Source: Methanobacteriota archaeon (GTDB lineage Archaea; Halobacteriota; Bog-38; Methanoflorentales; Methanoflorentaceae). Taken from it: DNA of 64,000 nt. A program made the position numbers and the translations under genes. Positions 1 to 64,000 of this stretch are shown here, piece after piece. Below the pieces are notes generated by a model, which worked only from the letters and a program-made list of their open reading frames with translations, did no database searches and was not told where the DNA came from. The stretch covers positions 224,001 to 288,000 of the forward strand of contig CAVRAO010000002.1 in the NCBI GenBank assembly GCA_963719035.1, in the 5' to 3' direction. The first letter of the stretch is position 1; each line of letters starts with the position of its first letter.

Positions 1-1106
1 GCACTTCACATATTTCTCTGTCGGGAATTCGAGAGATGTTTGCACTGACCAAGCTAAACGCAATAAACCTAGGTCTTGGACAGCCGGACTTTGACACCCC
101 AGTGCACATCAAAGAAGCGGCAAAAGAAGCGCTTGATGCGGGCTTTACCGGCTACACCCCTAACAAGGGCTTTCCTGAACTAATTGACGCAATCGCACGG
201 TATTATGAACAGTACGGAATTCACGCTGGCCAAGAACAGATTATATGCACGTCAGGTGGCAGTGAAGCCCTACATCTTGCGTTTGAAGCCTTGGTCAACT
301 CAGGCGATGAAGTCATCATTCCCGATCCTGGATTTGTTGCGTATTCGCCGCTCACGCGCGTTGCGGGAGGTATCCCGATCAGTGCGAGGATCAATGCTGA
401 TGATGATTTCAGGCTGCAACCTAGCACAGTTGCAGATTGTATCACGCATAAGACGAAAGTGCTCGTCATAAACTCACCTGCAAACCCCACTGGTGCGGTG
501 CAGCGATACGACGAGCTTAAGGGGTTTGTCGAACTAGCCAACGACTATGATTTTTACATAATCTCCGATGAAGTATATGATAAAATACTCTATGCTGGAG
601 AACACGTAAGCGCAGGAAGTATCGACTCTGACCGTGTCATCGTTGTCAATTCAGTATCAAAGACCTATGCGATGACTGGGTGGCGCCTTGGGTACGCAAT
701 CGCACCTGACTCGATTATAGAAGAGATGTTGAAGGTACATCAATACATTCAAGCATGTGCGCCCTCTATTTCACAAAAAGCAGCTTATGCCGCATTAAAC
801 GGCCCTCAGGAAAGCGTCGGTTCGATGGTTGAAGAATTTAGGACACGGCGCAACGCTGTAATGCAGCACCTTAAAGAGATAGCAGAATGCGTAACACCTG
901 AAGGGGCTTTTTACGTTTTTCCACGGTTTTTCACGTCAGACACGAGCCTCGGCCTTACAAAGAAGCTAGCACAAGAAGGCGTAATCGTCGTAGCGGGGTC
1001 GACGTTCGGACGCTTTGGAGAGGGGCACATACGAATCTCGTATGCAGCGAGTCAACAGGCCATAGACCGCGCATTTCAAATAATTAAAAAGCAGATATTG
1101 ACGTGA
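1..1106 (+). CDS. PLP-dependent class I/II (aspartate/aromatic) aminotransferase, 5' end probably just outside the window
   Basis: GQPDF, NSPANPTG, SDEVY and SKTYAMTGWRLGY (PLP lysine) motifs; frame open from base 3 (TSHISLSGIREMF). Confidence 0.92.
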   Translation, partial: TSHISLSGIREMFALTKLNAINLGLGQPDFDTPVHIKEAAKEALDAGFTGYTPNKGFPELIDAIARYYEQYGIHAGQEQIICTSGGSEALHLAFEALVNSGDEVIIPDPGFVAYSPLTRVAGGIPISARINADDDFRLQPSTVADCITHKTKVLVINSPANPTGAVQRYDELKGFVELANDYDFYIISDEVYDKILYAGEHVSAGSIDSDRVIVVNSVSKTYAMTGWRLGYAIAPDSIIEEMLKVHQYIQACAPSISQKAAYAALNGPQESVGSMVEEFRTRRNAVMQHLKEIAECVTPEGAFYVFPRFFTSDTSLGLTKKLAQEGVIVVAGSTFGRFGEGHIRISYAASQQAIDRAFQIIKKQILT

Positions 1107-1123
1107 TAGCTGCCGCGTGCCAC

Positions 1124-2449
1124 CTATAAGGCACCTCGTAGATCTAATACCTTTTTTGACTTGCCTTCGGTTCGCTCTATTGTCCCTCGCTCTACGAGCT
1201 CGACCTTTGTTCTAACGTTGAGTGTGTCCCTCAACGCTCTTTCTACCTTTTGTATCACGCGCTGCAAGTCTTCAACGTCACCTGTGAAGTACTCTTGTTC
1301 GAGTTCACAACGTACCGTCAATTCGTCAAGGTGCTTAATCCGCTGAACAACTATTTGGAAGTGAGTGCCTACTTCCGGAATAGACATAAGGATGTGTTCT
1401 ATTTGGCTCGGAAACACGTTTATGCCTCGTATAACGAGCATATCGTCGACTCTGCCTAGTATTTTTGCTGTACGGATACTCGTTCTCCCACACGCACAGT
1501 CTGAACCTTTTATGTACGTCACATCTCCAGTGCGGTACCGTAAGAGCGGAAGCGCTTCTTTAGTGAGTGACGTGAGTACTAACTCGCCTCGTTCGCCCTC
1601 CTTACAGGGTGTACCATCTGGTTTTACCACTTCGACGATGAAGTGATCGCTCCAAAAATGGAGTCCGTCCTGTTCTTTACACTCAAAGGCGACGCCTGGC
1701 CCATTCAATTCTGAAAGCCCATATGAATCGTACGCCTTTACCCCGAGCTCGCGTTCGAGAATGGGGCGCGTGTTATATGACCACGGCTCGGCTCCAAAGC
1801 AGCCAGTCTTGAGGGGTAAGTCACGCGTTGGATCAAAGCCCAACTCCTTGGTCGTCTCAGCTAAATAAAGCGCGTACGAGGGCGTTGCGTGCACTGCGGT
1901 CACACCGTAGTTCCTCATCATTTCGATCTGTTTTATAGTCCCTCCTGTACCGCTAGGAATTACCATTGCTCCGACAAGCTCTGCGCCGTAATGCATACCG
2001 AGACCACCAGTAAATAGTCCATAGCTGACCGCATTTTGAAAAACGTCGACGGAATTAATGCCGACCATAGTGAGGCACCGAGCCATCATGTTTGCCCAGT
2101 TAGTGATATCGCGCGCGGTATAGCCAACAACGGTGGGGGGACCGCTCGTTCCGCTTGACGCGTGAATTCTAATTACTTGCTCGTGTGGCACAGCAAAGAG
2201 GCCAAAAGGGAAATGATCACGCAAGTCGGCCTTTCTTGTGAAGGGTAACTTCTCTACGTCTTCCTGCTTAGTGATATCTGAGGGCGTGATCCCGAGTTCT
2301 TCAAGCTTTTTGCGGTAGAATGGGACGTGTTCGTAGACCTTCTCGACGGTATTTCTGAGACGGAGGCCCTGAAGTTCCTCAAGCTTTTCGATCGGTAAAG
2401 TCTCCTCTGTCGCTTGCCAATACTCGCGTCTTTCACCTTTTTTGTTCAT
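1124..2449 (-). CDS. paaK: phenylacetate-CoA ligase (aryl-acetate CoA ligase)
   Basis: HASSGTSG P-loop, YGLFTGGLG, FGAEPWS, DSYGLSE, RYRTGD, GRVDDMLVIRGINVFP. Confidence 0.93.
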   Translation of the reverse strand: MNKKGERREYWQATEETLPIEKLEELQGLRLRNTVEKVYEHVPFYRKKLEELGITPSDITKQEDVEKLPFTRKADLRDHFPFGLFAVPHEQVIRIHASSGTSGPPTVVGYTARDITNWANMMARCLTMVGINSVDVFQNAVSYGLFTGGLGMHYGAELVGAMVIPSGTGGTIKQIEMMRNYGVTAVHATPSYALYLAETTKELGFDPTRDLPLKTGCFGAEPWSYNTRPILERELGVKAYDSYGLSELNGPGVAFECKEQDGLHFWSDHFIVEVVKPDGTPCKEGERGELVLTSLTKEALPLLRYRTGDVTYIKGSDCACGRTSIRTAKILGRVDDMLVIRGINVFPSQIEHILMSIPEVGTHFQIVVQRIKHLDELTVRCELEQEYFTGDVEDLQRVIQKVERALRDTLNVRTKVELVERGTIERTEGKSKKVLDLRGAL

Positions 2450-2491
2450 GAGAGCCCCCCTATAGTGTAGCAGACACTGTGTTGAGCTTTC

Positions 2492-3859
2492 TTATTGAGA
2501 GCCTACCCGCTTTTGCGCAATTAGTTCCTTAAACTGCACTGCTTCTAGACTCTGCGGGTCTATCTCAAGCGCACGGTCAAAACTTGTCAGCGCTTCATCA
2601 TAGAGGTTAAGGCTGTAAAGAGCGCTGCCTTTTGATGTCCACGCAAACTCATCGTTCTCGTCGACTTCCAACACGTGATCGAAGCACGCGATCGCCTCTT
2701 CAAAATTCCCTAGGCCATCACACGCACTGCCCTTAAACGAAAGTGCGTACGTATCGTCAGGGTTTATGTCGAGCACCTTATCAAAAACAGCGATCGCTTC
2801 TTCGTATCGGTCGGCACTAAAAAGAATGAATCCTTTTCTATTGAGCACCCAGAGGTTCTCCGGATCTAATTCAAACGCTTTATCTAAGCACGCAATGGCC
2901 TCATCGAAGCGGTTGAGGCTATCGAACGCTAGGCCTTTGTTGATCCACGCGAGGATGTAGTCTGGGCTAATTTTAAGGGCTTTGTCGAAGTTTTCCAACG
3001 CATCGTCAAACTTTTGCAAGTTATAATAGACATAGCCCTTGTTATTGTGTGAGATAAAATAATCTGGATTGATGCTTAATGCCTTTTCGAAACTCTCTAA
3101 GGCTTCCGTCCACTTGTATAAGCTCGCAAGGGCGAGTCCTCGACCATCCCATGCTGGGGCACGGGTATCATCAATTGTAAGGCCTTTATCATAATTGATG
3201 ACCGCGTCGTCGTAGCGCTCCAAATTAGCGAGAGCATTTGCTCGGTAGAACCAAGCGTCCGCATTGTTGGCTTCAATCAAGAGCGCCCTCTCGAACATCC
3301 CTTCAGCTTTTTCGTTGTCGTTCATAAGCGCGTAGCATACGCCCATGTTAAACCACGGCAAATCAAACTCAGGGTCGATCTGTTGTGCCTTGTTATAGCA
3401 TTTGAGTGCTTGTTCCAACGAACCCTGTTTTTGGAACAAATAACCCTTAGCATTATAGGCTACGGCAAAACTATTATCACTGGCAATTGCTGCGTTGAAC
3501 AAACTTAAAGCGGCGTCCACGTCTCCTAAATCACGGAGAATGCTTCCTTTCGCGACTAGAGCAGCCGCGTGATTTGGGTTTACTTCTAAGGCCCGGTTAT
3601 AGTAACTAAGCGCCATTTCACCGTCGCCCATCTCCTCAGTTAATGAGCCAAACGTAAAGAGGGCATCAGCGTTGGAGGGTTCTATTTCGAGTGCTCTCTC
3701 GAGTCGATCTAATGCTTCTGTAGGTTTTCCTTGCTGTCGAAGCAAAAGTGCCTCTTCCAAAACATCAGATCCTGTTTTAACTATTTGACTTCCACATTCG
3801 CAACACGCTTCGGCCTCTTTTGGATTGATAGCTCCACATCCTGGACATAGCGTTGTCAT
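2492..3859 (-). CDS. TPR-repeat protein with N-terminal zinc ribbon
   Basis: CPGCG...CCECG followed by about 12 tandem 34-aa repeats (W..KG..L..L..Y.EA...FDKAL.IDP). Confidence 0.9.
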   Translation of the reverse strand: MTTLCPGCGAINPKEAEACCECGSQIVKTGSDVLEEALLLRQQGKPTEALDRLERALEIEPSNADALFTFGSLTEEMGDGEMALSYYNRALEVNPNHAAALVAKGSILRDLGDVDAALSLFNAAIASDNSFAVAYNAKGYLFQKQGSLEQALKCYNKAQQIDPEFDLPWFNMGVCYALMNDNEKAEGMFERALLIEANNADAWFYRANALANLERYDDAVINYDKGLTIDDTRAPAWDGRGLALASLYKWTEALESFEKALSINPDYFISHNNKGYVYYNLQKFDDALENFDKALKISPDYILAWINKGLAFDSLNRFDEAIACLDKAFELDPENLWVLNRKGFILFSADRYEEAIAVFDKVLDINPDDTYALSFKGSACDGLGNFEEAIACFDHVLEVDENDEFAWTSKGSALYSLNLYDEALTSFDRALEIDPQSLEAVQFKELIAQKRVGSQ

Positions 3860-4008
3860 CTTTTTTTAATGCGGTTTCTGGCTGATATGCTTTACTCTTT
3901 TTTCGCGATAGTGATAAACATCCTGTTCGAAATATTAAAAATAGATTAAAAAAAATAACAAAACCCCTAATCTGTGTTGTCCTGTAGTGTTCTTACAAAT
4001 AACGAGGA

Positions 4009-4588
4009 TTACAGATTACGCTTTGAATACTTCTGCCCAAGTTTAAACGCTCTGACGTTAGCTTCCTGTGCCTTTTTAGGAACGTACTCGGCTATAACGT
4101 CTTCTAACGTAGTAAGGGGCAACAAATGTGCAAGTGTCCCTAACATGACAACGTTGAGCGTTTGAGGGTGGCCTGCCTCGAGCGCGAGGCGTGTTGCATC
4201 ATACGCAATAACGCGCCCACACGTAGCTGCGAGCGCCTGGATCAGACTTGCTACAGGGGGATAATCGCTTCCGGCAGCTGGCACGATATGCGTGTTGATA
4301 ACAGCAGTTCCTTCAGACGAAAGATAGCGTGCGAATCGCAAGCACTCGGCAGGCTCCAAGCCAACGATGGCGTCTGCACTTCGCAATGGAATAAGTGGCC
4401 CGTACCGATGTGCCTATGCGGACGTGAACCTCAACAGTCCCCCCTCGTTGTGCCATCCCGTGCGTCTCTGCAGAAATCACCTCGTAGCCCTCGCGCAAGG
4501 CTGTTTCGCCTAGCACCCCTGAAGCGAAAATGGAGCCTTGGCCGCCGACGCCTACGATAATGCAATCAAATTTTTCATCTTGTGCCAT
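4009..4588 (-). CDS. iorB: indolepyruvate:ferredoxin oxidoreductase beta subunit, split by a +1 frameshift at about 4405
   Basis: GVGGQG and ETHGMAQRGG in one frame, GPLIP...NVVMLG...N.RAF in the next; removing one base of TCG-GTAC gives a 192-aa ORF (VRIGTSYGPLIP). Confidence 0.9.
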
Positions 4589-4597
4589 AATGCATTC

Positions 4598-6427
4598 TCA
4601 AGCCGTTTTGATAGCGTCGAATTCGCAGATCTGCTCACACACACCGCAGCCAATACAGTCTTCCGAAATGTGGGCGCACGAGTCACTATAGCTGATCGAT
4701 GGGCAAAAGAGCGTGCCACAAAGCATACAACTCGCAAAGTAGTTCTTGCACGTTGAAGTAACTCGTTTTTTCGTCTTTGAAAGCGCCCCTGCTTTTTTGG
4801 CGCTAATTAAGCATGCGCGCCTTGCGATGACAACTTGTACGCCGTCGCCGTCCTTAGCTTTGACGAATGCTTCTTCGGTTTCAGATAAGTTGTAGGGATC
4901 GACAACGTAGAGCCCCTGAACGCCAACGGCTTTAATGAGGTCTTCCATAGGAGTCTGGAAGTTGCATGTTCCCGTTGCGGTCTCACCAGTGCACGGGTGG
5001 GGCTGATGGCCCGTCATTGCAGTTGTATTATTATCCAAAATGATAAGCGTCATTTTCGCTCCGTTATAAACGGCGTTAATCAATCCCGGAACGCCTGTGT
5101 GCACAAAGGTAGAGTCACCGATAACGCTCACTATTTCCCTATCCTCTCCGCAAGCAGCTGCAAATCCGCTGCCCATGCTGACGCTTGCGCCCATGCAAAG
5201 CGTGGTATCTATCGTCCCCTGACTCACGCCTAGGGTGTAACATCCGATATCTCCCACATAGATTGCGGACTTCTTGAAAACTTTCTTCAACGAATAAAAC
5301 GTTGCGCGATGAGGACATCCCGCACAGAGTATAGGCGGCCGAGAGGGGAGCGAATGCTCTACAGCGATTAATTCAACTGGAATGTTTGTTGTTACGAAAC
5401 GGTCGATCGCCTGACCTAACCCCTTTAACACCAAGTCTACCGTGAGTTCACCTTCTCGAGGCACGTGTCCGGTGAGCTTCCCAAGCACCTCAACCGTGCC
5501 CGCTAGTGCGTTGACTTTCTCTTCAATTACGGGTTCGAGTTCTTCGATGACCAAAATCTTACGTGAGTTATTGATTAGTGCCACAATGGCGTCGTTATTC
5601 ATAGGATAGGCGGCGATTCGCAATATGGAAGGCTCTAGCTGTAGTCTCATTACCGCCTCCTCAACATATTTTGCGGCCACGCCTGAGGTTACAACGCCAA
5701 GCTCAGACTTCTTAAGCTTAAGTCTGCTCAAGGAAGCGAGCTCAGAACGGAGAAGCGGTTGGAGTTTGTTCAGCTCTACATGCCGGAGGCGCGCATGAGC
5801 TGGTACCATGACCCATCTTTCGGGTTTTTTTTCGAAGCGTGCCAGCCGCTGGTCGCTGTGTTGACCGCTTAATATGACAGACGCTCGTGCATGCGAAACG
5901 CGGGTTGTCGGACGGAGTATGACTGGGATTTCGAATTGTTCAGACAACTTGAATGCGTATTTTGTAAACTCATATGCTTCTTGCGGTGTTGATGGATCAA
6001 GGCATGGGATTTTTGCAAAGTACGCATATCTGCGCGAATCTTGCTCATTTTGAGAGGAATAACAGCCTGGATCATCGGCAACGACAAGCACAAGTCCGCC
6101 CTTGACACCGGTATACGCAAGCGTCATGAGCGGGTCGGCTGCCACATTGAGGCCGACGTGTTTCATTATGACCGCCGCCCGTACGTTACAGTACGAAGCG
6201 CCGGCTGCGACTTCGAGAGCTACTTTCTCGTTGACTGACCACTCGACGTGTGGTGGCTTTTTATAACGCTCGACATTTCGAGCTATGAAAGGAATGATCT
6301 CAGATGAAGGCGTTCCCGGATAACCAGATACGACTGAAACACCAGCCTCCAATAAGCCGTGCGCGATTGCTTCGTTTCCTAAGAGGTACTTGCGACTACT
6401 TTGCTGCATGAGTTGTTGTCGATCCAA
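4598..6427 (-). CDS. iorA: indolepyruvate:ferredoxin oxidoreductase alpha subunit
   Basis: LGNEAIA, GYPGTPSSEI, MKHVGLNVAADP, CAGCPHR, GDIGC, TPP motif GDSTF...LDN, C-terminal ferredoxin CIGCGVCEQIC. Confidence 0.95.
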   Translation of the reverse strand: MDRQQLMQQSSRKYLLGNEAIAHGLLEAGVSVVSGYPGTPSSEIIPFIARNVERYKKPPHVEWSVNEKVALEVAAGASYCNVRAAVIMKHVGLNVAADPLMTLAYTGVKGGLVLVVADDPGCYSSQNEQDSRRYAYFAKIPCLDPSTPQEAYEFTKYAFKLSEQFEIPVILRPTTRVSHARASVILSGQHSDQRLARFEKKPERWVMVPAHARLRHVELNKLQPLLRSELASLSRLKLKKSELGVVTSGVAAKYVEEAVMRLQLEPSILRIAAYPMNNDAIVALINNSRKILVIEELEPVIEEKVNALAGTVEVLGKLTGHVPREGELTVDLVLKGLGQAIDRFVTTNIPVELIAVEHSLPSRPPILCAGCPHRATFYSLKKVFKKSAIYVGDIGCYTLGVSQGTIDTTLCMGASVSMGSGFAAACGEDREIVSVIGDSTFVHTGVPGLINAVYNGAKMTLIILDNNTTAMTGHQPHPCTGETATGTCNFQTPMEDLIKAVGVQGLYVVDPYNLSETEEAFVKAKDGDGVQVVIARRACLISAKKAGALSKTKKRVTSTCKNYFASCMLCGTLFCPSISYSDSCAHISEDCIGCGVCEQICEFDAIKTA

Positions 6428-6522
6428 TCAGCGTTGCCCTACGTTTTGGTGTCGTGTTAAATCAAAGTTTGTAGACTCGGCATTGACGCGTTGACTTCGA
6501 GATTGTCACCACATTGCGAATG

Positions 6523-7062
6523 CTAGCATTCTTCCCGTTTAACGGCGTGCATGTTTGCGAGCGTTACGTCCTGTGCTCGCGTGCGCATCACGTTGCAGAA
6601 ATCGTCCGATTCGGGATTATCTTCGATAAACACAACCTCATTGATTCCCGCATTCTTAATGAGCCGCCAACACATCTTACAAGGGGTTCCGTTAACGTAG
6701 AGCGTTGCGCCATTTATAGAAGCCCCTCCTCGAGCGGCCTGTATTATCGCATTTGCTTCGGCGTGGACGCTGACGCAGAGTTCGTATCGTTCGCCCTTGG
6801 GCACCTTCAAACGTTCTCGTTCACATCCGATGTTTAGACAATGTGGTTCATTGCGTGCAGCTCCGTTGTAGCCAGTCGATAATATATGGTCGCCGGTTGA
6901 CACGATAATTGCGCCGTACTGGCGTCTCGTACACGTGGAACGCAAGGACACCGTCTGCGCGAGCGCCATATAATACTCGTCCTTGGAGATTCTGTGATTA
7001 CGCTGTTCTGATGTCTTTGAAGCTATTTCCACGGCTTTACCGTCCCTGATTGCTTCTTGCAA
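6523..7062 (-). CDS. dCMP deaminase (ComEB-like cytidine/deoxycytidylate deaminase)
   Basis: RSTC.RR..GA, STGYNG, HAE.NAI and PC..C zinc motifs. Confidence 0.9.
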   Translation of the reverse strand: MQEAIRDGKAVEIASKTSEQRNHRISKDEYYMALAQTVSLRSTCTRRQYGAIIVSTGDHILSTGYNGAARNEPHCLNIGCERERLKVPKGERYELCVSVHAEANAIIQAARGGASINGATLYVNGTPCKMCWRLIKNAGINEVVFIEDNPESDDFCNVMRTRAQDVTLANMHAVKREEC

Positions 7063-7184
7063 GTTCTGCTTGCAATGCTTGCTGTGTGTATATTGTTTAG
7101 CCTATTTTAATACTTGGGGGAAAATACTTAAGCTTCAGGGAAAGTTTTGATGCCAACTATGCACGGAACCAACGCTGAGGGAAT

Positions 7185-7694
7185 ATGATGACAGGCGGGT
7201 ATCAAGAGATCAAAATTCTTGCGGCAGGCAATTATCTGATGGCGGACGATGGTGTAGGAATCCATATTCTCGAAAAGCTCGAACAGATGAACAGGGGCGA
7301 CGTTGAACTGGTGAATGTCGGCGTTGGTGGCCTGGCGATACTTGATTACATGGAAGATACCGACTATGTAATTATAATCGATGCTGTGCGAGGGGGCGGG
7401 GGAGAACCGGGGTCGATCTACAAATTCACGGACAAAGAGCTGCCCCCCGCAAATCTCTTTATGATGTCGTTACACGATCTGAGTCTGGTAGATACGCTAC
7501 GCTTGGGTCAGGAGATTCAGCCGGAGCTTATGCCGAGAAACATCACGATCATCGGTATAGAAGTTGAAAGAGTTGAAGGGATTTGCACAGACCTTTCACC
7601 TCGAGTTGAAGCTGCTATTGATGGAGTCCTGCAGCTAGTTTTTGATGAAATTCAACGATTTAGGAATGTGAAAGGGATAGATGAGAGAGGTTAG
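7185..7694 (+). CDS. [NiFe]-hydrogenase maturation protease (HyaD/FrhD family)
   Basis: GNYLMADDGVG, IIIDAV, SLHD, LSPRVEAA. Confidence 0.9.
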   Translation: MMTGGYQEIKILAAGNYLMADDGVGIHILEKLEQMNRGDVELVNVGVGGLAILDYMEDTDYVIIIDAVRGGGGEPGSIYKFTDKELPPANLFMMSLHDLSLVDTLRLGQEIQPELMPRNITIIGIEVERVEGICTDLSPRVEAAIDGVLQLVFDEIQRFRNVKGIDERG

Positions 7695-7747
7695 GCAAAA
7701 ACCATATATATGCACTTTTAACAAGAGGAATAGCGAGGAAAATCGTT

Positions 7748-8032
7748 ATGGCAAAACCTATACTGATGGATTTTTATGCTGATTGGTGCGGACCTTGTAA
7801 GATACAGGACCCTATACTGGAAAAGCTCGAGGAAAAGCTTGGAGATAAAATAGAGTTTAAGAAGATTAACGTGGACGATAACCTGCAGTTAGCAAACAAG
7901 TATGGGATCCGCGTCGTTCCGACCTTAATACTAGAATGTAACGGAAAGATCATCGAGCATTATATCGGAGTAACGCGACCTGAAATCCTCGAAGCGGACT
8001 TGAACAAAGCAGCTGAATCGTGTTCTGAATAA
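7748..8032 (+). CDS. trxA: thioredoxin
   Basis: DFYADWCGPCK active site, VVPT cis-Pro motif. Confidence 0.93.
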   Translation: MAKPILMDFYADWCGPCKIQDPILEKLEEKLGDKIEFKKINVDDNLQLANKYGIRVVPTLILECNGKIIEHYIGVTRPEILEADLNKAAESCSE

Positions 8033-8179
8033 ATCAGTAAGAGCTTGTTAACTTCCATTTTTTGCTTAAAACTCACTCTCGATTTTGCCGGTCTTATTAT
8101 TATGCAGCGCGACAGTTTATTAGCAACTCTCTGAGCTAATGGAACATACCAAAAAAAGTACCTCAAATATCGAGATTTA

Positions 8180-8254
8180 TAGCGGGGAGTGGATTTGAAC
8201 CACTGGTCTACGGGTTATGAGCCCGTCGGGATCTCCTGACTACCCCACCCCGCT
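8180..8254 (-). tRNA. initiator tRNA-Met (CAT)
   Basis: Reverse complement AGCGGGG...ACGGG-CT-CAT-AA-CCCGT...GGTTCAAATCC-ACTCCCCGCT-A; A1:U72 pair and three G:C pairs in the anticodon stem; no encoded CCA. Confidence 0.97.
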
Positions 8255-8277
8255 GTGGATTCTGATAAGCGTTATTC

Positions 8278-8287
8278 ATTTAAATAT
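8278..8287 (-). promoter_or_regulatory. TATA box of tRNA-Met
   Basis: ATATTTAAA on the minus strand about 25-30 nt upstream of the tRNA 5' end. Confidence 0.6.
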
Positions 8288-8916
8288 GTGATGTTTGAAT
8301 GCCCGTACGCGAACGTATTTGTCTGCAGAAGGATAGAAAGACGATTTCGGACTTAATGTGTCTGTGATCCGGCTGTTACTATTGAGTTCGCTCACACATC
8401 ACTATTCAATACTATACAACGCCTTTTTTGTCGCAAAAGATATACCTTGGCAGCACTGCTTGTGCTCAAAGGTTAAAAGGCAGCCAATATAGAATTTAAT
8501 ATGCAAAAAGCAATGCGCACTATCGGAATTCGAAAAGGTCTAGTAGCTCCTAAAACGGAAATGTATTCCTTTCCCACCTGTTTCGATAGCGAGTAGTCAG
8601 CACAAAGGGCAGCACAGAGTTTGGCGCGGGAACTTAGCCGACTTTACATCGGGCTAATAAATATCGTACATCATCTCATAAGTTGTGCATCTACGTTTAG
8701 GAATTTAATATATCTGCGCTTGTTATGCGAATTCTGCTTTTTTTCTTACGATCCGAGAATTGACTTTTTGTAAAGACCTAGACTGAGTTTAAAACGCATT
8801 ATTAAATTCTTGTGTGTATTTTCACTTCGCCCGAAGAGAGTGATTACGCGCTTCTAACGACGTAAAGTACACGATTACCAAAGCTTTATCGCGTGCGCCC
8901 ACGATCATAGCGGTGC

Positions 8917-10293
8917 ATGCACGCTGCGATTATCTGCTCAGAAATAGACGCCGCCTCGCAAAACGTAGCGCGTCATCTTCTTAAGCGTGTTCCCTGGGCG
9001 AGATGTTCAGAAGAACCTGTTCATTGGACGTATGGAAACTTTCAGTTGCTGGTAACTAAAGGTAGACTCATCAAACAAGAAGCGCTAGATCGAGAGCTTA
9101 ATGCAGACTTACTCATATTTGCGTCTAGGCACCAGAGCGAGAAACGGAAAGGACCTGTATTTACAGCACACTTTACTGGTAACATTGAAGGCCCTCAACA
9201 GGTGGTCCCTACCTTAGCGCGCGCTGCTCCTCGTGCATTGAAACTTGTGGTAGAAAGGCTCAAACGATTGTCTAGCATTGAAGTCCTAGTCGAGGTAACC
9301 CACCACTGTCCTTGCACTATTAACACGCCGTCGCTCTTCGTGGAGATTGGTAGTTCAAAATCTGAGTGGATAGATGAAGCCCTTGGCGATACTATGGCAC
9401 AGGCTATTCTCTCGCTAGACTCACCATTACTGAACTCCCAGTGCGTGACAGCTGTCGGGTTCGGGGGACCGCACTACGCCCTGCGCCACACTGAGGTTCT
9501 GCTCGGTAGCGACATTTGTTATGGGCATATTTTTGCTACATATCAACTTGAACGGTTATCGCCAGCAATCGTCCAAGAGGCATTCGAGAAATCACCGGCA
9601 CAATTCGCGTACTTTGACCGAAAACAGATGGGTGCAGAAAGGGATCGTTTGCTGTCTATTTTGCATAACTTGGGTTATGAAGTGCTTAGAAAGAGCGACA
9701 TTGAGGACCATGGAAACGTTTCGTGGGAGCAATATCTCCGAATCAGGCGCGCATTGAGATTAAACGGTGTAGTTTTGGATGGAACGCGTATACACGTAAG
9801 CGCGTCATTGCAAGACTCCCTCGACGATCCTACCCTGTCAATGACCTACTTTGAGTTCAAACGGCTTGATTTAAACCCCGCAATAATCAAACTGGCTCAC
9901 GCTGTCGATCGTGAATCCTTTAAGCACTTGATTGAAATCGAAAAAATAGTATACCTGGAACGTAAAGACGGTAACATTCTCGCTATCTTCGTTCCGGCCG
10001 AATTCAACTTGCGAGATGTAACAAGCGCCCTGCTACTAGGATGTATAGAAATACTAAAAAAGCGGTACGAGGTAGAATATTCTCAGCGAAAATCAAAACT
10101 ATATATATCCGAACGCAAATTTAACGCACGATTAGCACGATCGCTTGGCGTGGCTGATGGGCCACTATTTGCGAAACTAGCGCACGGAGAGCCGATCAGA
10201 ATAAATAGCAAGGTAATTAAACCCGAGGATGTATTTACGAAGGTTAAAAAGGCATTTGATGTCGCTACTGCTGACAAACTCGGTCAACATTAA
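8917..10293 (+). CDS. dtdA: D-aminoacyl-tRNA deacylase (DTD2/GEK1 family), long form with C-terminal extension
   Basis: FASRH.S, TAHFTGN, E.THH.P, FVEIGS, GFGGPHYA; conserved position upstream of ftsZ. Confidence 0.9.
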   Translation: MHAAIICSEIDAASQNVARHLLKRVPWARCSEEPVHWTYGNFQLLVTKGRLIKQEALDRELNADLLIFASRHQSEKRKGPVFTAHFTGNIEGPQQVVPTLARAAPRALKLVVERLKRLSSIEVLVEVTHHCPCTINTPSLFVEIGSSKSEWIDEALGDTMAQAILSLDSPLLNSQCVTAVGFGGPHYALRHTEVLLGSDICYGHIFATYQLERLSPAIVQEAFEKSPAQFAYFDRKQMGAERDRLLSILHNLGYEVLRKSDIEDHGNVSWEQYLRIRRALRLNGVVLDGTRIHVSASLQDSLDDPTLSMTYFEFKRLDLNPAIIKLAHAVDRESFKHLIEIEKIVYLERKDGNILAIFVPAEFNLRDVTSALLLGCIEILKKRYEVEYSQRKSKLYISERKFNARLARSLGVADGPLFAKLAHGEPIRINSKVIKPEDVFTKVKKAFDVATADKLGQH

Positions 10294-10326
10294 CATGTCT
10301 TGAAAACTAAATGTGGAGGATACGAC

Positions 10327-11436
10327 ATGAAGTCCATAATTGAAGACGCGCTTGCACGCGGCGCAAGCGACGAAAAAAGCGAATCACCGCAACGGTCCTA
10401 TACCGTTGACCAAGAGCTCGAAGAAGTGCTCAAAACGCTACAAACAAACATTATCGTTGTTGGATGTGGTGGTGCTGGATCTAATACTATAACGCGAATG
10501 ATGGAAGAGGGGATAGAAGGAGCTGAACTAATTGCACTCAACACGGACGCTCAGCACCTAAGGGGCACGATAGCCGATCGGAAAATCCTGATAGGAAAAG
10601 AGCGCACGCGCGGTCTCGGCGCTGGTTCACTTCCTCAAATAGGGGAAGAAGCCGCTCTCGAAAGTCAAGAGGAACTGCGCGCGAGCGTTGCCGGGGCGGA
10701 CATGGTGTTTATTACCGCCGGGTTAGGCGGTGGAACGGGCACTGGTGCTGCGCCTGTCGTCGCAGAAGCGGCACGAGACGCCGGGGCTCTTACAATCGCT
10801 ATCGTTACACTCCCGTTTAGCGTAGAGGGTATGGTGAGAAGAGCGAATGCCGAAGCAGGGCTCGAACGGCTTCGTGATATGGCAGATACGGTTATCGTCG
10901 TGCCAAACGACCGACTGTTAGAAGTGGTGCCTCGATTGCCACTACAAGCTGCGTTTAAGGTGTCGGACGAAGTATTGATGCGAGCCGTTAAAGGTATAAC
11001 CGAGCTTATCACTAAACCTGGGCTCATTAACCTTGATTTTGCTGATGTCAGAACCGTTATGCAAAGAGGTGGCGTAGCAATGATCGGGCTTGGCGAGTCT
11101 GATGCCGAGGACAAAGCCGTAGATTCAGTGAAGAAAGCCCTGAGAAGTCCACTATTGGACGTCGATATCTCAGGTGCTACTGCTGCCATAGTCAATGTCA
11201 TAGGAGGCACAGATATGACCGTGACTGAAGCAGAAGGGGTCGTGCAAGAAGTTTATGAGCGTATCGATCCCGACGCGCGCATCATTTGGGGCGCACAGAT
11301 CGATCCCGAGCTGGACCACATGGTGCGGACGTTGCTTATCGTCACAGGGGTTAAATCACCTCAGATCTACGGTAAAAGTGAATCACTCAAGATAAAAACT
11401 GGGGCTGAAAGGTATGGGATAGACTTCGTCAAATAA
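10327..11436 (+). CDS. ftsZ: cell division protein FtsZ
   Basis: [29 protein letters not shown]; ATG 10327 follows GGAGG. Confidence 0.97.
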
Positions 11437-11561
11437 GGACCCCAGCAGTAATCCTCCACAAAAAAATTTATACTATCGAGACGCAAAGTGATACCAAGCG
11501 TCGCCGCGGGCGCTGATATTCACTTTGCGCATTTTTGCTGCACTAGTTTGGTGAATGTACG

Positions 11562-12023
11562 ATGGTTAAAAAACAGGGGACTTCTTCGTCCAAATCTAAT
11601 AAACAACGAGAGCCCACCAAAGAAGAAAAAAAACGGGATGGTGGTGCGTCTAAGCCTTCGAAACCGCAAGAGGCCCAAAAAGAAGGTCGTTTCTCTCGAA
11701 AGGCGATCGAACGTAAGCTTGGTGAGTATCGAAGGATCTTAACGTTGACAAGAAGGCCAACGCGCGAGGAGTTCTCTACGATTGCAAAGGTTGCTGCATT
11801 AGGGATTATCATAATCGGAGTGGCTGGTTTTCTGATATACTTAGCTATGGTACAAGTACCTGAGAGCTTAGGCGCGAACAATACGACGCAAGCGACGACA
11901 AGCTCTTCAACAAGCAACGAACAGGCTGTCATTCAGCAAATAACCAACGCGACGGCTGAAATTAACAATGCCTCAGCAGCGAATAATGCGGGGACTGTGA
12001 CTACGCAGTCAGTAGCTAGTTAG
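11562..12023 (+). CDS. secE: protein translocase subunit SecE/Sec61-gamma with N- and C-terminal extensions
   Basis: EY.RIL.LTRRPTREEF followed by one TM helix; lies between ftsZ and spt5. Confidence 0.88.
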   Translation: MVKKQGTSSSKSNKQREPTKEEKKRDGGASKPSKPQEAQKEGRFSRKAIERKLGEYRRILTLTRRPTREEFSTIAKVAALGIIIIGVAGFLIYLAMVQVPESLGANNTTQATTSSSTSNEQAVIQQITNATAEINNASAANNAGTVTTQSVAS

Positions 12024-12041
12024 TATCGAATGGAGAGGAAG

Positions 12042-12521
12042 ATGTCTAGTCAGGAGCAAGATGAACTCGAATCTTCAATATACGCCATAAAGACTACGGC
12101 GAATCAAGAACGGGCAGTAGCTAACCTACTTGCACTCGCTGCTAAGAAGGAGAATTATGATATTCGGGCGATACTCGTCCCAAAAGAGCTTAAAGGGTAT
12201 GTGCTCATCGAGACCAACGCGTTTGAAACGGTAGAGCAGGCAATTCAAGGTATACCGCACGCACGCGGCGTGGTAAAGGGGAGTACTAAATTTGCAGAAA
12301 TCGAACATTTCTTAACACCAAAGCCGGCGGTAGCGGGCATCGAAGATGGAGACATCATTGAGCTCATTGCTGGGCCTTTCAAAGGAGAAAGAGCCCGCGT
12401 AAAGCGAATTGACGAGCGCCGTGAAGAGATCACGGTAGAGCTTTTCGAAGCTATGGTGCCAATACCTATTACCGTACGCGGTGATAACGTGCGAGTGTTG
12501 AGCAAGGAGGAGCGTGAATAA
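12042..12521 (+). CDS. spt5: transcription elongation factor Spt5 (NusG)
   Basis: [21 protein letters not shown] motif [18 protein letters not shown]. Confidence 0.96.
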
Positions 12522-12522
12522 T

Positions 12523-12999
12523 ATGGTCGACGTAATCGAGATCTTGGTCCCTGGAGGCAAAGCGAGTCCCGGTCCACCGATAGGACCTGCTTTAGGACCA
12601 CTCGGAATCAACATCAAGGCGGTCGTTGACGAAATAAACGAAAAAACTGCGTCATATAATGGCATGCAAGTGCCGGTGAAGGTCACTGTCGACGATAAAA
12701 AGAATGTGACGCTCGAAATAGGTATACCTCCAGCATCAGCTCTTATTCTTATAGAAGCAGGCATAGAGAAAGGATCGTCTGGCGAAGACACGGTGGGCAA
12801 TATCAGCGTCGCCCAAGCAATTAAGATCGCAAAGCTGAAACAGTCGAACTCACTTTCGTACGAGCTTAAAAACACCGTTAAAGAAATCTTAGGGACTTGC
12901 GTGTCGATGGGCGTCACTGTTGATGAAAAGCCTGCAAAGGATATTCAACATGCTGTAGACGCTGGTGAATACGCAGATCTGTTTGCTGAGGATTCTTAG
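12523..12999 (+). CDS. rpl11: 50S ribosomal protein L11 (uL11)
   Basis: GGKASPGPPIGPALGPLG, GTCVSMGV. Confidence 0.97.
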   Translation: MVDVIEILVPGGKASPGPPIGPALGPLGINIKAVVDEINEKTASYNGMQVPVKVTVDDKKNVTLEIGIPPASALILIEAGIEKGSSGEDTVGNISVAQAIKIAKLKQSNSLSYELKNTVKEILGTCVSMGVTVDEKPAKDIQHAVDAGEYADLFAEDS

Positions 13000-13042
13000 A
13001 CGGCGAAAGATTGAAGTAAGGTTGCTCCATCTTTAGAATGTA

Positions 13043-13082
13043 CCGTAGGAGATCATAAACAAGGTCGACGATACTACGGAGG
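13043..13082 (+). promoter_or_regulatory. uL1-binding mRNA leader (translational autoregulation)
   Basis: CCGTAG(13043-48)/CTACGG(13074-79) stem, asymmetric GA/GACGATA internal loop, inner GATC/GGTC stem; overlaps the GGAGG SD of rpl1. Confidence 0.75.
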
Positions 13083-13086
13083 ACAT

Positions 13087-13728
13087 ATGGTCAACGAAAA
13101 TACCATAAGAGCGGTAAATGACGCCATTGAGTCAGCGCCGAAGCGGAAGTTCACTGAGAGCGTTGATCTTGTTGTCAATCTAAAGAACATTGATTTAAGC
13201 CAGCCGAAGAACCGGATTACAGAGTCGATAGTGCTTCCGAAAGGACGGGGCAAAGCGACAAAAATCGGCGTTTTTGCTAAGGGTGACCTCGCCATCAAAT
13301 CACAAAGCGGTGGGGCAGATCTCGTAATTTCTCCTGAAGACATTGATAAGATGAGTGGTGACAAGAAACTCATCAGATCAACTACGAGAGATATTGATTT
13401 TTTTGTTGCGGAAGCCCCACTGATGCCCTCTATAGGCAAGAGTTTCGGGCCGATTCTCGGTCCTAAAGGTAAAATGCCCGATCCTATCCCATCTAGTGCC
13501 GATCCAACGCCTCTTATAAATAGACTTAAGCGAACCGTAAAGGTTCGCACGAAAGACAAGCCAACGTTTCACGCCTTAGTCGGAAATCTGAGCATGAGCG
13601 TCGAAGACATTGCAGCTAATATTGAAGCACTTCTCAGTACCGTTGAGTCTAAACTTGACAATGGGACACAGAACATAGCCTCTGTCTATGTAAAGACGAC
13701 TATGGGGCCTGCAGTGAGGCTGATATAA
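13087..13728 (+). CDS. rpl1: 50S ribosomal protein L1 (uL1)
   Basis: RKFTESVDLVVNLKNID, LGPKGKMP, VKTTMGP. Confidence 0.97.
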   Translation: MVNENTIRAVNDAIESAPKRKFTESVDLVVNLKNIDLSQPKNRITESIVLPKGRGKATKIGVFAKGDLAIKSQSGGADLVISPEDIDKMSGDKKLIRSTTRDIDFFVAEAPLMPSIGKSFGPILGPKGKMPDPIPSSADPTPLINRLKRTVKVRTKDKPTFHALVGNLSMSVEDIAANIEALLSTVESKLDNGTQNIASVYVKTTMGPAVRLI

Positions 13729-14751
13729 ATGACCGTAGCTGAAAATGTGCACCGCCCAGCTTGGAAAGATGAGGAGATCAGTCGTATTAAAACCGACGTC
13801 AAAACGCACGATGTAGTCGCCGTAGTCAGTATCCAAGGTATTCCCGCACGCCAATTTCAGAATATGCGGGCAGAACTCAAGGACGTCGCTAAGATACAAG
13901 TGGCCCGTAATACCCTCATTCACCGCGCATTAGAGCAATCTGGCGAGTCGACGCTAAAGTTGTTTGAGAATGTCGAAGGACAAACAGCACTTGTCTTCAC
14001 CAATCTCAATCCGTTCAAGCTTTTTAAGCTGATTGAGAGCAGCAAAACTCCTGCACCAGCGAAAGCGGGCGAGAAAGCGCCCCGAGACATAATCGTCGAA
14101 AAAGGACCTACATCTTTCAGACCCGGACCGATAGTTGGCGACCTCCAAAACGCTGGAATACCCGCCGCCATCGAGAAAGGCAAAATTGTAATACGTGAGA
14201 CAAAAACGGTCGCGAAAACGGGTGAGCCGATCAGTGCACGGCTCGCCGACGTGCTTCAGCGCCTTGAGATCTATCCTATGGAAGTCGGTTTGTACCTTCG
14301 GGCGGCATACGACGGTGACGTTATCTATACTTCTGAAGATCTAAAAATCGACGAACAAGCCTACTTTAACCAGTTTGTATCCGCCGTCTCAAGCGCGCTT
14401 AATCTTTCAATTAATATAGGATATCCAACCTCACTAACCGTTGAAACGTTGCTTCAGAAAGGCACTTTTGAAGGAATGGCCCTCGCTTTGAAAGCTGAGA
14501 TCTTTGAGCCAGAAGTGCTGAAAATTCTGCTCTTGCGGGCACATAAGGTAGCAATGTTGCTTGTTAATGAACTTCCAAACGACGCGTTAGATGATGATTT
14601 AATCGCGTTAAAAGATGCCACTATGGCTCTGACTCAATCGGCTAAGGCTGAGCAGGCGGTGGAAGAGAAACAAACACAAGAGGACGAAGAGGCAAGCGAA
14701 ACGAAGGATGCTGAATCGGGAATGGCCGGTTTAGGCGCGTTATTTGAATAA
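13729..14751 (+). CDS. rplP0: 50S ribosomal protein P0 (uL10)
   Basis: RNTLI, FTNLNPFKL, GPTSFRPGP, C-terminal GLGALF. Confidence 0.96.
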   Translation: MTVAENVHRPAWKDEEISRIKTDVKTHDVVAVVSIQGIPARQFQNMRAELKDVAKIQVARNTLIHRALEQSGESTLKLFENVEGQTALVFTNLNPFKLFKLIESSKTPAPAKAGEKAPRDIIVEKGPTSFRPGPIVGDLQNAGIPAAIEKGKIVIRETKTVAKTGEPISARLADVLQRLEIYPMEVGLYLRAAYDGDVIYTSEDLKIDEQAYFNQFVSAVSSALNLSINIGYPTSLTVETLLQKGTFEGMALALKAEIFEPEVLKILLLRAHKVAMLLVNELPNDALDDDLIALKDATMALTQSAKAEQAVEEKQTQEDEEASETKDAESGMAGLGALFE

Positions 14752-14786
14752 TTTGAAGATCACAACATAGTAAAGGTGATAGCGAA

Positions 14787-15107
14787 ATGGAATACGTATA
14801 TGCAGCACTAGTTTTGAACGCAACAGGCAAAGAGGTAACTGAGGAGGGCGTTACGAACGTTCTCAGCGCAGCAGGCGCAACAGTGAATGAAGCGAGAGCC
14901 AAAGCACTTGTAGCAGCGCTCGAAGGCATTAATATTGACGAGGCCATATCTAAAGCGGCATTTACCGGGGCGCCCGCAGTAGCTGCACCGGCTGCTTCCG
15001 TACAAAAAGAAGAGACTGAAGAAGCGAAAGTCGAAGAAGATAAAGAGAAGGAGAAAGAGGAGGAAGAAGAAACAGGGATGGAAGGGCTAGGTGCCCTATT
15101 TGGGTAG
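14787..15107 (+). CDS. rpl12p: 50S ribosomal stalk protein P1/L12
   Basis: MEYVYAAL, Ala-rich hinge, acidic tail ending GLGALFG. Confidence 0.97.
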
Positions 15108-15296
15108 TCCTCCCCCGGAGACTAATCTTCCCGACATCCTATCTTTGGCGCTTTATTGATCCAAAACTTCGGCAGACATTTTCCGCGCGATCTTTCTGTC
15201 AGCCCAAAAGCAAGTCTACCGGGAGAGCTGTGCTATTAGGTTTAGCTAATGTAGCAAGAACGCCTTTATGCTATCATAACCTGCTGACGTTAACGA

Positions 15297-16002
15297 TTAT
15301 CGCACGCCCAGCCTAGACGCTAAATCCAAACAATTCTTAGGCCCATATACATCATGGTTCCAGTAGCCGAAAACGTCTGCTTCGTTTGAAATCTCTCGGA
15401 TTCGACGCACCCAGAAGTCTAGTTCTTCTGACGAGTAAACGTCCAGATCTCCACCTCGCGCGCGCCATCTGATGTAAGTAAAATTCTTAAAACAGTCGAT
15501 GTTGTTGCCAAATTGTGCACCGAGTATTGCCAAAGAGAGGTTGCTTTGCCCTCTAAAACGGTCAAAAACATCGTCGCTAAACCACGAATCGTGACGAAAT
15601 TCAAAAGCAAAACGATGGTCAGGTAAGAGTGAAAGAAACTCGTCTAGACGGTCTAAATCTTTTTTAAAGCTCGAGGCGAGCCCTACGAGAAACGGGCCCA
15701 GCTTGTGTCCCAATACCCCACAGATCTCAAAGAAGTCACTGAGAGCTCGGCGTGAGTCGTGCAGCCTCTTGGTGTGTGTGATATGCTTGTTCATCTTTAC
15801 AGAAAACACAAAATCGTCAGGAGTAGAGTTGTACCAGTTTTTTTAGCTGACCTTCCTTCGGAAATTGATAAAACGTCGAATTAACTTCAACTGAGTGGAA
15901 AAATCGCGCGTATTGCTCCAGGTAAAGACGACGCGAGTTATAGAGGACGCCCAGCCAATGATCGTAATGCCACCCGCTGCAACCCAGATAGATGCTTGCC
16001 GT
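15297..16002 (-). pseudogene. DUF72 (YecE) family protein with a +1 frameshift at about 15831-15844 and an ACG in place of the start codon
   Basis: Unlisted frame reads IYLGCSGWHY.HW...VEVNSTFYQFP and joins WYNSTPDDFVFSVK...ITH...EFRH.SW after deleting one A; an in-frame TAA precedes ACG-GCA-AGC. Confidence 0.8.
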
Positions 16003-16106
16003 TTACTCACCCTACCCTATCGAGGCTCGACTACAAAGCAGTTCTATTGGATGAATAAAAAGCATTGCCAAGGTTTAATTAATCAAGAAGCCATAGGAGA
16101 CCTGAG

Positions 16107-18245
16107 ATGGTATTGACAGAGGCAGACGCTCGTATAATCACCGAAGCACTTGGTCGCCAGCTGAATGAAGTCGAAGCTGCGATATTCGAGAATCTCTGGT
16201 CCGAGCACTGTGCCTATAGAACAAGCAAACCACTCTTACAAACAATGCCCACCCAAGGGGAGTTTGTTGTTGTGGGTCCTGGTGACGATGCCGCTATCAT
16301 TAAGTTGAGCGACGGACTTGCTCTTGCGATAGCGATGGAAAGTCACAATCATCCTTCGTACGTTGATCCATATGATGGGGCTGCCACCGGTGTGGGCGGA
16401 ATCGTTCGCGATGTAATTTCGATGGGAGCTCAGCCAATAGCCCTCATGGATTGTCTCTATTTTGGAAGTTTGGAGAAGGAGAAAAATCGGTACCTATTTG
16501 AGCACGTCATTCAAGCAATTAGCGACTACGGCAACTGTATAGGGGTGCCTGTTGTTAACGGAGAAGTCTTCTTTCATCCGAGCTATGATGGAAATCCACT
16601 CGTTAACGTTGTTTGCGTCGGCCTTTGCCAACTTGATAAATATGTTACTGGCCGCGTAAAAAAGCCTGGCAGTAAAATCATTCTTATCGGGTCAACTACA
16701 GGCCGGGACGGCTTGGGTGGCGCATCGTTTGCTTCGCGCGATCTCAGTGAAGAATCTGAAGCTTCTGATAGGCCGTCTGTCCAAATTGGCGACCCTTACA
16801 CCGAAAAACTGCTCATCGATGCGACGCTTGAAGCAGTCAACCAAGGTTACGTTCTAGCGTGTCGCGATCTCGGCGCTGCTGGTTTGTCAGGTGCTTCCGC
16901 AGAGATGTGTTCTACATTTGGCGGGCGGATAACGCTAGACGCCATTCCTTTACGAGAGACCGGAATGACTCCTCGAGAGATATTAGTTTCAGAGTCACAA
17001 GAACGCATGGTTTTCGAGGTTTCGCCTGAACACGTTGTCGATGTGCTTGCCATTGCCAGCAAGTACGATTTGAACGGCGCCGTCATTGGCGAAGTGATCG
17101 AAGAACCCAGCTATGTCGTTGAGTTCGGTGGGAGTATAGTAGCGCATATACCGATAAAACTGCTAACTGAAGGGGCGCCACTTTGCACACCAAAGTGCCC
17201 AGAGGTATTGCCGCATACTAAAAAGCCTGCGGTTCATGGAGTGACGCTTCAAGAAAAGGCACTGAGCGTACTAACCTCGCCAAACGTTGCTTTAAAAGAG
17301 TGGGTTTACAGCCAATACGATCACGAGGTTCAAACGCGAACCGTTGTCAAACCAGGCGCAGGGGCGGCAGTTATCTCGATCGACGCTTCTCGAGGTATTG
17401 TGCTATCTTCTGGCTGTAACGCTACACAAGTGGCAGTAGATCCATTTAACGGAGCCGCTGCTACTGTTTTAGAAAATGCAATGAATTTAGCGGTCAAAGG
17501 TGCAATGCCCGTTGCGCTCGTCAATTGTCTTAACTTCGGTAACCCTGAAAAGGGAGAGATTTTTTTCCAACTTGAACAAGCTGTAAACGGACTCTCTTAC
17601 GCAGCACACATTATCGAGACGCCCATCGTTGGGGGAAATGTTTCGCTCTATAATGAAAGCGAAGAGTTCCACACCGCTATAATCCCTACACCGTCAATCG
17701 GGATGGTAGGAATTCTCAAAAACGTCTCTAAGGTTCCCTCAGCTTTTTTCAACCGCGAAGGCGACACCATAGTAATGGTAGGCGAAACGTATCCCGAATA
17801 TGGGGGATCAGAGTTCGCGGAACTCTTTGGATTAGATGGCTTCGTTCCAAAGCCACGTGCAGATATCAAGAAAAACATCGAAGCGCTAGTGGAAACTATA
17901 GAAACCGGGAAGATCTCAGCTGCTAACGATATTGGACGCGGGGGTATCTTAAGCACCCTTGCACATATGTGCACACTTTTTGGCGCTAGAGTTGACCTTT
18001 CTCACGTTCTAGCAGAAGAGAACGAGTTATTTTCCGAGACGTCTGGAAGAGCGATCGTGTCTGTCAATAGCAAAGACCTCACCTCTATTCTAAACTTGTT
18101 TAAAGAGCGAGATGTTCCGTTTGCTTCTATTGGAACTGTCGGCAACGATAGCCTCTCTATAGTAATTGGTGATAACACGCTAACGCTCCCGTTAGCAATT
18201 ATCAAGCGGAGTCTAAATTCTCTCAATGATAGCATGATAGGTTAA
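16107..18245 (+). CDS. purL: phosphoribosylformylglycinamidine synthase subunit PurL
   Basis: [47 protein letters not shown]. Confidence 0.97.
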
Positions 18246-18280
18246 AGAGATCTTGCACGCGTGGCGCAACTACATCCACC

Positions 18281-19285
18281 ATGTTGAGCGTTAACTTGAT
18301 TTATGGAACGTACGGCGAGAGCGGCATTCTCACTAGCATTGAAAATACGAAACGGATGTTAAAGCTTCTAGAGCCAGACGGCGTGCGCTTCTATACAAAC
18401 GCATTCAAAATTTGCGACTTATTGCACGCGCACACGTTCGGACCGATCGCTGTTTTGTTAGTACTCTTTCACAAAGCATTGCACAAAACAGTGATATTGC
18501 ACGCGCACACGACGCCACAAGATGTGACGAACAGTTATTTTGCGGCAAATTTAATCAGCGTCTGTTTAAAAGGTTATCTACACCTCTATTACAATCTAGC
18601 AGATGTCTGTATTGTTCCTTCCGCACACACTAAGGACGTACTTATAAAAACGCTCAAAATTAAGCGGAGAATTGAAGTTATCAGTAATGGCATTGATTCG
18701 AGCCTATACGTGTGCAATGGGAAGTTGTCTTCAGAATTTAAAGCGGATTACGATTTGGACGACCGACCAGTGGTGCTCTCATTAGGATTAGTTTTTTTGC
18801 GGAAAGGCATCGTTGATTTTGTCACCGTCGCGAAGCGATTACCGCATTTTCAGTTTGTGTGGGTAGGGAGAATCGTGACATGGCCGTTCTTTCCCCGAGC
18901 TGCTAGAAAAGTGATCACAACGGCTTCTAAAAATGTACTGTTTACCGGCAGAGTGAGCAGTATTTGTCAAGCTCTCAGTGCAGCTGAAGTCTTTGTTTTT
19001 CCCAGCTACGAGGAGAATCAAGGGATTGCTGTTCTTGAAGCAGCTGACTGCGGTTTACCTCTAATCTTGCGCGATCTACCAGTTTATAGCGACTTCGTCG
19101 ACGGGCAAAATTGTGTCAAATTCACGACAATTGATGGATTTGAAAGCGCAATCAAAGAACTCATTAAACACAAGACAGTTGCAAAAGCGCTGGGAGAAAA
19201 CGCACGAAAGACCGTTCAAATCCACGATGTCCGTGTGCTGAGTAAAAGGCTGCTCCAAGTCTATCAAACGGCGAAACGGGCTTAA
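18281..19285 (+). CDS. GT4 family glycosyltransferase (glycolipid glucosyl/galactosyltransferase-like)
   Basis: HAHTT..D, ISNGID, RKG..DF, FPSYEENQGIAVLEA. Confidence 0.85.
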   Translation: MLSVNLIYGTYGESGILTSIENTKRMLKLLEPDGVRFYTNAFKICDLLHAHTFGPIAVLLVLFHKALHKTVILHAHTTPQDVTNSYFAANLISVCLKGYLHLYYNLADVCIVPSAHTKDVLIKTLKIKRRIEVISNGIDSSLYVCNGKLSSEFKADYDLDDRPVVLSLGLVFLRKGIVDFVTVAKRLPHFQFVWVGRIVTWPFFPRAARKVITTASKNVLFTGRVSSICQALSAAEVFVFPSYEENQGIAVLEAADCGLPLILRDLPVYSDFVDGQNCVKFTTIDGFESAIKELIKHKTVAKALGENARKTVQIHDVRVLSKRLLQVYQTAKRA

Positions 19286-19313
19286 TGTTGCCTAGGTAAG
19301 CGACGTAGCTTTA

Positions 19314-19330
19314 AAAGGAAAGTTTTATAG
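19314..19330 (+). promoter_or_regulatory. BRE/TATA promoter of fae-hps
   Basis: purine-rich AAAGGAAAG directly before TTTTATAG, about 50 nt upstream of the start. Confidence 0.55.
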
Positions 19331-19379
19331 ACCAAATGTCCTCTACTACCTCTGTTTAAAAAAAGCTGAGGAATTCGAA

Positions 19380-20549
19380 TTGCACGTAGGTGAAGCTTTA
19401 ATTGGCAACGATCCTGAAATGGCCCACGTCGACCTCCTTATAGGAGACAAGGATGGTCCGGTAGGGCAAGCATTTGCTAGTGGATTATCACACCTTTCTC
19501 AGGGGCACACCCCTCTTCTTGCTGTGATTAAGCCAAATTTGTTAACAAAGCCTGCAACTCTCATCGTGCCTAAGGTCACGCTGCAAGACAGAGAACAGAT
19601 AGCGAAGGTGTTCGGCCCCGCTCAAGCTGCTGTTGCCAAAGCAGTCGCGGACTCTGTCGAAGACGGAGTTATCGCAAAGGAAATGTGCGAGCAATACGTA
19701 CTTATCGTATCAGTCTTTGTTCATCCGGATGCGCAGGACTATGAAAAAATCTACCGTTATAACTACGGTGCTACGAAATTGGCGATAAAACGGGCATTAA
19801 CCGACTTTCCTTCGGTGGAAAAAGTTCTCTACGAAAAAGACCGGTCGCTCCACCCGGTTATGGGATTCAAAGTCTCTCGTCTGTGGGATCCGCCATACCT
19901 GCAAGTAGCATTCGATTTGACTGAGTTAGACTTAGTATTGAACGTTCTTGATCAACTGCCTATAAGCGATCATATAATTCTTGAAGCAGGAACGCCCCTT
20001 ATCAAACGTTATGGGCTAGGAATCATCAGAGAAATGCGAAAAGCTCGATCGAGTGCCTTTATCGTAGCTGACCTTAAAACACTTGATACTGGGAACTTAG
20101 AAGCGCGATTGGCCGCGGATGAAGCTGCTGATGCCGTTGTGGTCTCTGGACTTGCGCCTACATCAACGATTGATAAGGCTATAGAAGAAGCAAACAAGAC
20201 CGGTATCTATGTTATTATCGATATGTTAAATGTCGACAAGCCAGAAAGCGTACTCAAGGCGCTGAAGAGCAAACCCGATATCGTAGAACTCCACCGAGCG
20301 ATCGACGCCGAGGATACGGCGCACGCGTGGGGCAACATCGCTACCATAAAGAAATACGCAAAATTAGTCGCTGTAGCAGGAGGGATACGACAAGACAACG
20401 TAGAAGATGCTCTGAAGTCGGGAGCGGACATTTTGGTAGTAGGACGTGCCATTACAGCAGCACGAGATGTAGAAGGTTCTGCACGGGTGTTTCTAGAAGG
20501 ATTAAAGCAGAGCGATATCGATCAATACCGGGTTAAAACTGACTTTTAG
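19380..20549 (+). CDS. fae-hps: bifunctional formaldehyde-activating enzyme / 3-hexulose-6-phosphate synthase
   Basis: Fae domain (GEALIG...[27 protein letters not shown]) fused to HPS barrel ([33 protein letters not shown]). Confidence 0.95.
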
Positions 20550-20719
20550 GTCAAGTTTGCGGTGTCCGTCACAACGGTTTCGCCCTATTTCAAAAATGCG
20601 GTTCTTTTGCTCACGCGTATGTGGTCGATACGTGTCAAATTATACGTCTAGTAACTTTATACGACGCGAACACATTTCGTGAGCGGCTTTCTACGAAACT
20701 AAAGCTCGAGGGCTGGTAA

Positions 20720-21394
<675 letters not shown>

Positions 21395-21435
21395 CAAGAA
21401 GTCAAAAAAAAGCTGGTGACCCGTGGAAAGACCTG

Positions 21436-22083
21436 ATGAGACCATCAAGTGAAAGTCGTAACGCTCCGACGCGGGAAAAAGCGAACTTAATTCGCCTGCT
21501 TCTAAAGACGCCTACACCCATAATCGCTGATGCCATGGACGGCCGTAACACGTTGAGTTGTCTACGACCTGTTTTGTCACGTACTGCAATAATAGGGCCC
21601 GTGGTAACCGTCAAAACGGACCCGACGGACTGGGGCACTGTAGTGCGTGCGGTAGAGGCAGCGTCGCCGCGTGACGTGCTATTTATTGACAGTTCAGGGT
21701 CAAACGTAGCAGTTTGGGGGGGACTGACGTCGCGGGCAGCGCAACAGCGTGGAATCGTCGGAACAATCGTTTATGGAAGCTGTCGTGATATTCCAACTAT
21801 AGAAGCCCTTCAATACCCAGTATGGATGAAAGGGATCACTGCACGTGCTGGAAGACCGTTAAACAGGGGGAAGGTTAACGTTCCGATATACATCGGCGGA
21901 CTGGTAGTGAAACCGCGTGATCTAGCGAAAGCTGACGTTCACGGAGTCGTTATCATTCCGTCAAATGAGGTAGCGTCAGTCGCCAAAAGGATTAAAGAGA
22001 TAGCAGCCAAGGAACGCTTTGTAGAGCGAGGAATCAAAGAGGGGCAGCTCTTAAGCCAATTACTGTCTGATTTTCCATCCTGA
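21436..22083 (+). CDS. RraA/HMG-aldolase family protein
   Basis: T..IADAM, AVWGGL, G.CRD, V.P.D...AD..GVV.IP. Confidence 0.85.
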   Translation: MRPSSESRNAPTREKANLIRLLLKTPTPIIADAMDGRNTLSCLRPVLSRTAIIGPVVTVKTDPTDWGTVVRAVEAASPRDVLFIDSSGSNVAVWGGLTSRAAQQRGIVGTIVYGSCRDIPTIEALQYPVWMKGITARAGRPLNRGKVNVPIYIGGLVVKPRDLAKADVHGVVIIPSNEVASVAKRIKEIAAKERFVERGIKEGQLLSQLLSDFPS

Positions 22084-22117
22084 TACCATATATATCATTA
22101 GCCCCTAAAAAAAAGCA

Positions 22118-22687
22118 ATGGTCACAAGTGAGCTCGCAGGCGTTTTCTTGCACAAAATGCCAACGTCACTGCTGCTTACTATACGGACCTACGATCGAAC
22201 TTATGTTTCAGTGTTAGCTAAGGAGTGCAACTGCACATACCCCCACGCGGTAAAAACTCTTTGGGGCATGGAAAGGCTCGGGTTGGTCCAATCAGAGAAA
22301 GTCGGTAGAGTGAAATATGTCCAGCTGACAGATCACGGCAAGGTTGTTGCTGACTCACTTAGTGCCCTTGTGCACAGCTTAGGCGTTAATGATGCACCGC
22401 TAAGAGATGATGTGGCATACGTCAATCAAAAGATAAATAACGTTATTCGCAAAATTGAAACGATTCAAAACGAGCTCGAGGCCAAAAATTACCTTAGCCG
22501 GGAAGAGGGCATACGCTTCAACAGGCGACTTGGACCTTATTATCGTGAACTCAATGCGATCCGCCTTCTTTTAGAAACACAGCCTAACAGCCCGCTCCGT
22601 TCTAAAGTCGATGCGCTAACAAAGATGGTTCACAAAGTAAAAAAAGAGATAGCTACGAGACAAGCATCACAACCTGCAGCTACCTGA
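22118..22687 (+). CDS. winged-helix DNA-binding protein with C-terminal helical domain
   Basis: Y.S.LAKE...TY.H....L...GLV...K.GR.KY..LT..G wHTH pattern. Confidence 0.75.
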   Translation: MVTSELAGVFLHKMPTSLLLTIRTYDRTYVSVLAKECNCTYPHAVKTLWGMERLGLVQSEKVGRVKYVQLTDHGKVVADSLSALVHSLGVNDAPLRDDVAYVNQKINNVIRKIETIQNELEAKNYLSREEGIRFNRRLGPYYRELNAIRLLLETQPNSPLRSKVDALTKMVHKVKKEIATRQASQPAAT

Positions 22688-23642
22688 TGGGATAAAAGTC
22701 TTTGACGCGTGTGGTATCGTCTAGAAACGGCGTTGAGGCTTCATATAGAACAGTGTCAGTACTTGCGACAATCGTATGTCTTTCGTAAGGTTTTATGTGA
22801 ACCGTGTCTCCGGTCTCGAAATACTCTTTTCGATCGTCAAATTCAATATAACCAGTCCCTTGCATAATGAGCATGGTCTCGTCTTTGTTCTTGTGAAAGT
22901 GATAAGACGATTGATATCCTTCGCGAATATATAGCTCTTTTAGCAAATAAAGCTCAGTAATTATCTGAACTTTCTCATATCCCCAAGGTTTAGCAGTTTT
23001 GTTGTGAAACTCTTTTTGAACCCGTTGTTTCCCATCTTCTGTGTAAAGAGTATCCCAAAAATTAAACTCTTCATATACGTCCAGCTCCCCAAGATCTGCA
23101 AGTAACGGTAAAGCGTCTTCTAATTCATCTCCAAGAGCATATTGCTCAAAGTCAAACGCTTTTCGTACGCAGAGAATTCCTCCGTAAACTGTTGAGGGCT
23201 CATCATCGAATAAAGCTCGAGACGCCCGTTCGAAAGAACTGCTCGACTCGGTTCGGGTAGTCGCGTAGACTATAACCGGCACTGCTGACTGGGTGAATTT
23301 TATTATCAGTTTTTTCAAGTTTATGTCCGTAACGACGCCGGAGTCTAAAACGATGACATCATCATCGATTTTAGCCAGTACCAACGTGATATCTTTGAAC
23401 GTCCTAGGAGCGTGCTCGTAGCTGAGTTTAACGCCCTTGTACTCATCTCCTAATGTTTCCTGTAACTGTCGAGAAGAGACGGTCGTCAAAAGCACTGCCT
23501 CGCGTAGTCCAACCGTGGCAAGGTCAAGCAGTAGCTTGTCTACTACCGTAAATCCGTCTGTCAAAACTGTAAGCGCATTTGAGGAACCGTCGTTTACGCT
23601 TTGCTTTTTTCCGTAGCCGTCACATAAGATTAGTGCTTTCAT
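22680..23642 (-). CDS. degenerate sugar-phosphate nucleotidyltransferase fused to a C-terminal cupin
   Basis: MKALILCDGYGK N-terminus; cupin KPWGYE...SYHFH..KDET...HTI...YEAST. Confidence 0.75.
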   Translation of the reverse strand: MKALILCDGYGKKQSVNDGSSNALTVLTDGFTVVDKLLLDLATVGLREAVLLTTVSSRQLQETLGDEYKGVKLSYEHAPRTFKDITLVLAKIDDDVIVLDSGVVTDINLKKLIIKFTQSAVPVIVYATTRTESSSSFERASRALFDDEPSTVYGGILCVRKAFDFEQYALGDELEDALPLLADLGELDVYEEFNFWDTLYTEDGKQRVQKEFHNKTAKPWGYEKVQIITELYLLKELYIREGYQSSYHFHKNKDETMLIMQGTGYIEFDDRKEYFETGDTVHIKPYERHTIVASTDTVLYEASTPFLDDTTRVKDFYPIR

Positions 23643-23820
23643 TTACAACTCCAGAGAATTGTTGAACAATGAAGTATAAGGCTTTTTTTAGCTTTTGAGT
23701 GTGGTACGCACAACTCTCATTACGAGCTTACCGAAATATTATTAAGGGACTGCCGAAATACGAGTGTGAACACTCAAAAAGAGGGTCAGTGCAAATCTGT
23801 TTGCTGAGGAGCAACGTAAG

Positions 23821-24996
23821 ATGAACATCGTCATGGTAACAAGCTGGTCACCGCGGCATTGCGGCATAGCTACTTACAGCTCAGAGCTCGTTGGTGCGCT
23901 AAGGAAGAACGGGCATGACGTGAAAATTATTTGTCACACAGACGAGGAATTTGGAGGACACCGCGAACAAGGGGTTTATCCGGTTATTGACACCAACGAT
24001 CCTGGTTGGGACGAACGTATCTATAACACAATACAGCAGATCAAGCCTGATGTAGTCCATATTCAGCATGAGTATGGGCTCTATTTAACGCATGGAGACT
24101 ACGGAGGTCGGATTCTTACACTGCTTTTTAGACTCAAGCTTGAGAAGATCCCTTCCGTTATGACTTACCATTCGATCTATACGTCGCTGGATCGCCCTGA
24201 AGCCATTTTTACCGATGTTAGTTTGCGCTTACTCGACTCTGCGATTGTCCACGCCGAAGTTCAGAAGCTGTTTCTTCCGTACAACCTCGATTGGATCCCC
24301 CACAACGTTCACGTTATATCACACGGCGCTAAAGAAGTCGTGCCTGATCCAGTAGCAAAAGAACGTTTCGGGTTGGTTGGGAAGAAGGTAGCACTTTGTA
24401 TAGGCTGGTTTGAACCTAACAAACGCTTCGAGGATGTCATTGAGATTTGGCCAGAAATCATGCAAGACGCGGGTAAGCAAGCAGTACTCGTGATTGCCGG
24501 CGACGCACGACCAGGCTCGGAAACCGGAATTAAGTACAAAGAGCAGCTGTTGCGCGCAATTGAAGAGTCCTCAGCGAAAGACTATATAAAAACGATAATC
24601 GGGGCATTTGATCCTGAAACGTATGACAGTATAATCTCAGCGTCAGACTTCGTCGTGCTTCCATACAAGCACGCGTCCCAGAGTGGGAACCTCGCGCACT
24701 CTTTTGCCCTTAACAAACCGGCCATTGTTTCGTCGCTTGAAGGTTTAAAGGCAGAAATTGAAGCAAGCGGTGCCGGAATAGCAGTCCCTGTCGACGATCT
24801 TGAGGAGTTAAGAAAAGCAATTACAATAATGCTTACTAGCGATTTAATGCTCGAAACCTACAGCGAGCACGCGCGCGACTACGTGGCAAACCACATTATT
24901 TGGGCCAATGTAGCTCGGAAGCACACTCTCGTTTACGAGAATGCCATCGATCGCGTGACGTATGGCACCAAGATGCGTGTAAACCAGACTATTTGA
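23821..24996 (+). CDS. GT4 glycosyltransferase (mannosyltransferase-like, PRxCGIAT type)
   Basis: SWSPRHCGIATY, HIQHEYG, ISHG, VLPY....SG.L. Confidence 0.85.
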   Translation: MNIVMVTSWSPRHCGIATYSSELVGALRKNGHDVKIICHTDEEFGGHREQGVYPVIDTNDPGWDERIYNTIQQIKPDVVHIQHEYGLYLTHGDYGGRILTLLFRLKLEKIPSVMTYHSIYTSLDRPEAIFTDVSLRLLDSAIVHAEVQKLFLPYNLDWIPHNVHVISHGAKEVVPDPVAKERFGLVGKKVALCIGWFEPNKRFEDVIEIWPEIMQDAGKQAVLVIAGDARPGSETGIKYKEQLLRAIEESSAKDYIKTIIGAFDPETYDSIISASDFVVLPYKHASQSGNLAHSFALNKPAIVSSLEGLKAEIEASGAGIAVPVDDLEELRKAITIMLTSDLMLETYSEHARDYVANHIIWANVARKHTLVYENAIDRVTYGTKMRVNQTI

Positions 24997-25060
24997 ACGG
25001 TTCTTTTGGTTGCGCTTCGATAAGCGCTTCCTGATATTAATTGCAAGGAGCTCGAGAGAT

Positions 25061-25777
25061 ATGGTCAGTATACGCGAGTACATATCTGCCCCTGTCATTG
25101 ATGTAGAGCCAGAAGCGACCGTAGCAGACACTTTAGCTCTTATAGCAAAAACCGGTCACCAAGGGTTTCCCGTCGTCACCGATGGTAGAATCGTTGGTGT
25201 TGTTACTAGTGCCGACCTTATTCTCGCTAAGCCGCACCAAAAAATCGCAAAACTCATGACGGCTAATCCAGTGACCGCAAAACTTGATGATGACATCGTG
25301 AGCGTCGCAGGAGTAATGGCGTATAACCATATCCATCATGTCCCTATCGTCGACGGTGAGCACGTAGTTGGTATCGTGACTGCAACGGACATGCTTCGTG
25401 CATGTATCGAGAATATCATTTCTGAGAACGTTGAGCGTATTTTCACGTTTTTTCAAACGCTTCACCCAAACGTCACTCTCAGACATATACGCGTTGCAGT
25501 CGCACCTTTGATCCCTACTCAAAAGCTCTTAGATCCAACAGAACTTACGCTTCGCGAACAGCAGTTTACGCGAGGGGTAGTTTATCCCATCGTAGTCACT
25601 AAGAAAGGTCTCTTTTATCATATCATCGACGGACATCACCGCGCTTATCTAGCTTATAAACAAGGGATAGTTGAGATTCCAGCTTTTTTTATAGAGGGCG
25701 ATCTCGGCATCGTTAAATCATCTAACAAGCTCGGCTTAAAAACCTTGAACGATATGGTTTTACTGTCTGAAGAGTAA
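25061..25777 (+). CDS. CBS-pair plus ParB/sulfiredoxin-fold domain protein
   Basis: two CBS repeats (GFPVV...VGVVT..D; HVPIVD...VGIVT.TD), then L.PTQ...PIVV...IIDGHHRA. Confidence 0.85.
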   Translation: MVSIREYISAPVIDVEPEATVADTLALIAKTGHQGFPVVTDGRIVGVVTSADLILAKPHQKIAKLMTANPVTAKLDDDIVSVAGVMAYNHIHHVPIVDGEHVVGIVTATDMLRACIENIISENVERIFTFFQTLHPNVTLRHIRVAVAPLIPTQKLLDPTELTLREQQFTRGVVYPIVVTKKGLFYHIIDGHHRAYLAYKQGIVEIPAFFIEGDLGIVKSSNKLGLKTLNDMVLLSEE

Positions 25778-25778
25778 G

Positions 25779-26831
25779 CTACCCAAAGTACTCTTTCAAG
25801 TCTGACGCCACTTTTTCTGGCATAGACTCGACGATAACCTCTTCATGAAGTCTTTCCATGAAACCCGAGTCGTTATTGTAGTAGCCCTGCGGGTACGGCC
25901 GAGCGATGATCCGCGCGACGAGTCTGAAGCTCTCATCCTTGCCTGAAGCCGAGAACGTGCTTAGATTGAAACTATGTACTCCATACAAAGTATATGCAGT
26001 GAAAACTCTTTTTAGGCCCTTGCTGAAGTCAGAAATAGCAGTTTCATCAAGCTCGTACAACGATGAGATGTCGTGAAACACCCCGCAGATTTCATCATTA
26101 CCAAGGGGTACGTAACTTGTGATCCAAGAGAGGCTACCGATTTTCCCCAGAAACCTTTCCCCTTCTTTTTCCTCAATTTCGAGCAAGCGCTTCCAATAAT
26201 TTTCCTTGTGTTTCTTGAAGTATTTTTCACATTCTGATAAATATAGCCAAGCTAGGTTCGTCGGTTGCTCATCTACAGTAAGTTGAACGTGCGGATGGAC
26301 GACGCTCGCACCCGCTGGTGGTAAGAAATTCCAACTGAAGATTGGGAACACGGCTTTCTTATCGCTTAACGCAACCACACGGAAGTACTCGATACTTGCT
26401 TTAACAGTATCTTGAATCTGCTTCAACGTAAACTCGTCAATCCCTAAAAAATGCTCTTTCGATACCGTTGCTACGGCATGATACTTCGCAAATGGAAACA
26501 AGTTTGGAAAGACTGTTGTTTCGCCGACCTTGATCCTTCCCTCAGGCACTAAACTCGAAGGAAACATTGGCGTATTGGTCTTTATATTTGCGGGACAAAA
26601 ATAGCAATTCTTTGTAGATAGGTCAATCAACTCCGAGTACCCTGTGCCAGTTTGTGCCTGCTTCTTCCTCTCAGATCGTTTGACATTGATTCGGCACGCA
26701 CGGCTGGTAAGGAGCTCTTTTCGGTACTCAATTTTTTGCCTCTCTAAGAGAAAGTCACACGTCGGATTGCGTAGCTCAGACTCGATTAACCTCTTAGAGA
26801 ACAGATCTCGCAGAATTATGACCTCCAGCAA
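25779..26831 (-). CDS. galactose-1-phosphate uridylyltransferase-like (GalT/HIT superfamily)
   Basis: CYFCP, FPNLFPFA, N..P.AGASVVHPHVQ active-site motif. Confidence 0.85.
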   Translation of the reverse strand: MLEVIILRDLFSKRLIESELRNPTCDFLLERQKIEYRKELLTSRACRINVKRSERKKQAQTGTGYSELIDLSTKNCYFCPANIKTNTPMFPSSLVPEGRIKVGETTVFPNLFPFAKYHAVATVSKEHFLGIDEFTLKQIQDTVKASIEYFRVVALSDKKAVFPIFSWNFLPPAGASVVHPHVQLTVDEQPTNLAWLYLSECEKYFKKHKENYWKRLLEIEEKEGERFLGKIGSLSWITSYVPLGNDEICGVFHDISSLYELDETAISDFSKGLKRVFTAYTLYGVHSFNLSTFSASGKDESFRLVARIIARPYPQGYYNNDSGFMERLHEEVIVESMPEKVASDLKEYFG

Positions 26832-27270
26832 GAATTAATAATCGGATGTTGCCGTATAAACAATTAACGTTTGTAAGCTTGACAACAATATAAACCTTTT
26901 TAAGGAATTTTCGATCGCAACGCATTGTAATGCAACACAGATAGATTGCCAAGCAAGTTGGATCGACACTTACAGCTGATCTATGTAACCGACAGATGCT
27001 TTTTTCACAGTAAGGTGTTCTGCATCGGATAGCAAAAATGCTCAACAATTAAGCTACTAAACAAGCGGTTGTTGATGGGGGGCCTTATTACTGCAAAGCA
27101 CTAGAGTTAAGAACTTGATATTCATATTCGGACTGCAGAGCAGGCCGGAGCGGCCGAGACCGGTATATAGATACTAGGGCGCTCGTACTCATAAAGCGCT
27201 AGCGTAACGCAACCAAGGCACTTAAGGCTTAGCCCAACTCCTTTTGGAGACGATATATAAGGTGTACAAC

Positions 27271-28785
27271 ATGGAGTTTGATTTAAAAGCTCATCTGAAA
27301 TTCAGCGACAATCTCCCAAAAGAAGCAGATTTCGAACTGCAAAAAGCAATAGAAGCTGCAAACAACGTACTTTTCATTAAAGGCGTGCCAAGCAACTCTG
27401 TCAATGAAGCAGGAAGGATAATTGAATGGCATACGCACGCCAATGAGCTTTACGTCAGAATCGTCAGCGGCAGATATACTCGATCGCACGAAGCACTTTT
27501 GCGCTTTCGAAAGGCCCTCGGAATTATTATGGGGTCTAAATATCGGATAGGTATCAGAGGCTATGAAATTGAAGAGTTTACAATACTAATTGAAGCTGAA
27601 ACTCCAGTGCATCTCAAACTCCCCTTTGTGAAAGAGGTGTCATACGAAAACAAACTGTTAACGCTCAATCTTTTGGTTGACGAACAAGACGTAGAGAACA
27701 AGATACCGGACCGAATCGTAAGTCTTGTCGAGGAGAAGATTAAACAAGAACTCTACGGAACAAAGCTTGAGAATTGGGAGTTGGTCTGGACAAGCCCACA
27801 AAAAACGGTCCACTTTCGACTCGATCCTACTGAGGAACTAAAAAAGCGTCAATGGATTAAGCACGGAATGAGTCGAGGACAATGGATTTTCGGCCCTCAA
27901 ATAACGAAGGTCTTCAACACTTTTAAGAGAATCATCGAAAAGGAAATACTCGAACGGCTTGGCTATTCAGAGATGATTTTTCCCAAGATGGTTCCGTGGG
28001 AAGTCTGGAAACGATCTGGGCATGCACGCGGCGTTTATCCAGAAATTTACTACATTTCAAGTCCTAAATCGCGTGATCCCGAGTATTGGGAAGAGGTAAC
28101 CGACTATTATAAAGTCACTAATGAGATTCCCTTAACGTTGATCAGGGAAAAAATCGATGACCCCCTCGGTGGCATGTGTTATGCGCAATGCCCGTCTTTT
28201 TGGCCTTTCATGCAAGGTGAAACGATTTCCTCGCATTCGCTTCCGGTCAAGGTGTTCGATCGATCGGGCACGTCACATCGCTATGAGAGTGGGGGCATAC
28301 ACGGTATAGAACGTGTTGACGAGTTTCACCGAATTGAAATCGTGTGGGTCGGTGACCATAACCAAGTCAGTGAAGAAGCCCAGAAACTTGAAAAGCGCTA
28401 CACCCGCATTTTTAATGACATCTTAGATCTCGATTGGAGAATGGCACGTGTTACGCCATGGTTTATGGCTCAGGAGGGACTAATTGACACGTCATCTGAT
28501 CTTTCGGTTGGCACCGTAGATTATGAGGCATATCTGCCGTATCGTGGTGAACGTGCTGAGAGTGAGTGGCTTGAATTTCAAAACGTAAGCGTAAACGGTG
28601 ATAAATATCCTCGCGGTTTTAACGTAAAAACCCAAAAAGGAGAATTGTGGTCGGGATGTTCGGGTATCGGGTTGGAAAGATGGGCTGCTGCCTTTTTTGC
28701 ACAGAAAGGTTTAGATATCGAATTTTGGCCGCCGAAATTCGCTAAGCTTATTGGAGAGCTGCCAGAGGGGATACAATTCCTTTGA
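27271..28785 (+). CDS. serS: seryl-tRNA synthetase, methanogen type (SerRS2)
   Basis: SGRYTR.H, IPDRI, YAQC, SHRYESGG.HGIERVDEFHRIE, WSGCSG.GLERW. Confidence 0.95.
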   Translation: MEFDLKAHLKFSDNLPKEADFELQKAIEAANNVLFIKGVPSNSVNEAGRIIEWHTHANELYVRIVSGRYTRSHEALLRFRKALGIIMGSKYRIGIRGYEIEEFTILIEAETPVHLKLPFVKEVSYENKLLTLNLLVDEQDVENKIPDRIVSLVEEKIKQELYGTKLENWELVWTSPQKTVHFRLDPTEELKKRQWIKHGMSRGQWIFGPQITKVFNTFKRIIEKEILERLGYSEMIFPKMVPWEVWKRSGHARGVYPEIYYISSPKSRDPEYWEEVTDYYKVTNEIPLTLIREKIDDPLGGMCYAQCPSFWPFMQGETISSHSLPVKVFDRSGTSHRYESGGIHGIERVDEFHRIEIVWVGDHNQVSEEAQKLEKRYTRIFNDILDLDWRMARVTPWFMAQEGLIDTSSDLSVGTVDYEAYLPYRGERAESEWLEFQNVSVNGDKYPRGFNVKTQKGELWSGCSGIGLERWAAAFFAQKGLDIEFWPPKFAKLIGELPEGIQFL

Positions 28786-28808
28786 AAAAATGTTATATGG
28801 TATGATCA

Positions 28809-28816
28809 TTTATATA
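28809..28816 (+). promoter_or_regulatory. candidate TATA box of rps3ae
   Basis: TTTATATA in the serS-rps3ae spacer. Confidence 0.5.
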
Positions 28817-28906
28817 TGGTTGAGCTTTTAGACAGAATCGCTATGAGCCTAACAAAGCGCAGTCATATTAATTCAACATCGCGAAGCTTATAAAAGGAGT
28901 ATTTGG

Positions 28907-29491
28907 ATGGCGAGAAGACAGACTAGGAAAAAAGCGGAAGGCTGGAAAGCAAAGAGATGGTACGACGTAGTTACCCCCGAAATCTTCGGAAAGATGAGCA
29001 TAGGATCTACCCCCACCGATGATCCTGTAAAATTAGTTGGTCGGGTCATGGATACAACTCTCGGTGAGCTGACGAACGACCTCGGAAAGCAGAACGTGAA
29101 AATGCACTTCAAAGTGAACGAGGTCAGTGGCGAATCCGCACACACAAGGTTCACGGGTCATGAGCTTACACGTGATTACTTAAGAAGCTTGGTGAAAAGG
29201 CGAACAAGTCTCGTAGAATCAAACATCGTCGTTACTACAAAAGATGGCTTCAAAGTTCACCTTAAGCCAATGGCTTTGACTATAAAACGCGCTGGTTCTA
29301 GTCAAATCAAAGCGATTCGAGACATCATGAACGGTACCTTACGTGAACGTGGAAAAGAGCTCAATTATGAGCAATTCATCCACGAAGTCGTGCTCGGAAA
29401 GCTTGCAAGTGATATTTATAAAAAATCCAAGATCATTTACCCATTACGCCGCGTCGAAATCAGCAAAACAAAGATTTTGGCAGAACCATAA
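28907..29491 (+). CDS. rps3ae: 30S ribosomal protein S3Ae (eS1)
   Basis: WKAK.WY, RDYLRSLVKRRTS, IYPLRRVEI.K. Confidence 0.96.
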   Translation: MARRQTRKKAEGWKAKRWYDVVTPEIFGKMSIGSTPTDDPVKLVGRVMDTTLGELTNDLGKQNVKMHFKVNEVSGESAHTRFTGHELTRDYLRSLVKRRTSLVESNIVVTTKDGFKVHLKPMALTIKRAGSSQIKAIRDIMNGTLRERGKELNYEQFIHEVVLGKLASDIYKKSKIIYPLRRVEISKTKILAEP

Positions 29492-29532
29492 CGAACTCGT
29501 TTTTTAAATACTTGGCAGCTTAATTTAACGAC

Positions 29533-30750
29533 ATGTGCGTAGCCAAGAAGATCCTATTTGTTGTGCTCGATGGGGCAGCCGACCGTCCAACGGCTGTAGC
29601 AACGACACCTCTCATGGCAGCCAATATTCCTTTTCTCGATCGACTAGCGCAAGAAGGAATTTTAGGGATTATGGACGTCATAGCGCCAGGGACGCCTCCT
29701 GGATCTGACACGGCACATCTATCGCTGTTAGGTTATCCGCTAAATGAGGTTTACACAGGGCGCGGACCTTTTGAAGCGGCCGGCGTTGGTATTAATGTCC
29801 GACCAGGCGACATCGCGTTTCGGGGCAACTTTGCGACAGTTAAGGATGGTATAGTCATCGACCGACGTGCTGGTCGTATTGACGAAACTAAATCGCTGTC
29901 TGACGCAATTAGAGAGCAGCTTCACCTCGATTGTGAATTCTTGTTTAAAGAGTCTGCAGGGCATCGAGCAGTTCTCGTGCTTAGAGCGGAAGACCTAAGT
30001 CCAAGAATAACTCAAACAGACCCTCAACATCCAGGAGCGTTATTGCGTTCAAAGCCGATTGCCAAAGACGCTTCATCACGCAGAACTGCAAACATCGTTA
30101 ATGATTTTACGCGGCAGGTTTTGTCAATTCTTGGCAATCATCCAGTCAACGCGGAACGGACGCGTACAAATCAACTTCCAGCGAATGCAGTGCTGCTTCG
30201 CGGAGTGGGCTCAGTTCCGCATCTTGTTCCGTTTGAAAGACGTACAGGCTTGAATGCCGCTGTAATCGCTGCGACAGCATTGGTAATCGGGATTGGCAAA
30301 CTGACCGGGATGAAGTATATACCAACGAAAGGTGCTACAGGACACATTGATTCAAATATCGATGAGAAAGTAAAGAATGTAAACAAAGCGCTAAAGCGAC
30401 ACTCTTTTGTGCTTCTCAACATAAAAGGTGCAGATGAAGCGGGTCACGACGGTGATTTCAACGCCAAAACGCACTTTCTAACGCGAGTGGGTAACGCTTT
30501 GTCAAATTTGGCAATCGAAGAATCGACACTTGTCATAATAACAGCAGATCACACTACTCCTGTAAGCCTTAAAGAACACTCAGGCGATCCTGTTCCATTC
30601 CTCATACGAGGAAAAGGAGTTCGTGCTGATCAAACGAGCTCATTCAACGAGTACGTTGCCGCCAGAGGAGGTATGGGTCGGATTTATGGTCATGATATGA
30701 TGCCCATACTTACTGATCTGCTGGGCAAAGGGACGAAGTTTGGCGCGTGA
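29533..30750 (+). CDS. apgM: 2,3-bisphosphoglycerate-independent phosphoglycerate mutase, archaeal type
   Basis: [48 protein letters not shown]. Confidence 0.93.
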
Positions 30751-30899
30751 ACTTCGCGAAAAAATAGACCTAGCAACGCTACAATACTAGGAACGAACAC
30801 GCTTAGTCCTGTATACTTGAAATATGTCTTGAAGATTCTTCACAACAAAAGATTAAAGCAGCAGCACAAGCTAGGCGATTAAAAAACTGAGGATAAAAA

Positions 30900-32243
30900 A
30901 TGTCAGTTCATCCAATAGAGTACCGCTACGGCACTAGCGAGATGAAAGCCATTTGGAGCGAGGACTGTAAACTCCGCTACTTGCTTGAGGTGGAAGTAGC
31001 TCTTGCCAAAGCCGAAGCTGACCATAAGCGTATCCCTAGAAAGGCAGCAGATGAAATCGAAACGGCGGTAAGCAAAGTTACACGTACGCGCGTTGCAGAA
31101 ATTGAAGACGAAATCCACCACGACATTATGGCCGTCGTTAAAGCGATTTCAGAACAGATTAGCACTGAAAATGACTACGTACACTATGGTGCGACGTCAA
31201 ACGACATTATCGACACTGCACTTGCGCTCCAATTGCAAGCTTCGTTGAGAATACTCGCGTTAAAACTTAAACGTCTTAGAACCGTTTTGGCAAACCTTGC
31301 TGACGAAAACAAGGCTCGTGTATGTGCAGCAAGAACACATGGTCAAATTGCCGTACCAACTACCTACGGTATGCGATTCGCCGTTTGGGCGATGGAAATC
31401 GATCGACATTTGCATCGGCTTTTCGAATCCCGCAAGCGGATCGAAGTCGGGCAAATGACAGGAGCTGTCGGGACACAAGCAGCTTTTGGAAAAAAAGGAG
31501 TAGAAATTCAGGCGCGAACGCTCGAGTTGCTTGGGCTAGGATCAGTGGAAGTATCAACGCAAATCATCCAGCGTGATCGGCACGCTGAATACGTAATGTT
31601 GCTCGCTAACGTCGCAACTTCGCTCGAGAAAATATTTATCGAAATCAGAACACTCCAAAGAAGTGAGATAGCCGAAATTTCAGAAGGTTTCGGGAAAAAA
31701 CAGGTTGGGTCTTCAACGATGCCGCATAAGCGAAATCCAATTAAGTCAGAACAAATCTGCGGCCTCGCACGAGTCGTACGATCGTTTGTGCTTCCCTCAT
31801 TAGAAAACAACACGTTATGGGATGAACGAGATTTGACAAATTCTTCCAGTGAGCGGATTATCTTTCCTGAAACAACTATTTTAACAGACCACATAATCAC
31901 ACTCTCCATTGACGTGCTAAGTAACTTGGAATTCAATGAAGAACGTATAAAACAGAACCTCAGCCTCATGCGAGGATTAAACATGAGCGAAGCAGTAATG
32001 ATACAGTTGACTAAGAAAGTCGGGCGTCAACGCGCTCACGAAATTATACGCACAGCTACAATGGATGCTTACGCTCGTGGAGACGCCCTTTCAGACACAT
32101 TGCTCAAAGAGCCCCTCATTGTGAAATATTTTTCCAAAGACCAGCTTGAGTGGATGATCCTCCCTGAGAATTACATAGGAACGGCTATTGAGCAAGTTGA
32201 GCGAGTTGTAACGCTTCTGAGGCAGAACGAGTGTCTGGAATAG
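30900..32243 (+). CDS. purB: adenylosuccinate lyase
   Basis: HYGATSND, RTHGQ, GSSTMPHKRNP signature. Confidence 0.96.
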   Translation: MSVHPIEYRYGTSEMKAIWSEDCKLRYLLEVEVALAKAEADHKRIPRKAADEIETAVSKVTRTRVAEIEDEIHHDIMAVVKAISEQISTENDYVHYGATSNDIIDTALALQLQASLRILALKLKRLRTVLANLADENKARVCAARTHGQIAVPTTYGMRFAVWAMEIDRHLHRLFESRKRIEVGQMTGAVGTQAAFGKKGVEIQARTLELLGLGSVEVSTQIIQRDRHAEYVMLLANVATSLEKIFIEIRTLQRSEIAEISEGFGKKQVGSSTMPHKRNPIKSEQICGLARVVRSFVLPSLENNTLWDERDLTNSSSERIIFPETTILTDHIITLSIDVLSNLEFNEERIKQNLSLMRGLNMSEAVMIQLTKKVGRQRAHEIIRTATMDAYARGDALSDTLLKEPLIVKYFSKDQLEWMILPENYIGTAIEQVERVVTLLRQNECLE

Positions 32244-33544
32244 TTGGAGCTATTGGAGTATGCGCCTACGAATCCGTCTTAAAGATGTGCAAGACACTCG
32301 CACATCGGGGAAGCGTGCATCGATCTATCCGCGGAGAGCTAGTTAAAGGGACAGAGTATGCTGTTAGCACTCTTGGGCTCGCAACACTTCGAGAAGTGTC
32401 TGATCCGCACGGTTCGGTACTCTCAGCTTCTGATAGTTATTACACAAGCTACGCTCGAGCGCGCATCATAAACTCTCTTGTTTTAAAACTGGACAGGGAC
32501 GTTATAGGACCACGTCCGCTGTTCTACGGCGTAAACGATGCGAACTCGCTTTGCGCGTTTGCCTCTGAACGTAAAGCACTCTGGTCTGTTGGAATTAAAC
32601 ACCCGCAACGGGTTAATCCGAGAACAGTGGTAACAATATCTGGACTGCAAGATATCGATGTGAAGATCAAAAAAACCCCTGAGCTATTGCACAAAAAGCT
32701 AACGTTTAACGACGAATCAGAGCTAGTGAGCGATTTACGCAACGTCCTTGAATGTGTTTTGCATAACTTAGATCAGGAACATATGAGCGTTGCGTTCTCG
32801 GGGGGAGTTGATAGCGCTTTGCTTTGTAAATTGATGTCTAATTGCGTGAATAAAAACTGTTATGCAGTAGGATTTTCTGAATCGCACGATTTAAACAACG
32901 CGCAACACGCAGCACGTTTATTAAAGGTCGATCTTCAAACCATTGAGCTGAACGAATATGATCTTGAAGTGTTCATACCCGTTGTTATTGAAGCTATCGA
33001 AAGCTATAGCCCCCTCGATATCGCTATCGCTTTGCCGTTTTATGTCCTAGCTGAGCAAGCAGAAGCCGCTGGTTTTACGTCTGTTTTAACTGGACAAGGG
33101 GCTGATGAACTATTTGCAGGTTATTCCAAATACGCAAGTTTGCACTCGGCACCGAACGACACGCTTAATAACGTGCTTGAAATGGACGTACTTAACATCG
33201 CAAGAGATAATCTTGAACGGGACAACTTAGCTGCAGCAGCGCATTCGTTAGACGTCGTTCTGCCATATCTAGATCCAAGAGTTGTTGTTTTCGGATTGGC
33301 GCTTGACGCTAGTTGGAAACTCCACAATGGGATTAATAAATATGTGCTCAGGAGGGTGGCTGAACAAGTTATGCCACACGAACTCGCTTACAGACAAAAA
33401 AAAGCGATACAGTATGGCACAGGAGCAAGTTCAATGTTGCAGAAATTGGCGCGCAAAAAAATGCGTTCAGTAAACAGCAGAGGAGTATTAAGGCTTTATT
33501 TGCGATCAATTGCAGAAAAACAAGGTATAATGGTAGCGGAATGA
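32231..33544 (+). CDS. asnB: asparagine synthetase B-like protein with a shortened amidotransferase domain
   Basis: HRG, RD..G.RPLFY, FASERKAL, PP-loop FSGGVDS, TGQGADELFAGY, KKAIQYGTG. Confidence 0.8.
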   Translation: MSGIVGAIGVCAYESVLKMCKTLAHRGSVHRSIRGELVKGTEYAVSTLGLATLREVSDPHGSVLSASDSYYTSYARARIINSLVLKLDRDVIGPRPLFYGVNDANSLCAFASERKALWSVGIKHPQRVNPRTVVTISGLQDIDVKIKKTPELLHKKLTFNDESELVSDLRNVLECVLHNLDQEHMSVAFSGGVDSALLCKLMSNCVNKNCYAVGFSESHDLNNAQHAARLLKVDLQTIELNEYDLEVFIPVVIEAIESYSPLDIAIALPFYVLAEQAEAAGFTSVLTGQGADELFAGYSKYASLHSAPNDTLNNVLEMDVLNIARDNLERDNLAAAAHSLDVVLPYLDPRVVVFGLALDASWKLHNGINKYVLRRVAEQVMPHELAYRQKKAIQYGTGASSMLQKLARKKMRSVNSRGVLRLYLRSIAEKQGIMVAE

Positions 33545-33807
33545 TAATCAAAAACGATGTTGAATATATAGCGCGGCTTGCTTGCATTGAGCTTGATGAT
33601 GAAGACCTCCAAGAGTTTACGATTCAATTAAATACCATACTTGAATATTTCGAAGAACTTGAAAATGTCGAAGCGGAGCTAACACACGAAGAGGAAGGCA
33701 ATGTGCTACGCGGTGACAATATCACGCCGAGCTTATCACAGCAAGAAGCCCTATCTAACGCTCCGCGAGTCGATAGCGGCTATTTTAGGGGCCCCCGTAT
33801 ACTATGA
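33541..33807 (+). CDS. gatC: Asp/Glu-tRNA amidotransferase subunit C
   Basis: VEYIARLA, ILEYFE.L, LR.D, ALSNAP....YF.GP. Confidence 0.92.
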   Translation: MIIKNDVEYIARLACIELDDEDLQEFTIQLNTILEYFEELENVEAELTHEEEGNVLRGDNITPSLSQQEALSNAPRVDSGYFRGPRIL

Positions 33808-35181
33808 GCCATCGAGAACGTATCGAGAGAGCGCTTGAAACAATCGAACGCAGTGACCTTAACGCGTTCATTACGGTCGATCATGAAGGTGCGAGGCGGC
33901 AAGCTGCAGAAGCTGATGCAGGCAACATAGATGGAAAATTAGCCGGTCTGGCAGTCGCTATTAAAGACGCCATTTCAACCAAAGGGCTGAGAACCACGTG
34001 CGCTTCGAAGATGCTTGAACATTACGTGCCCCCCTACGACGCATTTGTTATTCGGAGACTCCGCGCAGAAGGCGCCGTTTTAATTGGCAAGACGAATATG
34101 GACGAATTTTCTATGGGCGCATCAACAGAGACGAGCTTCTTCGGGCCTTGTAAGAACCCTTGGGATATTAACCGCGTGCCAGGCGGCTCATCTGGAGGCA
34201 GTGCAGCTTCTGTAGCTGCATACGAAGCAGATCTCGCATTAGGTTCCGATACAGGAGGATCAATCAGATGTCCTGCGTCTTTTTGCGGCGTAGTAGGGTT
34301 GAAACCGACATATGGCAGGGTTTCACGAAGCGGACTTATTTCGTATGGTAACTCATTAGAACAAATCGGTCCTATCGCACGGACAGTTAAAGGGTGTGCT
34401 ACGTTGTTTGAGGTTATTGCGGGCCACGATCCCGCAGACAGCACCTCGCTCAATCAACCTACGCCTCGCTACTCCAAATCATTATCAAAGGATATCACTG
34501 GTTTGAAGATCGGCGTGCCAATCGATTTTTTTGGTGAAGGGGTCGATCCAACCGTGGAAAACGCCACACGGGATGCAATAGACGTGCTTGTGGATTTAGG
34601 AGCGGAGGCACTTGAGGTGTCAATGCCCAGCTTACAATATGCACTTTCCGCCTATTACGTCCTAGCGATGTCGGAAGCCTCGTCTAACCTAGCTCGGGTA
34701 CTGTGGAATCATCTACGGGCACAGAGTTCAAAAAGATCATGATTGGCATCGAACATTCTCGGAGAATAGAGCATTTGGATTTGGAAAAGAGGTTAAAAGG
34801 CGCGTGCTTCTCGGGACGTACGCGCTCTCGGCGGGATATTACGACAAATATTACCTGAAGGCGCTCAAAGCACGTACGCTGATTAGGGCAGACTTTCAGA
34901 GAGCTTTTCAACAACATGATGTACTAATCGCACCAACGATGCCCCACATTGCATTTAAACTTGGAGAGAAAATAGAGGACCCCTTAGCATTGTACAAGGT
35001 GGATATTAACACCGTTCCAGTTAATCTTGCGAACGTTCCAGCGCTTTCCATTCCGTGTGGTGAGAAGGAAAGGTTGCCAATTGGCATGCAAATCATTGGT
35101 GATCGACTCAAAGAGACGCTGTTGTTCAACGTTGCGTGGCAATTCGAGCACAACACCAAGTTCAATAAATACGCTGAGTGA
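33804..35181 (+). CDS. gatA: Asp/Glu-tRNA amidotransferase subunit A, split by a +1 frameshift at 34696-34698
   Basis: GKTNMDEF, GGSSGGS, GSDTGGSIR; deleting one G of CGG-GTAC gives SSNLARYCG...FGKEVKRRVLLGTYALSAGYY, 458 aa. Confidence 0.93.
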
Positions 35182-35383
35182 TTGCGGAGCCGCATCGTAA
35201 ATTCTATTGGAAGAGAGTACCTCAAAGATTCAATTTTTTGCCAATGGCGTCAAAGGATCGCGTATTTTGCTAAAAAAATTAAGCAAGTCGAACATTTCTT
35301 AAAGTACGTCTTGCGTCGAACAATGGTTTTTTTTTGAATCAAATATATGTAGCGCGGAAAACATAATTCCATAGGGTGAACAT

Positions 35384-35746
35384 ATGGCTGATGCTAAAGA
35401 TCTTATACGTAAATTCGAATATGGAGAGAAATTAAAGTCCGAAGTGTCCATAGCAAATCAACTGCTAGAACAACTTATTGGACTGAAAGATGACCAATTT
35501 GTTGGCGGCCTGAGGATTTTAGAGGCGTATTTAAATTCACTTATAATGGAAATTAAACTCGCACAAAAAGTGCTGGGTTCTAAAGTATATTTTTCAAAAA
35601 CCGCGCGTAAACTAACAGAAGCAGTAGGAAGAATCACGCTTAAGGAGTTTGACGAAGCAAGAGCGTGTTTCGCTGAAGCACTTAATGATGTTACCACAGT
35701 CTGCGCTGAGTCATTTGACGCATTAGCCAAACTGAAGTTGATGTAA
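35384..35746 (+). CDS. hypothetical helical protein
   Basis: GGTGA SD, upstream ATATAT box, amphipathic helical composition. Confidence 0.7.
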   Translation: MADAKDLIRKFEYGEKLKSEVSIANQLLEQLIGLKDDQFVGGLRILEAYLNSLIMEIKLAQKVLGSKVYFSKTARKLTEAVGRITLKEFDEARACFAEALNDVTTVCAESFDALAKLKLM

Positions 35747-35856
35747 AAAATAAAACGATCCACTATGGTAAAACGTGAACTGAGCGAAAGCTTAGTTTTG
35801 TACGAATAGATCCTAATCCTTCACTTTGCTGATACACGATAATGCAAGTTTTATGA

Positions 35857-37114
35857 TCAAAACAGCCACGCAAGAGTTGACAATGGCGTAGAAGTTGTAG
35901 GGTGGAGGGGCACTCTTAATTGAGAGAAGATGCCTAAGTACCGGCGGGCAATTCTATCCCAAGTAATGGATTGAGCGTATTCATACACTTGGCGGCTCAT
36001 CGCATTTCGAAGCTCATTATCGCTAACTAAAAGGTTAATTTTTTCAGCAACGTCCTCAGGATAGCCAAACCTCACCAACATGCCTCTGCCTTGTGACAAG
36101 ACTTCTGCCGCGTGTGTAAACTCCGTAGCTACAATACTCTTTCCGCAGCCAATTGCTTGAGATAAAACACCGCTTGATATTTGATTGGGATTTGTGTTTG
36201 TCACCGCGCATATATCAGTTGCTAAAAAGTGCGCGATCATCTCTCTATTTGGCAGGTAGCGCTGGACGAATACGACGTTTTTTGCAAGTCCAAGGCTCTT
36301 TACGAGGCTGTCAAGCTTGTCCTTGTATCGCTGTCGCACTTTTTCGTCAAGAGCTGGATGTGGCACTCCAACGACCATGTTACGTTATGTCTTTGTTTGG
36401 ATTGGCGTCAATAATAGAAGGTAAAGCTTCTATAACGGTCTCTATCCCCTTGTCCGGATTAATTAAACCGTAGCTAGCGATCACAAACTTTCCAGACAAG
36501 CCTAAACGCTTTTTCGGCAACGTTGTGTCAATAAAAGGCACCGCTGGTACCCCGTGCGGGATGAGCGTGAGCTTTTTTTTGTCTAAGCCATAAGTATTGT
36601 TTAAAAGTTCAATTCCAGCATATGCCGATGTGACGACCGCATCTGACAACGCGTAAATGTCTTTCACGACGTCCCTCATTCCAAGCGGTGGATTGGGCAA
36701 GATCGTGTGCAGCGTAGTGACTATAGGCTTTCTTACTCGGCGCATGAATTCCAAAATGTAGCTGCCAAAGTCGCCTTTATAAAGCCCAAACTCGTGCTGA
36801 ATATTTATAACGTCAATTTTGGAGCTGTTTATCTTATCAGCAGCGGCTATGTAACTTTTGACGTCACAATCTTTGATGACGTTAAACGTTTTTGAGATGA
36901 AACGCTTGCTAAGCACAAATTCTTTTTTGCTTAGTTGCGCCACCTGTTCTCGTAGAGAAGCGTTACTCAAAAAAAGATTCTTGCACTCTTGAACAACGTT
37001 GACATTCCAAGTAATATTATCTGCAACATTCGAGATGCTTGCAGTAAGATCGTTTGTGAAAGTCGCGATACCGCATTCCCGAGGGGGAAACGAACTTACA
37101 AAGTTCAAACTCAA
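35857..37114 (-). CDS. GT4 glycosyltransferase (PRxCGIAT type), split by a +1 insertion at 36380-36381
   Basis: SSFPPRECGIATF, IQHEFG, IPHG, YGLI.PDKGIE; ACG-TAA-C restored to ACG-TAC joins YMVVG.PHP...Q.SSGVL, 418 aa. Confidence 0.85.
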
Positions 37115-37382
37115 AGGTTTTGAACTTAATATAAAATCATCTCCAAGACTCAGTTTTGATAGAACTTACACAAATTTATGCCTAGCCGAGCTAAAGCACG
37201 AATCCTTTAGCGATTAATCGCGTAATACACGGCTATTGATACTGACTGAATAGTTCCAGAAAGACGCTACTCAACAACTTACTTAAGCTGCACGTCGAAC
37301 GAATCAAGTCTTTTTTTTACACTTTTAGCTGAACCGATACTAATTAATAGAAGCCAAACCAATGTAAACGCGGTGATATTCG

Positions 37383-37616
37383 ATGGCCGAAGAGAAAAAA
37401 GAAGAGTATACGTTTAAGAAAGACATGAAGACGGGAACCCTAAATGCCCCTGACACCGATGCTTACAATGCAAACTATGCACACGAACAAGATATGGATA
37501 AGATAAAGAAGCTTGAGGTGTGCGACCTCGGCCCTGATCCTGACGACATTTGCGAGCCAGAAGAGAAAAAACCAGAACACGTTTTTGTTTCTGAAGAAAA
37601 GAAGAAGAAAGAATAG
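37383..37616 (+). CDS. small charged hypothetical protein
   Basis: GGTGA SD 6 nt before ATG, coding-like composition, T-run downstream. Confidence 0.65.
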   Translation: MAEEKKEEYTFKKDMKTGTLNAPDTDAYNANYAHEQDMDKIKKLEVCDLGPDPDDICEPEEKKPEHVFVSEEKKKKE

Positions 37617-37799
37617 TTGAGGTGATGCGGCTGGTGCTTATCCACTCAGTCAAAGTTTCCCCACCTTAATTTTTTTTACGCTTGCGTCATTAGAGTATCA
37701 AAGACGCGATACGACGCAGAAGACGTGAAAGTCGATATTGGCCTTCTGCAGGTTGTTTTTTAAAAGATTTTTTATAGATTGAGGGTAGATTCGACAAAG

Positions 37800-38954
37800 A
37801 TGAAGGTATGGTTCATCGGTATAAAGGGCGCTGTCGCTACCACAACACTCGTTGGCATTCTCGCGATTAAACGGGGCTTAAGCTCCATGAACGGCATACC
37901 TTCTGAGGATAAAAGGTTCTCCCGACTAAATCTTGCGCGACTGGAAGATATCGAGTTTGGCGGTCACGACATCCGAAACGTCTCGCTCTATGAAGCAATG
38001 TGCCGAAATGTAAGCGAGAACAATACGTTTGACATAACGCAACTAGCGAAAATGAAAGAGGAGATAGACGTTATTCCAGTAAGATGTGGCATCGTCAACA
38101 ACTGTGGAAATGCGATAACTGCTCTTTGTGAAACCGATGAGCAAACGCTGAGCGAAGCGGCAAATCAAATATCAAACGACCTTCAAGACTTTGCTGGAAA
38201 TGAAGACTGTGTCGTTGTAAACTTAGCCTCAACCGAACCTTTCTTCGCGCCTCAAGCTGAATATGCCACTCTCGAGAGTTTTGAAGCCGCTATAGAATCG
38301 AACTCAAGCCAGATACCAGCAAGTGCAATCTATGCTTATTGTGCCATAAAGAATGGCATGCCTTACATTAATTTTACTCCGTCTATGGGCAACGATATCT
38401 CAGCAATAAAGGAACTGGCAAAAAAACAGGGCGTACCGCACTGCGGAAAAGACGGGAAAACCGGAGAGACCTTGGTCAAAACAGCACTCGTGCCAATGTT
38501 CAAGTATCGCCATCTGAGAATTGACGGGTGGTATGGGAGCAACATCCTTGGAAATTTGGACGGACGCATATTGCAGCACCCTGATAACAAACAATCCAAA
38601 CTCATCACAAAGACGAGCGTTGTGCCGAAGATGCTAGGATATGAACCACATTTAGGCAGCCGCATAGATTATTTTCCACCTCTTTCCGATCACAAAGTTG
38701 CCTGGGACTTTGTATCATTCAGAGGCTTTTTAGACCATAGGATGAATATGCAATTCACCTGGCAGGGGTGCGACAGTGTGTTAGCTGCACCCCTCGTTAT
38801 CGACCTTGTCCGCTTTATGGAACTAGCAAAGCGAAAAGGTATGAGTGGGTTGGTAGATGAGCTCGCAGTTTATTTCAAAGACCCACTTGACACCGGTGTT
38901 TATGATCTCTACTCACAATATGCCTTATTCAACGAATGGGTTGAAAAAATGTAG
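37800..38954 (+). CDS. ino1: myo-inositol-1-phosphate synthase
   Basis: G.KGAVATT, VNLASTE, NFTPS, G.DGKTGETLVK, NILGN.DG, WQGCDS.LAAPLV.DL. Confidence 0.93.
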   Translation: MKVWFIGIKGAVATTTLVGILAIKRGLSSMNGIPSEDKRFSRLNLARLEDIEFGGHDIRNVSLYEAMCRNVSENNTFDITQLAKMKEEIDVIPVRCGIVNNCGNAITALCETDEQTLSEAANQISNDLQDFAGNEDCVVVNLASTEPFFAPQAEYATLESFEAAIESNSSQIPASAIYAYCAIKNGMPYINFTPSMGNDISAIKELAKKQGVPHCGKDGKTGETLVKTALVPMFKYRHLRIDGWYGSNILGNLDGRILQHPDNKQSKLITKTSVVPKMLGYEPHLGSRIDYFPPLSDHKVAWDFVSFRGFLDHRMNMQFTWQGCDSVLAAPLVIDLVRFMELAKRKGMSGLVDELAVYFKDPLDTGVYDLYSQYALFNEWVEKM

Positions 38955-39094
38955 CTTTTTTAATCGGCCGAGTAGGGCATATTATGCTACCCCCCAGCGG
39001 AAAACAGCGGTGGACGCTTAAATGTTAATAAATCGTCGCGAATATAAACCCTGCAACTATTTATCTTTAGCACCCAATCTTTTTACAGATTACC

Positions 39095-39559
39095 ATGCCT
39101 CGCGAAGATAGCGCAGATAAACTAACAGATCGAGGCGATCAGCGAGTAGATCCCTTAGTCGAAGAAGAGGAAAACACACAACTCGTTAAGTCAAAAGCTC
39201 AAAGAGTTGTTGAAGCGGAAGACCAAAGAGAGGACAGAGAGATCTATGACGGCTCTCTTGAACTTAAGATAGACGAAGTCCGCGAAGAAAATAATGGTGA
39301 AGTTGTCGAAGAGATCGATCACGAGCCATGGGGAAAAGAACCTGACTATGGATATCAATACGACAAAGAGGTCGTTGAAAAGGAGATTGCTGCTGGTGAA
39401 GGCGTCTACACGCCTGAAGGTCGAGAAGAGCTTGTCGAAGACGACGAGATAACTGCCGAAGAGGCTTTTTATATGGAAGGACGTGACAAGGTCTTCAAAA
39501 GCAAGACCAAGGATCACCCAAACAACCCCGAAATTGAAGAGCAGTGGAAAGAGGACTAA
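39095..39559 (+). CDS. highly acidic hypothetical protein
   Basis: 154-aa ORF very rich in Glu/Asp; TATA-like TTTATC shortly upstream. Confidence 0.7.
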   Translation: MPREDSADKLTDRGDQRVDPLVEEEENTQLVKSKAQRVVEAEDQREDREIYDGSLELKIDEVREENNGEVVEEIDHEPWGKEPDYGYQYDKEVVEKEIAAGEGVYTPEGREELVEDDEITAEEAFYMEGRDKVFKSKTKDHPNNPEIEEQWKED

Positions 39560-39669
39560 CCCCAAGTCTTTTCCACCCTCAAACCTACCAGATCACATTT
39601 CTATCATACCCGTTGTTCTTTCGGTTGAATATGGGTCTAAGTTTCCTAAATAACCTCAAAGCTCCAAAT

Positions 39670-40998
39670 TCATGAGCTATTGCTGTTTCCATTTAACTCG
39701 TTGTTGAGGAATTTTTCGTAGCCGGCAAGGTCTAAAAGCCCGTGGCCACTAAGATTAAACACAATTACCTTAGCCTCACCGGTCTTCTTGCATTTGATAG
39801 CTTCGTCTATTGCTGCCTGAATCGCATGACTCGATTCTGGAGCTGGACAAATGCCTTCAGTCTGGGTGAAGAGAGCACCGGCCTTAAACGTCTGAACCTG
39901 CTCAAAGGACACGGCGTCTATATAGCCGAGATTCTTTAGAAGACTCAAGCTTTGTGCAGCCCCGTGATAACGAAGCCCGCCTGCGTGTATAGGTGAGGGA
40001 ACAAAATCGTGTCCTAATGTATACATTTTCACCAGTGGCGCAAAACCTGCCACGTCGCCGAGGTCGTACCTGTATTCGCCCTGTGTGAGCGACGGACAAC
40101 TCGTCGGTTCCACACCTACAAATCGAGTTCCATTGCCATTTCTGATGTGATCGCCAAGAAGAGGATACGAAAACCCAGAGAAATTCGATCCCCCACCCAC
40201 ACACCCGATCATAATGTCAGGATTTTCGTCTGCTTTCTTGAGCTGCGCAACCGTCTCTTCTCCTATGATTGTCTGATGAAGCAGAACGTGTTCAAGCACA
40301 GACCCCAAAGAATATTTAGTCGTTGCAGATTCAAGACTCGTTTCCGCTGCCTCACTTATAGCAAGCCCTAGAGAACCTGGATGATTTGGAGACTTCGCAA
40401 GCACTTGTCGTCCGCTTTGCGTCAAAGTTGACGGCGAAGGAATGACCTCGGCCCCATAGAGCCGCATGAGCGTTTTTCGTCCTGGCTTTTGATCGTAGCT
40501 CACTCTGACCATAAAAACCTTGCACGAAAGGTCAAACATGGAACACCCGAGCGCTAGCGCGGTGCCCCACTGCCCTGCCCCGGTCTCTGTTACGAGACCT
40601 TCGCTGCCGTCTATTTTATTGTAGTACGCCTGGGCAATGGCCGTGTTTGGCTTGTGTGATCCTGCGAACGATACGTCTTCTCGCTTATAATAGATACGGG
40701 CAGGCGTCTTCAAATAGTTCTCAAGCCTTTTAGCCCGGTACAGCGGGGTCGGTCGACCGAGTCTGAAATATGCTTCTAAAATCTCGTCAGGTATATCGAT
40801 ATAACGGCTTGTTGCCACTTCTTGCTTTACCAACGATGGCGAAAAAAGTGCAAGCAGATCGTCCGGTGTCGCCGGCTCTTCCGTTTTGGGATTTAACGGA
40901 GGCGGTAGTTTAACCGGTAGATCCGCCTGAATGTTATACCAGCTTCTTGGCATCTCATCTTCATCTAACAAGATTTTTACGTTTTCCATGCTAACCAC
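39670..40998 (-). CDS. trpB2: tryptophan synthase beta chain type 2 (TrpB2)
   Basis: [49 protein letters not shown]. Confidence 0.95.
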
Positions 40999-41164
40999 GA
41001 TGTCTATTTTTATACTTTAAAGGTAGTATTTATCCTTCAATGTATGTCTATGTTTTATATAGTTATCGACAGGTCGCTTAATTTAAGCACAAGCTCACAT
41101 CTAATAAATTAAATTCCGCTTTTAAGTGTATAGTTATAAAAACCTGCAACACACAGTGATGTGC

Positions 41165-41815
41165 ATGTATAAGGACCGTATCCAAGCTGGACATGCACTC
41201 GCTGACTTGTTAGCGCGATACGAAAGTCAAAATGCCGTAGTATTAGCAATTCCTCGAGGAGGCGTTCAAGTCGCATTTCCTATAGCGACGCGGCTACGCG
41301 CACCACTTGATTTAGTGATACCGCGAAAGCTGCCAATTCCGTCGAACAGTGAAGCTGGCTTCGGGGCAATCACAGCAGACGGATCTAAAGTCCTAAACGA
41401 CGATCTCATCACCTACGTCGGACTGACGGACGTCGAAATCAATGGAATCGCAGGAAATGTGCTTGAGGAAGTCAAACGCCGAGAAAAAAGATATAGAGGG
41501 GACAAACCATTCCCAGATTTGGCAGCCCGCATCGCCATAATAGTCGACGACGGCTTAGCAACAGGGTATACGGCCCTAGCTGCTATCGATTATGTCAGAA
41601 AGCGCCGGCCTAAGAAAGTGATTATGGCGGTACCTGTTGCTTCTAAGGACGCCGAAATGCTCGTTAAATCTCGAGTTGACGAATACATTTGTCCGCTCAC
41701 AAGCAATCGTCCGTGGTTTGCTGTTGCAAGCTTCTATGAACGGTTCTCTGATCTGAATGACGAGGAAGTGCTCAATTGCCTGAAAAAGTACGAACTAGTA
41801 GTTGAAGGGTGGTGA
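41165..41815 (+). CDS. phosphoribosyltransferase family protein
   Basis: DR..AG..LA, LAIPRGGV, PRPP motif IIVDDGLATG. Confidence 0.88.
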   Translation: MYKDRIQAGHALADLLARYESQNAVVLAIPRGGVQVAFPIATRLRAPLDLVIPRKLPIPSNSEAGFGAITADGSKVLNDDLITYVGLTDVEINGIAGNVLEEVKRREKRYRGDKPFPDLAARIAIIVDDGLATGYTALAAIDYVRKRRPKKVIMAVPVASKDAEMLVKSRVDEYICPLTSNRPWFAVASFYERFSDLNDEEVLNCLKKYELVVEGW

Positions 41816-41821
41816 CTTACG

Positions 41822-44489
41822 CTATGTTCGTTTGACAATAATTGTCCCTTCGCTTAGCTTAATAACGTCGACGACCATTCCCTCCACAAACAGCTCTTTT
41901 TTAACAATGAAATCCGTCGGCAAAAACTCATGACCGTTAATCCTGACCGATCCCGTTCCGATTTGATCCGCGATTTCCTCAACAGGAACGCTTTTTATTA
42001 ACTCTGCTACACGCATTGCTTCAGACTTAAAACGCGGACCTAACGAACCAAGATTTGGACTAATTTCAGATATATGCTCGAGAATATCTGGTTTGCCTGT
42101 CCTATATTCAATATCGGCATTGAGCGTATTATTAATATCTGGCGCTCCGGTAGACATATCGCGATCTAAATACACATAAAGCCCTTCAATTCGAGCGTTC
42201 AGTGCGATGCGTTGCTCAGATTTGTATCGCCTAACACTGGCAATAATTTCTTTAACTAGCTCTCCTGTGCGACGGGCTTCCTGGACGTCTTTTTGAGACG
42301 CTGCTATGGCTATTTGCTGAACATCCCCTGTGGTGGTTGTCGATTCGGTAGAAGTCACGCCGAGTGGTTTTAGGCAAAGAACAGGCCACGAGTGTAAATG
42401 AACACTTTCATCGCCGGGGTTTATGTGCGAAAACAACTCCTCCGAAAAGAATGGACAAAATGGTGCTAGCAGCTTGGCAATCGTATTAAGCGCGAGGTGT
42501 AAAGCAGCGAGGCTGTACGCGTCCCGTTCATAGAGCCTTCCTTTAACCGCTTCGATATAATGGTCAGCTAATATATTCCAAACGAAAGATCGAATTTCTT
42601 TAAGGGCCTCGTCAAAGGCAAACCGGTCCATACTGGAGGTGACAGAGTCAACCAGCTCAATAAGATTACACATTAACCATATCTCACTTGGATTTTGAGA
42701 TCTATAAATGACTGGCTGGACTCCTTGAGTGAAATGTAACATGGCAAATCTAAAGATATTCCAAAGCTTGGTTAAAAATCTTGAAGAGGCTTTCAAGTCT
42801 TTTGTGTTATATGGAACGTCAGATCCAACTGAGCCCCCTATTGCTGCCCATTGCCGAAGCGCGTCCGTGCCATATTGCTCAATAACGCTTTCAGGAGCGA
42901 CGATATTACCAAGCGACTTGCTCATCTTCTGGTTGTCTTTACCGAGTACCATCCCATTGACTAAAACGCTTTCCCAGGGCTTGCTCCCCACGAGAGCGTC
43001 TGATCGTAGTATTGTATAAAACGCCCATGTCCTAATGATGTCGTGACCTTGTGGCCGCAATTGAGTGGGAAACTGTCGCTCGTACTGAGCGTTAGGCCAA
43101 CCTGCTGCATTTAGAGCAGAGAGCGATGAGTCCATCCATGTGTCTAATACGTCGTATTCAGGTGTAAAACTCGATGACCCGCATTCACAAACACGGGCAG
43201 GAGCTTCTTGAGTGGGATCCAAAGGCAACCAACTTTCTTCAGCAACCACGACCGTATCACATCCGTCACAGTACCAAACTGGAATAGGTGTAGCGAAAAT
43301 CCGTTGGCGAGAGATACACCAGTCCCACTCGACGCTTTCAGTCCAATTCTTCAAGCGATGCAATGAGTACCGACGGGATCCACTCAATCTCTGATGCTCG
43401 AGCGAGTATTGTATCCTTATTAATCTTTACAAACCACTGGCTCTCAGAAAGGATCTCAATCGGGGTTTTACATCGATCGTGAAATCCCACATTCTGCTCA
43501 ATGCGTTCCTGTTTTTGTAAGAGCTTACCGTTAAAAAGATCTCCGATAATGCGCTCTTTTGCCTCGCCAATGGTTAGGCCGCTGTATCGTGTATCAGTCA
43601 TGCGGCCATCTTTTCCAATCACTTTTTTAAGTCGCAGATTGTGCTTTTTCCACCAGCGCACGTCTTGCTTGTCGCCAAATGTGCAGATCATCACTACGCC
43701 AGTGCCAAACGTGGGATCAACCGCTTCGTCGCCAATTATGGCGACCTCCTCATCATAAAGGGGCGTTCGTACTGTCCCGCCAATTAAACGGACATAGCGT
43801 TCATCACTGGGGTTAACTGCAACAGCAACGCAAGCACCTAAAAGTTCGGGACGCGTTGTAGCTATTTCGACTGATCCTAAGTCGCTGCTTTCAAAAAAAA
43901 GATGATGAAGAATGGTCGACCGTGAGTCATAATCTACTTCAGCAAATGCGATAGCCGTCTCACAGCGTGGGCACCAGTTTACGGGGTGCTCATCTTTGTA
44001 AATGAGGTCGTTATTATACATTTGCACGAACGATTTCTGCGTCTTAGCGTAGTAGGCCTTATCCATAGTCACAAACTCTTGCGACCAATCTATGGAAAAA
44101 GCAAGACGCTGCATCGTTCCCTTCATCAACGCAATGTTTTCTCGAGTCAAGCTTTCGCACAGCCCTCTGAATTCTGCACGTGGGATCTGGTTTTTCGTTA
44201 CATTGTAGGTTGTTTCGACCTTTACCTCAGTCGGAAGCCCGTGACAGTCCCATCCTTGCGGAAATTTAACGTCACAGCCCTTCATACGCTTATAGCGCGC
44301 GATGAAGTCTATATAACACCAATTAAGGGCGTTTCCAAGGTGAAAATTACCAGTTGGATATGGCGGCGGCGTATCGATTATAAAGCGCTCTTTTATTTCC
44401 CCGCCGCGATAACGATACATGTCCGAGTCCCAAGCGGTCAGCCATTTTGACTCAATGTATTCATAATCAAAGTTCTTTGGTATAGCCAT
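41822..44489 (-). CDS. valS: valyl-tRNA synthetase, split by a +1 frameshift at 43370-43371
   Basis: DTPPPYPTG.FHLGN (HIGH), GWDCHGLP, DWCISRQR, KMSKS; deleting one G of TCG-GTAC gives EWIPSYSLHRLKNW, 888 aa. Confidence 0.95.
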
Positions 44490-44524
44490 ACTCCCTCACA
44501 AGCATAGTTTGAGCTGATTCGTTA

Positions 44525-45256
44525 TCAAAACGCTCCAATGGACTCGTTAACAACATCGTTAGAAAGCGTACCGACACCGGGGATCTCCACCTCAACGGTA
44601 TCCCCCTCTCTCAGCTGCCCCACACCTCGCGGGGTGCCAGTAGCGATTATATCTCCAGCTTCAAGCGTCATAATCCGCGATATAAACCTTATCAAATAAT
44701 CAACGTCAAAGATGAGATCCCTAGTATTTGAACTCTGCCGCAATCGACCGTTAACCCGTGTCTTGATCGATACATTCCTAGGATCTAGATCAGTCGAAAC
44801 AAACGGACCGACTGGTGCGAAGGAGTCAAAGCTCTTTGCACGAGTCCATTGACCATCCTCTTTTTGCAAGTCTCGTGCGGTCACATCATTAAAGCACGTA
44901 TACCCAAGTATAACTTGTTCAGGGTTAACCACGTTTTTACATCTCTGACTAATAACCACTCCAAGTTCCCCTTCATAATCAACACGCGTACTAGAGATTG
45001 GATAAACAATGCTTTCGCCAGGACCAATCACGCTAGTCGATGGTTTGAGGAAAAGCACAGGATTCGCTAGGACTGATTCTTTCAGTTCCAGCGCGTGATC
45101 AGTGTAATTCAAGCCCACACAAACGATCTTGCTTGGACAGGTCGGTGCAAGCACTGTGACGTCCTCAAGGTCGTACGTAATTCCATTTCTATGCACGCAT
45201 TTACCATCAAAAATCCCGGAAAAAACCTCTTGTTGAGCCTTAAAGCGGCCGATCAC
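44525..45256 (-). CDS. fumarylacetoacetate hydrolase family protein
   Basis: CVGLNY.DH, FLKP, DYEGEL, NDVTARD, AKSFD.F.PVGP, TGTP.GVG. Confidence 0.92.
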   Translation of the reverse strand: MIGRFKAQQEVFSGIFDGKCVHRNGITYDLEDVTVLAPTCPSKIVCVGLNYTDHALELKESVLANPVLFLKPSTSVIGPGESIVYPISSTRVDYEGELGVVISQRCKNVVNPEQVILGYTCFNDVTARDLQKEDGQWTRAKSFDSFAPVGPFVSTDLDPRNVSIKTRVNGRLRQSSNTRDLIFDVDYLIRFISRIMTLEAGDIIATGTPRGVGQLREGDTVEVEIPGVGTLSNDVVNESIGAF

Positions 45257-46002
45257 AATTTCACCTTTCTGCCCGTCGCGTCGCGCATATATCTCCCAAA
45301 TTCGCCCTCGTTCAGCTGTTTTCCCGTGAAAACAGGACCATCAATACATACGCGCAACCCTGAAGGATCGATACAACATGAACCACATAAACCAACGCCA
45401 CACTTGATATAACGCTGCAAGCTAAACTGACTCTGCACTCGCGCCTCAACTGCGTGATCTAACACTTTGCGCATCATTTTTTCAGGACCACATGATGCTA
45501 TCTCTTGGTAGCCTTCAGCGCGCTTAAGCAAATCAATAGTCAATCCTTTAAATCCAGCCGAGCCGTCTTCCGTCGCCACTAAAAGAGGTCCTGAGCTCTC
45601 AAAACGTTCGCGGAACAACAATTCATCCTCTGTCTTGGCTCCGAGAATCGTTGTAACCCTGTTTTTTAGCACGTCTGCCAAAGGTGCTAGTGGAGCGGCT
45701 CCAACGCCTCCTGCAACGAGCAGCGCAGGCAGTTTTGTTACAGTGAAGCCATTGCCAAATGGACCCCGCATGCCAAGAGAGTCGCCTACGTTCAACCTAA
45801 ACAAAGCTTCGGTAGCATCGCCTACTTTTCTAACAGTGATACCGTTTGCGTACGACAGACTCATCGGTATCTCATCAACGCCTCGAATCCAGACCATAAC
45901 ATATTGGCCTGGTGTAAATTTAAAAGAGTGATCGAAAAAGAATGTCTTTATGTCTTTAGATTCAGATTTGATGCCTGTAATTTCGACATTTCTCACATAC
46001 AT
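45253..46002 (-). CDS. pyrK: dihydroorotate dehydrogenase electron transfer subunit
   Basis: PGQYVMVW, RGPFGNGF, AGGVG.AP, CGPE.M, [2Fe-2S] motif CGVGLCGSC...VC.DGPVF. Confidence 0.92.
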   Translation of the reverse strand: MYVRNVEITGIKSESKDIKTFFFDHSFKFTPGQYVMVWIRGVDEIPMSLSYANGITVRKVGDATEALFRLNVGDSLGMRGPFGNGFTVTKLPALLVAGGVGAAPLAPLADVLKNRVTTILGAKTEDELLFRERFESSGPLLVATEDGSAGFKGLTIDLLKRAEGYQEIASCGPEKMMRKVLDHAVEARVQSQFSLQRYIKCGVGLCGSCCIDPSGLRVCIDGPVFTGKQLNEGEFGRYMRDATGRKVKL

Positions 46003-46280
46003 CGTCCCTAAAAAGGACGTAAGCCGTATTTTAAGTTTCTCTTTCCCACTGTGTCCGTTAGCTGAGTGCCGTTCAGTTTGTTATGAAGTTAACGCCTGCG
46101 CCACCTGGCTTTGAAACTCACAGCTAAGTAACAGTCGAAACCAAAAAAATTGGCCCATTGTGAGACCTAGCAATGACATGTAATAAACAGGCGAACTACG
46201 CTCTCCTCAACTCACCTAAACACCCTTGAAAGGCTTAACCAGGGTCAGCAACATAGTTAAGTCTCTAAAGGTAATCGATC

Positions 46281-47204
46281 ATGCCGAGCATGAGATCAAT
46301 GGGACATAACGCAGAGGTAATAGGATTCGGAGCGCTGAATTGCGATAAGATATACCGGGTAGAGGACTTAGCACCTCCTGGAAGAGAGACTGGTATCATT
46401 TCCGCTACAAGGCAGCCAGGGGGCTCTGCGGCGAATACAATTGTAGGATTGACTCGCTTAGGGATCAAAACAGGGTTTATTGGCACCGTAGGAAACGACA
46501 GAGAAGGCTCACTTTTATTAGATGACTTGAAGCGGGAAGGTGTCAATCTGCAGGGTATCATAAAAGTAGATGGAGATACTGGTGCCGCATTGATATTCAT
46601 AGACTCGTGCGGTGAAAGAGCTATCTATATCCTTCCAAGTGTCAATGACACGTTCATAACAGCGAATCATGATTACGCAAAAAACGCCAAAATACTGCAC
46701 GTTAGTTCTTTTACGGGAATCGACCAACTCAGAATGCAAATCTCATATGTTAAACAACTTCAGGGGAAACGAACGAAAATTTCATTTAGCCCTGGCAACA
46801 TGTATGTGAAGCTTGGACTAAATGAGCTTAAACCACTAATTGAGCGATCATTCTTGCTGTTCCTGAACAGAGAAGAGGCGAAAACATTAACCGGATCGCC
46901 TGACGTTGAAGATGTGGCATCTCTCCTTGACCTAGGTACAAAGATTGTTGCTGTCACACTTGGAGATCTAGGATCGCACGTTGTAACGCACAGTAAAAGC
47001 TTTTATTTGCCCCCCTTCAAATCGAAAATAAATGACACTGTAGGGGCAGGTGACGCGTTTGCTGCGGGTTTTTTGTACGGACAGTTAACCGGCAAGGACC
47101 TTCGAGAGTCAGGTCTTTACGGCAACTTCATGGCTTCTAAATCGATCGGTGAGCTTGGGGGCAGAAAAGGGCTCTTGAGAGATCTGAAAGGACTTAGTAA
47201 CTGA
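46281..47204 (+). CDS. PfkB family carbohydrate/nucleoside kinase
   Basis: PGGSAAN, G.VGND, NREEA, DTVGAGDAF. Confidence 0.92.
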   Translation: MPSMRSMGHNAEVIGFGALNCDKIYRVEDLAPPGRETGIISATRQPGGSAANTIVGLTRLGIKTGFIGTVGNDREGSLLLDDLKREGVNLQGIIKVDGDTGAALIFIDSCGERAIYILPSVNDTFITANHDYAKNAKILHVSSFTGIDQLRMQISYVKQLQGKRTKISFSPGNMYVKLGLNELKPLIERSFLLFLNREEAKTLTGSPDVEDVASLLDLGTKIVAVTLGDLGSHVVTHSKSFYLPPFKSKINDTVGAGDAFAAGFLYGQLTGKDLRESGLYGNFMASKSIGELGGRKGLLRDLKGLSN

Positions 47205-47339
47205 TCATTCACATACCGCGCGAGCCGTCGATAAGTACAATAAGCAGTTTTATAGCTTAAGCTAGATTAGCGCGTAAATTATGGTCAACAGGCGATTGGC
47301 GCTTTCGTCTCGGTGTTAAAAAAAGCAAAAGCGGTTAAG

Positions 47340-47615
47340 TTACTTGTTACTTGCTACTGTAATTTCGATTGCTGAGACGTTCGTTTCACCAGTCTCGGTA
47401 CTAAGACTCTCAGTGGAGATCGCTATGTCCTTCACGCTGGCTTCTGTAAGGAACCGATTTCGTGCAATTTCTGCGACATCAACTGCCCGCGAAATGGCCC
47501 TCCCTCGAGCTTTTATCAAGACCTCGTCGGCTCCGTTGTTAAACTGCGTTACCACGGCTAGCACGTAATTCATCACAGGTTTGTTGCCTACGTAGATTAT
47601 GTTGTCGTCTGTCAT
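47340..47615 (-). CDS. albA: chromatin protein Alba
   Basis: [36 protein letters not shown]; ATG 47615 follows GGAGG. Confidence 0.96.
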
Positions 47616-47719
47616 ACTGTGCCTCCCTTGAGGATCTAACAGACACAAACGCTTTATGATAGATAAAACTTTCTAACTAAATTTGGTCCTTTAAAACCAA
47701 ACAAAGTTCACATAGGGCT

Positions 47720-48523
47720 TCATTTGAAAAATGACTTCATCTTTGCTGCGTCTTGTTCAAGGAGGGGCGACTCACATATAATCGTCGCGTCACAACCGTG
47801 TTGCTTGAGGGCGTCGGCAAGCAGCTTAAACTGGTTTAGATCTACAGGTAAATGCCTACGCTCGTTACCTTTTGAAAATTCAATTCCAGAGAAATGGATA
47901 TGTACATGATTTCTGTTGCTGAGCGCCCTCAGCACCCGCGCAAAGTCTTCAACGGTGTGAAAACACCCATTGCACCGAGCGTGTAAATGCGCAAAATCAA
48001 TAACAGGGCGAACGAGTGGCAGTTCTCGTTGCAGCTTCTGCAATTCTTCGACGGTTCCAAACTGACTTTGACGACCTAGCAATTCAACACCAAGATGCGT
48101 TTGCGTTATGCGAGCATCGTGCATATACTCCAATAAGCCAACGCAGGCGTCTTTCACTAGCTCGAACGTCTCATCTTTAGTGTATTTCTTCGTGTAGTAG
48201 GCCGAATGGAATACAACGATCTGTGCTCCGAGTGCGTGCGCTCTATCGATAGAGAGCTTTATTCGATTAATGCTATCTGAGATGATCGTCGGATTTTCTG
48301 AAGCGAGGTTAATCATATATGGCGCGTGAACTGACAGATCGATCTTCGCATTGCGCGCAATTTCGCCTACTGCTAGCGCTGTCTCTTCCTTCATTGAAAC
48401 GCGCCTGACAAACTGTACTTCGAGCGCGTCGAGACCGATGTCAGATAAGTATTCAATGCCCTCTCCTGTGCTCTTTCCTTTTAGTGCCAGAGGAACTCCT
48501 GCAATCCCTACCTTAATCATCAA
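47720..48523 (-). CDS. nfo: endonuclease IV-like TIM-barrel protein
   Basis: E.QFVR, SVHAPY.INL, VFH, E..G..SQFG, IDFAH.HAR, H.HFSGI, ICESP. Confidence 0.85.
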   Translation of the reverse strand: MMIKVGIAGVPLALKGKSTGEGIEYLSDIGLDALEVQFVRRVSMKEETALAVGEIARNAKIDLSVHAPYMINLASENPTIISDSINRIKLSIDRAHALGAQIVVFHSAYYTKKYTKDETFELVKDACVGLLEYMHDARITQTHLGVELLGRQSQFGTVEELQKLQRELPLVRPVIDFAHLHARCNGCFHTVEDFARVLRALSNRNHVHIHFSGIEFSKGNERRHLPVDLNQFKLLADALKQHGCDATIICESPLLEQDAAKMKSFFK

Positions 48524-48648
48524 CGTTATGCACGATTCGATCGGCCATAATAGTAACGCGCTCGCTACGAGTCTTTTTGACGATCTGCATCAAAAATGCT
48601 CAAACGAAAAATAGAAGTTAAAAGAGCTACAGTGTGTTGCTAGATACT

Positions 48649-48837
48649 ATGGACGAAATCGATTTAGCAGCAGAGAAACCCTTGCAGTTTAAGAAAATTA
48701 ACGAGGTTTCGATGAGTATAGGAACGGTCATAATAAGCGTGCGAAGTACTGACGAATCTCTCGACAAGGTGAAGGATACCACTTTCGAAATCCTGGGCAA
48801 GGTACAAGGAAAAAGCTCACCCGAACATAACTACTAA
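48649..48837 (+). CDS. small hypothetical protein
   Basis: coding-like ORF from ATG 48649 in an otherwise empty spacer. Confidence 0.5.
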   Translation: MDEIDLAAEKPLQFKKINEVSMSIGTVIISVRSTDESLDKVKDTTFEILGKVQGKSSPEHNY

Positions 48838-48872
48838 GCAAAATCGCTGCCTTTTGTCTATGCGGTCTTTTT

Positions 48873-49235
48873 TTGCCATCAGAAAATTTAAAAGACTTGA
48901 TGCCTTCAGATCCAAAAACAACAACAGAGCTTAGAAAGACGCTGAGCGGAATTACTGAGCTATGTGCTTTGCTAGAAAGCACGTTAGACCGATCTCTGAC
49001 TGAACCCTATATCGACGCAAATCAGTTCATCTCAAAGTACAACCATTTTCGTAACAACCTGTTTTTACTGCAGCCAGATGATGTCATAGAGGAGATGCTG
49101 ACTGAGATGCCCACGTACGTCTACACTGGCGACGATGCAGCCGATGTAGTAAATGTCAAACAACTTCTAGTTGAGGTATACCTCAAAAATTCGCAACTTA
49201 TGGCGTATCTTCAAAATCTGCTTGAACTTGGTTGA
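48873..49235 (+). CDS. hypothetical helical protein
   Basis: 120-aa ORF with natural composition; start may be ATG 48900. Confidence 0.65.
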   Translation: MPSENLKDLMPSDPKTTTELRKTLSGITELCALLESTLDRSLTEPYIDANQFISKYNHFRNNLFLLQPDDVIEEMLTEMPTYVYTGDDAADVVNVKQLLVEVYLKNSQLMAYLQNLLELG

Positions 49236-49303
49236 TTGCGATAGTAAACTCCTGGCTTTGATGGTTTTATACGCCGGGGTTGGGATTTGAACCCAAGCGA
49301 TGC

Positions 49304-49335
49304 GTCCTCTATAAAAGCCCCGCAGGCTTTTCTAT
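49304..49335 (-). other. 32-nt tRNA intron in the variable-arm loop (canonical BHB)
   Basis: GATG-CCTT-[GCA]-TAGAAAAGCC...GGCTTTTATA-GAGG-[ACG]-CATC: two 3-nt bulges around a 4-bp helix. Confidence 0.85.
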
Positions 49336-49368
49336 GCAAGGCATCAACAGGTCTCGAGCCTGCCGCGT

Positions 49369-49385
49369 TGGGACTCGTTGCCGAT
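49369..49385 (-). other. 17-nt tRNA intron in the D-loop (about position 21/22; relaxed BHB/BHL)
   Basis: GGAC-[TAA]-TCG-GCAA-CGA-GTCC-[CAA]; removal restores GCAGAGCGGACTAACGCG. Confidence 0.82.
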
Positions 49386-49461
49386 TAGTCCGCTCTGCCA
49401 CCCCGGGCATGCGCACTGATGTGCGTGCTTCTTATAGCAAAACTCCTATAAAGATTATTGG

Positions 49462-49674
49462 ATGCCAAAAGAACACCTCTGTGTCACCGTAGAGCTGAAA
49501 GGACAGGCACAAGAAGTGAATTTGCCTTTGGGTTCAGACTACGAGCGATTGCTAAGTGAACTCAAATTAAATTCTGAAGAGGTTCTTGTTTTTGTAGAGA
49601 ATGAGGCAGTCCCCTTCGACGCTCCCGTGCAACCAGGGATTGTACGTGTGTTAAAAGTCGTTTCCGGCGGTTAA
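49462..49674 (+). CDS. ubiquitin-like sulfur carrier (SAMP/ThiS/MoaD family)
   Basis: 70-aa beta-grasp pattern ending VLKVVSGG. Confidence 0.88.
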   Translation: MPKEHLCVTVELKGQAQEVNLPLGSDYERLLSELKLNSEEVLVFVENEAVPFDAPVQPGIVRVLKVVSGG

Positions 49675-49704
49675 ACAAGAAGATTGATTTAACACTTACT
49701 AACC

Positions 49705-50610
49705 CTATTCTTGCAGTATCTTGTCTAACTTGACTGATTCATCGGATTGCGAGAAAAAAGGTAGAGCAGCGATCGCACCAATAATGCCGCGCCCTTCTAG
49801 GCAAACCTTCACACCAGCAGCGTGAGCTGCCTCGGTAGCCGCAGAAATAGACACCTCGCCTGAGCGGGTCGCGTTACCGAAATTCAAAAGGCGTTCTGCA
49901 CTGAACGATTTTAAGACAGCCATTCCCGTCTTATCTGATAGCGAGAGCTCCTCCAAGAGTTTTTTGAATTTTTTGATAGGTTTGTCGTCGTTCAAACCCG
50001 CAAACTCGACGACAGTTGCCACGCAGTTTTTCGTCTTCGCCTTGACAGGGTAAAGTTGCACAATAGCGTGAGAAACGTAGCGAAGCGATTCGTTATCTAC
50101 CATTGTGGCTATGTTGTTCACTAGTGACCACGTTGCACCTTCTTGTTTGGTGTCTGTGTCATCCACCCCTATAATAATGCGAGACCTTTTTGGCAATGTA
50201 AGCGTCCCGCGACTTAACTTGCTGCCTCCTGCTGGCGTGAGATCGTAATCGATGACGTCGCGAGCAAGCGCTCTACACATTGTAGCGCCGACGCCACCAC
50301 CCCCTAAGCCAGCGTACGTCACCTTTATGGTGTCTTTTGACACAGTAACAGACTCAATCCCGCCAGCAGATACAGACGCTCTGAGTTTAAGATGAGACGT
50401 CCCCTCTTTGATGAGATAGCGAGTCGTGTTTCCCAAAGCGCGACTTGTGACGATCAGTGGACTTGCTTGAGCATAGTGATACCGGGCCCACGCAGCACCG
50501 CCATAACAGTTCGTTGTTTCGATAAGCTCAATACAACCCGTTCCTGAGATAGCTAAGATGTCTCTGTAAGGCACTATCCAAGGAAGATGTCTGAACTCAG
50601 GCGTGGCCAT
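49705..50610 (-). CDS. mmp11: methanogenesis marker protein 11 (TiaS-related)
   Basis: CYGGAAW...HY, YAGLGGGGVGAT.CR, IIGVDDTDT..EGATW, KT.NC, G.GIIGAIAA. Confidence 0.85.
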   Translation of the reverse strand: MATPEFRHLPWIVPYRDILAISGTGCIELIETTNCYGGAAWARYHYAQASPLIVTSRALGNTTRYLIKEGTSHLKLRASVSAGGIESVTVSKDTIKVTYAGLGGGGVGATMCRALARDVIDYDLTPAGGSKLSRGTLTLPKRSRIIIGVDDTDTKQEGATWSLVNNIATMVDNESLRYVSHAIVQLYPVKAKTKNCVATVVEFAGLNDDKPIKKFKKLLEELSLSDKTGMAVLKSFSAERLLNFGNATRSGEVSISAATEAAHAAGVKVCLEGRGIIGAIAALPFFSQSDESVKLDKILQE

Positions 50611-50621
50611 CAGTCGTCACC

Positions 50622-51134
50622 TTAATCCTCTTTTGCACGGAAACGATTTATAGCTGTTCTAATCGAATCAGCTACTGTTATGCTCGCTCTTCGCGCCACG
50701 GGACTCAAGCCGTCCCCAAAATCACAATTAGCCGGTTGAATGCCGATGAGAAAAATGTTGCAGTTCATTTCCGTTTGGAGGTATTCGCCGAGCGCTAATA
50801 GAGAAGCCTTGTGTGTTGAGACCGATGAACCTTTAAGGTCGTTGAGCTGAAAGATGTGTGCATCGCCAGGCAAAGCGCCGAAATCTGCTGCATCTACAAG
50901 CACAACACAAGTTGGTTTTACTCGTTTGAGGTACCCCGTAAAGTTTTCAGGAGCGTTTTGACAGTTAAGCACAACGACCGAAGGGTCATCAAAACTCGAG
51001 CTGAGTCTATCAACAACAGCAAGTCCTACTGCGTCATCACGTCTTAATTCATTTCCAATTCCCAAGATCGCGATTTTTGAACAGGCATATCCCGCAAAGA
51101 GGCGATAAACGTTTAACTCGAATTCATCCATCAT
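50622..51134 (-). CDS. hycI: hydrogenase maturation protease, HycI type
   Basis: LGIGNELRRDDAVG, PENF, VDAADFG..PG, STH, IGIQP; ATGA overlap with the tfuA stop. Confidence 0.88.
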   Translation of the reverse strand: MMDEFELNVYRLFAGYACSKIAILGIGNELRRDDAVGLAVVDRLSSSFDDPSVVVLNCQNAPENFTGYLKRVKPTCVVLVDAADFGALPGDAHIFQLNDLKGSSVSTHKASLLALGEYLQTEMNCNIFLIGIQPANCDFGDGLSPVARRASITVADSIRTAINRFRAKED

Positions 51135-51811
51135 GGCTGCACCGAATGCTGTCGGTCGCAAAACCTCACGACTTCTTGAACCACGAGCTTCGCATCTCGT
51201 TTCTTAAGGTCGTAGTCATGACTAGCAAGAAACGTTTTGATCTTAGTACGATCACCGCTATCTATCTGTCCCCTCAACTCAGCTGTCTTTAAAACTAATG
51301 GAAAGCTTCGTTCCATATAAAAGAAGCTCTTTGCGAGGTTAAGCAAAGCGTTGCTCATGTCTCTGTCCACAATTGAAGCGTCTAAGAGTGAGTGTAAGGC
51401 AACGCGTATATTGATGAGCGGTTCGGATACAGGCTCGTAAGTGATTGGGTTGTACGCCACGGCAACTTCATCATCTGCTTCAATAACTCCCTCTTTAAAA
51501 CACGTATAGATCTTCCCGACTCCAATCATCCCGAAACTGTCGAGTTCAGAGGCGCGCAACGCCCCCATGCTTGATCCACCAACAACAGTCACGCCCGACT
51601 TAATTGCACCTATTATTTCTCGATGTGAAACCGCAGCACGATTAAAAAAAACGCCGTCAATCAATCCGATGATCGATATGCCCGTTTTAGCCGCTTTCAA
51701 GATATCTCCTCGTACGGCGGGGGGGCAGCATCTTATCCTTTGATCAGCGGAAGACACTTCAGACCAAGACAAACTTGGACCTGTAAATATTACGCAGTCA
51801 CATTTCGCCAT
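51131..51811 (-). CDS. tfuA: TfuA (thioamidation accessory protein)
   Basis: IFTGPSL, PP..RGD, IDGVF....V.HREI, G.SSMGALRASEL, DDEVAV, DLK..DA. Confidence 0.93.
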   Translation of the reverse strand: MAKCDCVIFTGPSLSWSEVSSADQRIRCCPPAVRGDILKAAKTGISIIGLIDGVFFNRAAVSHREIIGAIKSGVTVVGGSSMGALRASELDSFGMIGVGKIYTCFKEGVIEADDEVAVAYNPITYEPVSEPLINIRVALHSLLDASIVDRDMSNALLNLAKSFFYMERSFPLVLKTAELRGQIDSGDRTKIKTFLASHDYDLKKRDAKLVVQEVVRFCDRQHSVQP

Positions 51812-53007
51812 TCTTTGTAGCGCGTTCCTTTTCGTTCCCGATCCAAGAAATAGACCTCAAAGCCTGGTATAGTTGCACGAACTACGGGAACACGAATAGC
51901 GCTTACTGTTATATCAGAGATAATAACGCTGTTTGCCACATTTTGCAAGCGCTCGAGGACGATTCTGATGTCACTGTCGATAGATGTAGTTGCCATAGCT
52001 TCAAGTTCGTCGAGCTCGATCATCTCGCGTGGTTTTTCTAACCAATGCTTATTGAGCCTTTTCATCCTCTCATACCCAATCATTCGGGCTACCGATTCCC
52101 GATTGGTGTCTTCACGAGCGCCGTGAATCTGTGTAGCTCGCGACTGCGCCACTTCAGTCAGTGCTCTAAGCGCGGCAATTTCGGGATCGGTATGACTTCC
52201 GGCCCCCATAACCAATAAAGAAGCATCACGCATTTTTTCGTCATCTGATGCTGCCACAATAGTTGGAACGCCAGTATCAGTGCGGAGCGACCACAGCCGA
52301 ACGACAACGCCTTGCTGCTCAAACTTGTCGATTATTTCGCTAACTCGACCTGCACCTACGTTGAGACCTAAACCGGGGTTGCGGTTTATCTCTGCAATGC
52401 TTACTGCGTCTCTCTCAATTACCTCCATCAGGCCATGAAAGATCGCCTCTTCCATTACGTTGCCTGATGCAAGACCATTTGTATTGCTTCTAAAGAGCTG
52501 CCAATTACCTCGCACTGGCGAATAAGGATGAAAAACGGCGTTTGCCGGAACAATTACCTCTTCATCGTTAAGAAGGTCCCACCCTGGGTACCACTCAATT
52601 TTTGTATCGGTAGAAAGGTAGCCCGGCAATATGAGATCAGTGGGATTAACGGCGCGATTTTCTCCACTAAGGTGCGCGTATGAATCGAACAATAATTGCT
52701 CCTTGAGATTTCCAACTTCAGCAGAGAACCGTTCGACAGCCTCCATTATCACCGAAACGCGGGCTTCCGTTTCACTTGTGCCCTTGCCAGCATACACAGA
52801 AATAGCACCGTCTGCTGCCGACGGCCTTATAGCAGAAAATACGGGCAACCCTATGCGATCTAGCCCGGAAATATCTGCTATCCGTGTTATCCCAACCTCT
52901 GGTACGGCTGCCTGAACACGTTCTAGTGTCTCTGCTGGCGGTATCACCCTGTGCGTATCAATGCAATACGTCTTTGGTGCAGTGTGCAGTTCAATCTTGC
53001 TTGTCAT
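51790..53007 (-). CDS. ycaO: YcaO-family McrA glycine thioamidation protein (methanogenesis marker 1)
   Basis: GITRIADI.GLDRIG.PV, GKG...A.VS..ME..ER, SNTNGLASGN, E.IERD, TEVAQSR.TQIHGARED. Confidence 0.93.
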   Translation of the reverse strand: MTSKIELHTAPKTYCIDTHRVIPPAETLERVQAAVPEVGITRIADISGLDRIGLPVFSAIRPSAADGAISVYAGKGTSETEARVSVIMEAVERFSAEVGNLKEQLLFDSYAHLSGENRAVNPTDLILPGYLSTDTKIEWYPGWDLLNDEEVIVPANAVFHPYSPVRGNWQLFRSNTNGLASGNVMEEAIFHGLMEVIERDAVSIAEINRNPGLGLNVGAGRVSEIIDKFEQQGVVVRLWSLRTDTGVPTIVAASDDEKMRDASLLVMGAGSHTDPEIAALRALTEVAQSRATQIHGAREDTNRESVARMIGYERMKRLNKHWLEKPREMIELDELEAMATTSIDSDIRIVLERLQNVANSVIISDITVSAIRVPVVRATIPGFEVYFLDRERKGTRYKEWRNVTA

Positions 53008-53220
53008 TACGCCTCACGCAAGTGCGGATATAACAATTCTTCTGTATTTTGAATGCTCAAACTCAAGCGCTTACCGTGCATAACATGCTAGTGTCGCCTA
53101 ATAAACAAATCGATGTAGGGCCTTAAGCAGCTGCAAATAAGAGCGACGCATAGGAACTTTTCTTACTTGTAATAAACTCAAATATTTATTAATTGGAAAA
53201 AAGTCAGACACAACGCGTCC

Positions 53221-53565
53221 TTAGTCGCTTTCATCAAGGTTATCTGTGAATTTTCCCGTGTTTTGTAGAATATTATACCAGCGACGAGAGATCGAATACG
53301 CAAAATCTTCAAACACAATGTAGTTTATCTCCTTAAGAATCGCTCCCTCTGCGATAGTTACAAACGTATAGTCAAAATCTGAAGATTCAATTTTAAAAAT
53401 GTCGCCTACAGATCCCTTTATCTCGTGCGGCTTCTCTCCATTATCTTGCGTCACAAGAGCCCAGTTAGGGCCAAATCGCGGATGAATTCCTAATAGTTGC
53501 CAAACGTTACTCGAACCTTCAATCAAAAAGCTCAGTTCTGCTTTGAGACTCAGTATTGTATCCAC
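53221..53565 (-). CDS. hypothetical protein
   Basis: 114-aa ORF with GGAG/AGGT SD-like sequence upstream. Confidence 0.55.
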   Translation of the reverse strand: MDTILSLKAELSFLIEGSSNVWQLLGIHPRFGPNWALVTQDNGEKPHEIKGSVGDIFKIESSDFDYTFVTIAEGAILKEINYIVFEDFAYSISRRWYNILQNTGKFTDNLDESD

Positions 53566-53783
53566 ACCTTGCTCCTTATGTAAAGACGAATAAGCTCAGC
53601 TTGACTTTTGATATGCCTTATGCTTTGTCTTTGAAAAAACTTTCGTGCCAGAAGCTACGGAGTTCATAGGCTTTCACTTCGCATGTTACTTCAAAAGTCT
53701 TCAACTTTTGACTAGAGACGTTGCTATTCGATGATCTTTTGATTGTCGATATCTAGAAGTAAGAGGAGATAGAAGTACGTCTG

Positions 53784-54047
53784 ATGGCTCAAGACGCAGA
53801 AAAAGACACCGAAGGTCAAAACGAGGACGTTTACGAGCTCGTATTACCTCCTGGTATTCCAAGTAAGGTTATAATTGCAGCGTGCAAAGAATTTAACACT
53901 GACGTTGTGTCAGCTTATGCAGACGTTGAAACTGGCCTAACTGACGTGACTTCTCGAGATTTACTCGCTTTTAGGGCAGACAAGGAGACAATAGAAAAGA
54001 TCCGTGAATTCGTAATTGAAGAGACGAGAAAGTTTATTGACGAGTGA
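53784..54047 (+). CDS. hypothetical protein (YELVLPPG type)
   Basis: 87-aa coding-like ORF, GAGGAG upstream; resembles small proteins of methanogens (recollection, not searched). Confidence 0.7.
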   Translation: MAQDAEKDTEGQNEDVYELVLPPGIPSKVIIAACKEFNTDVVSAYADVETGLTDVTSRDLLAFRADKETIEKIREFVIEETRKFIDE

Positions 54048-54099
54048 AATTAGCTTGTGAATGCAAAGTTGCGCAGGATCGCAAGTTACGTGCTGCGCC

Positions 54100-54402
54100 T
54101 TAACCACCGGGCTCATCAAAGCCGTCCATTGTTACGTGAAGTAACTCTCTTTTCTCATCTAAGCGTTTGCGAAACTCTTCGAGTGACTGAGCCTCTCTAT
54201 CTGCTGTCACTGTTTCCTTGCTGACTAGCTCGAGGTGCTTTGGATCGTAATACAAATTAGAAGAGTCAATAAGCACCCACGTCTTTTCCTCAAAGACTCG
54301 TAGCTCTAGCACCTTTCCGCGCGTGTGCGTGCCGGCATACTTAACATGAGCGCCTACGGTAATCGCGCGATTTTTCATGTCGAGAGCAACTTCATCGCCC
54401 AT
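54100..54402 (-). CDS. DUF2098-like SH3-fold protein
   Basis: I.VG..VKY.GT.T.GKV......KTWVL.D...L.Y....L pattern. Confidence 0.7.
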   Translation of the reverse strand: MGDEVALDMKNRAITVGAHVKYAGTHTRGKVLELRVFEEKTWVLIDSSNLYYDPKHLELVSKETVTADREAQSLEEFRKRLDEKRELLHVTMDGFDEPGG

Positions 54403-54475
54403 GTCACATTCCCTCATCAACTATTCGTTCTTAAGTTCTTAAGCTTACTGCACCTGTTAACGACCCACGTTTTGC

Positions 54476-55144
54476 CTAGTAGCTGTTGCTATCCCTTTCA
54501 CATAAAGCAAAAGCGCGCACAGGAGAAGCGTCAGCACGTACTAACTTCAGCGGCATCCCGAAGAATATTGCGCGCTTACCCACAAGCATCCGGAGATTAC
54601 TTGACAGATTTTCAAAAATGACAATGTCGTTTTGGAGAAGTTTCTTATGGACCTCGTTCTCTAACGAGTCGAGAGGATCTACGGACATGCTATCAATTCC
54701 TACTGCCTTTACTCGTTTCTCTATTAACCAGTCCGCAAGAGTTGTATCAAGACAAGTCCACAGGCGCTTTGTCGGCATACTTGTTGCCGGATCGTTAGAC
54801 TTAGTGTAGAAAAGCGCTATCTCGCCTTGTTGGACAGTAACACTCGGATCTAAATCATCCAAGCAAATACATGACCCGAGGACTTTATTTGTAACGTCAT
54901 ATATAAGCGCGCTCCCGCAAAAAGCTTCGAGAGCCAGCTCGTCAACGCTTTTACCTAGTTCTGAGAGATGATAGGGAACATCGACGTGGGTACCGGCATG
55001 CGTGCTCAAGACAACACGTGCTATGTTCGCTCCGTCCCTTTGGATTGTGCCAAGGACCTCCAGTTGCGGACAAGGGTCTCCAGGATATGTGGCTGTTTCA
55101 GCTGATAAAGGAAGAGACAGATCAACTATTCTTCTTTCGTTCAT
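54476..55144 (-). CDS. cyclase / kynurenine formamidase family metal hydrolase
   Basis: DLS.P, YPGDP, HAGTHVD.P.H, GID..S.D, H..LL......ENL, ASPVRA. Confidence 0.9.
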   Translation of the reverse strand: MNERRIVDLSLPLSAETATYPGDPCPQLEVLGTIQRDGANIARVVLSTHAGTHVDVPYHLSELGKSVDELALEAFCGSALIYDVTNKVLGSCICLDDLDPSVTVQQGEIALFYTKSNDPATSMPTKRLWTCLDTTLADWLIEKRVKAVGIDSMSVDPLDSLENEVHKKLLQNDIVIFENLSSNLRMLVGKRAIFFGMPLKLVRADASPVRAFALCERDSNSY

Positions 55145-55211
55145 AATGGTGAGTTAAAAAAAAGTGCATTTACGTGAGTAAGAATTGGATGAACAGCACT
55201 AACTATAGCAC

Positions 55212-55230
55212 AAAAAAAGAAAAAAAAGAA
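55212..55230 (-). terminator. oligo-U terminator of the mtr operon
   Basis: long interrupted T-runs on the minus strand about 12 nt after the mtrH stop. Confidence 0.7.
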
Positions 55231-55241
55231 GGGAGCTGGTT

Positions 55242-56201
55242 TTAAACCAGCCTCATCAACGGTGTGTTTTCCGTCTGCGGTTCGACTCCTAGCTCTTTGG
55301 TGCTCTCCTCGTTTATGATGTCGATCATCGCCATAGCGGGGAAGATGATCGTTGACAATTCGACCGGACCATACAAGAGATAGTCGGCGCCGACAATACC
55401 ACAGATCATGTTTGCACCGATACTACATGGTTCCCACACCTCTGGGACGGGCCGGTTCAGTGTGTGGCCGGTCTTTCTGAATCTGCGCAACCACGTCCAC
55501 GCATCAGGGATGTTGTGTGGTCCGCCTCCGGTCGGGAACCCGAGCGTGCCCTTGAATGCGACCACCGATCGGATTGACTGTCCTGCGCCTGCGCCGAGTG
55601 AGAGCGAAGCGACATCGAGCAGCGGCCGCGTAATGCCGGATTCTTCACTAGACTTTAGGAGTCCCTGTTCCTGTCCTGTGCCGCCAACCGTAAGTATGTC
55701 TAGTCGGCCTCTCGGGCTCACGTCCGTCGGATTGAACGCCAAAACGATGGCTGAGTCGACATCTGTTTGCTTTATCGCCTCCCACTCTTCTGGCAGCGCA
55801 CTTGCATTGACGGAGTTATAAACGGCGAGTTTTCCCGCGCCGATTTCATCCGCGTATTTTGCCGCGAACATGCGCACCGCCGGCACACTTGAATCGACCA
55901 GGAAGGCGATCCCGGGGGCGGTTTCCAGGTGCCAGTCGATGTACTTTTTCATCGCCTCTTCGGTCTCGGCGATCACCTGGTTCCAGTAGCCGAGCCCCGT
56001 CAGGTCCGACAGCTCAACCTGTGTGTTCCACTGCGTTTCGGCGAGTTCCTTGTCAATTTCACCTTTCTGGGCGTCTAAAACCACCTTATGCTTGTCGTAG
56101 AACATCGAGCTGGCGAGCACGGTCGGATATTCGCCGGGTTGCCCGCCAACGTGAAAACCGCCTATTTCGAAAACGGTTTGCTTTTTATCGTATCTAAACA
56201 T
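55242..56201 (-). CDS. mtrH: tetrahydromethanopterin S-methyltransferase subunit H
   Basis: MFRYDKKQ, GGQPGEYPTVL, YNSVN, HN...AW.WLR, D..LYGP.E. Confidence 0.95.
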   Translation of the reverse strand: MFRYDKKQTVFEIGGFHVGGQPGEYPTVLASSMFYDKHKVVLDAQKGEIDKELAETQWNTQVELSDLTGLGYWNQVIAETEEAMKKYIDWHLETAPGIAFLVDSSVPAVRMFAAKYADEIGAGKLAVYNSVNASALPEEWEAIKQTDVDSAIVLAFNPTDVSPRGRLDILTVGGTGQEQGLLKSSEESGITRPLLDVASLSLGAGAGQSIRSVVAFKGTLGFPTGGGPHNIPDAWTWLRRFRKTGHTLNRPVPEVWEPCSIGANMICGIVGADYLLYGPVELSTIIFPAMAMIDIINEESTKELGVEPQTENTPLMRLV

Positions 56202-56228
56202 GCTATATGAACCTCCTCACGTCGTCAT

Positions 56229-56471
56229 TCATCCGAATAGCTTAAACAAGACCGACAGCTGCGTCAGCGAATTGAGCACGATGAATAGGATGATGCCTCC
56301 AATGAGGCCATAGGCAATGCCTATGTCCCTACCAACGCGCTGTCCGTACCGCTGCGCGACTTCGGCCATTGCAAACTCCAATCGCTCTTCGACCGAGTCG
56401 AGTTGCTTCTGGAGCTCTCGGTAGTCAGTTTGGTCTACCATTACCTGGGGGAATTGCTTTGGCATATTCAC
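56229..56471 (-). CDS. mtrG: Mtr subunit G
   Basis: LD.VEE.LEF...E..QR.G...GRDIGI.YG plus TM helix. Confidence 0.94.
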   Translation of the reverse strand: MNMPKQFPQVMVDQTDYRELQKQLDSVEERLEFAMAEVAQRYGQRVGRDIGIAYGLIGGIILFIVLNSLTQLSVLFKLFG

Positions 56472-56474
56472 ACC

Positions 56475-56765
56475 TCACTTATAGAAGTAGTAGAGCAATG
56501 GCAGTCCCGCAATAAGGCACGCAGCTGCGAAGCCCAATGCAAACCCGAGTATCGAGTTCCCCCCGTACCCCGAGTCAAGCTTGAGCGTTCGTGTCGTGAT
56601 TAGCGCACGATACCTTATGTCGTTCATGAGATCGTCTAACAATGCCATGCTCGGCGCCATGGGTTTAGCTATGCCCTGGTCGAAGTCAATGACTGATGTG
56701 GGTGCGACCTCTTCGCCGGCTGCTGCCGGCCCTTCGCCGCCCCCTCCAAAACGTTCTGCTGCCAT
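56475..56765 (-). CDS. mtrF: Mtr subunit F
   Basis: DIRYRA.L..R..KL.SG plus TM helix; between mtrA and mtrG. Confidence 0.9.
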   Translation of the reverse strand: MAAERFGGGGEGPAAAGEEVAPTSVIDFDQGIAKPMAPSMALLDDLMNDIRYRALITTRTLKLDSGYGGNSILGFALGFAAACLIAGLPLLYYFYK

Positions 56766-56773
56766 TTTTCACC

Positions 56774-57484
56774 TCAAGCTAGGGCTAGTAACCCCAAGAT
56801 TCCGATTGAAATCAGCAGCCCGATCACAATACCCTCAACCTTTCCAGCGTAAACGCCGGCAGCGTACTTGTTCAAGTTGCCGATGGTCTTCATGTGGAAC
56901 TGCAGACCCTGCACGCGGGCTTGTATCGCTGCTATTTCTGCTGCCATAGGGGCCTCTACAAGGGCCTCCTCGGTTTCTTTTTCTTTAAGCTCAACGACGA
57001 CTGGAGGTTCCGGGTAAGCTCCGGGATCTCGTCCAATCAGCTCCTTAACCTTCGCGGATATCGCGCTGACATCCTCGTTGTTAATCATGCTGAAGAATTC
57101 GACCTGCTTTTGGAACCTTTCAAGGTGCTCTTCGTTCAAGTTTTCGATGAACGGTATAGCCCCTTGAGCATCGATTATGCGTCCTTCCTTAACGCCGTTC
57201 TTGTACAGTGCCTCCAGAGATTGTCCGGTCACGTGACCCATGATTTCTGAGCCGCAGAGGATCAGAAATCGTATGTTCGGATTCGAGATGATGTTTACTA
57301 TGACCTTCTCGAGGCCGATGTTCTCGGTCTTCGCCGTGCCCTCGATCGCTGCTCCTTGGTCAGTGAAGAGTTTGCCGAAGTGAGACCCTAAGGTCACCAC
57401 AGCGACGGAACTCTCCGGATCTCCAAAGAAGAAATCTCCCTTGACGACCGGCCAGTTAGGCGCAGGTGCAACTTTTTCTGCCAC
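56774..57484 (-). CDS. mtrA: Mtr subunit A (corrinoid protein)
   Basis: WPVVKGD, TLGSH, KTENIGLEK, NPNIRFL, cobamide His in GHVTGQ, GAIPFIEN, C-terminal anchor. Confidence 0.96.
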   Translation of the reverse strand: MAEKVAPAPNWPVVKGDFFFGDPESSVAVVTLGSHFGKLFTDQGAAIEGTAKTENIGLEKVIVNIISNPNIRFLILCGSEIMGHVTGQSLEALYKNGVKEGRIIDAQGAIPFIENLNEEHLERFQKQVEFFSMINNEDVSAISAKVKELIGRDPGAYPEPPVVVELKEKETEEALVEAPMAAEIAAIQARVQGLQFHMKTIGNLNKYAAGVYAGKVEGIVIGLLISIGILGLLALA

Positions 57485-57486
57485 GG

Positions 57487-57801
57487 TTACATCCCCCCTC
57501 TAACGCGAAGGATTATGGTCACGAGAGCAAGGAAAATCATCGCAACAGTGAACCCGTAGAACGCGTTGGTCCACATGCCCGCCCAGTAATGCGCCTTTTC
57601 TCTGCCTGGAAACGAGTCGATGAGTGGCTTGTCCGCTGAAAGCGAGTTTACCACGCCGTCCGCTAGAGCGTCATACTCCTCAATTTGAGCCGCAACGGGC
57701 TCCAAGGAGTAGAAGACAAGGTCGTCCCGCTCCTTCGCTATGACGAACTCTTCGACATCCATCCGCAGGCCAACGTCAGACGACATGTCTACGAATTTCA
57801 T
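57487..57801 (-). CDS. mtrB: Mtr subunit B
   Basis: SFPGRE.....AG..TNAFYGF. Confidence 0.94.
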   Translation of the reverse strand: MKFVDMSSDVGLRMDVEEFVIAKERDDLVFYSLEPVAAQIEEYDALADGVVNSLSADKPLIDSFPGREKAHYWAGMWTNAFYGFTVAMIFLALVTIILRVRGGM

Positions 57802-58607
57802 GCGACTTCCTCCTCAGTCGGTAATAGACCGGTTGATAGCACAGACGCCGCATCTTCTTTCGTATCTGCCCAGAATCGCAGGTAGTAGATGACCCAGCCG
57901 CAGATCGCGACTATTAGCGTAGGCACTGCTGCCTGAACGCCGTTGATGGCACCTGAAGCGATTCCTGTGACGATCATGGCGATGAACCCTGTTGACAGAG
58001 CAAGATTAAGCGTTCTCTGTTGTCTCTCGTCGGGACCAAGGCACGCGTTAAACGGATGAAGCATAGCCATGCCGCCGACAATGAAGACTGCAATGATGAA
58101 CCCTGAAGCAACTACGTAGCTCATGATCGCGTTGAAGGCATAACTTCCAGCGATCGCCGTACTGAAACCGAGTATGATAAGGGACGCTGCCATTGCGATT
58201 TCCGTCATCGACATTTCCATTATGTGGATGTTCATTTTGATGACACGTCTTGCCATAACTCCGTTAACGAGACCTATAATCGCGGCCAAAATCAGCGCGA
58301 TAATAGGGGCTGCTACTTCAACGCCGTAATTCTTTGCTACTGCGAGACCGAGCAAGACGGCTACTTGACCAGCTCCGAGCGATAGCAAACCTATCGACGG
58401 CACGCCGGTACCGAGCCCATAGCTCGCCACTCGCCTGACGGCGTCTGCTCCATAGTACACTGCAAGTATTGCGCCAAGTGCAGCGATGAACGAAAACCAC
58501 GCGGTACCCGTCCAGCTGTTGAGATAACTCGCGATGTAAATGCCTATCAAGCCACCTAAAATTCCGATGACCATCAATTGACGCGGCGATTTTTCACCTT
58601 CTGCCAT
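57798..58607 (-). CDS. mtrC: Mtr subunit C
   Basis: GADAVRRVASYGLGTGVPSIG, HPFNACLGPDE. Confidence 0.96.
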   Translation of the reverse strand: MAEGEKSPRQLMVIGILGGLIGIYIASYLNSWTGTAWFSFIAALGAILAVYYGADAVRRVASYGLGTGVPSIGLLSLGAGQVAVLLGLAVAKNYGVEVAAPIIALILAAIIGLVNGVMARRVIKMNIHIMEMSMTEIAMAASLIILGFSTAIAGSYAFNAIMSYVVASGFIIAVFIVGGMAMLHPFNACLGPDERQQRTLNLALSTGFIAMIVTGIASGAINGVQAAVPTLIVAICGWVIYYLRFWADTKEDAASVLSTGLLPTEEEVA

Positions 58608-58608
58608 G

Positions 58609-59349
58609 TTAAATCCCTCCTGGCAACATGACGCTGATTAGCAGCGCAAAAAGGCCGCCGACTGCTGATACGACGAGACTTGCAACGATCGACTTTGGTA
58701 TGCGCTTGAATTTAGGATCGTGGAAGCCTTCAATCGTGCCGCCGATGTTGTACGATGCCATCACGCAGTTAAGGAAGAATATCCCAATAGCGAAGGCTGC
58801 TGCGAGCGATACGTAGTAAGGGGCCGAATAGGTGCCGAACGTCGCAGAAAACCCTGGAATCGCTTTGTACGTTTCAACCAGCGCAAAGTACACGAGAGCG
58901 CCGCCGACACCGGCGATGAACGCCCCTATGATGCCACTGATGAAACTGACCATCGGAGATCCGTGGCCTTCAGTCCCACGTGATACGTACAGGTCCTGAC
59001 GCCATTTTGTGATGGGGTCATATTTTATTTTAGCTGATGAGAGCGGCACACCTGCGCCGTAAACGTACATGACGTTTGCGATAAACGCTAAAATCGCAAT
59101 CATCAATGCTGCACTCACTCCCCCCATGACTATAGTGTAAGCAAAGTCACCAGGGTGCAAGTAGTACGCGGAGCCTGCTCCGATGAGTCCTGTAAGACCT
59201 GACGCAGCAGCAAGCATCGTCGTCCCGGTTCCGACTCCCGTTGCCTGCGACATAGCCGCAGGAGCGCCGCCGACCGGAATAAAGTGGACGCCTGCACCGA
59301 TCAGAATCCCGCCGAGTATAATCCACACCCAGAACAAAAGATCAAACAT
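58609..59349 (-). CDS. mtrD: Mtr subunit D
   Basis: VHFIPVGGAPAAM, DPIT, GTEGHG, SYNIGGTIEGFHDPKFK. Confidence 0.96.
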   Translation of the reverse strand: MFDLLFWVWIILGGILIGAGVHFIPVGGAPAAMSQATGVGTGTTMLAAASGLTGLIGAGSAYYLHPGDFAYTIVMGGVSAALMIAILAFIANVMYVYGAGVPLSSAKIKYDPITKWRQDLYVSRGTEGHGSPMVSFISGIIGAFIAGVGGALVYFALVETYKAIPGFSATFGTYSAPYYVSLAAAFAIGIFFLNCVMASYNIGGTIEGFHDPKFKRIPKSIVASLVVSAVGGLFALLISVMLPGGI

Positions 59350-59355
59350 CGTGCA

Positions 59356-60258
59356 TCACTCCGCCTCTGTTTCTTCTTTGTAAGTGCCGTAGCGCTGTCT
59401 GGAGTAGCGTTCGAGGTATACGTTCATGATGATGAAGATCACGACGATTATTACTCCAGCGACTGCCGACCACCAATCCTTTACCACGACTTCCTTCCAG
59501 AAGTGTAAGTAAACGACGAGGCCAAAGCCCAGCCCTGTCAGTGGTCCTCCGAATTTGGAACAGAACCACGCGCAGTCTATAGAATTCCTGAGGCCTGATT
59601 CAGCTTTGCGCACTACGCTGCCTGAATGAGCCGCGTTGACGCCAGAGCCATAAGGCCTATCTTGATAGTACCGATCGGTTCCAAGGTGAACGTCACCCAC
59701 TGCGGAACCTACGCCACCAAGAGCGATTCCCCAAATAAATGCAAGCACGACAAAGGGGAACGGACTTAGGTTTTGTGCAATTAGTATCCACGTTAACAAT
59801 AGGACGCTAAAATTCGCTATGAAGCCGTGTGCCATTAACACGGGCGTGTGCGTTCTCAGGACATCCAAATAGATAGGTTGCCCAAATCGCGATTGACTCG
59901 CCAGTCTGCCCACGTAGGACGTCGTGGCATAAACGCCGTGTATCAATGCAGTAACGAAAGCACCGGCTACAAGAGCGAAGAAGACGCCGATCGGACTCTC
60001 ACTTCCAGTGACAGACAAGACCGATATCGTTGTTGCCGCTCCAATCGCTGCGTAGAACGGATAAGAAGCTGGTTCACCGGAAATCGCTTTGTTATAAAGC
60101 CTGTGCAGATAACCCATCTGGGGGGCTAACTGTACTTGCGAATTCGGGTTACTCTGTGAACCAACGTCGGATTCGAGATCCTCCGCTATACCAGCAATCA
60201 GGGCTGCGCCGCCAACGATCGTCAGAGCGCCTAATTCTACCATCATTTGCGGATCCAT
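59356..60258 (-). CDS. mtrE: Mtr subunit E
   Basis: EDLESDVGSQSNPNSQVQLAPQM, NKAISGEP, GDVH, WFCSKFGGP.TG. Confidence 0.96.
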   Translation of the reverse strand: MDPQMMVELGALTIVGGAALIAGIAEDLESDVGSQSNPNSQVQLAPQMGYLHRLYNKAISGEPASYPFYAAIGAATTISVLSVTGSESPIGVFFALVAGAFVTALIHGVYATTSYVGRLASQSRFGQPIYLDVLRTHTPVLMAHGFIANFSVLLLTWILIAQNLSPFPFVVLAFIWGIALGGVGSAVGDVHLGTDRYYQDRPYGSGVNAAHSGSVVRKAESGLRNSIDCAWFCSKFGGPLTGLGFGLVVYLHFWKEVVVKDWWSAVAGVIIVVIFIIMNVYLERYSRQRYGTYKEETEAE

Positions 60259-60676
60259 TTAACTCCTCCCTTGTATGGTATTTGGCTTTCTAGCCCAGAT
60301 TTCTGATTCACTATCCAGCGAACCGCGAAATCAGTGTATTCTGCGGCATTAAAATTGCTTAAAATGAATTATTGGCTCTATTTAGTTCGCTAGATCACGG
60401 ATAATTGATAGGTCTAACTATTTAACATTATTGATAAGTTGACGATTAAAATAGCTTAATCTAGATAAAATTAAAATAACGTTCAATTCACTTTTAAGAG
60501 ACAAAATTAGCTTGAAATGGATCCTGAAAAAAGCGCCAATTTCGAGCTTTTTGTGACGCTAATACTAAAGTTTCGACAGGGTTATATGAAAGCCGCGCTC
60601 CGACACTGAAAAGGTGGTTGTGATGACTCGCAAATAGCGAATTTTCGCGTTTGTACGTGACAAAAGGTTGCCATAA

Positions 60677-61771
60677 TCAGTGCGATTGTGTCCGGTAAAG
60701 CGTATCTCGCACTCGAGGGATACGCCCTAGATCAGTTATTATTCTTACAAAGTCGTGTGGTTCCAAACTTTGCCCGAATGTCCCTCCTGCAGTTCTCGTT
60801 ATGTTCTCATCAATCAACGTGCCACCCAAGTCGTTTGCACCGCAGATGAGGGCTATCTGCGCAAACTTCGTTCCTAACTTGACCCACGACACTTGGATAT
60901 TTGGGATATTATCAAGATAAAGCCGCCCAACCGCATAAATGAGGAGATCCTCTCGACCAGTCGCCCCGGGCCGCGCAATACCCGCTCGATAAATTGGAGT
61001 GTTATAATGGATAAAGCTCAACGGGACAAACTCTGTAAAGCCGCCAGTCTCGTCTTGAATGGTTCTCAAGAGCCGTAGGTGATTGACGATATCCTCATAT
61101 GATTCAATATGACCGTACATAATGGTACAAGTGGTAGGAATCCCAAGGCGATGTGCACTAACGATAATTTCTGTCCACGTTTTTGTATCAATCTTCTGTG
61201 GACACAACGTCTTTCGGACTTCATCCACAAGAATCTCAGCTGCAGTGCCTGGCATCGAATCGAGACCGGCTTGTTTGAGCATTTTTAACATGTCGATATT
61301 CGAAATGCCTAATTTTTCTGCGCCATAAGCGACTTCTGCTGGAGAGAATGCGTGAACGTGAATGTCAGGAACTGCGTTTTTGACTGCTTCTAAGATTTCG
61401 ACGTAGGTATTACCGTCAACCTCAGGGTGAAGTCCGCTAAAAATTCCGACCTCTGTCGCGCCTGTTTGGCGCGCTTCAACTACTCGTTGTACGATCTCAT
61501 CGACCGGTAAAAAGTAGGCTTCAGGGCCGTCTTTTCTTGCTCTAAAGGCGCAAAAACCGCACGATCCAATGCAGATGTTAGTAAAGTTTATGTTTCGATT
61601 GATAATGTAGCTCACACTGTCGCCGACGCGTTTCTGCCTGACCGCATCTGCTGCAGCGAATACCGTATGGAGGTCTGCTCCGCGCACGTTGAGCAGATAG
61701 AGGGCATCGTTTTCATCGATTCGATGCCCGTCTTGAGCTTGGTTCAAAATGTCAGACAAAGCTTTTGCCAT
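60677..61771 (-). CDS. cofH: FO synthase subunit CofH (radical SAM, coenzyme F420 biosynthesis)
   Basis: NRNINFTNIC...C.FCAF, SMPGTAAEIL, TIMYGHIE, EFVPLSF, NIQVSWVKLG. Confidence 0.92.
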   Translation of the reverse strand: MAKALSDILNQAQDGHRIDENDALYLLNVRGADLHTVFAAADAVRQKRVGDSVSYIINRNINFTNICIGSCGFCAFRARKDGPEAYFLPVDEIVQRVVEARQTGATEVGIFSGLHPEVDGNTYVEILEAVKNAVPDIHVHAFSPAEVAYGAEKLGISNIDMLKMLKQAGLDSMPGTAAEILVDEVRKTLCPQKIDTKTWTEIIVSAHRLGIPTTCTIMYGHIESYEDIVNHLRLLRTIQDETGGFTEFVPLSFIHYNTPIYRAGIARPGATGREDLLIYAVGRLYLDNIPNIQVSWVKLGTKFAQIALICGANDLGGTLIDENITRTAGGTFGQSLEPHDFVRIITDLGRIPRVRDTLYRTQSH

Positions 61772-61835
61772 TGTTTTTAGTCCGTTAAGGTAGTTACCTC
61801 AACTTACGCGTGAAATTATCTTCCTTTAGAGCCTG

Positions 61836-62339
61836 TTACCGTGAGAAGCGTTCCACCTTCACAGGGTCAATAATCGCGTCAATCAAAAAGTCAAATGGTA
61901 ACGTTGTAGTCCACCCCACCTGTTCAAACATGTTCATAAAAGAGACGCCGATCACGGTTCCTTCCGGTAGCAGTACACGTTGAAGGAAGGACGAAACCTC
62001 CTCACGGCTTACAGGTGAAATAGGCATCGCTAATCCCCCTAAGACAACGACTACCTTAGCTTTTTCAATCTCGACATGATCTCCGAACTGTATACCAATG
62101 TTTTCGACAGGCACCACAGTCGTAGCTAAACTCAAATCAAGATTAGGCACAAATACTTGCTTTATATCTAGCTTCCTTATCGTATATGCAAGTAACTCAA
62201 TGAAAGGCGTGCAAACTCCGGGCAAACCGACGTACACTATTCTATCTTCGTCGCGTAAGCCAAGTGGTTCGATAATGCCCTTGAATGGTCGCGAAATTCC
62301 TGAAACGCCTTTGGAGGTATCAATAATCGTTCTTTCCAT
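61836..62339 (-). CDS. DUF2124-like conserved methanogen protein
   Basis: G.PGVCTPF.EL.AY, VVLGGLAMP, GV.FM.MF...GW.....FD..ID. Confidence 0.75.
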   Translation of the reverse strand: MERTIIDTSKGVSGISRPFKGIIEPLGLRDEDRIVYVGLPGVCTPFIELLAYTIRKLDIKQVFVPNLDLSLATTVVPVENIGIQFGDHVEIEKAKVVVVLGGLAMPISPVSREEVSSFLQRVLLPEGTVIGVSFMNMFEQVGWTTTLPFDFLIDAIIDPVKVERFSR

Positions 62340-62536
62340 ATATCCACCTGCTAATGCAATAAGATGAGATTTACCACGCGCACTAATAAAGGTAAGGTAT
62401 TACATTGGTCTTGGCACTTTAAAGATGGACCAATGGATGTTTTTCTCAACTGCATCAAAAAAAGGGGGGAGCTTTCAGCTAGACTTTACTCCCGTACCGT
62501 TTTTCAGTACAATCTCGTCTAACTATCCGATATTTC

Positions 62537-62867
62537 TTACGGCGACATTACGTGTGTTGAGTTCACTGGAAGTCTGAAAATTGTATAGCGCTTGCCTGCA
62601 AGCCCAGTAGCGAGTGCTTGCGTAATACTCTCTGCCTTCGCCTCTTTCACAACCATGTTAACCTGTATAGCCCTCTCAGTATGGTCTCGTATCGCCTCGA
62701 TGGCCATTTCAGCTTCCTCTTTGATAACAAAGCCAGCCCAGTTCTGAGGGGAGACGCCCCGGTACCTCGATACAATAAAACCCCGTTACGCTCTGTTCGG
62801 TAAGGATATTTACAGTCCTTCCAAGGGTTTCATAATCTACAAAAACGTTTAAAAGGACTTTTGGCAC
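62537..62867 (-). CDS. MJ1244-like conserved methanogen protein, split by a +1 frameshift at 62765-62766
   Basis: GTG start after GGAG; deleting one G of GAG-GTAC gives 109 aa MPKVLLNVFVD...TGFYCIEYRGVSPQNWAGFVIKEEAEMAIEAI...RYTIFRLPV. Confidence 0.75.
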
Positions 62868-63112
62868 GCAGTCACGCTCCTTCAGGTTTGAGATCAATGG
62901 CTATATGCAACTTGTTCTATATGTTTTCTCCCTTGAAGGAAGGGGGGGGAATTGCTTGAGCGATCGCGCGATAGTCGAACTAACTTGTGATCGTCTCGTG
63001 ACGTTGGCTTAAGTATGAAGCTTTTCCATTTGACAACCCGCTTTCTATCATTTACAGGCTAAAACCGGCTTTTTTACAGTAACGTTAAATAAGTATATAT
63101 CGGAGTGAGAGC

Positions 63113-63382
63113 ATGGATCGCGAAATCGTTATTTCGGTAAGTGTTAGAGCCGTCGGATACGACAAAGAAACGTTAACGCTCGAAATTGAGTTCTGCGATT
63201 CAAGTATTTATCAGTTTTTTGAAGTGCCTGAAGAGGTTTATAGCGGGTTTTTGGTATCCATGGGCTTGAATCTAGAAAAAACTGACCTGAATTACTTTTC
63301 AAAACACATAAAAGGACAGTACAAACAGAAGACGGTGCGTAGGCCACGATTAAATCTTTTTAAGAGCGTTTTAGATACATAG
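63113..63382 (+). CDS. KTSC domain protein
   Basis: V.AVGYD.....LEIEF....IYQF..VP..VY...YF...IKG.Y. Confidence 0.82.
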   Translation: MDREIVISVSVRAVGYDKETLTLEIEFCDSSIYQFFEVPEEVYSGFLVSMGLNLEKTDLNYFSKHIKGQYKQKTVRRPRLNLFKSVLDT

Positions 63383-63725
63383 AAACTGCAATACGGGCTC
63401 AGAGCGTATCGCCACTACCTGACACGGTCCGAGCAACTGGAAATGCTCAGCAAACATGAGTAAAAGTCAAGCATCTAAAGTTTAACTTAAGTACCGGCCT
63501 CATGTATACTTATATTCCTGAATCCAGCCCCTTCCAGTCAACGTAGCCCTATGGTTCTCCTCGAAGTATTTTATCTCTATCGGAGTGTCAACAGCGAAAC
63601 GTTCTAAGCTTAATTAGCGATTAGCAGGCGGCCCACCGACACGAACGCAGATTAAACACCCAACAAGTGCTCACAAGGCATTACGGTTAATGTTGCTGAA
63701 GCTGTCTACAATACGTGTGTGAATT

Positions 63726-64000
63726 ATGAATAAGCAAACAATTCTGTTCCTGTGCACGCACAACGCCGCACGCTCGCAGATGGCTGAAGGGTTCGTTAAC
63801 GCACAGTTCTGTGATCGATATAAAGCACACAGCGCGGGGAATGAACCAACTGAGGTGCATCCGTGCGCTGTCGAGGTGATGGCCGAGCTTGGCATCGACA
63901 TTTCTAGACAGCGCGCAAAATCATTAAGCGAGTTTGATGATGCGCTAATTGATTATGTTGTTACCATGTGTGCTGACGCCGCGGAGAACTGCCCAGTCTT
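63726..64000 (+). CDS. arsC: thioredoxin-dependent arsenate reductase (LMW-PTP family), runs off the window
   Basis: not in the ORF track; MNKQTILFLCTHNAARSQMAEG (CX5R loop), SAG..P..VHP, DYVVTMC....ENCPV. Confidence 0.9.
   Translation, partial: MNKQTILFLCTHNAARSQMAEGFVNAQFCDRYKAHSAGNEPTEVHPCAVEVMAELGIDISRQRAKSLSEFDDALIDYVVTMCADAAENCPV

Follow-up and report, generated by a model that had tools for sequence, protein, structure and literature searches.

In the passages of reviews of archaeal tRNA splicing that deal with Euryarchaeota, organisms with an alpha4 or alpha'2 splicing endonuclease (EndA) are described as having few tRNA introns, which are single, placed at the canonical site and contained in a strict bulge-helix-bulge (BHB) motif (PMC4090602, PMC6379350, PMC5829648, PMC4033280). 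Efficient cutting of relaxed motifs is ascribed, in such passages, only to the (alpha-beta)2 and epsilon2 enzymes (PMC6379350, PMC5829648). Multiple introns, with two per gene at noncanonical sites, are known from tRNAs of the Thermoproteales (Sugahara et al. 2008, as cited in parts of PMC4090602 and PMC4033280). A relaxed HBh' intron is described for pre-tRNA-Glu(UUC) of the euryarchaeal methanogen Methanopyrus kandleri, whose EndA lacks the Crenarchaea-specific loop (passages in PMC6379350 and PMC5829648). The site 45/46 appears in a list of noncanonical intron sites that forms part of PMC4090602, and class II variable-arm insertions in Asgard archaea are mentioned in a section of a preprint (bioRxiv 10.64898/2026.10.13.758758). 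For the gene considered here, the entries of interest stand in part of the supplement to tRNAscan-SE 2.0, which lists a long SerCGA gene of Methanosaeta concilii GP6 (151 nt, "novel" in version 2.0) along with those of Methanohalobium evestigatum (124 nt), Methanohalophilus mahii (120 nt) and Methanococcoides methylutens (119 nt), and according to which version 1.3 missed or mistyped such long SerCGA genes (PMC8450103).

The locus described here belongs to an mcr-bearing Halobacteriota archaeon of a family known only from metagenome-assembled genomes (MAGs). Its tRNA-Ser(CGA) gene is located in the window, by which we mean the whole 64,000-nucleotide stretch of DNA that was analyzed, and its parts are collected in Table 1. 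The gene carries two noncanonical inserts and none at 37/38, and their coordinates on the minus strand are exactly those proposed in a previous sequence-only reading of the window. As read from the sequence, the anticodon loop CUCGAGA is uninterrupted (anticodon CGA, 49356-49354) and the T arm is normal. We are highly confident that this segment is a real tRNA-Ser(CGA) gene, conserved and present as the sole copy, and that its two inserts are noncanonical EndA-type introns. Self-splicing group I or group II introns were ruled out on size, since the inserts of 17 and 32 nt compare with a ribozyme core of hundreds of nucleotides. A search of positions 49100-49600 against the Rfam families (E ≤ 10) returned no matching family except a chance snoRNA match outside the gene. 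The TATAAG word upstream is a putative promoter element; a TATAAGAA word is found at about the same upstream distance in relatives of the same genus, and an AT-rich ATATATGAAAG word lies upstream of the gene in the second genus of the family.

Table 1. Positions of the tRNA-Ser(CGA) gene, its parts and associated features in the window
Feature	Position	Strand	Description
tRNA-Ser(CGA) gene	49272..49408	-	137 nt as assembled, 136 nt in relatives; no encoded CCA
Exon 1	49386..49408	-	Acceptor 5' strand, U8, D-stem 5' strand, D-loop to A21
Intron 1 (D-loop insert)	49369..49385	-	17 nt, relaxed HBh' motif
Exon 2	49336..49368	-	D-stem 3' strand, G26, anticodon arm, variable-arm 5' strand and loop
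Intron 2 (variable-arm insert)	49304..49335	-	32 nt, strict hBHBh' motif
Exon 3	49272..49303	-	Variable-arm 3' strand, T arm, acceptor 3' strand, discriminator G73
TATA-like box TATAAG	49431..49436	-	About 25 nt upstream of the mature tRNA-Ser(CGA) 5' end
Methanogen-type SerRS	27244..28785	+	PF18490 tRNA_bind_4 (E 1.9e-44) and PF00587

The insert in the variable arm displays a strict hBHBh' motif. Its outer helix GAUG/CAUC (4 bp, or 5 bp when extended by a U-G pair), the bulges GCA and ACG and the central helix CCUU (49341-49338) / GAGG (49309-49306) agree in every detail with the textbook BHB that had been drawn from the DNA letters (GATG/CATC and CCTT/GAGG). The inner helix spans 10 positions with one G-A mismatch (2 bp, the mismatch, then 7 bp), and the intron sits where the variable-arm loop meets its 3' stem strand. 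BHB motifs are cut after the second nucleotide of each bulge, and a cut at these positions leaves a GAUGC/GCAUC variable-arm stem with a 5-nt loop.

The D-loop insert, in turn, departs from the textbook BHB. A central helix GGAC (49391-49388) / GTCC (49374-49371) is combined with a 5' bulge UAA and an inner helix UCG/CGA capped by GCAA; the 3' "bulge" CAA lacks an outer helix and faces the unpaired segment G13-C16, with only the short D stem to close it. The outer helix at the 3' cut site measured 0 to 1 bp in all 14 distinct sequences of the family. Because the 3' cut site lacks a closing outer helix, while the 5' bulge, the central helix and the inner helix are present, we classify the insert as a relaxed HBh' motif, in agreement with the definition of this class in part of PMC6379350. 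Its site is 21/22 by our own numbering, although an A repeat makes 20b/21 an equivalent reading. An alternative 2-bp outer pairing can be drawn between G16-C17 and G43-C44 of the precursor, and the sole change found there, C to U, would be compatible with it, which hints at such a pairing. Since G18 and G19 are locked in the central helix before splicing, the tRNA elbow presumably could not form in the precursor. The same D-loop architecture was shared by all 61 distinct intron-bearing 5' halves among the matches listed, which come from several families: GGAC, 3 nt, the inner helix, a GUYY that is paired at four of four positions, 3 nt and the exon. Across these 61 variants, the length of the intron ranged from 16 to 39 nt and that of the inner helix from 2 to 11 bp, and the sequence of the inner helix changed with pairing kept (UCG/CGA, UCU/AGA, UCC/GGA and others).

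To judge how often such motifs arise by chance, we scanned the host genome for a strict-like geometry (outer helix of at least 4 bp, central helix of 4 bp, 3-nt bulges, inner helix of at least 2 bp, intron of 14 to 60 nt). The scan returned 1106 matches in 400,000 positions of the genome, which corresponds to 0.38 expected per 137 nt; requiring an inner helix of at least 4 bp would lose the variable-arm motif, owing to its G-A mismatch. The HBh' geometry was about seventeen times commoner than the strict-like form. Within the tRNA-Ser(CGA) gene, exactly one strict motif was found, at the variable-arm site named previously. Because the motif is common by chance, the case rests on the comparison with relatives.

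A complete gene, with the two inserts at matching positions, was present in 19 of 23 genomes of the host's family (14/17 in the host's genus and 5/6 in the second genus). Of the four remaining genomes, one has a copy truncated where its contig ends and another has a copy with a chimeric 5' end, in which unrelated sequence takes the place of the first ~22 nt; the other two are incomplete MAGs in which the gene was not found. When the 14 distinct family sequences were aligned, variation affected 6 of 88 columns in the exons, compared to 25 of 50 in the introns (Fisher p = 1e-8, a nominal value that overstates the contrast because the sequences are related and not independent). The central and outer helices of the variable arm were 100% paired in all 14 sequences, and sliding the helix partners against each other left 50% or less paired, down from 94.6%. 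The expectation that the BHB pairings would be conserved in relatives was thus borne out in that the inserts are kept and their helices are paired; however, covariation in the 14 sequences was not above shuffles, with 120 to 476 of 500 trials reaching the observed values. The register of the variable-arm motif was kept in 13 of the 14 sequences. The exception, L015, allows only a shifted register with a 29-nt intron or a relaxed one, and we count it against the two-intron reading.

If both inserts were kept permanently, the mature tRNA would have a variable arm of 47 nt and an enlarged hairpin at the D-loop. Such a product is in line with the contig sets of four RNA libraries, in which no spliced RNA was seen, with the base of the variable arm (GAUG/CAUC), which stays intact in the unspliced form, and with the departure of the D-loop motif from a strict BHB. 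The RNA-library contigs carried the unspliced tRNA-Ser(CGA) only, as expected of either precursor or contaminating DNA, and contigs of this kind cannot show small modified tRNAs; the sole splice-like joint among them turned out to be the intron-less gene of another organism. Retention is nevertheless difficult to reconcile with the sequence of the inserts, which vary four to seven times more than the exons, as introns do, and with their placement in the exact geometry of 3-nt bulges and 4-bp helix that is cut by EndA. Furthermore, the retained D-loop insert would pair G18-G19 and thereby block the elbow between the D- and T-loops, and insert-free orthologues demonstrate that the tRNA body needs neither insert. 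We therefore give retention next to no credence and favor removal of both inserts as introns.

Once both inserts are taken out at the bulges, the remaining sequence has the canonical cloverleaf of the uninterrupted orthologues. ARAGORN called a clean type II tRNA-Ser(cga) in the doubly spliced sequence, and its minimum free energy (MFE) fold is a cloverleaf. When only one insert was removed, ARAGORN returned distorted calls with invented anticodon-loop introns, and at the unspliced gene it called nothing, with or without its intron mode. The Rfam tRNA model likewise missed the gene at its gathering score, at E ≤ 10 on the surrounding 500 nt and at E ≤ 1 genome-wide, so the suspicion that standard annotation would overlook this gene proved justified for both tools. 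Without the gene, annotation leaves the host lineage lacking a UCG-specific serine tRNA. ARAGORN also misnames four other interrupted tRNAs of the host genome.

After rereading the ARAGORN and Rfam output by eye, the host assembly was found to contain 46 tRNA genes that match the 46 expected archaeal anticodons one to one, and tRNA-Ser(CGA) fills the sole gap in this set, for UCG. A regular-expression scan of the assembly for CGA anticodon arms found only T-loops and this gene; together with ARAGORN and Rfam, it revealed no second intact tRNA-Ser(CGA) elsewhere in the assembly. Interruption affects 18 of the 46 genes, which carry 20 introns, a high load compared to the ~8% of genes quoted for Euryarchaeota in part of a review (PMC4090602). 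Of these introns, 16 lie in the anticodon loop, as located by ARAGORN or by eye. The other four are noncanonical: the two in tRNA-Ser(CGA), a 32-nt HBh' intron at 23/24 in the sole tRNA-Ile(GAT), and a strict-BHB intron of 31 nt at 17/18 in a CAT tRNA whose anticodon loop holds a further intron.

The copy in the window differs from its relatives by a surplus C. Its acceptor 5' strand reads GCCCGGGG, compared to GCCGGGG in 19 of 19 full-length relatives, and the one additional C falls within the run 49405-49407 of exon 1. GCCGGGG was also found in two RNA-library contigs (runs X4 and X5) that are 95 to 99% alike to the gene, with 49405 left out. With the surplus C, the spliced product measures 88 nt and its acceptor stem contains either a bulge or a C-C mismatch; when this C is left out, the tRNA shortens to 87 nt and gains a perfect 7-bp acceptor stem. 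The previous description of an 88-nt standard type II product is thus right in its fold, which appears after both removals, and probably slightly off in its length, as the mature tRNA would be of 87 nt. Several essential genes of the assembly show apparent frame errors as well. EndA is split into overlapping frames of 255 and 131 aa, which we read as an assembly error; the TrpRS frame is broken by an additional C, in the CC_GG context also seen in tRNA-Ser(CGA), and is intact in relative G017; and LeuRS, encoded in the window, consists of two overlapping open reading frames, with the break near 43338-43387. The EndA and TrpRS breaks are located beyond the window on the contig that contains it. 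Because of these errors in EndA, TrpRS and LeuRS, we attribute the surplus C in tRNA-Ser(CGA) to the assembly, which is the probable source.

If the surplus C were real, the copy in the window would be a damaged allele or a pseudogene and UCG would be read by tRNA-Ser(UGA), the gene for which is present in the host assembly. The occurrence of GCCCGGGG in this genome only, among the family copies compared, and the impaired acceptor stem would fit such an allele. Yet the exons are otherwise equal to those of the nearest relatives, the single other difference falling within the D-loop intron, and the frame errors described above recur in genes that are intact in relatives (EndA in 4/4, TrpRS in G017). 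The closely similar RNA-library contigs lack the surplus C as well. We consider a damaged allele unlikely and retain the interpretation of an intact gene with an error in its assembled sequence.

To place the two introns in a wider context, orthologues were collected with an 18-mer of the anticodon arm, using one genome per species. The survey yielded at least 119 loci, and those listed comprise 111 tRNA-Ser(CGA) loci and 8 chance matches that are not tRNA. Among the 111 listed loci, 31 have no insert at the D-loop, variable-arm or T-loop sites ("Candidatus Methanoperedens," Methanogaster and two Thermoplasmatota MAGs), 19 have the D-loop insert only (Methanococcoides, Methanohalophilus, Methanohalobium, Methanosalsum and Methanocomedens), 40 have D-loop and T-loop inserts (Methanothrix, Methanocrinis and Methanotrichaceae; L088 and L103 were assigned to this class on their lengths), 16 have D-loop and variable-arm inserts (records titled to the phylum or class level), and 5 are incomplete. 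The D-loop insert therefore occurs at the same site in 75 of the 111 listed loci, which include Methanosarcinaceae, Methanotrichaceae and some ANME-2 records. In the intron-less orthologues (L026, L028, L030 and 28 more among the loci listed), the D arm has exactly the sequence of the predicted splice junction, and the uninterrupted variable arm has 5 bp, with a sequence differing from that of the host's family.

The D-loop intron is thus not peculiar to the host. Judging from its distribution, it is an old intron, which the host shares with Methanosarcinaceae and Methanotrichaceae. The SerCGA genes of cultured Methanosarcinales have nearly identical exons and the same D-loop site and HBh' architecture as the host gene; the shared intron was found in loci titled Methanohalophilus, Methanococcoides, Methanohalobium, Methanothrix and Methanocrinis, and wherever EndA was examined in these lineages, it is of the two-domain alpha'2 type, as in the host's family. 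Their D-loop intron measures 30 to 39 nt, in contrast to 16 to 18 nt in the host's family. None of these cultured Methanosarcinales loci carries the variable-arm intron, and Methanotrichaceae carry a T-loop intron instead. Because the listed part of the tRNAscan-SE 2.0 supplement includes SerCGA genes of 119 to 151 nt, the D-loop intron, plus the T-loop one in Methanosaeta, is already inside public gene calls (PMC8450103), and the host gene does not represent a new kind of element. A literature search by title and start of abstract returned no paper on variable-arm or D-loop introns of Methanosarcinales-like archaea or of the host's family, nor one on a variable-arm intron of any Halobacteriota methanogen, a result that describes the search and not what is in print.

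Among the loci listed, the variable-arm intron appears to be a family-specific gain at a rarely used site. We propose that the D-loop intron was ancestral to a wide Methanosarcinales-like group, that the variable-arm intron would have been gained in the ancestor of the host's family, and that Methanotrichaceae may instead have gained the T-loop intron. The variable-region introns of Thermoproteota and Asgard archaea resemble the one described here in being EndA-type and located outside the anticodon loop. A 1989 study of Thermofilum pendens reportedly described a tRNA intron in the variable region. According to the reviews, however, the Thermoproteota and Asgard hosts have an (alpha-beta)2 enzyme with the specific loop, whereas the present host is a Halobacteriota methanogen with an alpha'2 enzyme, and its intron 2 interrupts the loop of a long class II arm, unlike in those cases. 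The host gene resembles the multiple-intron tRNAs of the Thermoproteales in having two introns at noncanonical sites; those organisms differ from the host in phylum and enzyme type. The host introns are without look-alikes elsewhere in the genome, and a blastn-short comparison of both intron regions with the host genome as a check for intron copying returned only chance words of 10 to 15 nt.

The enzyme that would process these introns was examined in the host and its relatives. The host genome encodes both a splicing endonuclease, with two adjacent PF01974 domains at a single EndA locus, and the RtcB ligase (484-aa open frame), and one EndA locus each was found in the host genome and in the five relatives searched. 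In 4 of 4 family relatives, EndA is an intact single frame of 345 to 352 aa (open frames of 348 to 352 aa; 345 aa for the called ORF in G017) with two PF01974 domains, or two N-terminal and two catalytic Pfam domains. Residues 23 to 332 of these proteins align with the alpha'2 enzyme of Archaeoglobus fulgidus (2GJW and 1R0V, E about 6e-34; 5.6e-34 for 2GJW). They lack extra residues where the A. fulgidus chain 3P1Y, which we take to be a loop-insertion construct of this EndA, has about ten more. Because of the alignment with 2GJW and the absence of residues at the 3P1Y site, the EndA of this lineage is assigned by sequence comparison to the alpha'2 type without a Crenarchaea-type loop. A broad-specificity (alpha-beta)2 or epsilon2 enzyme, which noncanonical introns had brought to mind, was not found in the lineage. 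The contrast that had been drawn with the textbook picture of euryarchaeal introns is nonetheless fair, as judged by the parts of the reviews concerned (PMC4090602, PMC6379350).

The variable-arm intron could be an ordinary EndA substrate and the D-loop insert be removed by a route other than EndA, or by EndA with a helper. The reviews, in the passages concerned, call the alpha4 and alpha'2 enzymes narrow (PMC4090602, PMC6379350, PMC5829648), and the near-complete lack of an outer helix in all 14 family sequences points in the same direction. The constancy of the motif speaks for EndA: the central helix and both 3-nt segments are geometrically invariant over the 61 variants among the loci listed, which fits measuring by this enzyme, and the host and each of five relatives have a single EndA locus. 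In addition, the EndA of M. kandleri, which lacks the specific loop, weakly cuts an HBh' intron according to passages in PMC6379350 and PMC5829648; that enzyme is (alpha-beta)2, in contrast to the host's alpha'2 with its motif in the D-loop. The 2-bp pairing of G16-C17 with G43-C44 would also tolerate the C-to-U change. A separate or assisted route for the D-loop insert is improbable in our view, and cleavage of both introns by EndA is preferred.

Under this preferred reading, the gene would be transcribed as a precursor of ~136 nt, in which two local hairpins, the relaxed HBh' in the D-loop and the strict BHB in the variable-arm loop, would fold independently. The sole alpha'2-type EndA would cut within each 3-nt bulge, RtcB would join the three exons, and end trimming and CCA addition would yield an 87-nt type II tRNA with a 5-bp variable arm, which the methanogen-type SerRS would charge. 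Against this reading we counted the RNA contigs with unspliced sequence only, the covariation result in the family, the chance frequency of the motif, the missing outer helix in the D-loop, the missing loop residues in EndA, the surplus C and the split EndA gene.

On balance, we lean toward the view that the alpha'2 EndA of this family may routinely process relaxed HBh' introns of the D arm (21/22 in Ser-CGA, 23/24 in Ile-GAT) along with strict BHB motifs at 17/18 and in the class II variable arm, and the same processing may extend to Methanosarcinaceae and Methanotrichaceae. If true, the "narrow specificity" of alpha'2 enzymes derived from work on Archaeoglobus would fail across Halobacteriota, and noncanonical introns would still be accumulating in a euryarchaeal lineage. 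This constitutes a testable challenge to the accepted link between EndA type and intron type, for which the host provides a natural test set: four noncanonical introns, two of them relaxed and in sole-copy genes, and one EndA gene. The stepwise states within a single gene (none, D-loop, D-loop plus T-loop, D-loop plus variable arm) offer a compact system for studying the origin of archaeal tRNA introns.

The host encodes McrA, which bears out its earlier description as a methanogen, and a methanogen-type SerRS with the expected PF18490 and PF00587 domains is indeed encoded in the window (Table 1). Determinants named for methanogenic SerRS in part of PMC9976931 are G73, G30-C40 and G1-C72, together with the size of the variable arm but not its sequence; the predicted tRNA-Ser(CGA) product carries G73, G1-C72, G30-C40 and a long variable arm. 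The proposed gating of serylation by splicing is putative and would apply to any intron, as a precursor must mature anyway. If anything, such gating would fit the D-loop insert better, as it ties up G18-G19. YcaO/TfuA is also encoded in the window.

The tRNA-Ser(CGA) gene of Methanotrichaceae contains, on top of the D-loop intron, an insert of approximately 32 nt in the T-loop. Therefore, a different second intron was added to tRNA-Ser(CGA) in each of two lineages. The T-loop insert was present at at least 40 loci (L036, L038 to L041, L044, and 34 others), in records named Methanothrix, Methanocrinis, or Methanotrichaceae. One tRNA-Ser(CGA) copy (L016 / L110), from the genome of a relative in the family of the window organism (G002), showed unrelated sequence in place of the first ~22 nt of the gene, so that either its contig is chimeric or the copy itself is truncated. 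Locus L075, from a record titled "Candidatus Bathyarchaeia archaeon," displayed a tRNA-Ser(CGA) gene identical to the commonest sequence in the family of the window organism; its contig is probably mis-binned or mislabelled.

Several protein-coding genes were found to be split in the source assembly (see the table). The leucyl-tRNA synthetase (LeuRS) gene is divided between two ORFs with a 50-nt overlap, which probably reflects a frameshift error of the assembly. The tRNA splicing endonuclease EndA and the adjoining TrpRS are both broken: EndA is read in overlapping frames of 255 and 131 amino acids and TrpRS in overlapping frames of 232 and 194 amino acids, while relatives possess single ORFs of 345 and 376 amino acids, respectively. 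The TrpRS frame break comes from a surplus C (context, CC_GG), and the extra C of tRNA-Ser(CGA) is a change of the same type.

Features in the window and elsewhere in the source genome (G000; C2, C8, and C12 are its contigs)
Feature	Location	Strand	Remark
LeuRS, two ORFs	window 41822-44489	-	
LeuRS ORF 1	window 43338-44489	-	N-terminal catalytic part
LeuRS ORF 2	window 41822-43387	-	remainder and anticodon-binding domain
EndA and TrpRS (L031)	G000:C2:670515-673754		outside window
tRNA-Met(CAT), ordinary, no intron	window 8180-8254	-	only tRNA reported in window by standard tools
tRNA with CAT anticodon, Met or Ile2	G000:C12:157953-158076	+	outside window
tRNA-Ile(GAT), single gene of genome	G000:C2:89103-89209	+	outside window
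Thr(GGT), intron at 37/38	G000:C2:436609-436705		ARAGORN intron mode: Ser(aga)
Gln(TTG), intron at 37/38	C8:151159-151269		ARAGORN intron mode: Stop(tta)
Arg(TCG), intron at 37/38	C8:441302-441389		ARAGORN intron mode: SeC(tca)

A second tRNA with two interruptions bears a CAT anticodon. Its first intron (31 nt, D-loop position 17/18) forms a strict bulge-helix-bulge motif with an outer helix of 4 bp and an inner helix of 8 bp, and its second (26 nt) lies in the anticodon loop. ARAGORN made no call at this locus, and the Rfam score of 26.7 bits fell below the threshold. The tRNA-Ile(GAT) gene is interrupted at 23/24 in the 3′ strand of the D-stem by a 32-nt insert whose motif is of the relaxed HBh′ type, with 1 bp in the outer helix and 7 bp in the inner one. 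ARAGORN wrongly called it tRNA-Asp with an anticodon-loop intron, and the Rfam match was limited to the 3′ 63 nt.

The three names assigned by ARAGORN intron mode were replaced after the identities had been read by eye. With Thr(GGT), Gln(TTG), and Arg(TCG) thus corrected, all 46 of the 46 expected anticodons are present in the assembly. Apart from the full genes, additional copies of the tRNA-Val 3′ half were observed at G000:C2:710498, C9:11801, and C11:72575, and these resemble attachment-site remnants of integrated elements.
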